This document shows, in pieces, positions 1 through 64,000 of a stretch of 64,000 bases of DNA. The notes beneath the pieces were generated by a model. The model saw nothing but the letters and a program-made list of their open reading frames with translations, had not been told where the DNA came from and made no database searches. The position numbers and the translations under genes are program-made. The stretch comes from Adineta vaga. Taxonomy: Eukaryota > Animalia > Rotifera. Numbering within the stretch: the first letter of the stretch is position 1; every line of letters starts with the position of its first letter. Where the stretch lies: contig CP075497.1 in assembly GCA_021613535.1 (NCBI GenBank), positions 4,030,001-4,094,000 on the forward strand, written 5' to 3'.

Positions 1-87
1 GAAAGTAAAACTTTATCTAAGCAAGAAGAAATTCTTCAAATTCTACAAAAACATATTCCGTCGAAAATTCCATTGAAAGATAATTAA
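1..87 (+). CDS. 3' end of a gene entering from the left (ESKTLSKQEEILQILQKHIPSKIPLKDN*)
   Basis: Open frame from base 1 to TAA at 85-87, followed by U-rich sequence and AATAAA near 160. Product unknown. Confidence 0.5.
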   Translation, partial: ESKTLSKQEEILQILQKHIPSKIPLKDN

Positions 88-373
88 TATGTTTGTTTGA
101 TTTGTTTATTTCTGAGTTGATTTAGAAATAACATGTGAAATGATATCAAAATATTTTTCAATAAACTGTTGTTCATTTATTATTTATGATTTGTAAAATA
201 TAAGACATTTAGACATGCTTATAGGGAATTCATTTTTTTTAGAATTGACTTTAAAGACTTGCATTACTAAAATTAACAACGTATGAATGTAAACTATTGA
301 AATAAATTGTGCAGTTTTAATCGAAAGAGAAAGTAACAAACGAAAAGGCTTCTTATACAAGAAAATAATTGGT

Positions 374-886
374 TTAAGTGTTGATAACAGCTACTTCTGT
401 TTTCCTCTTTTTTGGTGGTTTGATTGACTTTTGCGGTGTTCGACAATATTTGATACCACATATGATAAAACCAGTGCCAAGAGAGAGAGCAGAAAGACCG
501 CCAGTAATATACCAAAGTAAACGTGACATTTTCCCACCACAATGAGCAACATGTTCCGTTGGACAAGTCATTAATGGTGTAGGTGATACAAGTGTTAAAA
601 CGTAATCCCAAGCACCACGAATCGTATCAATTTCAATATTTGTATAACATTTCGTACATGTTGTAGTTGTATTATAATAGCGAGGTTTTCGATTAACATC
701 TGTTGTATATTTGAAATAAACATTCAATGGATTGAGACAATGTTTTGATATAGAAATATTAAAACGAACTGTATCATCAGTACATTTCGAATTGATGATA
801 CATATTTCACAATATTTAAGTTGTTTGACTGTAATCGTCTGACCAGAAATGATAAAGCATGCAACAAATAAAATGACGTTAATCAT
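374..886 (-). CDS. Intronless 170-aa type I membrane protein of unknown family
   Basis: Hydrophobic N-terminus (MINVILFVACFIISG), Cys-rich ectodomain, TM segment (LLWYITGGLSALSLGTGFIICGI), basic cytoplasmic tail. Confidence 0.7.
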   Translation of the reverse strand: MINVILFVACFIISGQTITVKQLKYCEICIINSKCTDDTVRFNISISKHCLNPLNVYFKYTTDVNRKPRYYNTTTTCTKCYTNIEIDTIRGAWDYVLTLVSPTPLMTCPTEHVAHCGGKMSRLLWYITGGLSALSLGTGFIICGIKYCRTPQKSIKPPKKRKTEVAVINT

Positions 887-2094
887 AACAAAAATATTAA
901 GTAAATGTTGCTAATATTTTGAATTTTGTTTCTTTTCCTTTTCTTATCTTAACAACGAAAAAGGTGTTCTTCATCGTCATAGTTTAGTTCGTAATCATAT
1001 TTAGAAAACTTTGTTATATCATTCTCATCACATGGCACAGCAGCAGCAGTAGTAGTAGTTCTTTTAAAACCAACATTGTACACTGCTTGAAATATAATTT
1101 CCTGCTATCTATACGATAGTTGAGTTCTAAAACTTAATTAAATTCGTATATATTTTCTGATTTTATTGGCGTTGCTATCGACTTTATAGGAATGGAAGGC
1201 AAATATTCGTTTTCATTATGTATTTCAGTACTCTGATGTTTTCTTGATTTCAATCGTTTACGACTAAATAGTTTTATAATTATATCACATTTTCATATCC
1301 ATACTTTTCCTTCGCTTTTGATCCATCCGAACAACAGATATACCAAGCTTGGAATCAGAAAGATAATGATAATACTCAACATTCATTTATCTATGATTTT
1401 TACAATCAAATAAATCAGAATTTTGTTATTGTGTGTTTTTTTTCAACATAATATCATCAGCAAGCAAAAAAAAAGAGAAAAGAAAGAAGAAAAATGTTCA
1501 AAGGGCCACAATGAGAACAACAACAACAACAACAAAAGCGGACAAATGTATATATATATATATGCAAGGATTTCCTTCTGCTCTTTTTTATACAACAGAA
1601 AGAGTACAAGTCGTCCACAACAACGGTTATGCAGTGTGTAACAAAGAAAGAGTAAACAAAAAAAAGAAGACAATGACAAAAGACAAATTGACAGCAAAAT
1701 AACTGTTCGAATAAGAGAGAATGTTAGAATAAGAGACAGAAAGAGAAGAAGAGAAGAAAACGAAACAAAGAAAATTCCTGACAGAAAAAACGCCTCATAC
1801 GGCAAATAAGCTATTTTCATAGAAAATAGACAAGAAAAGAAAATGTTTCATATGGATATAAACAAAACAGCAAAGAAAAAGAAATTTCTTATCAATACGT
1901 TGGCTTGCTAATGTAGACAAAAACAAAATGTGTGCTCAAAAGTTACACAGAATTTCATTTGGCATTTTATGTTTGGTTATAATCGCTAGAGCGTCTGTTC
2001 TAATAAATACTTGGAGAAGAGAAAGGAAGAGAAACAAAGTTAATATGCTAGACTACATTGAAAAAAAGAAGACAAAGATAGGAAAAAAAGAAAG

Positions 2095-5000
2095 TCATGG
2101 TTGAGGTTTCGTCGATGACTGCGTTTGTGATTGTGGTTGTTGTTCGAGAGATGGATGTGTCGGTGGTGGTGGTGCGTAAGAACGTAATATTGATTCTTCT
2201 GAAACAGACATTGGATTAGCGCCAGGAAAATTTGCATAACCAAAGTTCTAAAAAAGACGAAAACGATCATATATTCGTATTGAATTGAATTTTCATATGA
2301 TCAAACTTACTGATATATTCCATGTAGGTGCAAATAATTGAGGACTAATTCCAGTACCACTTGCAGCAAGTATGTGTGAGAGAAGTTCTAAACTAAGACC
2401 TGCACTCGCTGGTGTTCGTCCATTTTTTGCTAATGTATATGCAGCTGCTGCTGTCGCTGCTACATCAGTTGGTTCGTATGTTGAAGTTGAAGGCACAACA
2501 GTTGGAAGTACAGATGACGTTGTTGATGTCGATGGAAGATGAGTGACAAGTTCCATTTCTGATGATGGAAGCTTTTTAGTACTAGGAACTGTTGGTGTAC
2601 TAGATTTTTTAGTTGAATTCATATTAGTATTATTTGCTGATTGTCGAAGTTGATTTTCGAGAATGGATTGATGTGTTAATGCATTTGAATGACGTGGAGA
2701 TTTATTTTTTTTTGTCGTTGATGGAGATGAATCTGTATGTTGATTAAGTGTATTTGTTGATAAACGTCTTCGTGTAGGTGATATTGCTTTCTGTTGTTGT
2801 AATTGTTGTTGAAGTTCAAGTTCAGCTAGCAGTTTTTGTTGTTTAAGTTGTTGTTGTTCTTTACGTGGACTTGGAGGGATAACAGGTAACACAGTTGATA
2901 CGATGGGTGCAGGTGGAGGAGGAAGAGATGCTGGTGCTGGCACTGGTGGCGGCGGTGATACTTGAGTAACAGTTGTAGTTGCAGTTGTCGGGGGTGGAGG
3001 AATGGTTTCCGTAACTGGTAAAATGTCTGAAAGTCGTCGACGTAAATTCGCATTTGTTACTCGAAGTGAATCCCGACGATGTTTAAGTTCATCAAATTTT
3101 TTCTGTAGAGCAGCATTCTCAGATTTAAATTGATATAAACATGTTAACAATGATGAAACATCATGTGGCATAGTTTGTTGAAGAAGAAAATCACTCGATG
3201 ATTCCCATTCTTGTTCAAGAAATTCTTCTAATGTTTGTGGTGGAAATGTTCGTTGTTGTTGTTCGGTTGTAGTTGATTGAGCTAGCGCAGCTTGTAAAGG
3301 TCGTCGTGGATAAAAATCAATATGTGGCATTGTTGTTGTTGTTGTTGTTGTGGATGAAGATGATACACGTTGACGAGATGATTCTTCGTTTTTATCAATT
3401 TGATCATCAGAATGAGCTTGTTGTTTAAAAACATCGGAATTAATTTGATTACCAAAATGATCACATGGATAATAATGTGTTGAGCGAGAAGTGATTTTTG
3501 TTTCAGTATCATTTTTATTTTCAGATGATCTCCGTTGAATATTGATTTGAGTATCATTGACTTTTTGTTGTTTCATGTTATTATTATTATTATTATGAGC
3601 AATCGTACTTGTCGAAGATTTTGATATTGGACGTTTAACACCATTTGTTAATTGTTGAGCTAATACAGTTTTCTTGGATGGTGGTCGACCAACAGGTCTA
3701 GAACCACCTTCAACTGAATGTTGACGTTTCTTTCGTGGTTGTCCATCTTTATTTAATTTAATTGATAATTTACGTTTTTTGTTCATTTCATAATCGCCAT
3801 CATCATCATCATCATCATCTTCATCTCTAGAATACAATATAAGTATGATGAAATGAAAAGAAGATTGATTCTTGAATCGTACTTAGTCTTTGTCAAAGAC
3901 GGTTTCTTTAACGATGTAGATTTTGTAGTTGATAATGATCCATCTGTTGACAATCGTTGTTTTATAGGAGATTTGTTGGTATTATTATTATTCGAAGATG
4001 AAGAAGATATTGTACATCGAGATGCTAATGATTTTTCTTCGATCGAATTTAATGATGATTGTGAATCAACATTGGTTTTCGATGATTTCGAGTTATCAGG
4101 TTTAGTTTCTCTATTCAAAGAAAAACATACATAATTATTCAAATTAACAATAGACTACTATGAAAAAGAAATCTATTTTGATTAAACTTTTGCGAAAATA
4201 GAAAAACTTCTCCTTATCACAACAAAAGACAAACTTTGAGTCGATTGTTGATGAATCCGATTTTGTTGTCATTATCGTTGCTTCTTTTGCATCTGATTGA
4301 TTTGATGATAATGATGGTGGTGGCGGTGGTGGTGGTAGAAAACTTCGTTCTTCTTTATTCAATTGAACAAATTGTGAAAGATCATTCAATGAACGATTAT
4401 TATTATTCATTTCATCATTTAATTTGACTTTCTTTTGTAAAGAGGAATTTGTTGATGATGACGATGATGAACGTGAATGAGTTTTTTGTTGAACAATGGG
4501 TGAAGCTGCTGATGATGATGATGATAATGATGAATTTGTATTTGAGGATGATTTTCGTTGTAATGCATCGATACTATGAGCAGTACGTGGAACCGGTGTT
4601 TGTTGTTCATCACTTGTATTTGTTTGATTATTTGTATCGTTTAATATTGAAGTCGATGATGGTATATTCGTTTCACTCGCTTCAGCTTCTGCTGCAGCAG
4701 CAGCAACAAAATCGGATAATTGGGATGGACTTTCTTTCTCTTTCAAACGTGACTATCAAAAGAAAAAGAAAATAATAACTTTGTTGTAGTTTAACATTCA
4801 ATTCTATTTCATTACTTGTTTTTTTAATTGTTCATTGGATGCTATAGCATTTGGTGAATATTGAAAAGCTGTTATTTGACGAATGAATTTCTAAAATATG
4901 ATCATATTGAGAAAAGAAATTCATCGAAACAAATACCATTTCTTACTGAAAGTTTTGGGCGATGTTGTTCACAATAAATTGGATATTGACAATTATTTTT

Positions 5001-5749
5001 TCTTACATCTTCACATAATAATCCGTTTGCTTGTGCACATGTGACATGAAAGACTTGTGAACAGTTTTTAACTGTACATGCACAACATGCACCACTGGTT
5101 GAAATCAATTTTGAACGTCCATTCTGAGTACAAATTGAACATTCTTGTCCAAAACGTGTCGAGGGAATTTTCGATAAAATTATTGGTTGCATCGTTGTAT
5201 CATCACCAAATGATACTTCAGGAATATACAATGCGCAAACTACATGTGCCCAACCGCCGTCCGATGTTCGTTTCATTGCACCTTCAACTGTTGGACATAG
5301 ACGACATGGCTAAAAACAAAGTTATTCTAGAAATTGAACAAATCGTTTTCCTTGATTAATACCGCTCGAATGTCACCCGCTTCGCATCGACCACAATACC
5401 AATTACCATCTGGTATTGATACAATACCATAACAGGCTAGAAAAGAAATGATAGAGAAAAAAATATATTCTTTTTTTTTTTTCTTCACGTGTTTACCAGT
5501 ATGACAAGCAACTGTACAATCTTTTCCATCACAGTAAACAAGAGCATTATTTGCAAAACCTTGATCATCCGAACATACACAACAACCACCAACAAGTTCT
5601 TCACTATCTAAGCCATTTCTTAATGTTGTAGTTGTTGTTGAATCATCAGTTCCATTCTCTTGAATTTTATGCTTGTGATGAAAACCATTTTTATTTTCTC
5701 CAGGTCCACCAGCATTAATCGTTGGTAATACTGTTTTTGTATCTTTCAT
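2095..5749 (-). CDS. MLLT10: AF10/AF17 (Alhambra/ZFP-1)-like PZP-domain chromatin protein, multi-exon
   Basis: PHD GGCCVCSDDQGFANNALVYCDG..CYGIVSIPDGNWYC; ePHD GGWAHVVCALYIPEV..FHVTCAQ; OM-LZ-like PQTLEEFLEQEWESSSDFL..LLTCLYQFKSEN. Last exon 2247-2095 follows intron 2310-2248. Confidence 0.9.
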
Positions 5750-6209
5750 TGAAATCTTAATTTGAAATTCAAAATCAAATTCAATTGAACATTTATTTCA
5801 AACGACTTACTTAAATATTTTAATCAATAGGAATATTGACAATAATACATCTAGAAAAAAAAGCGTCGAAAAAAGAAGTCCTTGACATATAGTTGATGTC
5901 AATAACTAGATGTCACGTTTTTTCTTTCTTATTCTTTATCTTTCAAACGACTAAAACGGATTGAAAAGGACAACAAAAAAACGATATTCGTCTATTAGAC
6001 TTGTTTATTATTATTTAAGTTATTAGAAGAAAAAAAAGCCACAGACAACCATTCATAACGATAATAGCCTTGTCATGCATCATGTTAGAGGACATGTCGT
6101 CTGACATAAATGGCCGAACTGTTCATGATGGTAAACTATGGCAATGATTGGATCGTATGAATGTTTATTTCTTGACAATAGTAACATATTGAAGTTTTTG
6201 TTGTTGTCA

Positions 6210-8157
6210 ATGGGCATCTATTACAGTCTGATATCGGTATTTTCATCGCCGACATCGACTCCTAATCGAAATGCCCATGCCATAACACGTTCCAAATCTT
6301 TGAATAAACGTCGACGTCAGCATAAGCGACATCATCTATTGAATCGATTTTTTCTTGGTTCAACGCATTATTTTGTTAATACACAAATTCATACATGTCT
6401 TTTTCATGAACATTATACATTAAATTCAAACCATGACATCTTATCACCTGTACATTTACAACTTTCGTTGTCAGAAGTTAATCATTCAACGATCATTCGT
6501 CCAATACAATGTTCTATAGCGATAAGACGAGATTCATTAAAATTAATTCATTGTTCAGATGATCTCTATGAAATTGATTTTATTTTCGATGCTGATCGAC
6601 CTGTTCAACTATACAGTAAATTTCTTCACTTCTTTTTATTTATAATTTTGTTTTCTCTTCAGTCTATTTTATGGCACATGAAATGATAACAAATAATCAT
6701 GGATCTTTGTCATATATATGTTGTACAAAACTTAATAAATTCGATACATTTCAACAGTACTATGCATTTAATTTTCCAGCTGGTTATGGACAAAAGTTTT
6801 CATCAATTCAACATAACATTCGTTTTTCTTTGTCAACTTTAAATGAAGAACATTATGGATGTAAAATAACAAATCGATTGTGTCCGATTGTAATCGTTTG
6901 TAAAGCAATCAATGTCGAATTAATAAAGTAAGTAGAAGTATTTTTAGAAAATAGTTAGTTAGAATAAAACTTGAATTTTAATTATCGTTGTTTTGTTCAG
7001 ATGTATCGATTTAAATTAGACTTAACGAATAAGGGAAGGATTATTCATATTGAATTAAAATCTCATTGTATTATTTCATAAAATCTTTCCTTAATCTTTA
7101 ATAAGATTAATTTCAATTTTTAGAAGTCCATCAACAATCTGCGGTACAACAGCTAATCATCATACAACGGCTAGTGCAACAGTATTTCCAATATTTGATC
7201 AGTATCATATTATTCTAGCGACAATAAAATATCGTCGAACTAATCCAATTTCATCCACATCAAGCAAGAATTCAGATTGTGCATCAATTACTTTACTCAG
7301 TCAAAAACATATATATAATGGTATTATTTTTAAATTATATGAATTGTATGGTTTGGAAAATCCACCATCGAAATTTATTCCAAGTACTAATCATGATCGA
7401 CAAAAATTCTTACGTCAAAAGAAATCTTTAATTAAAGTTGTTACTACATCTACTTTATTTGAGAATGAACCATTTATCTCGATGAATTCAATTAATCGGT
7501 AAGTAAATTTCGTCTAGAGAAGCTATAGAAAAAACTTGTTTTGATCAATGCCAGATTAATCGTTTATTATTTATTTATCTAATCTATAAATATACACATT
7601 AACAGTTTTGCTTTGTCTACTAAGATCGATCATGACATAGAACATAGTCAAAAAACAAAAGAAAAAAGAATACTGTTATGTTTTTCTTTTCTAGTAGCAA
7701 TGATATTTATTTATCGAATGAAGAAAATAAACAAAAACGTAAATTGAAAAAAGCTCGTTCATGTATGGATTTTATTTTAAATGATCATAATGAAAATACG
7801 TGTGTTATTTGTCTAACGGATATACGAAATGTTTTACTTCTCCCATGTCGACATTTATGTCTATGTGGATCTTGTGCTGAAAATCTCAAATTTCAATCAG
7901 CCAATTGTCCAATATGTCGGATACCGTTTCGAGCTTTACTACAAATTGATGCTTTACATCATCGAAATATACATGAAAATGATAATGATGATGAATACAT
8001 GTATGAAAGTATTTCACTTATTGATGCTTTAAATTTAGCTACAATAAGTACAAAAAAGACTTCATCGAAACTGATAACAACAAATGATTTGTATATCAAT
8101 CGTAAAGCAATAACAACAACTGATCTAAAATATTTTTGTAGTGAACAGACTGTATAA
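6210..8157 (+). CDS. MGRN1: Mahogunin/RNF157-like RING E3 ubiquitin ligase, multi-exon
   Basis: [20 protein letters not shown]..; [19 protein letters not shown]; C-terminal [53 protein letters not shown]; MGxxxS start. Confidence 0.88.
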
Positions 8158-11100
8158 GATCTGTGATAAAAAAAAAGAAAAGAAACCCAGTTATTTTATT
8201 CATTATTGCTAGAGGTAGTTGTGTATTTTTTTTTGCTCGTATTTTTTCATCAATCGCATGTTGAGTTGCTTTTATTTCTTTCAGTTTGTTTTGCCATAGA
8301 AATTCTATTTATTATTATTAAAAATTACTGTCGATAATATTTCTTTCCGTCTTTCTTTCTTCTTCTTTTTTTGGTGTTGTTTGATAGAAAGCAAGTTCAG
8401 TTAGATTTGATCGCGCTTAGTGTGTCTGTTCTATGTGATGTTGAGTGGCATCGAACAGTAGGAACTACTAAGATGATCGTTTATTCATCTTCACTGTTTA
8501 GAGAAGGGAGGGAGAAAAGAAAGAGCGAAAGAAAGAAAGAATAGATCTGTTCTTTTTCTTCTTTCTTCTTATTGTATTATGTGTGAGCATGTTTGTGGGT
8601 CAAGTAATCATAATCACTCGCCGATGGGCACTCGTCGCCTATCTTGAGTAAATATTAGTGCAATCGAGTAGAAGAAGTAAGAAAGATTTCTCTCTTGTAC
8701 TTTGTATACATATATATATATATATCCATTTCTGGTGTTAGATATCTTACCGAATTGAATTTTTTATTGCTAGTTTTCATAGACCAAGATTTCCGAAAGA
8801 ATAACTTTTCGACATTCAATTATGAATAGTAAATCAAGTAGAAACAACTGTGGTTTGCGTCATAATTTCTTTTTTTTGTTCTCAGTTTCTTTATATGTCT
8901 AAGAAAAATTACTGACCGTGCGTTCATCTATCATTCCTGCATGATCGAAGTTCTTATGCAAATAGTTTAGTATTGATAAGATGTCGAGTCTTTTTCATCA
9001 TTTGTCTTATAAGTGAAGAGAAAAAAAGCGAAATGAGCAAGAGAAAAGAATGAAGATTAATTTCATTGTAGAAACGAGCGGAAGACCTCTTTAGGGACTC
9101 CTATGGAAATTGATTTCGGAGGAAAAGAAAAAAGATGATGCAGCAGTGATGATGGTATTACTCTAGCTGCGTTCACATCATTGCAGACTTCCTTTTATAA
9201 CAAACTGTTTCAATGAAAAGCAAACGTTATTACTACTGTGAACTAAATAAGGAACAACTTAGAAAAGAATCTAATCGCTTTCTCTGTGCCTCTCTCTTTC
9301 TCTCGTCTCTTTTCCTTCATTACTAAATTTATCAAAAAAAAAACAACAACAGAAATAACAACGAATAGAAGCTGTATTTTATCGGCGTTATACGTAGGCG
9401 TGATGAGCTCTGGTTTCGTCACTCGCTACCGCTTGATTAATCAGACTGATTTTTCCATCTGTTATTACGAGATCAAGTGTAAGAATGCGATAATCATGGC
9501 TTGACGCATTCGTCCATACGTCCATACATAAGATAGAATGTAGAGAAAAAAAACCTATAGTTCTAACTATAGTATTCCTCTCGAACGTTATCAGATGATA
9601 GTTAAAAGTATACTATCATCTCATCAATTCATCTGTGTACACATACATATACATATAGAGATGTGATTGTATACGTTCTCCTGCCGTTCATTTCTTTTCA
9701 TTTGATCATTGTTCAATAAGATCATTAACACACTCACATATGTGTCAGATCCATCGAGTTTACTTTGATTATTTTTTCTCTTCGTTCGTTCATTCATTCA
9801 TTCTTTCGTTCGTTTGTTCGCGTGAATACCGATCACTTAGTCAAGAAAACGACATTTATACATCTAATGGTATATCAAGAAAAAAAAAGAAGGAATCGAT
9901 ATACGACTATTCTATTTGTGAGGGTTCATATTCTTTCACTTGTGATGTTAGTTTTTTTTTGCAATTCTTCTTTAATGCGCATTTACATATACAAGTTTTT
10001 ACTACTCGCATTCATCATGGCAGGTGAAATGAAAGCATTATAGAATAATAAAGCATGGAAAAAAAATCTACAGAACGTAACGAGCAATCTTTCATTACAA
10101 CACTACGACTATTTCCTTGTTGGAAAAAGAAATGAAGTCGGCAAAGTTCCTTTTTCTTCTCCTTCTTAGCCGTCATCAGCATAGTCGTCGTCGTCGTTTT
10201 CTTTTCCTTGTTCGCCTTCTTCGTTTTCTTCTTGTACTATCATTCTGCGTTTTTTTTCTTCTTACTCTTCATCAACGATAGCGTCTGCTGTGCGACAAAA
10301 GAAAATGCGTTTTTCCAGATCGACTCTTGTCCCGTTAACGATAATGATCCTATATTTGATGGTAACAAGCAATGGCAACAATTCACTTGGCAAAATCTAC
10401 AATCATTGTCATGATCGGTAATTAGATTTTCTTGTCTTTTTTTTGTCTCATCTAACCAAAATATGTTTCTCGTATATCATGCAGGTATGTGGGTTTGTTA
10501 ATGAAATGAATGACATATTTCTCCGATGACGTCGATTACGAATTCTCTTTACATTTTTCTTCCAACCGCCAACTGTTTCTTATCGATCGAAGAAATAGAT
10601 CAACTGATCCGATATGAATATTAAAAGAATTTCTTTTCCTATCTAATTTTCTTGAGTCATTTTTTTTACAACTGCTACTGTTGTTATTAAATGATTGACA
10701 GTATATGTGTAAGCAAGCCAACGGCTAGCATGCATAGAAAGAAGAGGAGGCGACGACGGCGACGACGACAAGATGACGACAAAGGATAGATGATTCCATT
10801 TACCCCTCTCTGTTTTTCCGCATGTGCTTCTTATCGGTTATTATTACTTGTTGGGTACCTTCGTGTTCGTTTACACAACAATATACCGTATTCTTGTCTT
10901 TGCTTTTTTACTTCTCGAGTAGCATGAGTGGAGACATACGAGTCTCACTTGTGTAAAACATGCGTATATAAAAAGAAACATGCTTATTTGCAACGATAAG
11001 TATCGTACACTCTTTCTCTCCCTTCCGTTAGACACGAGACAATTTACATCAATATATATTAAAAAGAAAATTGAGGTTTAGATGAATTGTATACAATCAA

Positions 11101-11622
11101 GGTGAAGAACAAGTTGTCCCACTAGTTCAGTTTTGAACTTAATGAAGAAAAAGACAAATGGAGAGAAAAGAGAACAGAATGAAAAGATTCTAGATTGATT
11201 TTTTTTCATATTCTTTCTGCCGAAAAAAAAGAACATCGAACGCCTACAATAATGTGTGAATAATGATAAATATATATCACGATTGGTTTCTCTTTTTCTC
11301 ATACACTCTATTTTATTTTATTTTTAAAATATTATCACGACTTTTTTTTAGATTTTATTTTATTTTTTTCTTTGTTTCTCCATTCTTTTCTTCTTTCTAC
11401 TCTTTGTTTAACATCATGTCGAAGTCTAGTGAAACCAAAGCAGTTACAACAACGACAACAAGAATAACAACAACTTTTATCATGCATAGATAATCATCTT
11501 TATATATATATACATATTATCATTGATTCATAGTGTGTGAGTAAGTAACATAATCTGTTGTCATTATTAGTAATATTACAAGTTTTGTTCTTTCTCTATC
11601 AAAGAACGTACACATATATAGA

Positions 11623-14600
11623 ATGGAAGTTACTTCGAGTTTATCGAAAACATTTAAAAAATTTACTATACCTCGAAGTGCATCTTCTATGGGCTCATTT
11701 ACAACATTAAATGGTACGGCTACAAATATTGAACAAAAATTCGAAGATTTAACGACAAATCAAACAATACAAGCACCACCTCCACCACCACCGTTTAATG
11801 GTCAGGCATCTTCGAATCATAAACATCCTCCATTATCATATGTTCAACATATGCGACCAGTGCAACATCTTTCACAACAAAATCTATCCATATCTTCACA
11901 ACAACAACAACAACAACAACAACAATCACAGCACCATCAAGAACAAGAACAACAGCAACAGCAAAATTATCGTCTACCGACTCGACCAGTCAGTAGTGAT
12001 ATTTCATCATTTATTGTACGTTCAGCATCCACAGATTTTCATCCATCGAATGAATATTTCCCTAAAGAAAATAAAGTATGCATATATATATAGTTCTTTT
12101 CTCGATGTAATTCATTACTGTAACTATTTAGATGAATCTCTCGACACAAAAATCTTCATTTTATAAATCATCGATACAACGCGATATGAGTTATGATAAT
12201 ATCAAAAGTTTAACTTTTGATGATACAGTAAAACCTAAATCCGAACAAGATCCACCTCATCGTTCTTCAATAAAATCGATATTAACTAAAAAATTTTATC
12301 CTTCAACTACGAATGAATCAACAAGTCAACCTGCTAAAACAGATATTAAACCTAAAAAACGTCGCACATCTTTTCGTAATCTTTCGCAATTTCTTAAACG
12401 TAGTCATAGTACCAATACAGATTTATCTACAATTGCAACCAATCATACATCTATTAACCATGATCAACAGCAACAACACTTACAAAATAAAGTAACAGCT
12501 GATTTAATTTATCAGCGTTTACATGCCAGACATATTGATGATCATGATTCCTCTTTTCTCACACGTTCAAATACAAGTATTATGTGCAATGGTAGTGGCA
12601 GTGCATTAGTACCAATATCAGAAGAAGAAAATCCAATTCCAACAAAACAATCAAATCGATTAAAAACTACCCAAGTTGATGATGAAGATTACTATTATGA
12701 TAATACAACTCGGTCTGATAGTGGTGTGTTAACACATCAACAAACACAGAGAATTGCACCTAGTCTTAGTAAGTTGATTCGTCAGATTTTTGATTTCTTT
12801 AATCTAGAACATTATTGATAGGTTTATCTTCGTCTTCATCATTTATCTCAGCTCATACATCATCTCCATCGGGTGTTTCATCATCGTCGAATAAAAATCG
12901 AAATATTGTTATCAATAGTAATCAATATCATTATCGAGATGAATTAATAAAGCCGTCCAAATCTCCAACATCAATCACATCTAATATTGGCACAGCATTA
13001 TCTGTACTTGCTAATAATAATACTAATAAACCATATTTGTCAAATTCAATTAGTTTACATGCTAATGTTCATAGTTTAATGAAAACTGAAAAGAATGACC
13101 TTCATTTGTCTGCATATGCTCTCAATGATGTCGAATTATCTTCTTCATCGACGAATAGCAAAGGTACATATTGCTTCATATATTGAGCGAATATTGATTT
13201 TCATTTCTTCTTCTTCTATTAGATCGAACTGTTGTTCATCCCACAACATCTTTAACATTTGATAATTCAACAAAACCATTTCCAACAACTGATTTAGACA
13301 ATTCTACTCAACAAATAACTAAAGTTAAAATGCGTGAGCATACTTCGAAAAAACGAAAAACTTTACGTGATCTGAAATCTCGTAATCCTTGCCACCAGAA
13401 TTAAAAAATAGCTTTTCATTTACTAAACAATCTTCGACGACGAATCATACTAATGGTACCAATCAACCAACAGGAAATAACATGACGAATAAATTAAAAT
13501 TAACTCAACATCAACAACAACGTGCATCGTATTATCAAACGAGTTCTTTATCAACACAAACACTTAATAATGTTTTACATCAATCAAATTCCTCGTTATT
13601 ACGTCTTTCACCATCGCAATTGAACACCAGTATTAATGGACAATTGAGTCGAAATGAACAACGTCTTTCTATGCTTGATCTCGGTTTTGGAAAGATTGAA
13701 TCTTATGTTAAATTAGAAAAATTAGGAGAAGGTATTCTTTCTAGCTCGAAAAAGAAAGGTTCATTTACTCTTGTCTTGCTTTTCTTAGGTACATATGCAA
13801 CAGTTTATAAAGGAAAATCTCATTTACTGAATGGATATATTGCATTAAAAGAAATTCGACTTGAACAAGAGGAAGGTACGTTAATCAATTAATAATTCAA
13901 ATCTCAGAGGAGAATTGATTTAAAATACAACAAAAGAAAATCGATTTCGCTTCTTAGATATAATCTCATGAGATTTCAGGCCGGTTCATGTTCAGTGACG
14001 TAATCTCCTAAATACATTAATTAAAGTTAAAAAAGAGATTGTTTTTTCATTTTCTGATGATATTTTTGGATGTGGATGTAAAATGATACTTGGATAAATA
14101 GAATAAAAAAATGCACATTTGATCCTATTTACATCGTATAAGAGATATTTGATTCGAAGTTTCGATTTCCAAAAAAAATTTGTCATATATCGTATTCCTG
14201 TTCGTTTATTTTTAGGTGCTCCATGTACAGCATTACGAGAAGTGAGCTTATTAAAAGGCCTTAAACATAACAATATTGTTAGTCTACATGATATTATATT
14301 TAATCAAACGACATTAACACTGGTATTTGAATTTGTGGAAAAAGATTTGAAACAATATATGGATGATTGTGCAAATATTCTTAATATTAAAAATGTTCGC
14401 TTATTTTTATTTCAACTTTTACGTGGTTTAGATTATTGTCATTCGAAAAAGATTCTTCATCGAGATCTTAAGTAAGTGTGTTTGATGTACTATCTCATAG
14501 AACTATATTCTTTTTTTCTATAGACCACAAAATCTTTTAATCAATGAACGCGGTGAATTGAAACTAGCTGATTTTGGTTTAGCACGTATTAAATCTTTTC

Positions 14601-15151
14601 CAACAAAAACTTATTCTCATGAAGTTGTTACACTATGGTATCGACCACCAGATGTTTTACTTGGTAGTACTGAATATTCTACACCTATTGATATTTGGGC
14701 TGTTGGTTGTATTTTCTATGAAATGGCATGTGGTCGACCATTATTTGCTGGTACGAAAGTAGATGAAGAATTGTACTTAATATTTAAATGTCTTGGTACA
14801 CCAACTGAACAAACTTTACCCGGTGTAACTGCAAATCCTGATTTTCAAGCATTACGATTACCATATTATCATGGTGAATCATTGAATCATCTTGCACCAC
14901 GTCTTGATCAAACAGGAATTGATTTATTAGAAAACTTTCTACGTTATAATCCACATTCTCGGATATCTGCACATAATGCTATGATGCATAAATTCTTTGC
15001 CTGTTATCCGCCAGTAATCCATACATTAGGCCCATTACAATCAGTACTGGATTTGAATGAGATCGTCTTGACAAAAGATCATGGTTCAAAGCTCATTACA
15101 GCATCGCTCATGAAAACGGCCATTTCGAAACGATCGAGTGTCCATCTGTGA
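11623..15151 (+). CDS. CDK17: PCTAIRE-family cyclin-dependent kinase (CDK16/17/18-like) with a long low-complexity N-terminus and an apparent frameshift near 13384
   Basis: [78 protein letters not shown]. Confidence 0.88.
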
Positions 15152-15831
15152 TGTGTTTCTTTCGTTTTGTTTTCATTTCTTTTTTTCTCTCGCTTCTCGA
15201 ACCTCATTATATCTTACATCATATGTATATTATTCCATCATCTCAAACTCTCATTCTTTGCCTCTTCATTTTTGCGGTTTTGTTGTTTCCTCTTTTTGAG
15301 TCATTCATAACTAAGCTTCTTTGCGCGTCTAACACATTTTCTATACATACAAATATAAAAATATAATGACATAAACTTCTTTCTTAACAGTACAATGTAA
15401 GCACGTGCAAAGCAATAAAAATTAACGTTCTTTTTCCTGTACGTTAAAAGAAATAAATACAAACAACGATCATTTTTTTTGGCAATATATAACGTATAAC
15501 TTTCTCTCTTCTCTTATTTCTTCTTGTTGTTCCAAGAAAATGTCTTTCGTGTTTTTGACAACATTACTACTGCTTCTGTCTTTACTTGTTGTCGATGTGT
15601 GTGTGTGTGTGCAACTGTTTGAATGTCTGTTATTCATTATACTTTTCTCAGAAAAGTTTTATTCTTATTGAATACACTTTTCATTTACGTTTTCTTTCTT
15701 TTTTTCCTTTTTTTTGCACAATACACACGTATGCTCATATTTATAAAAAAAATCGAAATAAGACATAAAAAAGTTCTTTTCCTAAAAAAAAGTCAATACT
15801 ATGAAAAATCTGTAGATTAAATTGAAACTGA

Positions 15832-16717
15832 ATGGAACTTGAAAAGATACCTACACTTCCGGATGTATGTTATATGATCTTAAAGTCAATGATATTTAAT
15901 CTATGTATGTTTCAATAGGCACATCAACAAATTCGTTTAGGTGATATACAAGCATCAGCACAGAAATGGATTGCTGCTATAGAATATTATTCACGTGCAA
16001 TTGGTTTGTCAAGAAATTTAGTTATTCTAAGACTCTATATCTTATTTGTTGATAGAATATTTCAAAGCAATTAAAAATACTTTACAAGATGACAATTTAA
16101 GTGCAAATATCCAAGCACAAATTGTACAATGCGAGAAAACTATTCATTTCTATCGTTTGAAAGATCGTGCCGAAGAGGTAATCATTCCATATTAGATTAA
16201 TAAATATGAATATTAAATTTCTTAGGCATTAAAAGTTGAACGTCATGCCAAAGTAACTCGTGCTCATTCAATATCGAACACAAAACCATCACCAAAACCA
16301 CGTCGCATGATGTCTCGACATAATACATTACAATTGGAAAATAATATTGTATTAGGTGGTCGTGGTGGAATGGATTCTTTTGCGGAACTTATCTTTCCAA
16401 ATAGTAATCGAAATAATCAACGTGTAACATATAAGCCTTCGTCACCAGTAACAGGGAAAAAGAATGAAAAGAATACTTTACAAAAGATGGAAGAATTAGA
16501 AACAAATTACGAAGCAACAAAAAATCATTTAAAAACTGCATTTGATGAAATTGATAGATTAAGAAATGAAAACAAGGAACTCCGTATGGAAAAAGAAGTC
16601 TCGAATCAGCAACGACAACCAATGGGTTCAGACTTATTACCAAGTGATACATGTGATACTACAAGTAATAAAATTGAAAAAAAAGAATCAGAAAATGATC
16701 TTGAAGCTACACTGTGA
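15832..16717 (+). CDS. NRBF2: NRBF2-like protein (MIT domain plus C-terminal coiled coil), 4 exons
   Basis: Spliced N-terminus MELEKIPTLPD-AHQQIRLGDIQASAQKWIAAIEYYSRAI resembles the NRBF2 MIT start (LAHQQSR..); coiled coil EIDRLRNENKELRMEK resembles ENERLRKENKQLKAEK. Confidence 0.65.
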
Positions 16718-19700
16718 TTGTATCTTGTTTTGCGCTTTCTTAATTTTCGAGTGTATAATTGATCAGTGAAGAAATTAAATTTTTTGCAATAAAAATTGCT
16801 ATAATATTATATTTCATTTGCTGAATTCATCGGAGAATTCATGAAAATATTGAATCAAAACAAGGATCGGAGTTTACAGAAAAGCACTTCAGTCAAAATT
16901 AAGACTCATCTCAGTTTTTCGAATTTTTTAAAATCAACGTTATCGAAAATATCAACCAAATATCTTCTTTATCCATTGAAATAGTATGAAATGTTCAAAT
17001 ACTTATTGACAAAACATGACGAATAGGTGAATCGTCCGATGTTCGTTTATTATTATAGGTTTCTAAAGTATTTAACTTGGATTTCTGTTTTTCCGTATGA
17101 AAATTGGATTAGTTGATGCGGTATATCTTATGCGAATTTCGGAAGTTATGAACGAAGAAACGAATTTTTTCAGATGAACAACGAATGCTGATTTGAACAA
17201 TTCATTATGAGCAATAGGAAAACTTCCATATTACAATAGGAACAGCTCAAATATTTTCAAATGTTACTATAACAGTCGTTTCGTATCTGATAAAGTACAT
17301 CATTCAATAAGATTTGTGTTAGTTAGTTGTAGAATGAGACTTTCAAATAGAATTCGAAATAGTGATCAATATTTTTCGCTAAATCCTCGAAATAGCCGAA
17401 TGTAAATAATCTAAACATTTTTATTGTATGTTTCTGTTTCTATGATAAATCTAAATATGATTTATAACCATGTAATCATTACTGATAAAAGAAGAACTTG
17501 TCTTTTGCCATCTAATGTGTCGTACTTCTATCAATTGTTACAATTCAAAATATAGCAAAAATCAGATCTACTTGAGTGATACAATCGCTTTAATTAAATT
17601 ATATTTAGATTGACTAAGAAATATAACGTCCATACATTGCATTATCTGTTTGATTTTAAGCATCTTATGAAGCATATATTTCATTATATCAATGTACGCA
17701 AGAGATAATCAAAAATATTATATATAGTAGCAATCATAATTGATATCATACACAGAAGTCTGAAGGAACTCTTATCAAATATTTTTTACATCATTAAGAC
17801 AAAAATAATTTGATGTCAATATCTGAACTTTAGTTATCGTTTTTATCTTAGCAGAAAAAGACGGCGTCTCATTTGTAAGAATTATTAATCAACAAAACAC
17901 TTGTCGTCATTAGAATTCCATAGATATATTTATCTATCTATGTAGTAGTACATTGTTCGACAAGTAAATATCTCTTCCAAATATATAACGATGATATATT
18001 GACTCCCATCGTCGCATAAAGCGCGAACATAATGAGTATTTCTTTTTTTTTCTCTTCGACTGACATCAAATAGTCAGATGATGTCTTTCTCTCTCTTTTA
18101 ACTAGTATACTTGCACATCATCAATCTTATTCTTGTTCTTAGTAGGATATCAGAAGAAACAGCAAGAAAAAAAACTATCATGAATACGTTAACATTTTCC
18201 TCTTGAGAAACATACATATGTGTACATGTATCTGCCGTCATCGTTATGATCGATGTCCAATAACAGAACAATTTGCACTAATGTCTGCCTATCAATAACC
18301 ATTATTACATGGAATACTTGGTTGGTAATGTTGTTATTTCCGACCAATGAGAAGAAAAAAGAAAGTTTCTTTTTTGCTATTCGGAAAAACTATCGAACAA
18401 GTGAATAAATGTATTCTCCATACGCACTTGCCAATTAGAAATAATGGATAACAGATTGACAGTGTCACATTGAATTTCGATCATATGCTATAGCTTAAAG
18501 GCATCCAATCAAATTGTGTACGTAAGGATCTAGTCACTTGTTAGTTTTTCTTTTGTTTTTTCTTTAAAGATAAGAGAAATTGTAAGGTGTGAATAATTTA
18601 CAAAAGGATTTGATGAGAAAGGAAATGAAGAGATCTATTCATCAAGAAGGCCGTCTTTTCTCTTCCTTTTTGTTGATTTATTTTTCTCGTACATCTATTG
18701 TACAAAATTTTAATCATTAGTACTATTAATGTCTCATCACCATCATCATACAATAAATAGCCACAAGGAAAGAGAACTGAAATCTCTTTCACCTGTGTTT
18801 TTTTACGTGCGTGATCATTAAGATACAAGAAGATTGAATTTGTAATTAAATTTCATTCTATTAGATATCTATTGGAGTTCGATTAAATAATGACTTTGAT
18901 AAATTCAATGTATCTTAATCAAGTTTCGTTTCGTTTCATTTCTTATTAATTCAAATAAGATCTAAATACCAGATGAGTTCAAACAAATCAATCAATGAAT
19001 ATACAAACGTGCGACAAATCAACAGAATATTTTAGCAATGAACAAGAGATCAGAAGCAGACACATACAGAGTGAGAATAATATTGATCTTCAACGTATTC
19101 TCGTTGTTCTCATTAAAAAAAGTGAAAGAGAGAAAAAAAATACAACGCAGCACATATGTAGCAAATCATGAGCAGTCGGCAAGGGTGTATCGCGATAAGA
19201 GCAAGTGCCGTTCTCACTCACTCATGCACACGCGTATAGACACACACTTTCTTCCGACAAGTTTCAAACTTATCAACGACAAAAGAACACATACTGTGGT
19301 TTCGTCCTAATTGAATGAAAGAAGCGCTTGCTGCTGGTGATCATTAAGAAACATGATACGATTGACGAGAGAAGAATGATGATGATGATCATCATCATCA
19401 TCAGCAAGTGCAGAGAAATCGAAAGAGTCAATATTTACATATGGATGGAAATAATCGATTGAAAATGTTCAAAAGAAATGAATGTATATCGAGATGGCCT
19501 TTTGTATATGTGTATGTACGCGACGGGCAATTGACACAAATCTGTTCCCTATATCATGTGCACGCGCCGCCTTAACTGCCGCCGACTTTACTCGATAAGA
19601 ATCGTTTTATATAAAGGCGTCAGTAAACGGCGGCATAGCATGCTCGATGTAAATGAGATTTAGAATTGCTACTCATATTCGTCTTTATTCAATCAATCAA

Positions 19701-21875
19701 AATCAAAATTATGCTCAAGATATAAATATAGAGAAGAATCGTATTTCAAAAGTAGGTTTCATCAATGAAGAGAAGGAAAAACGATAAAGAAGCCTAATAA
19801 CCGGAATGATTAATCAATTATATTATTGCTAGCCAGATTGACATCAATATGCACATGCGTACATTGAAGTTCGTCTACCTATACTCCCTTAGGATAACTA
19901 GACAAGACGATGATGATGAGAATAAAACCACCGTTGAATAGTATAGACGTAGAAAAAAAAAGTCATTATCGATAGACAAAAAAAATTAATCTTCTTTTAA
20001 ATATGGAAAACATGACAGTCAATTATTTCTGCATGTAATACTTTTATATCTACATAGGTATTGCAGTCGATCAACTTGTTCTAAATAATCGATTAAAAAT
20101 TCTAATTGTTCTAGGTAAACGAGATTTGATTATTCGTATATATATATATACTCTATGTATTTAAGTGTAACAAGAAGTAAAAGAAAAAAGGTTTCATTTT
20201 CTCTGATCGGGTGTGAAAATCAATTCACTTTTTGTTTCTTCTTTACATCTATTCGTCTACTGAACTAATAACCGTAAGCATGTCAACAAATGATCGTCAA
20301 TTTTTAATGTGAATATAGATGACATACAACATTGACATGAATTCTCTTCATATTTGTAAGATGCGTAATGAGATTTTTCTTTCCGACTCTTATAACAACA
20401 TAAGAAAATGATTTTTGAAATATTCTTTACTCGTATAATTGAGTATTAGTATTTGTTTTTTTCGACAACTTTCTATTGTATACTTGTCAAATGTCTTTGA
20501 CTCTTTCTCAATATATCTATATTATATGAGACAAACTCGAGTTTAATCGAACAAAAGAAAATGAAAGAAAGAAGTATTGAACATTGTCAAGTGTTATTTT
20601 AAAAATTGATTTCGAGATATTTATTCATTGCTAATCAGCATATTAATTGAATGAAGAAGAAAAGATACACATCACGTTCGTTTTTCTGCCTTCTCGTCCG
20701 TTTTTGCTATCCACTCAACAAACGAGAATGTTCCGTTTCGGATGTATGTGTGCACAAGACATTTGCGTCATCATGCGCATAGACAATGTCAGTAAGAAAC
20801 TAATTGATTAAATCAGTCAACAACCTGTTTAAGACGAACGATGATGAGCTGCATATGTTTGCTTATAGATTCAATTGTTTCACATGCTAATCATCTAAAA
20901 TACGTTTTTACACGTGAACGCCTTCAATCTCTCTGGAAAAAAAGAACCAGTCAAATGATGCAATAGAATATCTATCTTCATGTCATTTTCGACTACTGTT
21001 ATCAAATGTTAGTATAGTTACTTGATAGATGAGATAAATCTTAGATTGGCGAGTTAGTTTTGATGATGACAGTGATTTGTTGTCAGTAGTTAGAGATTTT
21101 TTTTCTATTTCGTCTTCAGATGTATATCGTCGTTTTTTCTTTTCATCTTTATCCTTTTTAGGTATAGTTATGGCGTTCTTGTTAATGTGTCGAAATAGTT
21201 CTTTGGACACTATTTATAGACATTCTTGAAAATAGATCAGATCAATTTTCAATTGATAGAAGAATTTCTTTTCTTTTTCTCTTGAAGAAAGCAGGAATTG
21301 ATTTAATTGATTATGTCTTTTGAAGTAATCGAATAAGACAAGTGATAATCCTTTTAATTGATTGTAATTCAAAGTAATCTTAATGTTTTTACTTCTTTTC
21401 GAATATATTATATTTAGTAAATGTAGTTCGAAAAAAAAACAAGTGTAAGTAAAGGAAAGAAGAAAAAAAGAAACTTGTTAAGATTAGAAAAGTGATTTCG
21501 AAATCAATGAGAAACTAATCTTTCAAAGGTTAATTGGTGTTTCTTCTTTCAAAGAAATCAGATCGAAATGATACATCTTGTTTTGTTTTTATTCGAAACA
21601 AATCAGAATTAAAAACGTCTGTTTTCCAATGGTTGGATAGTGTTGTTATTATTTCTTCTCCTCTCATTGGCACTCAATTAATTTAACGATCGAACGCATT
21701 CGTCATTCTTTTTCTCTCTCTCTCTCTTTCTTGACTATGTCTTTTTTTTATTGACATACACTGTTGCAAATTTAACATCCACATATGTATGGCATCGACG
21801 AGCTCAATCAATTTCTTTTTCTTTTCTCTTCTTTATCGTATTTTTCTCTTTCTCTTTCGCTCTATTCGGGACGCA

Positions 21876-21881
21876 TATAAA
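21876..21881 (+). promoter_or_regulatory. Candidate TATA box of the NK1 gene
   Basis: TATAAA in a locally GC-richer context about 530 nt upstream of the ATG. Position only. Confidence 0.25.
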
Positions 21882-22113
21882 TGGTCTGCTAAATTGCCGA
21901 GAGAATTGCTGCTATTAGTGCGTGTGTTTCGGCGAATGGGAAAAAAGGACTCTCTCGCTTACTCGTTCGTTTCTTGTCGATACTTACTTGCATACATACA
22001 CATACACACACGGGTATCATAATCATAATTTGCTTGTGTATAGATGTAGTAATCGCTCCGATGTGTCTTTTCGTTGATGGGTGTTGAGATTTTCTCTCTG
22101 TCGCTTTCGCTTG

Positions 22114-22135
22114 CTCTCTCTCTCTCTCTCTCTCT
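22114..22135. repeat. (CT)n microsatellite upstream of the NK1 ATG
   Basis: Tandem CT run read directly. Confidence 0.85.
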
Positions 22136-22409
22136 GTTTCTCTCTTGTTCGGTCTTATTCACTCTCTTTATATAGATGTATGTATCGTATTTACATGAGG
22201 GAAAAGAGAGAATAAGAGAGAAAAATCCATGCACACACAGTCATTAACAGCAATCATCGACAGTGCGTGATCGTGCAAGATAAAAAAAATACTAGAGATA
22301 TTTATTGCGGTAAAACGAGAGACGTTATTTGATAATCAATAGGATAATAATACTTTCTCAATACATCGAATATATTTATAATATATTTTCCAGACTTGAA
22401 ACTTTTCTG

Positions 22410-23602
<1,193 letters not shown>

Positions 23603-25454
23603 CATATATTAGATATAACTGATATATACATATATAAATACATATAAATATTCTCTGTCGTCATTTTTTGTTTAAGTCTGTACGTTTTCTCTTTTCTCTT
23701 TCTTTCTTTCTCTTTTTTGTTCTTCTTTACAACTTTTCTTTTTCTATACAGTTGATTCATTGGTCGTATATGACGAATATAAAGATATATAGACAAAAAA
23801 AAACTGATGACGAGTGTCATGTTTGACAGGAATTTGTGAAAACAGCGGCGACACCGATTAACATTCAAGAGTATGTCGAATAACACCATATTGGTATGAT
23901 ACATATCATTCAAATGCCATTCTTTTTCGATAATATGACTGAATTTATATGTATACGAGCAATCAAATAATCGAATTTGTTTCTCCGATAGTATTATCTA
24001 TTTGTCTTTCTGTGAGCAAGATGATCAAGCAAAGTTTGTTGAGTAGATGTGTGATGATCGACATTAGCTTTACTTCAGATGATATACTAGGAGATAGCAT
24101 TCGTCTTTCTTCTCCACCCTATGTACGCAAATGCGCGTGTTTCTGATAACATATATACTTACAAGGATAAGGCCAATCGGATACGGATTGGGAATATAAG
24201 AAACTCAATGAGAAAGAAAAGAAGAAATCTTAACTATCGTGTCTGTCCGATTAATACATGAATTATCCGTACAATTGGGAGAAGAAAAAGAGCAAAAGTC
24301 AGCAGAAAAAAGAACTGACCATAATTGCTTCATTATCGAGGTTTTATTATATAGTACATATAACAACAACAACACTTGTGTGTATATACATATATATATA
24401 TATATATATCTATATCTGTTCCTTCTCTCGCTTTCTCATCAACATTGCAGACATAGACAGAACTATGAATACATAGACGTAATCGTATATATGTACACAA
24501 TGATATTTTTTTAATGATTTCTCCGATCATTTTCATATCATAATTGAAATCACGTGTCTTAGAAACATGTTGATTATTTAATCAGAACAATGAAATTATA
24601 TTCGTTTATAATCAATCAAAATCTTTCATTTGATTTATATATTTAAATAAATTCATTTGTTTTTTGCATTGACAATGATGATGATGATGATCGTACTCTG
24701 GAGATTAAAATTCGTATCTGTTAAGCTCATTTTATAAACAATCAATTGGAGATAAATCGATAGATATAGAGATGTAACTGACACAAAGTGAAAGTGAATA
24801 TCATCATTTGCGTATCTCTTTCACTTGAACAAGAACAATCATTGTTGATTATTGTGAGTCAATTGGCAGGTGGTGATGATTTCTGTTTAATCGATATGAT
24901 TATTGAAATTTGATGATTGAATTCTTACGACAATTCGATTGATTTTCATAATTACTCAAATTTCAAGTGGAATATGAAGTTTGTCTTTTTTCAATCGACA
25001 ATGAATAGAATTTGATTTTTAGTAGACACATAATCTATTTATTCAAACTATATATTAACACTTCAGAATGTCAATTCTTTCTTTTTCTTTAGAGATTTGT
25101 TCGATATTTGATTATCAAACTTATTCGATATTCAATTGTTAGAAGTTTTCCGTTCACAGATATATGTTATATAAAACAAGTTTGAAGAAGGAGACCATAC
25201 TTAACTGACTGACTGATTTCGAGAAGTGATAGTAAGAAGGAAGGAAAAAAAGATTGATATAGATGTCGCATACTCTCAATCCATTCATTCTTTTTTCATA
25301 TGAAGGACAATGAAAACTTCTTTACATTGGTGGAAACAGTTCACCTTACGAATTGTCTTTTACTATAAACTTATTCTCATTCAAATTATTTACGAATTAT
25401 CAAAGTACTTTTTATCCATATTTCATTTTTCTCTTTATTTAGGTATATTCAAAG

Positions 25455-26875
25455 ATGAAAACAAAATCAGCTGAAACGAAGAGTAAAGATTCAACTAATG
25501 AAAATACTTCAATTGACTGTCCATTTGATTTTAATCTTTGTCGTAAAGCATTAATTGCACTTAAACAGATTATTAATGAAGCACAACAAGGTCATAAGCA
25601 GTTATTAGATGAATCAACAGCCATCAATCTTTATCTTCACGTACATAAAATACCTCGATGTACGTATCTTCGGTTATCATCTCAATTACCTCATCCAATT
25701 ACTCAACAAGATACACGTGATGTATGTCTTTTTGTTCGTGATGATGATATTACTGGTCGTGAATACGAAGCAACAATTCGTCGATATAAAGCGATGATTG
25801 AAAAATTTAAACTTCCATTTAATATCGACATTATGACTCTTAAACAATTGAATCAGGTAAAATCTCTAAGAAAAAACACGTGAATAGAAAAGAAATCTTG
25901 AATATTTTATTTCAGGAATTAGTTCCATATGAAGCAAAACGAAAATTATGTGCACGTTATGATCTCTTTCTTGCTGATCGTCGTATTATGACTTCATTAA
26001 TGCGTGGTCAATTACTTGGTAAACATTTTCGTCATCATGGAAAAATGCCATTAGGTATCAATGTATTCAATAATGATTTTAAAGAACGTTTATTAACCTT
26101 ATGTTCATCAACATTTGGTCGAATGGCTGGTACAGGACCATTATTTTCTATGCAATTTACCAATATTAAACAATCGATTGATCATGGAATGGAAAATCTA
26201 CAAGCAATTTGTCAAGTTATTGGCAAAGAATTACCTGGTAGTTGGTTAAATGTCGATCATGCTTATCTCTATGGAAATAATTTACAATCTTTACCAGTTT
26301 ACTATAGTAAACATACGAAAAATGATGTGAAAAAATTAAATGTACCATCACATGATCCCAATGCAATGACACATATTGGTGAATTAACAACATTGGATAG
26401 CAATATGAATGTTATTGTTGAATCCAATGGTAACATACATTTAACAAAGAGAAAGAAATTAAATGATAAATATAAAAAGAAAAAACCGACAAAACGTTTA
26501 CAAAAAACTTGGCTTCATGGTATTCAACAAAAATCTTCATCAAAACAACTCAAATCGAAAAAACAAAAGAACACGAAAAATGTTGATGAAAAACCTGATT
26601 TTAATACTGATGGTAAACCTTTAGTTGATACAGCTTTTGTCAAACGTGTTAACGAAACAAGACTTGCGAAGAAAAATGAAAAACCAAAACATGTCGAACA
26701 AAATTTCGCTAATAAACCAGCACCAAGAGCAGAAAAACGAAAACGTCTTCTTGCAGCTGCAAAAGACGTTACTAAAGGAAATGATAACGATCAAGTTCCA
26801 ACACTTGTAGATGATGAAGAACGAAAAATTAAAAGTGGTGGACGAAGTAAAAAGAAAGTTCCTATGAATGTTTAA
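25455..26875 (+). CDS. RSL1D1: Ribosomal L1 domain-containing protein 1, 2 exons
   Basis: LPHPI..DVCLFVRDD, PYEAKRKLCARYDLFLADRRI, LLGKHF..KMP, Lys-rich tail; intron about 25857-25915. Confidence 0.9.
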
Positions 26876-27257
26876 AATACGCCTTCTTTTGTTTTTTGTT
26901 TTGATTGGTTAATAAAAAACAACTGGGCTGTTTTGCCTTTGAATTCAAGTTTTATTTCAAGGAAAACTAAAAAGCTAATTTCTAAGAACATCATATTTTC
27001 CTACTAAAACTTCCATCTTTTTTCTTTCTTTCAAATCATTATGATACGTCAGCGTATTCTTTTTTTTGACAAAGAACAGAGTTGTAAGAATGTCGTCAGT
27101 TAAACATGACGTACTTTTTTTTCTCTTTGGCATGGAAACAACATCAGAATATGAAGTAGTAACTCATAAAAAAAACTTCAATTAAATAGACTCATATGAA
27201 AAGGGCGTATATTATTATAGATGATGTACTATCGACGATAATGGAAGGCATACCAAT

Positions 27258-29575
27258 ATGCGACCAACAATTGCCAAAAGGATTATTATTACTACCGGTG
27301 TTTTCTTTCTTATTAATGTCTTGTTATTACTGAGTATTAAAGGTTTTCATTCATCATCAAACAGAGATGAATTGGTTTGTAATAAGCTGTATTAGAATTG
27401 TTTGAATTTTATGTTATTCTTTTCACATAGATTTCACCGAGAGGAAGATTAGTTCACCGAAACTCGCAAACAAATGCTACTAATGTTGGATGGGTGCCTT
27501 CATTATCAGTAAAGATTTTTGTTTGATCAGTTTTTTAAAACTTTATTTTGAAATATAGAATGTCGATGTTCTATTACCGATTGTTGTTTTTGCTTGTAAT
27601 CGGCCGCGTGCTCTTCAAACTCATATTGAAGCATTGCTTAGGTATCTAAAACAAAGATTTTTATGATTGAATAATCAAAATTTCCCTTCTTCAGAATTCG
27701 AAAAGATTCACAATTGAATCCAATTATTGTCAGTTTGGATTGCAATGATCAAGCAACGATTGAAATAGCAAAAAAATTTGGCGATAAAATTAAAACGATC
27801 ATTGAAGTAAAGATTTGATTTCTTTTATCAATATTATTTTTCATCTTTGTCCGATATTTAGTTACCAAATCTTGGTCCTCTAAATGTTCCTACTTCTCAT
27901 AAACTGCTTGCTGGATATTATAAAATAGCACGTCATTATAATTATTCAATCAATTATGTTTTTAATACTTTAAAATATGAAGCCATTATTATCACGGAAG
28001 GTAAATAGATCTTTATTTGAAAAATAAATTCGCCGTATTTATGCTCTTATATAGACGATTTAGAAGTATCACCTGATTTTCTTGATTATTTTCAAGTATT
28101 ATATTCGTTATTTAAACATGATAAAACGATATGGTGTATATCAGCATGGAATGATAATGGAATTGATCAAAAGATTGATCGTAATGCAAGTAAGAAACGA
28201 AAAGAAAATGAATTGACAATCAATATTGCGTGTTAATCATTCCAAGGTTTACTTCATCGTAGTGATTTCTTTCCGGGTCTTGGTTGGTTATTAACACGAA
28301 GCGTTTTTAATGAAATTAAAAGCAATTGGCCAAAAGCGTTCGTTTGAATGTCAATAAAATTTGACTTGATTTTTCTTTTATTGTTTATAAAATAGGTTTT
28401 GGGATGATTGGATGCGAAAACCTGAACAACGACGTGATCGAGTTTGTATTCGACCCGAAGTTTCACGAACAGGTATTTCACCTGAAGGAAAAAAGGGTGT
28501 CAGTGGGTCAGTAGTCTCTATAAATGATTTCAATTCTTCTATATTTCTATATGTAGAGGTCAATTCTATGATCGTTATTTGAGAAGAATAATTAAAAATA
28601 ATGACCCAATTGATTGGAAATCCACTGATGTTAGTTATCTTATCAAAGTATGTTACATAATTTTTTATTTGATTCATAAATACGAAAAAGAAAACAATGT
28701 ACGCTTTCAGGATCGATATGATCCAATATTCGAAGCTCATGTCAATGCTTGTCCTGTGATTACTGTCTCTGACTTAGCTACAACTGTTGGTGATATGAAA
28801 TGTGCTCAGATACGTTATAGTAACAAGAAAGAATTCATTGCTATTGCTGATGCACTCCAGATCATGAACGATTTTAAAGTAAGATAATCTTTTGATCAAA
28901 CAGATCGTTTTCGAATACAGATATAAGTAATACCATCAGGCTTTTGTAAGAGTGCTTTACGACAATAGAATGTATAACCAGATATCTTTCGATTCTTTGA
29001 ACGATATGATCTATTATTGACATGTTTTTGACATCGACGATTATGTTCTTCACACCATTTTCGACAATCGATTTTCTTAGAATTTTGTTTCTTATTTAAT
29101 GATCGTAAGAATTGTTCACAATCACGTTTTTTTGTTTCAAATTTTGAGTCTACATCATTCTCTTTTACGGGTAATGTATGAGAAGGAGTATCGAGACATT
29201 CACCGAGCATTTCTTGAAAACAATTCACAGCTAGATCAATTGTTTGTTCGAATGATTTGCTTGTATCTTGATTGTTGTTAGTATTCTGATGCGTAGAAAT
29301 CTGTTTCTTTTTGTGAAGAGAAGAAATTGTCTCGAAACTACTTAGAGAAATAGTTGAAACTAGTGACATCGAATGAATAATTAATAATAAACAGAAAAAA
29401 GAAAAGAAAACGAAATTTTTCTTGCGCAAAAATGAATATTTCAATCTTTTTCTAGGATAATGTCGCTCGAACAGCGTATCGAGGTGTTGTTCAATGTCGT
29501 TTTGGTAAAACAAGAATATATGTCACTTCAAATATAAAACCATGGAAAAGTTATGCTGATATTGTTGAAAGTTAA
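27258..29575 (+). CDS. MGAT1: Alpha-1,3-mannosyl-glycoprotein 2-beta-N-acetylglucosaminyltransferase (GnT-I), multi-exon
   Basis: N-terminal TM anchor; [64 protein letters not shown]; last exon 29456-29575 [12 protein letters not shown]. Confidence 0.93.
28896..29369 (-). CDS. 157-aa orphan ORF nested antisense in the last intron of MGAT1
   Basis: ATG at 29369 to TGA at 28896, entirely inside intron 28879-29455; hydrophilic, protein-like composition with a Cys/His cluster. Confidence 0.6.
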   Translation of the reverse strand: MSLVSTISLSSFETISSLHKKKQISTHQNTNNNQDTSKSFEQTIDLAVNCFQEMLGECLDTPSHTLPVKENDVDSKFETKKRDCEQFLRSLNKKQNSKKIDCRKWCEEHNRRCQKHVNNRSYRSKNRKISGYTFYCRKALLQKPDGITYICIRKRSV

Positions 29576-29772
29576 TGTCGATTTTAATTTGTGATAAATT
29601 GCTTTTGAAATCTCTCATTCCACGTATTTGTAATAGTGATATAAGGTTTTTATTTTCCCATTTTCTGTGATGTTTTATTTACTTTTCTTTTTTCTCTGTG
29701 AAGAATCTCAATAATTAATAAAATAAAACTCTGAACAGTAAATATTGATTGAAAAAAGAAAGTCAAAATTGT

Positions 29773-30351
29773 TTATTTGATAGGATTTTGTTCTAACCAA
29801 TTGATAACTTCTTGTGAATGTTTATCAGATGGAAAGATTGGATAAAAAACATGTTCAATCGTACCATTTTTGACAACTATTGTCAATCGTTTAATTAATG
29901 GAATGTTATCTAATTCTGGTAGAGTAAAATACGGTAGTTTTAAATGTTTGAGTAGTTCTAATTTCGCATCACTTAATAAATCAAATGGTAAATTTAATCG
30001 TTCAACAACTTCTTGTTGATAATCAGTTGTTTGTGTACTACATCCGTAAACATTAGCACCTAATGATTGTAATTCTTGATGATGATCACGAAATCCACAT
30101 GATTCGGGTGTACATCCCCGTGCACCTGGAATTTCATCCCAACCATCGGGAAGTTTTTGATTTGGTTTACCAGTACGTGGATAAAAATATAGAATCGTAC
30201 GTGGTTGACTAGTTATATCAACAGTATGGTTATTAGTTGCAGGTAAACTAGTTAGAATATCAATAGGAAATTTCATTCCAACATGCAAATGAGCACATTG
30301 ACCATCATCGATGGGTACAGGTAAATTATCAGGCAAATCAAATCGATTCAT
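29773..30351 (-). CDS. Intronless BCP/PrxQ-like peroxiredoxin of bacterial/fungal type
   Basis: LPDNLPVPIDDG..HL, YFYPRTGKP..LPDGWDEIPGARGCTPESCGFRD, RLNLPFDLLSD, KRLTIVV..IEHVFYPIFPSDKH. Confidence 0.88.
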   Translation of the reverse strand: MNRFDLPDNLPVPIDDGQCAHLHVGMKFPIDILTSLPATNNHTVDITSQPRTILYFYPRTGKPNQKLPDGWDEIPGARGCTPESCGFRDHHQELQSLGANVYGCSTQTTDYQQEVVERLNLPFDLLSDAKLELLKHLKLPYFTLPELDNIPLIKRLTIVVKNGTIEHVFYPIFPSDKHSQEVINWLEQNPIK

Positions 30352-31693
30352 TGTAGATGATGAGTTGTTGATTCGTGTGACTATAAAGAAAAGTTACATA
30401 TGACTACCATTACAAATGCTAAGATTTTGTCCTCTAAAAATCATTATCGTGCACTCTAGATAGTGCTACTTGTTAGAAATTTGGTCATATATTTATATGC
30501 ATCGATATACTTTCAAAACAAGTCAGAAAAAGGAAATTATTTTCATTAGGAATGTCTTAAAATTGAATTTCCGTTTCCGAATGATATTTCATATCGAGGC
30601 AAATGATTAGGCATGCATTTTCCTAAAATAATATATATATACTATATCTGTTTGTTATTCGATAAGATCCTAAAATAACAACTAATTAACATATAAAGGT
30701 TATGACTAATGAATTCATCACGATAATTTGCTTAAAGTCTATGATCGGGTTTTATTTCGTATATAATATGTATATTTAGAATGAATATAGAATACTAATA
30801 AATTGTTTCGAAAATAATGAAACAATGTTTTTATTTCATTCTGTATGTCAGAACAATAAAACTGACTAAAAGGGTAATCTTCAATAAACTCATATTTTGT
30901 CATTTGCTGTAAATACATGATCAAATACACTATGTAGTAATAAAAGACCATTTTCTCGATTGAAATTTCAGCTTTACAGAAAACTAACATCATGAATGAC
31001 ATATGGAAAAATGAAGTGTAATCAATCTTCCGTAAAACATACTCATCAAGAAAGTTTCATGAACGCTGCATTCAGTATGCTTTGAAAACCCGATGATTCA
31101 CCAGATATGTATGTAGTTAGTTTTTTCTTCTCTTTTTGATGAATTGTTAAAATGCTTCATTTTGAGGAAATAATTATTTTCTCTTCAACATGAATGAAAA
31201 AAACACGTACACCGGATTCTCTATCGAGAAAACTAGCTTTTTTTCACATACAAATAAAAGAATATAGAATGATCCTTTCGATGTTAAACAGACATTGAAT
31301 AGAAATCCAGTAGATAACTATTTTTAACATCTAATTTGTTTTTATATATATAGTTCTTGAAAATCTATTGGGAAATCACGCTAGTGACAATGCTCCGACC
31401 TAACGCGACATCTCAAAACTATGATAAAACTTGTCTACTTCAATGGTTCTCTCTCTTTCTATTTCTTGTCGATTGACGAGAAGAGAAAAAGAAAAGAACA
31501 AACAACTCGATTAAAAAACAGATTAAGAGAAAAATTGACGTCTTTTCATTTTAGATTTTGATTTCTTTTGTTTCCCTGAACGAATATTTTCTGTATATGT
31601 ATTCTCGTTTATAAAGCAAAGATTTCACCTCGCTGCCGTGGTAAATTAATTTTGCGACGATTGGTACTCAGTGCATGTGCCTTTTTTCTCGCA

Positions 31694-34600
31694 ATGGGAC
31701 AAACAGCATCAGTAACTGGCTTTTTTCGTCATATCAGTTCAATTCTACCATATAAACGAAATGAGAATCCAAATTCTGCACCAACACATATGGATGACGA
31801 TACGAAACGAATTATTACAATAAATCATGGACCACAACAAACAAAATTTATTAGTAATTATATCAGTACCAGTAAATATTCAATTTTATCGTTTCTACCA
31901 AAATTTCTCTTCGAACAATTTCGAAAATATTCCAATATTTTTTTCTTGTGTATTGCTGTTCTACAAGTAAAAAGAATACGAACTCTTTTTCTTGATACAA
32001 TATTAAATATTTGATTTTAGCAAATTCCCGGAGTTTCACCCACGGGAAGGTATACAACAGCAGTTCCATTATCAATTATTCTTTGTTGTGCAGCTGTTAA
32101 AGAAATTATTGAAGATGTGGTTCGTAATCGATTTTAGTTTATAAATTTTTCGTGTTAATATTAGACGTATTTTTTTCTAGAAACGACATTTCCAAGATGG
32201 TGCCGTGAATAATCGAAGAGTTTTAAGTAAGATAAAGATTGATTTTCGAAGTAATATAAGATGATTTTATCTAGTTTATCGGAATGGTAATTGGTTGTAT
32301 ACAACTTGGAGAAGAGTGAAAGTTGGTGATATTGTTAAAGTACTTGACAATGAATTTTTTCCAGCTGATCTTGTTTTACTTTCATCCGGGTTTGTACAGA
32401 TCAACTTCAATTCAATTTGTTATTTTTGTAATACTTTTAGTGAACCACATTCAATATGTTATATACAAACATCAAATCTCGATGGAGAAACAAATTTGAA
32501 AGTTCGACAGGTTAGTTGTTATTCTCTATTCAAACAATTGATTTTATTCTTTGAAATTTAAGGGTTTACCACAAACAGCAAATATGATTTCCAGTATACA
32601 ATTAAGAGATTTATTAGGTATCATCGAATGTGAATTACCAAATCGAAATCTATATGAGTTTGCTGGTACATTAAAACTCAATAATGTGGCATTTCCCATT
32701 CCATTAGGTTCTGATCAAATACTTTTACGTGGTTCACAATTGAAGAATACTGCATGGGTATATGGATTAGTTATTTACAGTGGTCATGAAACTAAACTAA
32801 TGATGGTTCGATTGATTTCGAAATGAAGAATATCATTTTCATCTATTTGTCTATTTTAGAATTCATCATCAGTTCCATTTAAACGTACAAATGTCGAACA
32901 AGTGACAAACAGTCAAGTATGTCTGACATCAAAGAAATAAAAATTTCTATTCATTTTTGTCGAAATAGATTTTATTCTTATTGGTTTTGTTACTTGTCTT
33001 ATGTCTATTCAGTACTATCGCTGGAGAAATATGGAATTATCGAAATAAAGCTGCTCATTGGTATCTCGGTTTAACACAACTTACAAATGATAGAACAGCT
33101 AGTAAATATTTAAAATATATATCTAAAATAAAGATTCATGCATTCTTTCTAGATTCAATACCAAATCATTTTGGTTATACATTCTTAACATTCTTTATTT
33201 TATACAATAATTTAATTCCTATTTCTTTACAAATAACAGTCGATCTTGTTAAATTTATTCAAGCCTATTTTATTAATTGGGTAAAATTAAAGATAATTTT
33301 CATAGAAAATAACTTTGATTCTAATATATAGGATATTGATATGTATGATCCTGAAACTGATACACCAGCTAATGCACGAACATCGAATTTAAATGAAGAA
33401 CTTGGACAAGTGAAATATATTTTTTCTGACAAAACTGGTACATTAACAAAGAATGTTATGATTTTTAAACAATGTACTATAAGTGGTATTATGTATGGGT
33501 AAGAAATATAAAATTGTTTTAAAACAATGGAAATATGAGATAATTTACTATTTTAGATCGGGAAATGTTGCAGAATTTAATAGTTATGAATTATTAAAAA
33601 ATTTAGAACATCATGTAAGTTTGAATTATATATCTATTGAGAAAAAACGAAACTAATTCATTGTAAAAATGTACTGAGAATGAAGTGATCTTGAAGAAAA
33701 CATTATATTTATAGTAATTGTCTGCCTGTAGATTGATCTGTCAGTTTGTATTAGTGAAGTAATGATTATCAGTTGATAGTCTGAATCAGAAAGTGCTTGC
33801 GTGATGAAGAATGTTTCTTTACGCTATTTAATACAAAAAGCTGTCAATATACTGAATGAAGATTCTCCGAAGTACTTTTCCATCTCGATCATGAGAAAAA
33901 TGATATTGACACATGCAATAGGTCCACATGGGGAAAAATAATAAAAAATTTGAATCTTTTGTAGCCGAGCAAGGGACATATTCGAGAATTTCTTACACTT
34001 TTGGCAACATGTCATACAGTTGTACCTGAAAATAAACGAAATACTGATTCATTACATGATATTGTCTATCAAGCATCATCTCCAGGTAAAACAAAATCAA
34101 ATTTACAGAAATCAAGAATAAATTTATTAATTCTCTTTCTTCTCATATTGCAGATGAATATGCATTGGTTTCAGCAGTAAAAGAAATGGGTGTTGTATTC
34201 TTTAGTCGTACGCCAGACAGTGTGGTTATTAACTTTGTAAATATGAAATTTAGTTCGATGATTTATGAGAAAAAAATGATTCTATCTAATGTTTCTAGCG
34301 TGGTCAAGAAGAAAAGTATGAAATTTTGAATGTTTTGGAATTTAGCAGGTAAACTTGAACATTAATGAATATTTCAATCATTCAAAATCTTTTCTAGTGA
34401 TCGGAAACGAATGAGTGTTATTGTTCGAACACCCAATAATGAAATCAAATTATTCTGTAAAGGCGCTGTAAGTTCATTGAGATTTCTTTTGAAGTGATCA
34501 CAAATAAAGAACTATTTTACCGTTGATCATTTAGGATAGTGTCATTATAGAACGACTTGCACCTAATGAAGCAAATGTTCCGTTAACAATGGAACATTTA

Positions 34601-37374
34601 GAAAGTTTTGCTAAAGATGGTCTTCGTACACTCTGTCTTGGTTATCGAACTCTCACTGACGAAGAATATAAAGTAAATTAAATTTAACTTCAAACATTAT
34701 AGATTCATTCATTCATTCTTAGGATTGGCTTATTCAATATCGTGAAGCATCAACAGCAATCAATAATCGAAATGAATTAGTTGCAGAAGTAGCAGAAAGA
34801 ATTGAAAGAAATTTGACTCTCTTAGGTGCAACTGGTATTGAAGATAAATTACAAGATGTAAGAATTTCTATTAACAAATTTACATTAAATCAAATATTAT
34901 ATTTTCACTTTTCTAGCAAGTTCCCGATAGTTTATCCATGCTATTGAAAGCTGGTATTAAGGTACAGGTTCATTTGTAAAATTTCGGTTGATATATGTTT
35001 CAATCAATAGATCTGGGTATTAACTGGTGATAAGAAAGAAACAGCAATTAATATTGGTTATTCATGTAAACTTCTATCAGATCAATTATTGAATTTAACC
35101 CTTGAAGAAGCAACACTTGATGTAAAGAAATCGTTTCTTTTTTGTTGGAAAAGAAAATCATTTTCATTTGAATTATTAGGATACTCGACGACAATTACGC
35201 GAACATTGTCAAACATTTGGTGATTCATTACGAAAAGAAAATCTTGCATCACTTGTCATCGAAGGAAAAACACTGAAATTTGCATTGGCACCTTCATGTC
35301 GACAAGATTTTCTTGATTTAGCAATATCATGTAAAACAGTTATCTGTTGTCGGTAAGAAAACTGTTCTAATTATAAAAAACAACAATACGAGTTCACTAA
35401 ACTATTTCCTCTTATTTTAGTGTTAGTCCAAAACAAAAGGCTGAAGTAGTCGAATTGATTAAACAATCAACAGATGACATCACTTTAGCAGTTGGCGATG
35501 GTGCGAATGATGTTGGAATGATTCAAACAGCACATGTGGGTGTTGGAATCATGGGTCGTGAAGGTGTTCAAGCTGCATGTGCAGCGGATTATACCATTGG
35601 ACAATTTCGATTTTTAACAAAATTATTATTCGTTCATGGCGTTTGGAGTTATCGACGTTTATGTAAAGTTTTACTCTATTCATTTTATAAAAATATCTGT
35701 CTTTACGTTATGGAAGTAAGTTAAAATCTTAATGAATGAGAAAGAATTTTTTCATGAAATTTTTTGTTAGCTTTGGTTTGCATTTCATAATGGATTTTCT
35801 GGCCAAATTTTATTTGAACGTTGGACAATTGCGATTTATAATGTTTTATTTACAGCAGCGCCACCAATGGCATTAGGTTTATTAGATCGATGTTGTAGTG
35901 CAGAAACAATGATGAGATTTCCAGCGATTTATAAAATGTCACAAAATCGATCGGATTTTAATATAAAAGTAAATTTTGTAGTCATTCAATGATTGTTCGT
36001 TTTTCATAAAAGGGTGTTTTAGGTTTTCTGGAGTTGGTGTTTAAATGCTGTATATCATTCAATTATTCTTTATTTTATGTCTTATGCAATGCTTCGACAT
36101 GGTATGTAAAGGAATTCAATATTGGTTTGAATATATATATCAATGATCTTATCTAAGAATTGAAACGGATCGAAGGAGAGAAATTTATTCTTTAGATATT
36201 GCTCATCCTAATGGAATCGTTTTTGGAAGTCATTTATTTCTCGGCAATTGTGTTTACACTGTAAATTGAGATTGCTCGCTAGTTTAAATGTGCGCTTCAC
36301 TAACCCCTCACTCTTAGTTTGAAGACATATAATTCTTATCTGTATAGTTTTTGATTGCATATGAACAGCAGATTGCATGCATTTTTTCTTACCTTTGCTT
36401 GCTCATTTTTCTTTCTGTCTATAGACGTTGCATACAGCAACGGACAAGCGGGTGATTATTTGCTCTTAGGCAATATGATTTATACGGTATGTTTTGTCTA
36501 ATCTGTTGTGCTTTAATCTAATCTATTGCATGCTTATTCTTTATACATATTTGAAAATGATGATTTTCACTTGTTTTTAGTATGTCATATTTGTTGTTTG
36601 TCTCAAAGCTGGTTTGGAAAGTGATTCATGGACAATGGTAAATCGAATTTCATGAAGGGAAATTTTTTTTCTAATAATTTGTATCATTCGGTTTTAGTTA
36701 ACTCATATTGCTATTTGGGGAAGTATTGCTTCATGGTTTATATTTTTTATTATCTACAGTAGTATATGGCCAACCATTCCATTGGCACCAGAAATGCGTG
36801 GTATGGTAAGTATTTATTTGAGTTCAAATCTCTGTCTATATATCGATACTGATGATTCTATTTTTTTTCTCAAGGCAAAATATGTTTTTTCGAGTATGTA
36901 TTTTTGGCTTGGTTTACTGTTAATTCCAATAACGGCATTATTGACTGATTTTATCTATAATTGGTAAAAATACGTGATAGTTTTTTTCTCATTTTATAAT
37001 GAATTTTAATTGAAATAGTTTGCAACGAACTTTATATAAAACATTAATGCAAGAAGTACAAGAAAAAGAAGTTGCAAATCAAGATCCATATGACTTAGTT
37101 ATGGCTCGACAAACATCAACAGTATCGCGTGTTGCAGAACGATTAGCATTATTAAAAAGTGTTTTTGTTCGAACACGAACACCAAAAATGTCTGGTATTA
37201 TCCCTGGACCATATCGTAAGGAACAATGAGATCATTTGTCTTCCTCTCTACTCAATATTTATCGAATTTGTTTTAGATGGTTTTGCTTTTTCACAAGAAG
37301 AAGATGGTGTTGTTCCACAAAATCAACTTATTCGAACATGTGATACAAATATTCAGAAACCACCAGGACTTTAG
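31694..37374 (+). CDS. ATP8A1: P4-ATPase phospholipid flippase ATP8A1/2-like, many exons, one mutually exclusive exon pair
   Basis: [67 protein letters not shown]. Confidence 0.95.
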
Positions 37375-38423
37375 AATAATACTGGAAAGTTTCAAGTCTA
37401 TTTTTATTCCATACCAGCTAGTCATGCAATGAATTTTATTCTCATTGATGAAGTTTATCTTTATTTCTTTAAATAATACTCATATGATAAGTAACTCTCG
37501 TTCTTTTTCTGGAATGAACAAATCTTATTTATTGACCTGATCTTTCTTGCCCTCTCTCTCTCTCTGTCTACTTTTTTCTGGAATTCTCTTGGCTATTTTT
37601 GTCGACATTGTATTCCATTATTTTATTGTTGTTTGGTTTTCTCGAAATCGTGATCTACATATTTCTATTTCTTTTCTTCTTGTCATTGAAAATATTGTTT
37701 CATTGGCGTTGGACAACACTGTATTTATTTGTCTATTACACATTAATCATTGGTGTTGAATATTAACATTAAACAGGTGAAAAGAGTTTGAAGGGAAAAG
37801 AATGATCTAATATAGTGGATTAAAGGACATGAAATGCATGGTTTAGATTTGTGCTTTTTTTCTTAGTTTATCTTTATGATAAAAGAATTATAGGTCGGCA
37901 TATAATGAAAAGCATCTTAGTTAAGTACGTATTTTTAGTATAAAGTAAATTTTATTCAAAGAAATAAAGATTGATGAGATTGATAATAAAGAAAGCATGA
38001 TTGAATCGTTAGTTATAGATCCATTACAAGCTAATCATTTCTTTCTTTCGAGAAGAATGATTACGAAAGAAGTTCTTGTGATTATTAGTATCATCTGTTT
38101 TGTATATCAAAGAGAACAAAGTTCAGCTGTTCATAAATGTGATCATATTTATAATAATAAATAAAAAAAAGAACGGCACATATAATTTGCATTCTTCGTT
38201 AAAAAATCAATTCTATTATTGTTCAATTACAAAATCAGAAGAATAAGAAAAAGAACACTACAATCCTGAGGCTTCTTTCAATGTATGATCTCGCATGTAT
38301 ACCAATTGTATTTCTATTTAATTAAAATTCATTTCTTTTGGCATATCAAAATTGAGAACATTGATGGACGGAAGACATGCATTGACAAGTATAATGTATA
38401 TAAATACAAAATATGAGAAGTGA

Positions 38424-39769
38424 TCATGTCACTTGACTCTCACTTGCAGTCCGTCGGGCTAAATATAATGAAAGTAAGACAAGACAGACAAGAGTTGTCA
38501 CTTGTAAACGAATACCACTCGCTGCACAACTACGACTGTCGCCTAAAAGTAAAAAAAGAGAAGAAGATTTCTGTCAGCTTAGTTGTTTAATCTTTTTAAG
38601 AAACAAAAAGAAAAAGACATTTAATTTGTTTAAAACTGTTCATTATCTATCAAATTAAAGGTAAAAGTAAAATTTCATTTGCATAAGGATTTTTCTTTAG
38701 TTGAACAAGAAAAGGTTCAATTTGGAATCTCAAATAAATATATATATATACTCTACTCTTCATCAAGTAACTATTGAATTATTTTCAAGTGGATAGTGAG
38801 AAAAAGAAAGAATGTGTGATGTAATACAATGCAACTTACGAACGAGAAGTTCTATTTTATCGTAAAAACCGGTTGTCTGATCGACACACATATAGGTACC
38901 ACTATCATTATAATGGATCGATTTGATTTGAAAAAAATGTTGTAATTGATCGGGTGAATAAGCTGTATATCGAGGATTATTTGAATGACCACGTTGCCAA
39001 ATGACACGTGGTGGTTTTAAAGATGCACGTGTTTGAAAATACCAATCAAGTTTAAGATGAGGTACACGTTCGGGTGTCGAGCAGTTCAGTACAGCAAAAT
39101 AATCATCAATTGAAACAGAGACAACAATGACAAATGGAGTACCGGGTGGATTATTACTGTCACTTGAAGAACGTAAACGACGATAACGACGATATGAATG
39201 ATCTTCAATACATACTAAAAAAAAAAGAAAAGAGTCGTTAGAGAATTGTTTCCTATTTGGTTCATTGACAACACCTGAATCAACTACGATATTCAATTAT
39301 CTAGTTGACAAATTATCTTCATGCAAAAGGTCATCTTATTAGATACATTTGTATTCTTACTGATAATACCATTCGTCTGTACATATGTGTGAATAAGAAG
39401 CCAATTCTGTTTTTTTACATCAACTAATTTCGCATACAAAAGAATTTCATAGGTTTATTAAGACAATGATGAGTACAAGAATGTATTTAATAAGTAAAGA
39501 TATTCAACTATGTCTTCATTAATTGTCAAATAACGCTACCAAAAACTATTGTTCGATATGCATATGTCATGCCGTTAGCACAATACGTACAAAAGTCTGT
39601 AAAAATATGTTCTCTCCTTCTTAATTGTTTGTTTGTACATGAAGAAACCCTTTCGATATGTCTTGTAGACAAAAGAACGACGAGTAAAGAAGAAACAAGA
39701 CTTACTTAGTCCAAGTAACTCAAAAAGAATGAGTTTAATAAGTATAAGTAACCGATAAGAACCTAACAT
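38424..39769 (-). CDS. Small single-Ig-domain cell-surface protein, 3 coding exons
   Basis: Signal peptide MLGSYRLLILIKLILFELLGL (39769-39706); exon 39214-38840 with LNC..WY..DSGTYMC; exon 38542-38424 with a hydrophobic tail (VTTLVCLVLLSLYL). Splice phases are consistent. Confidence 0.75.
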
Positions 39770-42700
39770 AATTTTTATATTAAAGGCACGTTCTATCAAT
39801 GGAACGTTACAAACAATTGTTGTTGTTAAGATCAATGATTATTACCACATGACGTTGTTGTTCTCGGTGATGATATGATGATGATGATGATGATGGTGTT
39901 AGCAATTGCTTGTAATGATAAAAGGACGAGAGAATAAAACGTCTAAATATATATGTATATAAAAGAAAATGGAAGAAAATATTTTGTCATATACTAATAT
40001 CTCTATCGTAGTTTCTTATTCTCTTTTTCTCTCCCAATTCTCCGATCGTCTATGAAAAAAGGATACATGTTATGACAATGATTACATTCTTGTAGAAAGA
40101 CAGAGGCCAGTTTGATTAGGACGAGTGCCTCCTTCGAGACAATACGCATCCTATCACATATATATATATATATATATATACATACTATCTTTCTTTTTTT
40201 TCTTTTACATTACTATCGTCTCGTATATTCTCTCTTTATATACAATCAGTCTGACTATTTCTCTCTTATTCTCTTTCTTTTCTCATTGATCATTTATTCG
40301 CTTACTTCGAAATCGATTTTTAAGTTAATTGTTCATAACTGATTTCCGATGTTTTTCTGTCGTAACAATACGACTTATCACCGAACAATATACATCAACT
40401 AGTTAGTTAGTTAGTTATCAACAGATCTGTCTGAGAGGATTTCTTTCTCTTGTCCTTGCCGTTCATACACACACTTGTTAGTGATTATCATCTCTCCAGG
40501 TGTTCCTTATCGAACATAGTCCGATTATACGATCGTCATGTAAAAGAAGCTGCAGAAAAAAAAGTCGATTTACGATCATTATTACTCTTTCAACAATTAA
40601 CTTGGTTTGATTAACGTACATTTTGTTTTATGACTTCCGTTTTTTCTCTTTTTGACGAGTGTCAATTGTCGCATGAACGATCCTTGCGCAATCTTCAATC
40701 GAATTCACAGTCTGTTTAGTTAAATATTTGTTCTCTTTTCTAGTAATATTACATACACAAAAAAAAGAAGGATACGCTATACTGGTCAAGCACTTCTGTT
40801 CCTCATCTATCTTAAAGGTATACCAGTTGTCAATGAGAATGATGTGAATAACCTTGACGGTGCGCTTCTTCATAACTGACGATTACAAGTCGTAATTACT
40901 ATTACTATACAAACAAGAAAAGCCGCTTATACACGCACATTGCAAAGAAAGAAACTGCGTCTTTTTTCTCTCTCCCCTATGTCTATTCGTTTTCTTACTA
41001 GTGCGCATTTGCTTAGTCGTCGAACCACTTAATTAGCAAATGTAAAGGACTTCCGTTTTTTGTTTTGAGTATAGCGAGAATCAAGCATGCTTATTACTAT
41101 CGAAGAAGAAGCACAGTGAAGCACAATAAAAAAGAAAGGGGGAATAGTAACACAGCCCTGGTTACTGAATGAACAACGTCTGATAACAGAGAGAAAGAAT
41201 AAGGGAGAGACAGAGACAGCAAGAGAAAGAGGAAAAAAAGGAGGTAAAAGAAATCATGTTTATATGTAAGTGTATGACTTTTTGGTCATGCTATTACTGT
41301 CCACCGAGGGAAAACGTGCAATGCTTACCAATAGAACACTAACACAATTCACCAGAAAATTTATTATAGTTCTTTTCTTCTAAAGATCGTTCTTCATTCA
41401 TTTACTCATTCTCACAGATTACGTGCGTAAGTTTAGAAATCTTCAGAGATTTGACGAATGCAAGAATATAAGAACTTCTTTGTTCATCACTCAACACCAA
41501 GTTTATATATGCAATGATAGAAAATGTGCCAATTGACATCATCAATCATTACTTAGGATGAAACAAAAAAAATCAGCTTCATTCTATTGTATATCTATTT
41601 ATATCATTTAGAAAAAGCAATAGATCAAAAAACTGACAGTTTCTTCCAATTAGCCGCTAGCAAAATTGACAGGACAACATAAAATAATCTTATTACCTCT
41701 CATTTATTTAATCGGTTTACAGGACGCATCTCTAGTTTCATTCAATACGAGAAATGATTCTTCTGGTCAATTGAATTCAATATGATCTCGTCTAATTATA
41801 GTTAAAAAATATGACATTAATAATCATAATAAAATTGACTTCTTTATCCTATAACTCAAGATAAATCTACCTAAAGCATTTTTATCTCAGCAACATACGA
41901 ACATTCGTACAAAAGAATGATGATGATGATGATGATGATGACTGTTATAAGAGCGTCAACAAAATGTGCGCAACATTGAACATGCAAGCAAATGCATCAA
42001 GAGAAAAGCGAGATAGAATCATCTCAAAGACAACTTTTATCTTGAAAGAAAATTTTCTCTTCTCATATTTTTTTATCCTTGTCGGTATTTATTTAATATT
42101 TTCTTATTCTCTGTCTTGTTCTTATGTGAAAAGAAGAAGAAAAAAAAAATCTGTCATTTTCTATCTCTTATTTTAGTCATGAACAATTGACTTGATAATT
42201 ATTAGATCTTGATAAAGTAATGAGATAATTGTGACAGTAACAATTAATCTTTAAGAATTTCTTTTCAATGAATGAGGTATTATATACTTATTTGTCTTCT
42301 CTGTTAATGTTGCGTGCTATGTATATAGAACATGATGAGTTCCTTGAAGAATCTTTATTTCCTTCATTGAATTTCTGTTCTACCAACAACATCACCATCG
42401 TCGATAGTAAAAGCTTTTGGTACTTACGCTTCTGATGATACAAAAAAAGAAAGGAAAAGAGAGAAACTAAGAGGCCACGACTGAAAGTGATAATGAAGCA
42501 TGAATCTATTGAGAACATAATGGAGCGAATCACTAGTTATACTGCATTTTTTTCTTCTCCTCTTCAGTCATTAAGCGTCGATCGAGTCGTCATCGACTGT
42601 TCAAGGAGATGATGAGACATCATCATCATCATCATCATTACTGTCAAGAAAAGAGTGCGATCAGATAATGTGTGTAAATTCGGTGCCTTTATGTTCATAG

Positions 42701-43326
42701 TCTATCAAAAAGAAACGACAAAAGACAAGTGCTTCTTCAATAGTTCATTTCATCAGAAATTGTTCGATCAATAGCTCTATAACTGATCTATTCACATCAG
42801 ATAGAAGTGTCATAGAGTTCTACTGAGATCGATAAAAAAAAGACGATTGATTACAAAACAAACTTTCTCAGGAACAATAGAGATATGTATTAGTTGCTTT
42901 TCTTCTTTTTTATTTTTATTTTTAGAGAAATGCTTTAGGGACCTTTTCATCATTATGAATAAAATTATTCTCTTGATATATGTTCAGTGATATATGATGA
43001 CATTAGTAATACTCTACTAGACGATATAGAAAGTTTTATAGGATAATTATTAGTCTACAAATGTTGATATTTTCAATAGCTTAAAGAACAATGTGATTTT
43101 CATTGGTTCCATTCAATTGATATTCGATTAACTATGAAATGTTACATCAGTTCGGTCTTTGTCTAATTACATATAATATAAACAATCTATAGATGAAAAT
43201 ATTCTTTCAATGAAGATTAAAATAAATATTATATATAATGATGAAAAATAAATCAGAAACGTTTCGAAAGGAAATGGAAAACAGATTATGTTTTACAATA
43301 ATAAGGTTTTCTTTCGATATGTTCAT

Positions 43327-44142
43327 TTATAGTATAATAATTAGTATTACAATTCCAGCAATTAAACCTAACGATAGACAACCAATAAAAATTTTCAATT
43401 TACTTGTCATATTTTGCAAGGACCACCGAGATGGATTCCATCTAACTGGTGGGTGTTGACAAGTGTTTACATTAGTGTTAATTGCGGATGTTTCAATGAT
43501 CATAGGATCTTGAATTTCTATGCCTGGAATTGTAAAACATGATGTATGTTTTTGATATGATAATTGATCTTCAAGTGAATTGATCTTTGAAAACACGACA
43601 GATTTCATACTTGTATCTGTATCATAAGTTTGACGTTTTTTATTAATATTAATTGATGATAATGATTGATCAGGATCGGAAGTATCAAGTGTATCAGTAC
43701 TTGTTAGTTCAGTTAAATCAATTTTGAGTGTTTCTATCTGTTTTGTATTACTACATGTCAAAACAGTAAGTGCTGTTGTATTTGTTGTTGTTTTGGTTAA
43801 AAGTGTCAAATCATCGGAGATAGCAATTGGTTTTGGTATACTATTTATTGAATAAAGAAATAATGATGATTGATCAGATTTAGAAGATATGATAGTTTCC
43901 TGTAGTTTATTTTCAATAGGTAATGTTGAAATTGTATCGAATAGTATCAATGGCATTTGATTGGCATTTTTATTCGTTTGTATGACGGATTTTTCATGAA
44001 TGAGTTGATCTTCAAAATCAGATTCATCGTCATCATCATCATCATTATCATTATCATTCGTGTTAGGTTTAGGAAATTGTTGATGATGATGATATCTTCG
44101 ATGAGATAATCGCGTACGTTTCGAACGATGAATTTCTTTCAT
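43327..44142 (-). CDS. 271-aa low-complexity protein with a C-terminal TM (tail anchor), unknown family
   Basis: Long ORF with acidic and Ser/Thr-rich stretches, ending IFIGCLSLGLIAGIVILIIIL*. Confidence 0.7.
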   Translation of the reverse strand: MKEIHRSKRTRLSHRRYHHHQQFPKPNTNDNDNDDDDDDESDFEDQLIHEKSVIQTNKNANQMPLILFDTISTLPIENKLQETIISSKSDQSSLFLYSINSIPKPIAISDDLTLLTKTTTNTTALTVLTCSNTKQIETLKIDLTELTSTDTLDTSDPDQSLSSININKKRQTYDTDTSMKSVVFSKINSLEDQLSYQKHTSCFTIPGIEIQDPMIIETSAINTNVNTCQHPPVRWNPSRWSLQNMTSKLKIFIGCLSLGLIAGIVILIIIL

Positions 44143-44307
44143 CGGATTGATAATTTTTTATTTGAAAAAAGTACATTTTAGAAGAGAAGAATAATTATAC
44201 ATGAAGAGAATCCGAGACAATGAAACGAAATACAATCAATATTTTTGCTTCTAGTTAGATTTAAAAGCGCCATTCTCTCCTTTTTTTCCTTAGAATAATG
44301 TCCATAA

Positions 44308-45024
44308 TCATGATCTAGATCGATATTTCATTCGATCAAATAAATCCCAAAGTCGAAGTACACCATAAACTATTGATAATGGTATAAAAAGTATAGCAAA
44401 CCAAGTAATTGTAGTCATTTGATTGGGTTGAATTGTTGAAATAAATGTTTGTAATTGTTTATGTAATACCTCTTTGGTATTACTATTATCAATAACATAA
44501 CGTGCTCGTCGACATTTTTCTTGTATATTTATTTGTGCATTCATACGTTGTAATGCTTGTTGATCATCGTGAAGATTATCACGTTGTTTTAAACGATCTA
44601 ATTGTAATGTTTGATCACAAGAAATAACTAATGTATGCGACAAATATCGATCAAGTCCAACTTCAAATAAAAGTGGAACATCCCAAATAACTAACGATTG
44701 AAATTGAAAGAAATATTCAATTAATTGTTTTAAAGCTTCACGACGAATATATCCATGTGTACATCGATTCAATTGTTTACGCATTTCGTCATTGTTAAAG
44801 ATTAAATCACCTAAACGTTTTCGATCGAGATTTCGACTATTCAATTCGAGAATATGTAAATGACCAAAATATTGTAAGATAAGATTGTAAGCAGGTCGAT
44901 CTGGTTCTACAACAAGACGAGCAAGTTGATCGGCATCAACAATTGGAATACCTTGAGATTTAAAATATTCACTTGCTGATGTTTTACCAGTGGCTATGCC
45001 ACCTGTTAAACCGAGAATTATCAT
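44308..45024 (-). CDS. DCAKD: Dephospho-CoA kinase domain-containing protein
   Basis: MIILGLTGGIATGKTS, IVDADQLAR, LDRKRLGDLIF, DVPLLFE, VIDNS; C-terminal hydrophobic segment as in eukaryotic DCAKD. Confidence 0.92.
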   Translation of the reverse strand: MIILGLTGGIATGKTSASEYFKSQGIPIVDADQLARLVVEPDRPAYNLILQYFGHLHILELNSRNLDRKRLGDLIFNNDEMRKQLNRCTHGYIRREALKQLIEYFFQFQSLVIWDVPLLFEVGLDRYLSHTLVISCDQTLQLDRLKQRDNLHDDQQALQRMNAQINIQEKCRRARYVIDNSNTKEVLHKQLQTFISTIQPNQMTTITWFAILFIPLSIVYGVLRLWDLFDRMKYRSRS

Positions 45025-45634
45025 ACTGAAATAAGTATTGTATTTTCGATAATGAAGCAAAAGAAAATCTTTCGTTTCTTTACTCCAAATTTTTCAAAAC
45101 TAAAATTCTTCTATGTAGTTTTATCCAAATTTTCAATCACAAAACGAACTTTCATAATCTATCTACAAAAATGAATAGGAAGGTCAATTTTCCTTCTTTC
45201 TTTATCATTGTAATTTATGAAATAAGTCATTGATATCTCTATGCACAATCGTATGATAAACATCGATTTTGTTTTTATTCGTTGGTTTAAACTAATTGCT
45301 TTTCTTTACCACGGATAAAAAGAATGAGAAAATGAAAAATCGAACAAAAATGAAAGAGAAGTTTTGGTTTTAAGAGTGAGAATAAACAAACATGTTCGCA
45401 ACAAAATAAAGGGTTAAAAATACCTAATGAAAGAGCACGCAAAATATATATAAATATATAACGCTTGGATGTATATCTTTTCTTTGAGAACATTGTTTAT
45501 AATCATTATGGAATAGATATGAATACACACACGCACACACACATTGTCATTAGATATCAAAAGGAGGAGAGAAGAAGAAGAAGAAAAAAAACTGAGAGAA
45601 TGCGTTGAAAAGAATTTCGATGACAAATAAATAT

Positions 45635-46632
45635 CTATTCTTCAGTAGTAAAGCCTTTCTTTTGTCCCTCTTTTCGTTCTCGATTTAGTTCCTCAACAGC
45701 AGCAGCTTCCAAAGCTCGAATATCTTGCATAGTTAAACCATACCATTCATCAGTCCAACAGAAAAGTTGACGATGAAAATTACGAAATAAACGTTCTTCT
45801 TGTGTCATTATTAAATTTTCTACTTTTGTTTGAAGACCAAACCATTTGAATTTCTCTCGAACTAATTTATAACAACACCTAAAAAAAGAAAATTCATGGA
45901 TTATTTCAATCGTTGAATTCGTAGAAAGACGCGATTTTTCGAGAAAGTTTTCATTTCACCTTGAAACGTATTTTGATTTATACTAATTTACCTAGTCAAT
46001 CGTATCCGACTGTATGACGTCAATTTTCGACAAGAAAGAAAAATAACTTATACTTACATGTATGGTTGACAGCTTTTATACCATGGTTCAGTTGACAAAA
46101 GTGGTCCTCGGCCAGTTTTAACGGATTTAAATTTTTCTGGATCATCTTCAGGTTTATAATCACCACGACTGACTTTATCGGCAATATTAATATAAACAAC
46201 ATTACGTTTTTTCAATTCATCACCTGTTAGCTGATGAACATTGTCTGATTCACCTCGATCAGCAACATGTAATGTTGATATATCAATGATCATATTTTCT
46301 TTCATGAATGGATTTGTCAGAACTGTTTTACAATATGGATAAGCATTCCAAGCTTCTTCATGCAGAGATAATGTTGAATCTTTGAATACTAGACGAACCC
46401 AACTTGGCACTCGTGAACCCAAATGATAGATTTTTTTTGTATATTGACCGACATTATATTTGCCAAGAAATGCTTCGGACATTGCTTTTTGAAACGGTTC
46501 ATTATTAAGAATTTCTACTCCTTCACCACCACCTGTATTTTGTTTGGAAACTTTTGCTGTTGCATACAATTGTGCCACTTGATATTCTTCGACAGTCATC
46601 GGCAGAATAATACGAAATTCCGTAATAAGCAT
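45635..46632 (-). CDS. PITPNA: Class I phosphatidylinositol transfer protein (PITP alpha/beta), 2 exons
   Basis: [67 protein letters not shown]. Confidence 0.93.
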
Positions 46633-47334
46633 TGTGATAAATGAAAGAAAAAAATAAATCTATAATGAAAAAATCAGTTGTATGAAATAAAACAATAATG
46701 ATCAAGCTTCTTCATATTGACATCTATTTGTACTATGACCATCATTCATCCTAGCAACATATGTATACATTATGAAAGCGGTGTGTCTATGCATGCTAAA
46801 CAGTAGTAGGTAGGGTAAAATGAAAGAATAGAAACAAACATTTGCGCTCAGCCTTTTTCTTTTTTACCTCGCTTTTCATTCCTATCGATATGTATGCACT
46901 TTGAAACGTATTTGTTTTTTCTTCTCTCATTTGTTCTCCATTCTTCTATTTTTCTTTTCTCGCTTATTCTTAAATGACTCAATGTGATTAAGTATGTAAG
47001 TATATAGATAATACACGTTTGTTGAGCATTTGACTTCCATAGAAACCAGAACCTTCTCAATCATTATCCGAGTCTTGCAAACAAAGAAAAACAAAGAGAT
47101 AAAAAGATGTATATATATATAAACAACGATATATTTTAAATTTTTTTGTTTCGTTTTTCTTTTTTTTTTTTATTAAATATGAGCCCAACGATATAACACT
47201 GTATTGCTACTACTGTTATCGATGTTGTTGCTAATTGTAGTAACAATGTTCTTGTTCTTGTGATGAATTAGGCTAAACGATGCTTGCAAAAACAAAGATT
47301 TTGTTAAATTTGTTTTTTTTGTTGCTATGTTAAA

Positions 47335-48516
47335 TCACCAGTGGCTTGTTACACCGGTGTTGGTTGCAGTGGATGCACTCCATTCGTTTGATTCAGTAGC
47401 ACCAGTTGCTGCACCACCCGCACTAGTCCAACCCTCAGTAGCGGATGCACCCCAATTGTCTTGATTACCTGCAAAGTTTTCTGAAGCTGGCATTATCGAT
47501 GGACCATCATCATAATAATTTGATTCTGCTCCATGTCCTTGATTATCACGATCTTGACCAACGACAGCAACTTGATCTTCTTTTTCGGTCTTAAAAAAAT
47601 GATTTATATGTGATGAAAAAGAAATTCACTTTTCTATGCGTATTCTTACTTCTTCTGGATCACGATAGAAAAATAAATCAACCATAACATCCCATGGTGC
47701 TTGTCGATTAATTTCACCACGTAATCGAAGTACTTCACGAGTCAAAAACCACCACATAAGACCAATTGATTTATTAGCCTAATGCAATAATAGGCTTTTA
47801 TAGAATAGCAAAAAAGATAATAATTTATTTTACCTTGTTATTGCATGGAATAGCAATATCAATGAAGCGAAGACAGGTTGATGGATCGCAGAAAGCAATA
47901 ACTGGAATATTGACAAATGAAGCTTCATCAACAGCTTGATGATCAACATTTGGATTGGTAATAATGATCAAACGAGGTTCTTTGAATGCTGCTTGAATTT
48001 GATTGGTAAATGAACCAGGTGTAAAACGACCAGCTATGTTAAATAAAACAAAACTCAATGAAAGACATTCTCGACAGATCTATTCGATTTACCAATAGCT
48101 GTAGCTCCAGTATATCTGGCAAACTTCAATACAGCACGTTGACCTAAAATTCAAAAACACGAATAAATAAAACATTGTCTTTTTTTCGACATCTTATGTT
48201 TATTTTTACCTTGTGGTTGACATGAAATGGCGCATACATCAGCTGGATTTTCAACAGCAGCAATAGCTCGAGCAGCAAGTAAAAGTTTTTCCCAAAATTT
48301 ACGAACATTGATTATTGATGAACCTTAATGAATAAAATTAGATTTCAAATAACTATATTCGATTGTATCATCCTTACCTTCATTTCTTGGTTTTTTCTTC
48401 CAAACATATGTGTCCATTTGATAGTCAACATCTTTGGAGCCAATATGAAGTTGAGCTGCAAGAATTTTGAGTACATCATCGTCTTTTAATTGAAGTACGG
48501 AATAGCCCGATGTCAT
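47335..48516 (-). CDS. RPSA: 40S ribosomal protein SA (uS2), multi-exon
   Basis: [71 protein letters not shown], acidic Trp-containing tail. Confidence 0.97.
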
Positions 48517-49261
48517 TTTTTTTTGGTTGCTAGATGATCTAAAATATTTTATCAAATATAGATGAGAATCCCTTTCATGTAGAGGAAAAAGTTAATATTT
48601 TAATGAAATTCGAACAAACGACGAACACGAACGATAACGCGTATACATTGGAATCCTAGTAGTAAACAATTTATATCGAATCCAATTGGAGAACAAACAT
48701 CAACATAACATCTATTCTTTTAATTAACTTCGACAATTATTAATTACTTTATTTACAATTTAATTTCTATCTAAGAATGTCTATATCAATTAGATTTCAT
48801 TTCGTTATATTATAGATGGCAGTAGTATCTTACTTACAAACGTAACCATGCAATGACTAAAACTCATCTTCTTCTTTTTTTAATATAATCTTAATCTGCT
48901 TATCTACTGAAAATAATACCATCTTAAAGTATAAAACTCATCGATCTTCAAAAGCCGATATTCATGTCTCTAGGCTTGTGTTCAGCTTTATTCAAAACAA
49001 AATAATACTATTTCATCGACAATGTTTCATTTCATCAATTCAAATTCTAATGACATCATTGAATTTTATATGACACTTTTATCAACCATATCATGTTCAT
49101 ACCATTGTCCTAATCCTTTTGAAATATCATCTAGTTCAATTTCTAACCATGCATTCTTTCTGTATATAAACCAAAATGTAATATTATCAATGTTGTATTT
49201 AGTTAAATTAAAAAATAGTTACAAATAAAACACACATGCACTACAAGATATGAATATCTTT

Positions 49262-51094
49262 TTAAATAACAAGTTCATTTCTGTTTGTCCAACTTTGATC
49301 TTTGGCTTGTTGAATTACATGATTTAATCGTTGAAACCAAAACAAATATTCAGTTTTATGTTCAAAACGTAAATGTATACGCATCATCTTCACCGATGTA
49401 TGTTTCGATGATTTATTTGTTGTTCCAGCGATTAATATACGTAATTCTTCATTTGACGGATCTTCTTGAATATGAACAACATTTGCCAGAGAGAAACTTG
49501 TTGTTAACGAAGATGATGACATCGTTGATCGATCAATTTGTATTAAATTCAGTCTCATATCCGATAATTCAATTCGTCTCTATAAAAACAAAACAATTTT
49601 CTTATTCAATTTCAAAATAAATAAAAAAAACACTAAATACTTACAGGTGCCCATGGTTCTTTATTTATACGTTGAAGAACAATAGTTGGCAAACTTTCTG
49701 ATTGTAATGTTGTATCTTGTGATGTTTCTAATGTTACATTTGGTGCATAATAAATCGATGATTCCAATGTTGATACTGTATTATCATGTTGATTAACACC
49801 TGATGATTGGATGATAACATTTGCTTGTCGTGATAACAGTCTCACATCTAGAATTACTCAGTAAATAAAGAATTTCTTTTTGTACTTTTATGACGAACTT
49901 TACCTTCGATTATTTTCCAATCGATACTGTGCGTAATGGGTGGATGTTCAATGATAACGGATTGAAATAAATCATTCATATGACAAATATGTTGAATAGG
50001 TAAAAGAATAAATTCGGTAATTTCTCGTATGATATATTCCATTGGAAACTAAAATATGCAATTTTAGTTTAAATCAATGCTTTCAAATCAATATTTACCT
50101 GAAGGAAATATGCAATTTTATTTTGATATTGTCTTAATGCTGTTTGAGCTTGTACACTTCGAGATAAATAAGAATTGTATGAATCAATCATTACACCTGA
50201 CTAGAAAAAGAATTTAGATTCTTAAAATGATTCTTTCTTTCAATATCGTATAACATACCCATGATTGATAAATAATTGATATTGGTACATCTGCCATATT
50301 TTCTGTATCAAGTAACTTCTCACATTGTCGAAGAACTGATTCCGAAATCGCTGAAATCTAAACAAAGAAAAATGTTTTTTCTTTCTATGAAAAAAACTCG
50401 TACTTACTTTTTCAATATTTTGGAATAGATCAACAATTTCATCGGGATTCAAATATCGTCTTAAAGGTCGCGAATATTTAATAATATATTGTTTTAAATG
50501 TTCATAATAGATTTTTTCAAATGAATAAATTTGTTCCAAAAGTCTTCCGGATTGTTGAGGCGATGATGATGATGATGATATTGTTGTTGCTGTTTCCGAA
50601 AAACCACTATCATATTTTTTTATTGCAGGTATTGACATGTTTGAATAATAAATCGACGATGATGACGATAATGAATGATTTATTTTTTCTTTTGACTTTT
50701 TCATTTTCTTTTCATTAGTTTTATTCAATGATTTCTAAACGAACAAAAAAACATGAATGAGATCAAACATAGATGAATATTTCAAGTGGAAAAATAGATC
50801 GATACTCATAGAAAACAACAAGAAAAACAAATTATGACTTCTATGATCATGTTGTGCTTCGATGAACCTTTTCGTTCGTAGTTAAAAGCAAAAACATCAA
50901 GCGAAACATACTCGTTTTTCTCATCTATACACTAAGTACAAATTGGTTTCAGATTAAAATAAACAATTGTTAATTGGATTAACAAAAAAAGGCTCACGGA
51001 AATCTCACTGTAATAGAAAAATCTCTTAGATAAATGATTTCTTGTAACTTACTCGTTGTTTTGAACTAATGCCACTGGTACAACAGAACTTCAT
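49262..51094 (-). CDS. Divergent DH(-PH) RhoGEF-like protein, multi-exon; start uncertain
   Basis: LLEQIYSFEKIYYEHL..YSRPLRRYL..DLFQNIEKI, FILLPIQHI (DH conserved regions); C-terminal PH-like IHLRFEHKTEYLFWFQRLNHVI. Confidence 0.7.
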
Positions 51095-53697
51095 ATTTGA
51101 TATATGGATTATTGTAGTTGCAATGTAGAGAATATATGTTTAGAGAATGAAATGAAGCTCTATATATTGAAAAATAAAGTGTGAACAATTGGTAGAGAAA
51201 AATGATAAATAACCAATCAGGAAATCAGAGAGAGAGAGAAAAGAAAAGAAAAGAAATTAGTCTATCGATTTCTTTCAATCATTCTTTTCATTAAGATTTC
51301 AACCAATGAATAATTCGTTGTGGAGTAAAGGTGTGAGAGGATAAAAACAAGATTGTTTGATCGATAACAAACTTACACGATCTCTCTGCACTATCAAGAT
51401 TTGATCCACATGTCTAATTCTTACTTTAGGCGTTAACAGAATATATATAACAGTTAGTTTTGTTAATCTAGTGAATACTCCTTTTTTTCTTTCGAATTTT
51501 GAAGATATTTTATTCATGATATGCATTATTCTTTTCCACATCCGATTGCTAAATGAAACGTTTTGTTTCCTTTTATTCAATGTGTCTATTAAATAAATAA
51601 GGTCTGATTTAAAATCATGGTCAACATTGTTGTATACACATATTCAACGTGATGATTGCATAAAAGTTTCAATGTATACATGGGCTTCGGTTCAATGCTT
51701 AGAAACAATAGGAGAAGGCGTTTAATCTGAAAATCAAACTTGATCATCAACTTGATTTGCATTTTTTTTTCTGTTAAAGTGTGTCATTGTATAAATTCAT
51801 GAAAAAAACGTTAGTCTATAATCTTATCAGATTCAATATTTGCAATGAAGTTTCGTTCAAGCTAGCAGATTATTCCGGTTGAGATCATTGAATATTGGAA
51901 TGGCGGCGATAAGTGCTTACCAATTAATGATATAACAAATATAATCTTATTCTCTTTAGAATCTTTCTATGAAAGACTGATGCCTATGGGGCATCTTAAT
52001 CGATGTTGAAAAATGCACAATGAAAACTAGTTTGATAATGATGCCAGAGGACAAAAACGACAAGAAAAGCTTGTGAAAGGCGGGACGAGAGTGATTATCA
52101 AGCATGAGAAAGAGTCGAAAAACGATCAACAATAACATAACAGTGCGAAGACTAATTTGTTAATGCTAGTTGAGTCGCATCTTAAGCAAAGCAAGGAATA
52201 AAATGGCTATTTCTTTCTGTACGAAGAAGAAAAGGTGTTAGAAAAATTGAAGTTCAGATATACACAGCAGTGCATCCCGCTTGTATCAAACAAAGTGTTA
52301 GAAAGAATTGATCATAGATTGATCTTAAATCAATGAAGAGTAGTACTCAATTGTTTTTTTTTGTCAACACGTAAACTTCTTTCTTGTAGAAACATTCGAA
52401 CATCGTTATCGATTACTTCAGAGAATGTTGTTTCTATGTGTTGAAATTAATTGGTTCCAGTATGGCAAGAGAAAATCGTGTACTCATTTAGGAAATCAAT
52501 CTATTGAATTATTCATTCATTTATTGTTAACGAAAAACTCTTGGCAATGTGTTGATTCAATCATCAACAAACGACGAGAACTAATTGTTCGTACTCGGAT
52601 TTTCTACGGATATACCACTCGACTAATTTGTCTCTTACACAGCTGGCGAAATGTCTATCTATGACACACTAATTTATCATCATTGAAAAGAAAATGAAAT
52701 CACATAGCGAGATGGGTGGAACCACAATGTAGTTCACTCTCGTATCATACCTGTTGGGAAAAAATCATCCAGGTATTATCCTTGCTTAATGATCTATACC
52801 ATTTAGTATGTTAGTGAATAGCTGTTTAATTTGACAGCATCGTTTATATGTAGAAATTCAAAAAAAGAAAAAGAAGTTTCCTGTTTATTGCTAATGATCA
52901 TCGACTATGTCGAGATAAGATTTAACTTTTCTTTTTCTTCTTTTTTTTATCTTGACAGGACTATGTGAGTATTGAATGTTGTTATTGTAGCGTTTAAGCA
53001 AAAAGAAAGAGACTCAATAATTAGTCGAGATGAAAGGTGTGAACATTCAACATACATATTGTACATGACTACAGGGGTATTTAGTCATTGTCAATGTGAT
53101 TATTACGACAACGTTTTTGAATTGGTAATCGAAAGATTCAATTTCAACAAATCAGTTAGAGTTCAAAGAGAGAAACATACAAATCTTACACAATCTTTTT
53201 TCTTTCAAGACAAAAAAAATTGATGACATAAATAAACATAGACGAAATATGAACAGTGATTCACGCATTTCGAAGAAAATAACGGATTTTATTTAACGCG
53301 TGCCTATATATTGACATATTCATAAATCAAGATGAAAAGGCACGAGTTGATTTGATTTCGATCTTCGTCTGTCTGTCTCCTTTTCTATCGTTTCTTCTTA
53401 TGCTGATTAGCACACATTGGATGAGGTGTGAAAAATAGTGTTGTTGTCATTTTACTCTCTTGAAAAAGAAACAGTCAAACGTTAAGAGAGGAAGAAACCC
53501 TTATTGCAAACATTATAAAACATACATATGCGCGTGTCTGTATACATTGTCAATCTGTTCGATGTTCAAACAAAAATTGAGAATAAAAGAAAAAAGTCAA
53601 AATGTTTGTCGGCATCAGGCACTTGAAATTTTGATGAAGAAACAACATCTACAACGATGAACATCTTGTCTCTAAGAGCAAGCAAAGATACCTTCTG

Positions 53698-53727
53698 TTC
53701 TTCTTCTTCTTCTTCTTCTTCTTCTTC
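53698..53727. repeat. (TTC)n microsatellite
   Basis: About 10 tandem TTC units read directly. Confidence 0.9.
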
Positions 53728-55062
53728 ATAGCATTGATTCATCATCAAAGTCTAGTGTACTACTTGATCGTCCATATTTTAAAAGAAAAAATACCACTTA
53801 TTTCAAACCGTTAAATTCCCTAAACACATATGAACTTTTTCGTGATCCAATCTATCAAGGGGATTTTAGTCGCGCATCGTTAACTGATAATTCAAGAGAA
53901 TATAGCACGATGACGTAAAGATAGAACGTTTCATTTGCTCTCTTGTCGATCACTCTAAGTGTCCATGACAGAGAGTGAACAAACATGCGATTTGAGTATC
54001 GACACTTGTCGATGACACGAGTACGGAAACGATCACTATCGATTGTGCCTATCTTAATCTACTTGAAACGTAATACAACATCGTTTTGACAAGAACATAA
54101 ATCGTATTCATTACGTGGATCATTAGCAACCAACGAGTGAAAACGAACAAAAAGATAATGAAATGACTCTTTAATTAGGATGAATACGAAACGATGTGAT
54201 TTACGATAGACACTCAGAGTTTCATCATTATGCTTATCTTCAAGTAGTTTATCATCAATATTGGATATCGAAAATTAGTGAAAAGAAAACGCAAGAATTC
54301 AAATATATTGTACGATCTTTATGAGGTAGTTATGTTTATATTTAGATGATACTTATGAGAGGAAGCATCATAAAAAAAAGGAGTATCTTCTTCCTTTCAA
54401 TTGAATATACATACAATCTTGGATACGTCATTTGATATGTCAAATCAATTGAAAATTTACATTCAATTTTCTATTGAAAATTTTAATTGAAATCGAAAAT
54501 AATATGATAAGATATCAGTAAGAAACAACTTCGTTCTCAGATAATGTCTATAGAAATGTATTTACTTACGAATGAATGGATACTATGAATAATAGCATTG
54601 AAATGTGAGTAGGATAAGTCAACGATCGAGGTGACAATGATGACAAAATCAATTGATTTGATGAATATATTAAAGAATTAGAATTATTCTATTTGTTTAA
54701 CATAACGAAAACAAGTGTTATTTGTGTAATAGTCTTCTTTGATGTTGTTTTCAAGCGTTTATAATTTTTTCAAGGTAGACAAAAGAAATTCAAAAAGAAA
54801 TCATTGTATTCAGAGGATAAAAATTTTGAAAATGCTCAACATCTGTTTGATAAAATAGAAACTTTTTTTCTTCTGTAGAACATTCCAAAATGTAAGTGAT
54901 CATAAACGTTATCTATATAACAGTTGAAATAGACATACAGATATTCTTTCTTTCAATCATACTTTCTCACTGAAATTTATTGTTTTTTTTTCTTCACAAG
55001 AATACAAAGATACAAAAGAATTATCTGGCAATCAAAAGAAGAAAAACGAAAGACAATATTCT

Positions 55063-57814
55063 CTAATCAAGTAATGATATACACATTGCATAAAGTTCTT
55101 GATCATTACCAGTTAATGCTAAACATTCTTTCAATATTCGTTTCAATGCTGATGATGTTCGTACACGTGATAGAATGAATTGAGTAAATTGTTGATCAGA
55201 CGTACGATGGAGTTGTTGAATTTCTTGAATAAGATGAACACCGAGACGACTTTGTACAATTGTATTAGGAAATATTTCGTTATCAATAGAAATTAATGAA
55301 TAGATCGTTGTCCATTCGAACCATTTCAATTGTTTCGATCGATTGTTGACCTAAATAAACAAATAAAATGAACTGAAATAAAAAAAAGAAAAAAAAACAG
55401 TTATATATTCATACGAAAGCATTTTCAATTCGAATCCATAATGCTTCAATAATATTATCTCGATGAAGTTTCAAACGTTGTATATGATTAATAATAAGTT
55501 CACCATATTTAAATGTTCGATTAGCATCAATATCGGTAATTTTCTCTGTTACATAACCATCAATTTTAAATGAAGGAAATAAAAGACGAAAAAGAAATAA
55601 AGAAAATTCATTCATCGAACATAAATTTTCACCATGTCGATCAAATTGTCGCAGTAAAATGCCTAATAATAGATGAATACTTTCTGATTCTAACCAATAC
55701 CATTGAATATATTGTTGTAAACTTAATAAACATGAACTATTCAATGGTTGTTTTCCATTGATACCATATAGCCAAGTAATTAATAGACGTTGTTCAATAC
55801 CAGTACTAACTTTCAATATTGCTAAAATAAATGAATAGATTATTTCGAATTTAAACATCACAAAATTCGTCTTCTAGTTTACCAAAATAATCAATCCATA
55901 TATTGTTGAGTACAATTGAAAAAGGATCGAGTTCAAATGAAAATATTTGTGTCATTCGTTCAAGTATATCTTTTCGTTCATTTCGACTAAATTCTGTTTC
56001 AGATGATCGTAAGACTTGAAAAACAAACCACACCATATCATCTGCTGGTAATAATGTTATCAATCTAGAAGATATTCGTTTCAATTTATCTGAAAGATTA
56101 ATTTCTAAGAATACTTACTGCGGATCTAATTTAGCAATTTTTAATGAAATACTATCACAAAGAATTCGAAAGGCAATAGAATTGGTATGAAGATCATTGA
56201 TTGATCTTTGAATATATTTTGATATTCCATCGATACATTGTTGAATAATTTCTATAAATGAAATAAAAACAAAGTTTGAATTCAATGAGAAAGAAACATT
56301 GTTTTAGATTTACTATCATCTCGAAATGATCGAATACATTTTTCAATATATTCTAATGTATCTTTTGTTTCATGAACATTTAAATTTTCATTATTATTCA
56401 ATAAATCAAACATATAATTAAGTAATGGCTGCATTTGATCCGGTTTTAATTGAAATGATGATTGATTCAAATTTTTTGTTATCTGTTCTTGTATACGAGG
56501 AAATTGTGTAGATAAGAGATCGATAATATGAATATTTAAACGTCGTACAGTAAGATTCTTTTGTTGAACTTGTTTTGATGATAAGATATCTGAACCTTGA
56601 TGTTCATCAAATGGAAAATTTTGTAATAAATATTTATGTATTGAAGATGAATGTTGAGCAATAATTGAATGAAGTTCTGTATAATGTTGACTGGATAAGA
56701 TTGAATTCATTAATCGATGAAATATTCGTGTACAACACCATAAACATGATAGAGCATCACGATGATGATGACGATCACCAAGATGAATACGCATTTCTGA
56801 CCAGAATTGAAGAAGAACTTTTAGTAAAAGATCAAGAACACGAGATAGAATTTGAGAATCGGAACGAATTTGAAATAATTGATCCCTAAATAAGAAAAAA
56901 TTATTCATAATAACTATCTATTTCTAAAATTTCATTTACATTAGTCTAAAAGGTTTTAATTTTGTTTTATGTAATAAATCAATTAAAGTTTTATCTTCTT
57001 CTTCATCTTGATTTGTATCTTTATTGATTGGTTGTTCATTATTATATTTATCAAATATAATATTAACTAATTGTGCAATACAATCGAGTAATCGTGCATG
57101 TCCACTATTATTTCCTGTTGTTGTCGTATCAATCGTACTAATAAATTGTCTTTCTGATCGACTTGTTTTCATCAATTGTTGTAATAAACTTTCAAGAATA
57201 GATAATGCATGATTTGTTAATAGAACTGATGAATAACTTTGATGAAGAAGTAATTCAAGTACTGGAACAGATCGTTCTCGAACATCATCATTTAAATGTG
57301 TCATTAATGAAATTAAACGTTGAGATATTAATTGCATTAATGGATCTAAACTTTCCGATGGTTCAACACGTGTAAAAATGGTTTTTAAACATTGTAATGC
57401 TGATCGATAATGACTTACACTTTCCAATGAAAGATATGATGTACAACTATCAATAAGTGATTGTAAGGATGGTAACCAAGAATTGATTTCATCATTTTGT
57501 ACACGTGTTTTTAATGTATCTAAAACAGCTAATTTTTGTCCGGATGTACCTTTACGTAATCGAAGAAGAATATCTTGTATTCTTTCAGGACCAGAATCTT
57601 CACGAAGTTGTTCACGAATAAGAATTGCTTTGGATTGAAATTCTAATTTAGTTTCATTGACACCTTTTGGACGTAATTTACCAGCTTTAAGTTTAACTTT
57701 TTGAAAATCTTTCTGTTCTTTTTTCTTTTTTGATAAACCTTTTTTCGCTGGACCTTTATTATCATGAGGTTTTTTTCCAAGTCCTTCATAAGTTTGATGC
57801 TTTTTTTTACCCAT
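55063..57814 (-). CDS. TEX10: Testis-expressed protein 10 / Ipi1 (Rix1 complex), multi-exon
   Basis: KKEQKDFQKVKLKAGKLRPKGVNETKLEFQSKAILIREQL and MTHLNDDVRERS..LELLL, typical of the Ipi1 N-terminus. Confidence 0.85.
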
Positions 57815-58008
57815 GATTTAATGTTATGTTATATTATATTATATAAAAAAGTTGAACAGATAAGGTACATTCGATTCAATTGGTACTACGTTCGAATCAC
57901 CATGTTATATAGAATATACTTAGCCTTGTTTGTGAAGAACACATGAATAGATGGCGTTAGATTTCAACATAATGTAATATCTGCACTGTACAAGAGAAAA
58001 TAGATTAG

Positions 58009-58875
58009 TTTGGAAATAATGGTAAAAGAAATCGAACAACAATCTTACCTCAACAACAAGATTATTTAATGTCAAAATATTCAATTGAATCAAATCCATC
58101 ACGAAAAATGTTAGAAGAAATATCTTCAGAAGTTAAATTAAAAAAACGTGTTGTTCAAGTTTGGTTTCAAAATGCTCGTACTACAGAAAAGAAAAATCCA
58201 AATTTTTTCAAATCAGATCTTCCAGATGAATATCAACCAACGAATGAACAATGTAAATTATGTCAATGCAAATATACATTACAAAATCCTCAAAGAATTC
58301 GTTTCTTTTCTTTTTTCTTCTTAAAGGAATGGATCCAAATATTCATGGCACACCAATGTTTATGTTACAATTACCATCAAATGCTTTAACTAAAATTGTT
58401 TCATTAAGTAAATCAGATGCTCATTAAACACGTGCTCAATATACACAAGATGAAAAAGATCTTCAACAATTAGTTGATAATGGTCATGAAAATGTCGATA
58501 GTCAAACAATTGATGTTGGTTATTCTTGTAAAAGATGTAATCTTGTTTGTAAGTCAATTAGAATTACCTTTTTTTAAATAAGCATATCGAAATGAAATAT
58601 TTTTCTTCCTAAGGCCATTATATTATTCATGTCGATGTCATGCATTACTTTGTTGGCAAATATCACCATCAACATTACCTGTTTCTATAAATACACGTGA
58701 AGATTTAAATAATTTATCAGGTTATATATTTAAAATTGAACAATTAGCATATCGATGTTTATTATGTAAAACATCATGTTCAACAGTATCTGAGTATGAA
58801 AAACATATCAAAGAAGATATTCATTTGAAAAAACTAGAAGAACATTCAAATAGTTCAATTGAAGAGAATGATTGA
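58009..58875 (+). pseudogene. Truncated, disrupted zinc-finger homeobox (zfh2/ZFHX-like) copy
   Basis: Homeodomain [52 protein letters not shown]; no 5' region; truncated C2H2; in-frame TAA at 58425-58427; splice-phase mismatch at 58549/58613. Confidence 0.75.
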
Positions 58876-59426
58876 TATTATTATTATTATATACAAAAAA
58901 AAATAATAAAAAAAAACAAGAGCCACGGGTAAATAGTCTAACTCGAAAAATTTACATTATGTATCCAAAAAAAGTGTAATGCTGATAAGTTTGAAATCTA
59001 ATCAGATTTTAATATATTATAAGACGTTCTCCACCACCATTTATATAAACGTTGATAGATACTCGAGTCTAAAATAAGATAATTTTGTTGAAAAATGTAT
59101 TCAGTATTATTCATAATTATGTATAAAACTGATCGAAAAACTGCCTACAGAAAACAGTCAAAACTAGCTGTCGTCAATGAAAGAAACTCGATAAACTATG
59201 TCAAATGAACAGATATTGAGAAAAAAATGTCGACTATTTTGGAATGTCAAACATTCTGTTTAAAAAAAAAGAAACATAGATATCAATAGACAATATTTAA
59301 TATAAAGAATAAACAACGCTTAGCTTGTAAATCATAATTTTGGATTACTATTACTCAAGAGAACTTTCCGCAGAAAAAATGAAAACTTTGGCAGGATATA
59401 TATATATGAAATATTTATTAACTTAC

Positions 59427-59687
59427 GGTCTTCGTATAATGGAAAATAGATGATATCGGTTTTCCATGATTCACCATACATTGGAACAAATCTCTCACCA
59501 TTATCTTTAACATAGTTTGTACTAGAAAGATTACTTACATATGAAGTTTATTATTTTCATCATAATATCCTAGTAATCGAATGCCTGGAAAGATTCATTC
59601 AAGAGTTGAAACTGATACACTATCATCAGCAGCGATAAATATCGTATAACATAGTTTATTAAGTGACTTTTGTACGTTAATATACAT
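59427..59687 (-). pseudogene. Gene relic resembling the TDP-43 N-terminal domain
   Basis: MYINVQK..ADDSVSVSTLE*IFPGIRLLGYYD..ERFVPMYGESWKTDIIYFP with in-frame TGA at 59597-59595 and a 17-nt GT-AG remnant. Confidence 0.4.
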
Positions 59688-60182
59688 TATCTAAGTAAAC
59701 GAGAAAGATAATGATTAATCGATCTTTTGATGATGAGAATTGTTTTATTACTTAAGAAAATGACGATGATGAGATGAGATCATGATCATGATTTCTATAA
59801 GAAAAAGAAGGTTGAGATTGAGATAAGTTACATACAATGAATCGTCATATTGCCTAAAACGCACATAGCTCTATTTGAAAAGCGAAAATGAATAGAGGGC
59901 GTTAATTTCTAACATATAGTGTAATACAGAAGGATAGAAACATGTATTGATTTTGTTTTGTGATCTCTTAGATATTGAACGAAAAACTACCCATGTATAG
60001 CTTCGATGATGTAATGAAGATTGGCGGACATTTTGACGAATAGGATTATGCACGTGTCACAATAATACTGTTAACGTGACTTTTCTTGCCTATATATGTG
60101 AAGTGCACTTTTTTATGCGATAGTGAGTTTTCTTTTCTTTTTATAAAAGAAAAATGATTTAAAAACATTTGGATGTTCATGA

Positions 60183-63084
<2,902 letters not shown>

Positions 63085-63128
63085 ATCCCAATGATAAACC
63101 AATCATTGGCAAATTTTATCTGAATATT

Positions 63129-63218
63129 CACAATATATATTGATTGTTAATGATAATTGAAATGTCCAGAATCCTATATCGATTACTGTTTCAATTTGAA
63201 TGTATCAATGTAAATGTG
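63129..63218 (+). promoter_or_regulatory. SECIS element (type II, CC apical variant) in the SELENOO 3'UTR
   Basis: ATGAT at 63150-63154 opposite TGAA at 63197-63200; helix 2 63155-63164/63187-63196; helix 1 63136-63144/63204-63212; CC at 63166-63167; mini-stem AATC/GATT. Confidence 0.8.
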
Positions 63219-63641
63219 TTTGTTCATTGTAGATATTTATTCTCGCAGAAATTTTCCATTCTAATTTCTTTCAACCTATCCCAACAGACATAAACAAGCG
63301 AATTGAAAAATTTATGTAGTCATTGGAATTTGTTTCGTTTTATTTTTTGCTGATTTATATTTTATAAAGCAAAGGTTGTTTTTCATAAAATAAACTCATT
63401 TTGTACAATAAAAAAAATCGGCGATCAACATGCAATGAATAATAAAAAATATGTGCTAAGAAAAACCAAGAAAAGAAAAACAAAATTTGGAAATGGAATG
63501 AACGGATTTAAGTCGCACGAAAATAGTCTCAACAAGAGCAAGAAAATGATGAGAAACGATCAAAAATTGAACTATACAATTTCAAATACGAGAAACAAGA
63601 GAGAAAAATAAACACCATCACCGGTACAATGAACCGAGATT

Positions 63642-64000
63642 TTATGATGAAATCTTTATTGTTGGATTTGAATTTAGTTCTTGATTCGATACAATTTTAT
63701 CATCATCAGTTTCAGCAAGAAAATCAGCAAATGAAACAACATGGCCACTGTTACCAGCTATTCGACTTGGTGTTTTAGGTGAACTTGATAAAGCTTCAAA
63801 GCCATTGGCGACTTTTGGTATTGTTCGAATAACTTCACCTGTTACTGAACTCGTTCTTCTTGGTGCTATTTGTGATGTTTGAGTTGTATATGAACTACTA
63901 CGAGCACGTGAATATTGAGATGAGACTTGTTCATTACATGTATTGGATTTATTTGGACATAAATATCGACACAACCAACATCGTAAACCACAACAACAAA
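63642..64000 (-). CDS. 3' end of a gene entering from the right; Cys-rich then Ser/Thr-rich tail
   Basis: Open frame CCCGLRCWLCRYLCPNK..VVSFADFLAETDD..SS*. Product unknown. Confidence 0.6.
   Translation of the reverse strand, partial: CCCGLRCWLCRYLCPNKSNTCNEQVSSQYSRARSSSYTTQTSQIAPRRTSSVTGEVIRTIPKVANGFEALSSSPKTPSRIAGNSGHVVSFADFLAETDDDKIVSNQELNSNPTIKISS

Follow-up and report, generated by a model that had tools for sequence, protein, structure and literature searches.

A cysteine-coding selenoprotein O gene in the bdelloid rotifer Adineta vaga is followed by a SECIS element that is probably a decaying relic

Near the end of the 64,000-nucleotide stretch of the Adineta vaga genome analyzed here (the window) lies a SelO gene that raises a simple question: what is a fold with the shape of a SECIS, an element that belongs in mRNAs with an in-frame UGA, doing behind a gene that encodes cysteine where selenocysteine (Sec) might be expected? 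A first-pass annotation took the element to be an apparently intact SECIS orphaned by a single-base Sec-to-Cys change (TGA>TGC), and offered as alternatives that Sec and Cys paralogues coexist in the genome or that the element is kept for another role. It also proposed that the fold be scored against shuffled sequence, that relatives be aligned for TGA versus TGC and for compensatory stem changes, and that tRNA-Sec be sought in the genome. We have followed these lines, and the comparison of related sequences makes it probable that a TGA>TGC change specific to this lineage left the SECIS behind as a decaying relic, or "fossil".

We built and translated a model of the SelO gene, checking that it stays in frame. 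It occupies positions 60328-63084 of the plus strand, with 16 exons and 638 codons, and its introns (46-96 nt) are GT-AG throughout; the real start codon may lie upstream of 60328. A micro-exon of 10 nt (GTGCTGCCAT) at 60894-60903, flanked by introns of 52 and 48 nt, is required because the conserved ...GDGAAMYLGE... motif would otherwise fall out of frame. In a search of the animal's own genome, Pfam family PF02696 matched the exons with E values of 4.6e-40, 1.1e-12 and 6.2e-10, and the model aligns over both the SelO (pseudokinase-like) domain, which places it in the family, and the eukaryotic C-terminal extension. Since its 16 exons give a stop-free reading frame, the gene is intact, and its coding branch is no longer than the branches of its relatives. 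The intron between exons 14 and 15 varies in length, from 58 nt in the window (62678-62735) to about 385 nt in relative L021 (2299-2683) and about 560 nt in relative L036 (639-1200).

The coding sequence ends CGT CTT CGT GTT ACC TGC TCT TCA TAA, that is, RVTCSS-stop, and no in-frame TGA is found across the 16 exons, split codons included. A TGA split over the intron 60697/60794 was considered and ruled out, as the junction reads T-GT, a Cys codon. The ending, the position of the TGC and the absence of an in-frame TGA are thus as first annotated. Having no in-frame UGA near its C-terminus, the SelO of the window is a Cys homologue and not a selenoprotein. Over the 25 columns of coding tail and stop in alignment A2, the Cys codon is the only change specific to the window.

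Table 1. Features of the SelO gene and of the sequence downstream of it (positions in the window)
Feature	Position	Strand	Remarks
SelO exons 1-8	60328-60429, 60479-60568, 60628-60697, 60794-60841, 60894-60903, 60952-61090, 61147-61292, 61349-61472	+	Gene model
SelO exons 9-16	61519-61738, 61785-61954, 62003-62037, 62094-62294, 62352-62472, 62526-62677, 62736-62935, 62996-63084	+	Gene model
TGC (Cys) codon	63073-63075	+	TGA (Sec) at the same codon in 16/17 related bdelloid SelO sequences
TAA stop	63082-63084	+	Invariant, 18/18 sequences
Proximal stem loop	63088-63109	+	8-bp stem CCAATGAT/ATCATTGG (63088-95 / 63102-09), 6-nt loop
Type II SECIS homologue (probable relic)	63136-63212	+	Homologous element in 17 relatives (alignments A1, A2, A3)
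SECIS helix 1	63136-44 / 63204-12	+	9 bp, one G.U
SECIS internal loop	63145-49	+	
SECIS core	ATGA 63150-53 and 3' TGAA 63197-200	+	In register with helix 2
SECIS helix 2	63155-64 / 63187-96	+	10 bp, two wobble
SECIS apical bulge TCCAG	63165-69	+	CC = 63166-67, 12 nt after ATGA
SECIS mini-stem AATC/GATT	63170-73 / 63181-84	+	4 bp
SECIS apical loop	63174-80	+	
C versus A in all 17 relatives	63167	+	First A of the invariant unpaired apical AA; A3 column 126, A>C
T versus C in 16 relatives (L028 set aside)	63187	+	Top G-C pair of helix 2 becomes G.U
G versus A in 16 relatives (L028 set aside)	63210	+	Helix 1 U-A pair becomes U.G
First AATAAA past the SelO stop	63389-63394	+	About 175 nt beyond the SECIS; stretch conserved in L021 too

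A type II SECIS carries at its apex two unpaired adenines, or rarely CC, some 10-13 nt after the AUGA of its core. The fold behind the SelO stop has the parts of such an element (Table 1): the AUGA and the 3' GA, which supply the non-Watson-Crick quartet at the base of helix 2, form a core that is invariant in all 18 sequences; helix 2 has a length within the usual range of about 9-12 bp; helix 1 lies below an internal loop; and the apex has a mini-stem. The 10-bp helix 2, the CC 12 nt after ATGA and the AATC/GATT mini-stem of the first-pass annotation are all present, after small corrections of position. The fold had been placed about 75 nt downstream of the gene, but it is nearer, helix 1 starting 52 nt and the ATGA 66 nt from the stop. 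What is missing from the usual setting of a SECIS is the in-frame UGA in the gene.

The element stands out by its pattern and not by its folding energy. A custom scanner, requiring ATGA and GA in register, a helix 2 of at least 9 bp, AA or CC 10-13 nt past the ATGA and a helix 1 of at least 6 bp, found 63136-63212 as the sole match on the plus strand of the 64-kb window, and in 60 dinucleotide shuffles of the window (7.7 Mb) it found 0.63 loose matches per 128 kb, none equal in quality. A second match, on the minus strand at about 45750, was set aside as chance; it falls within coding sequence, in an exon of a PITP-like gene. RNAfold recovers the SECIS helices of the window, but their energy does not differ significantly from that of shuffles (z = -0.66), a measure that is uninformative in sequence with 70% AT. 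The Rfam SECIS models gave no match on the window at E <= 10; they also missed the SECIS elements of nine Sec-coding relatives, so that their silence here is uninformative, and these models are too weak for the AT-rich bdelloid elements. Scoring against shuffled sequence thus supports the element by the scanner, but not by energy.

Direct reading of the sequence between the SelO stop and the SECIS finds no AATAAA or ATTAAA, and the AATAAA listed in Table 1 is the likely poly(A) signal of the gene. Two related contigs that carry the SECIS, L032 and L035, are spliced and therefore are transcripts. Since no poly(A) signal precedes the element and these transcripts include it, the SECIS likely lies within the SelO 3'UTR.

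Relatives of the gene were collected by profile-free search, with a single exon (exon 15) as the database query, which returned exon-sized ORFs of related animals whose contigs were then fetched, and by one metagenome scan. The 17 related sequences that span the end of the SelO gene make up, with the window, alignments A1, A2 and A3. Several of the ORFs halt at ...RVT, as is expected if a TGA comes next, and 16 of the 17 sequences do read GTT ACN TGA TCN TCN TAA, that is, V-T-U-S-S-stop; the other one, metagenome contig L042, has TGC at the Sec codon, as the window does. All 17 have a homologous SECIS in the 3'UTR. The mark of a fossil SECIS, namely orthologues whose corresponding codon is TGA and is followed by a homologous element, is therefore found in 16 of the 17. 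The closest relative, L033 (85-92% identity), and L029 break off just short of the codon or at its first base, so that TGA and TGC cannot be told apart in them.

One of the Sec forms, L028, comes from assembly GCA_905249995.1, which belongs to the deep-branching bdelloid Didymodactylos carnosus (PMC7943196). Because this species has both the TGA codon and the SECIS, Sec appears to be the ancestral state in bdelloids, and the comparison as a whole documents SelO as a predicted selenoprotein across bdelloid rotifers. The lack of the upstream Cys of the CxxU motif, noticed in the first-pass annotation as RVTC in place of CVTC, is real and is a trait of bdelloids at large, the relatives reading R-[ILMN]-R-V-T-U-S-S. 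In L023, L024, L025 and L030 SelO is followed on the opposite strand by a convergent 7tm_1 (GPCR) gene; the corresponding place in the window holds an unannotated minus-strand ORF (63642-63974).

Alignment of these sequences gives direct evidence of a conserved structure. In A2, 95.5% of cells are paired over the four helices and 9 pairs change on both sides; none of 500 shuffles reaches the observed level of covariation, and sliding the partners destroys the signal. Compensatory changes back every helix of the SECIS (helix 1, helix 2 and the mini-stem). Because pairing and covariation exceed those of the shuffles, the SECIS is a genuine RNA element conserved in the SelO mRNAs of bdelloids, and the proposed comparison of relatives has yielded both the TGA codon and the compensatory stem changes.

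This comparison also supports a smaller hairpin, which begins 3 nt past the stop and 12 nt past the Sec/Cys codon. It is found at the same place in the 17 related loci, with 91% of its cells paired and both-sided changes in three of its eight pairs, the variants CCAATGAT/ATCATTGG, CCAACG../..CGTTGG and TCAACGAT/ATCGTTGA being compensatory; in L042 its loop is larger by about 8 nt. This conserved hairpin a few nucleotides from the stop resembles the proximal stem loops (PSLs) described at the start of the 3'UTR in the mammalian C-terminal-Sec mRNAs SelS, SelK and SelO (Cockman et al. 2019, PMC6844570), which would be its closest known analogue. The PSL of SelK has, like the bdelloid hairpin, an 8-bp stem and a 6-nt loop (PMC6844570), and the bdelloid hairpin too follows directly upon the stop with the UGA a few codons ahead; the likeness is one of shape and place alone, there being no sequence homology with the mammalian PSLs. 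In a SelS reporter, recoding fell in the presence of mammalian PSLs; the SRE of SelN, by contrast, is a coding-region element and increases recoding (PMC6844570).

We searched the 6-contig, 100.8-Mb assembly to which the window belongs (G000:C6:4030001-4094000) for the Sec system and for other SelO copies. A tRNA-Sec is present, at 66.7 bits and with an ARAGORN call of SeC(tca), together with SepSecS (300 bits) and two selD/SPS loci. Furthermore, a GPx gene (locus L011, G000:C6:10299738-10299801, plus strand) has an in-frame TGA at its active site (...NVATF-U-RVT...) and, 68 nt past its stop, a SECIS with an AAA apex that matches Rfam SECIS_1 at 26.3 bits; it appears to be a working selenoprotein gene. 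On account of tRNA-Sec, SepSecS, the two SPS loci and the UGA-containing GPx with its SECIS, we conclude that the Adineta vaga genome still uses Sec.

The last exon of SelO and its UTR are single-copy in the assembly. The sole other SelO gene (G000:C4:10955117-10956430, minus strand; L001 1405-2871) is an intronless ORF of 488 codons that matches PF02696 at 369 bits, has a hydrophobic N-terminus and ends ...KKLIISCSS. It is a Cys form of a different type, shorter and of bacterial-like architecture, and coexisting Sec and Cys paralogues, judged from this assembly, consequently do not explain the TGC. In the same genome Rfam SECIS_1 gives weak, sub-threshold matches (23.6-29.4 bits) at C2:339978-340040 (L010), C4:9843154-9843218 (L012) and C1:17908994-17909063 (L014), which lie 39-52 nt past the last ORF of three different copies of reverse-transcriptase retroelements, some with in-frame TGA codons near the ORF end. 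These matches could have arisen by chance or could mark a 3' hairpin that belongs to the retroelement; selenoprotein-coding retroelements have been described in other animals (PMC8557442).

If Sec was lost from this SelO gene, the question becomes whether its SECIS shows it. At nucleotides 14-15 after ATGA all 17 relatives have AA, against CA in the window, where the CC stands at nucleotides 13-14; the apex reads CAAG or AAAG in the relatives and CCAG in the window. The first-pass annotation had linked this CC to the SECIS of vertebrate SELENOO. That link does not hold: the Sec-coding relatives all have AA, the second C of the window is derived, and a CC apex, which is functional in mammalian SelM and SelO, is confined among SelO SECIS elements to mammals (Mariotti et al. 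2012, PMC3316567). Judged from the aligned apices, the CC of the window is a derived lesion that points to decay, and not a conserved CC-type SECIS.

Two further changes private to the window fall in the helices (Table 1), where all retain pairing as wobble, so that the fold is complete. The description of the element as apparently intact is therefore right for the fold, but not for the positions that are otherwise invariant: among 17 sequences, with the outlier L028 set aside, unique changes at such SECIS columns number 4 in L042 and 3 in the window, as against 0-1 in each Sec lineage. A binomial test of these singletons against the end-branch share, which is post hoc and covers 12 events, gave p = 0.007 for both Cys forms and p = 0.013 for the window alone; three-taxon relative-rate tests, with 5 versus 2-3 changes, were not significant (p 0.24-0.7). 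The energy of the shared structure is -8.9 and -7.9 kcal/mol in the two Cys forms and mostly -10 to -13 in the others, although that of Sec form L041 is weaker still, so that the Cys and Sec ranges overlap. Together, these comparisons weakly suggest relaxed constraint on the SECIS of the window. Its divergence from L021 is 13%, whereas four-fold degenerate sites diverge by about 32%; therefore the conversion must be recent unless some constraint is still acting, and the element has clearly not been through a long period of unconstrained drift.

The second Cys form, L042, likewise keeps a complete SECIS fold. Its AUGA/GA core, helix 2, AA and mini-stem are preserved on a long end branch (0.31-0.33 changes per column), and its helix 1 has an insertion of 1 nt. 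A test of the monophyly of the window and L042 on 425 columns gave no resolution. On 899 columns (exons 12-16 and UTR) the two group together in 0% of bootstrap trees, and forcing them together costs 7.7 log-likelihood units, a borderline rejection (AU p = 0.049). The window and L042 therefore probably represent independent TGA>TGC changes.

The single-base change with an orphan SECIS proposed in the first-pass annotation accordingly has in its favor a TGA at the exact codon in 16 of 17 relatives, a covarying SECIS behind it and a genome that keeps the Sec machinery. Two other readings have to be weighed against it. In one, the organism has a Sec form, either beside the Cys form, the other haplotype having TGA, or in place of it, base 63075 being an assembly error in an ordinary selenoprotein gene. 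The TGC is known from the assembly sequence alone, and as the reference is a collapsed 6-contig assembly, allelic differences are invisible in it; a complete fold and a genome with all the machinery for reading UGA are also what this reading would predict. However, the TGC is accompanied by the three window-only SECIS changes, one of them in the invariant AA, which is the pattern expected from loss of the UGA and not from a lone base error. Furthermore, another natural TGC form, L042, shows that the group does undergo such conversions, and a heterozygote would still imply a real Cys allele. We consider this reading unlikely.

In the other, the gene is a Cys form whose SECIS, perhaps with the proximal stem loop, is selected for a Sec-independent job, such as binding of the SBP2/L7Ae type in mRNA stability, localisation or translation control. 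That two Cys forms, probably independent, both have a complete fold agrees with such a role, as do the preservation of so much of the element in L042 despite its long end branch, the wobble pairs by which every helix change of the window preserves pairing, and a divergence from L021 well below that of four-fold sites. Against it stand the loss from the window of one of two adenines that are invariant in 17 other sequences, the concentration of unique changes at invariant positions in both Cys forms and the helix 1 insertion in L042. In addition, a Sec-independent role of a SECIS was found for no gene in the literature searched, and a young conversion accounts equally well for the retention. 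This makes retained function quite unlikely. It would be a larger claim, and one that we hold improbable, that SECIS and stem loop are under Sec-independent selection in at least two bdelloid Cys lineages, or else that the clone is a TGA/TGC heterozygote, a standing Sec/Cys polymorphism in an asexual animal. That the hairpin arose by chance from AT-rich sequence and has nothing to do with Sec insertion is scarcely credible in spite of its unremarkable energy and the missing Rfam match, as it is homologous, with covariation, to the element of 16 Sec-coding relatives, has no equal in 7.7 Mb of shuffled sequence and shares its invisibility to Rfam with true SECIS elements; the alignment already refutes it.

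The loss of Sec that leaves a relic SECIS would follow a simple course. In the ancestor, the UGA of SelO would have been read as Sec by means of a type II SECIS in the 3'UTR, with a small stem loop right after the stop. One transversion in this lineage, TGA>TGC, would then have replaced Sec by Cys, and the protein, a SelO-family enzyme of pseudokinase fold ending in RVTCSS, would still be produced, now by translation without recoding. The SECIS, its function gone, and the proximal stem loop would persist in the 3'UTR as leftovers, and decay would have begun with the loss of one of two invariant apical adenines and the turning of two Watson-Crick pairs into wobbles. The reverse order is possible, in which the gene, its SECIS already weakened, was rescued by the Cys codon.

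Sec-to-Cys conversions are common (Mariotti et al. 2012, PMC3316567), and fossil SECIS elements are already known elsewhere, in GPx4 of canarypox virus (Mix et al. 2007, PMC1802603) and in SelK of Drosophila willistoni and D. persimilis (Chapple and Guigo 2008, PMC2500217). As in those cases, a Cys (or broken) homologue retains a recognizable form of the SECIS that its Sec-coding relatives use, and this is taken as a sign that the codon changed recently. Unlike D. willistoni, which has lost Sec, Adineta vaga keeps tRNA-Sec, SepSecS, SPS and other UGA genes, and Sec loss is therefore gene-specific. The bdelloid case also differs from both in having an element that is nearly complete and was hit first in the AA motif, and in that bdelloids include another Cys form that keeps its SECIS and probably arose independently. 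Bdelloid SelO is like vertebrate SELENOO in its family, PF02696, in the position of Sec three residues from the end (VT-U-SS) and in the SECIS in a short 3'UTR. It differs in the lack of the Cys of the CxxU motif (R-x-R-V-T-U), in the Cys that stands in place of Sec in the window, and in the AA apex of its Sec forms, the CC of the window having come from a separate A>C change and not from any kinship with the mammalian CC apex.

No new mechanism is revealed by these results. What they add is the bdelloid lineage, a host that keeps Sec, a nearly intact element hit first in its AA, a second Cys form with a SECIS and a conserved hairpin right after the stop. The definition of the bdelloid SelO SECIS and of its post-stop stem loop should also aid annotation, since gene callers end these genes at ...RVT. 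SelO in this animal would thus be a Sec-to-Cys replacement caught early, with the whole Sec system running and many close relatives still using Sec, and the UGA/SECIS and UGC/relic-SECIS versions form a natural matched set of one gene. Such a set could address how fast a SECIS decays once it has no job and which lesion comes first, here an apical adenine, and whether the codon change is driven by a weakened SECIS or comes before the weakening.
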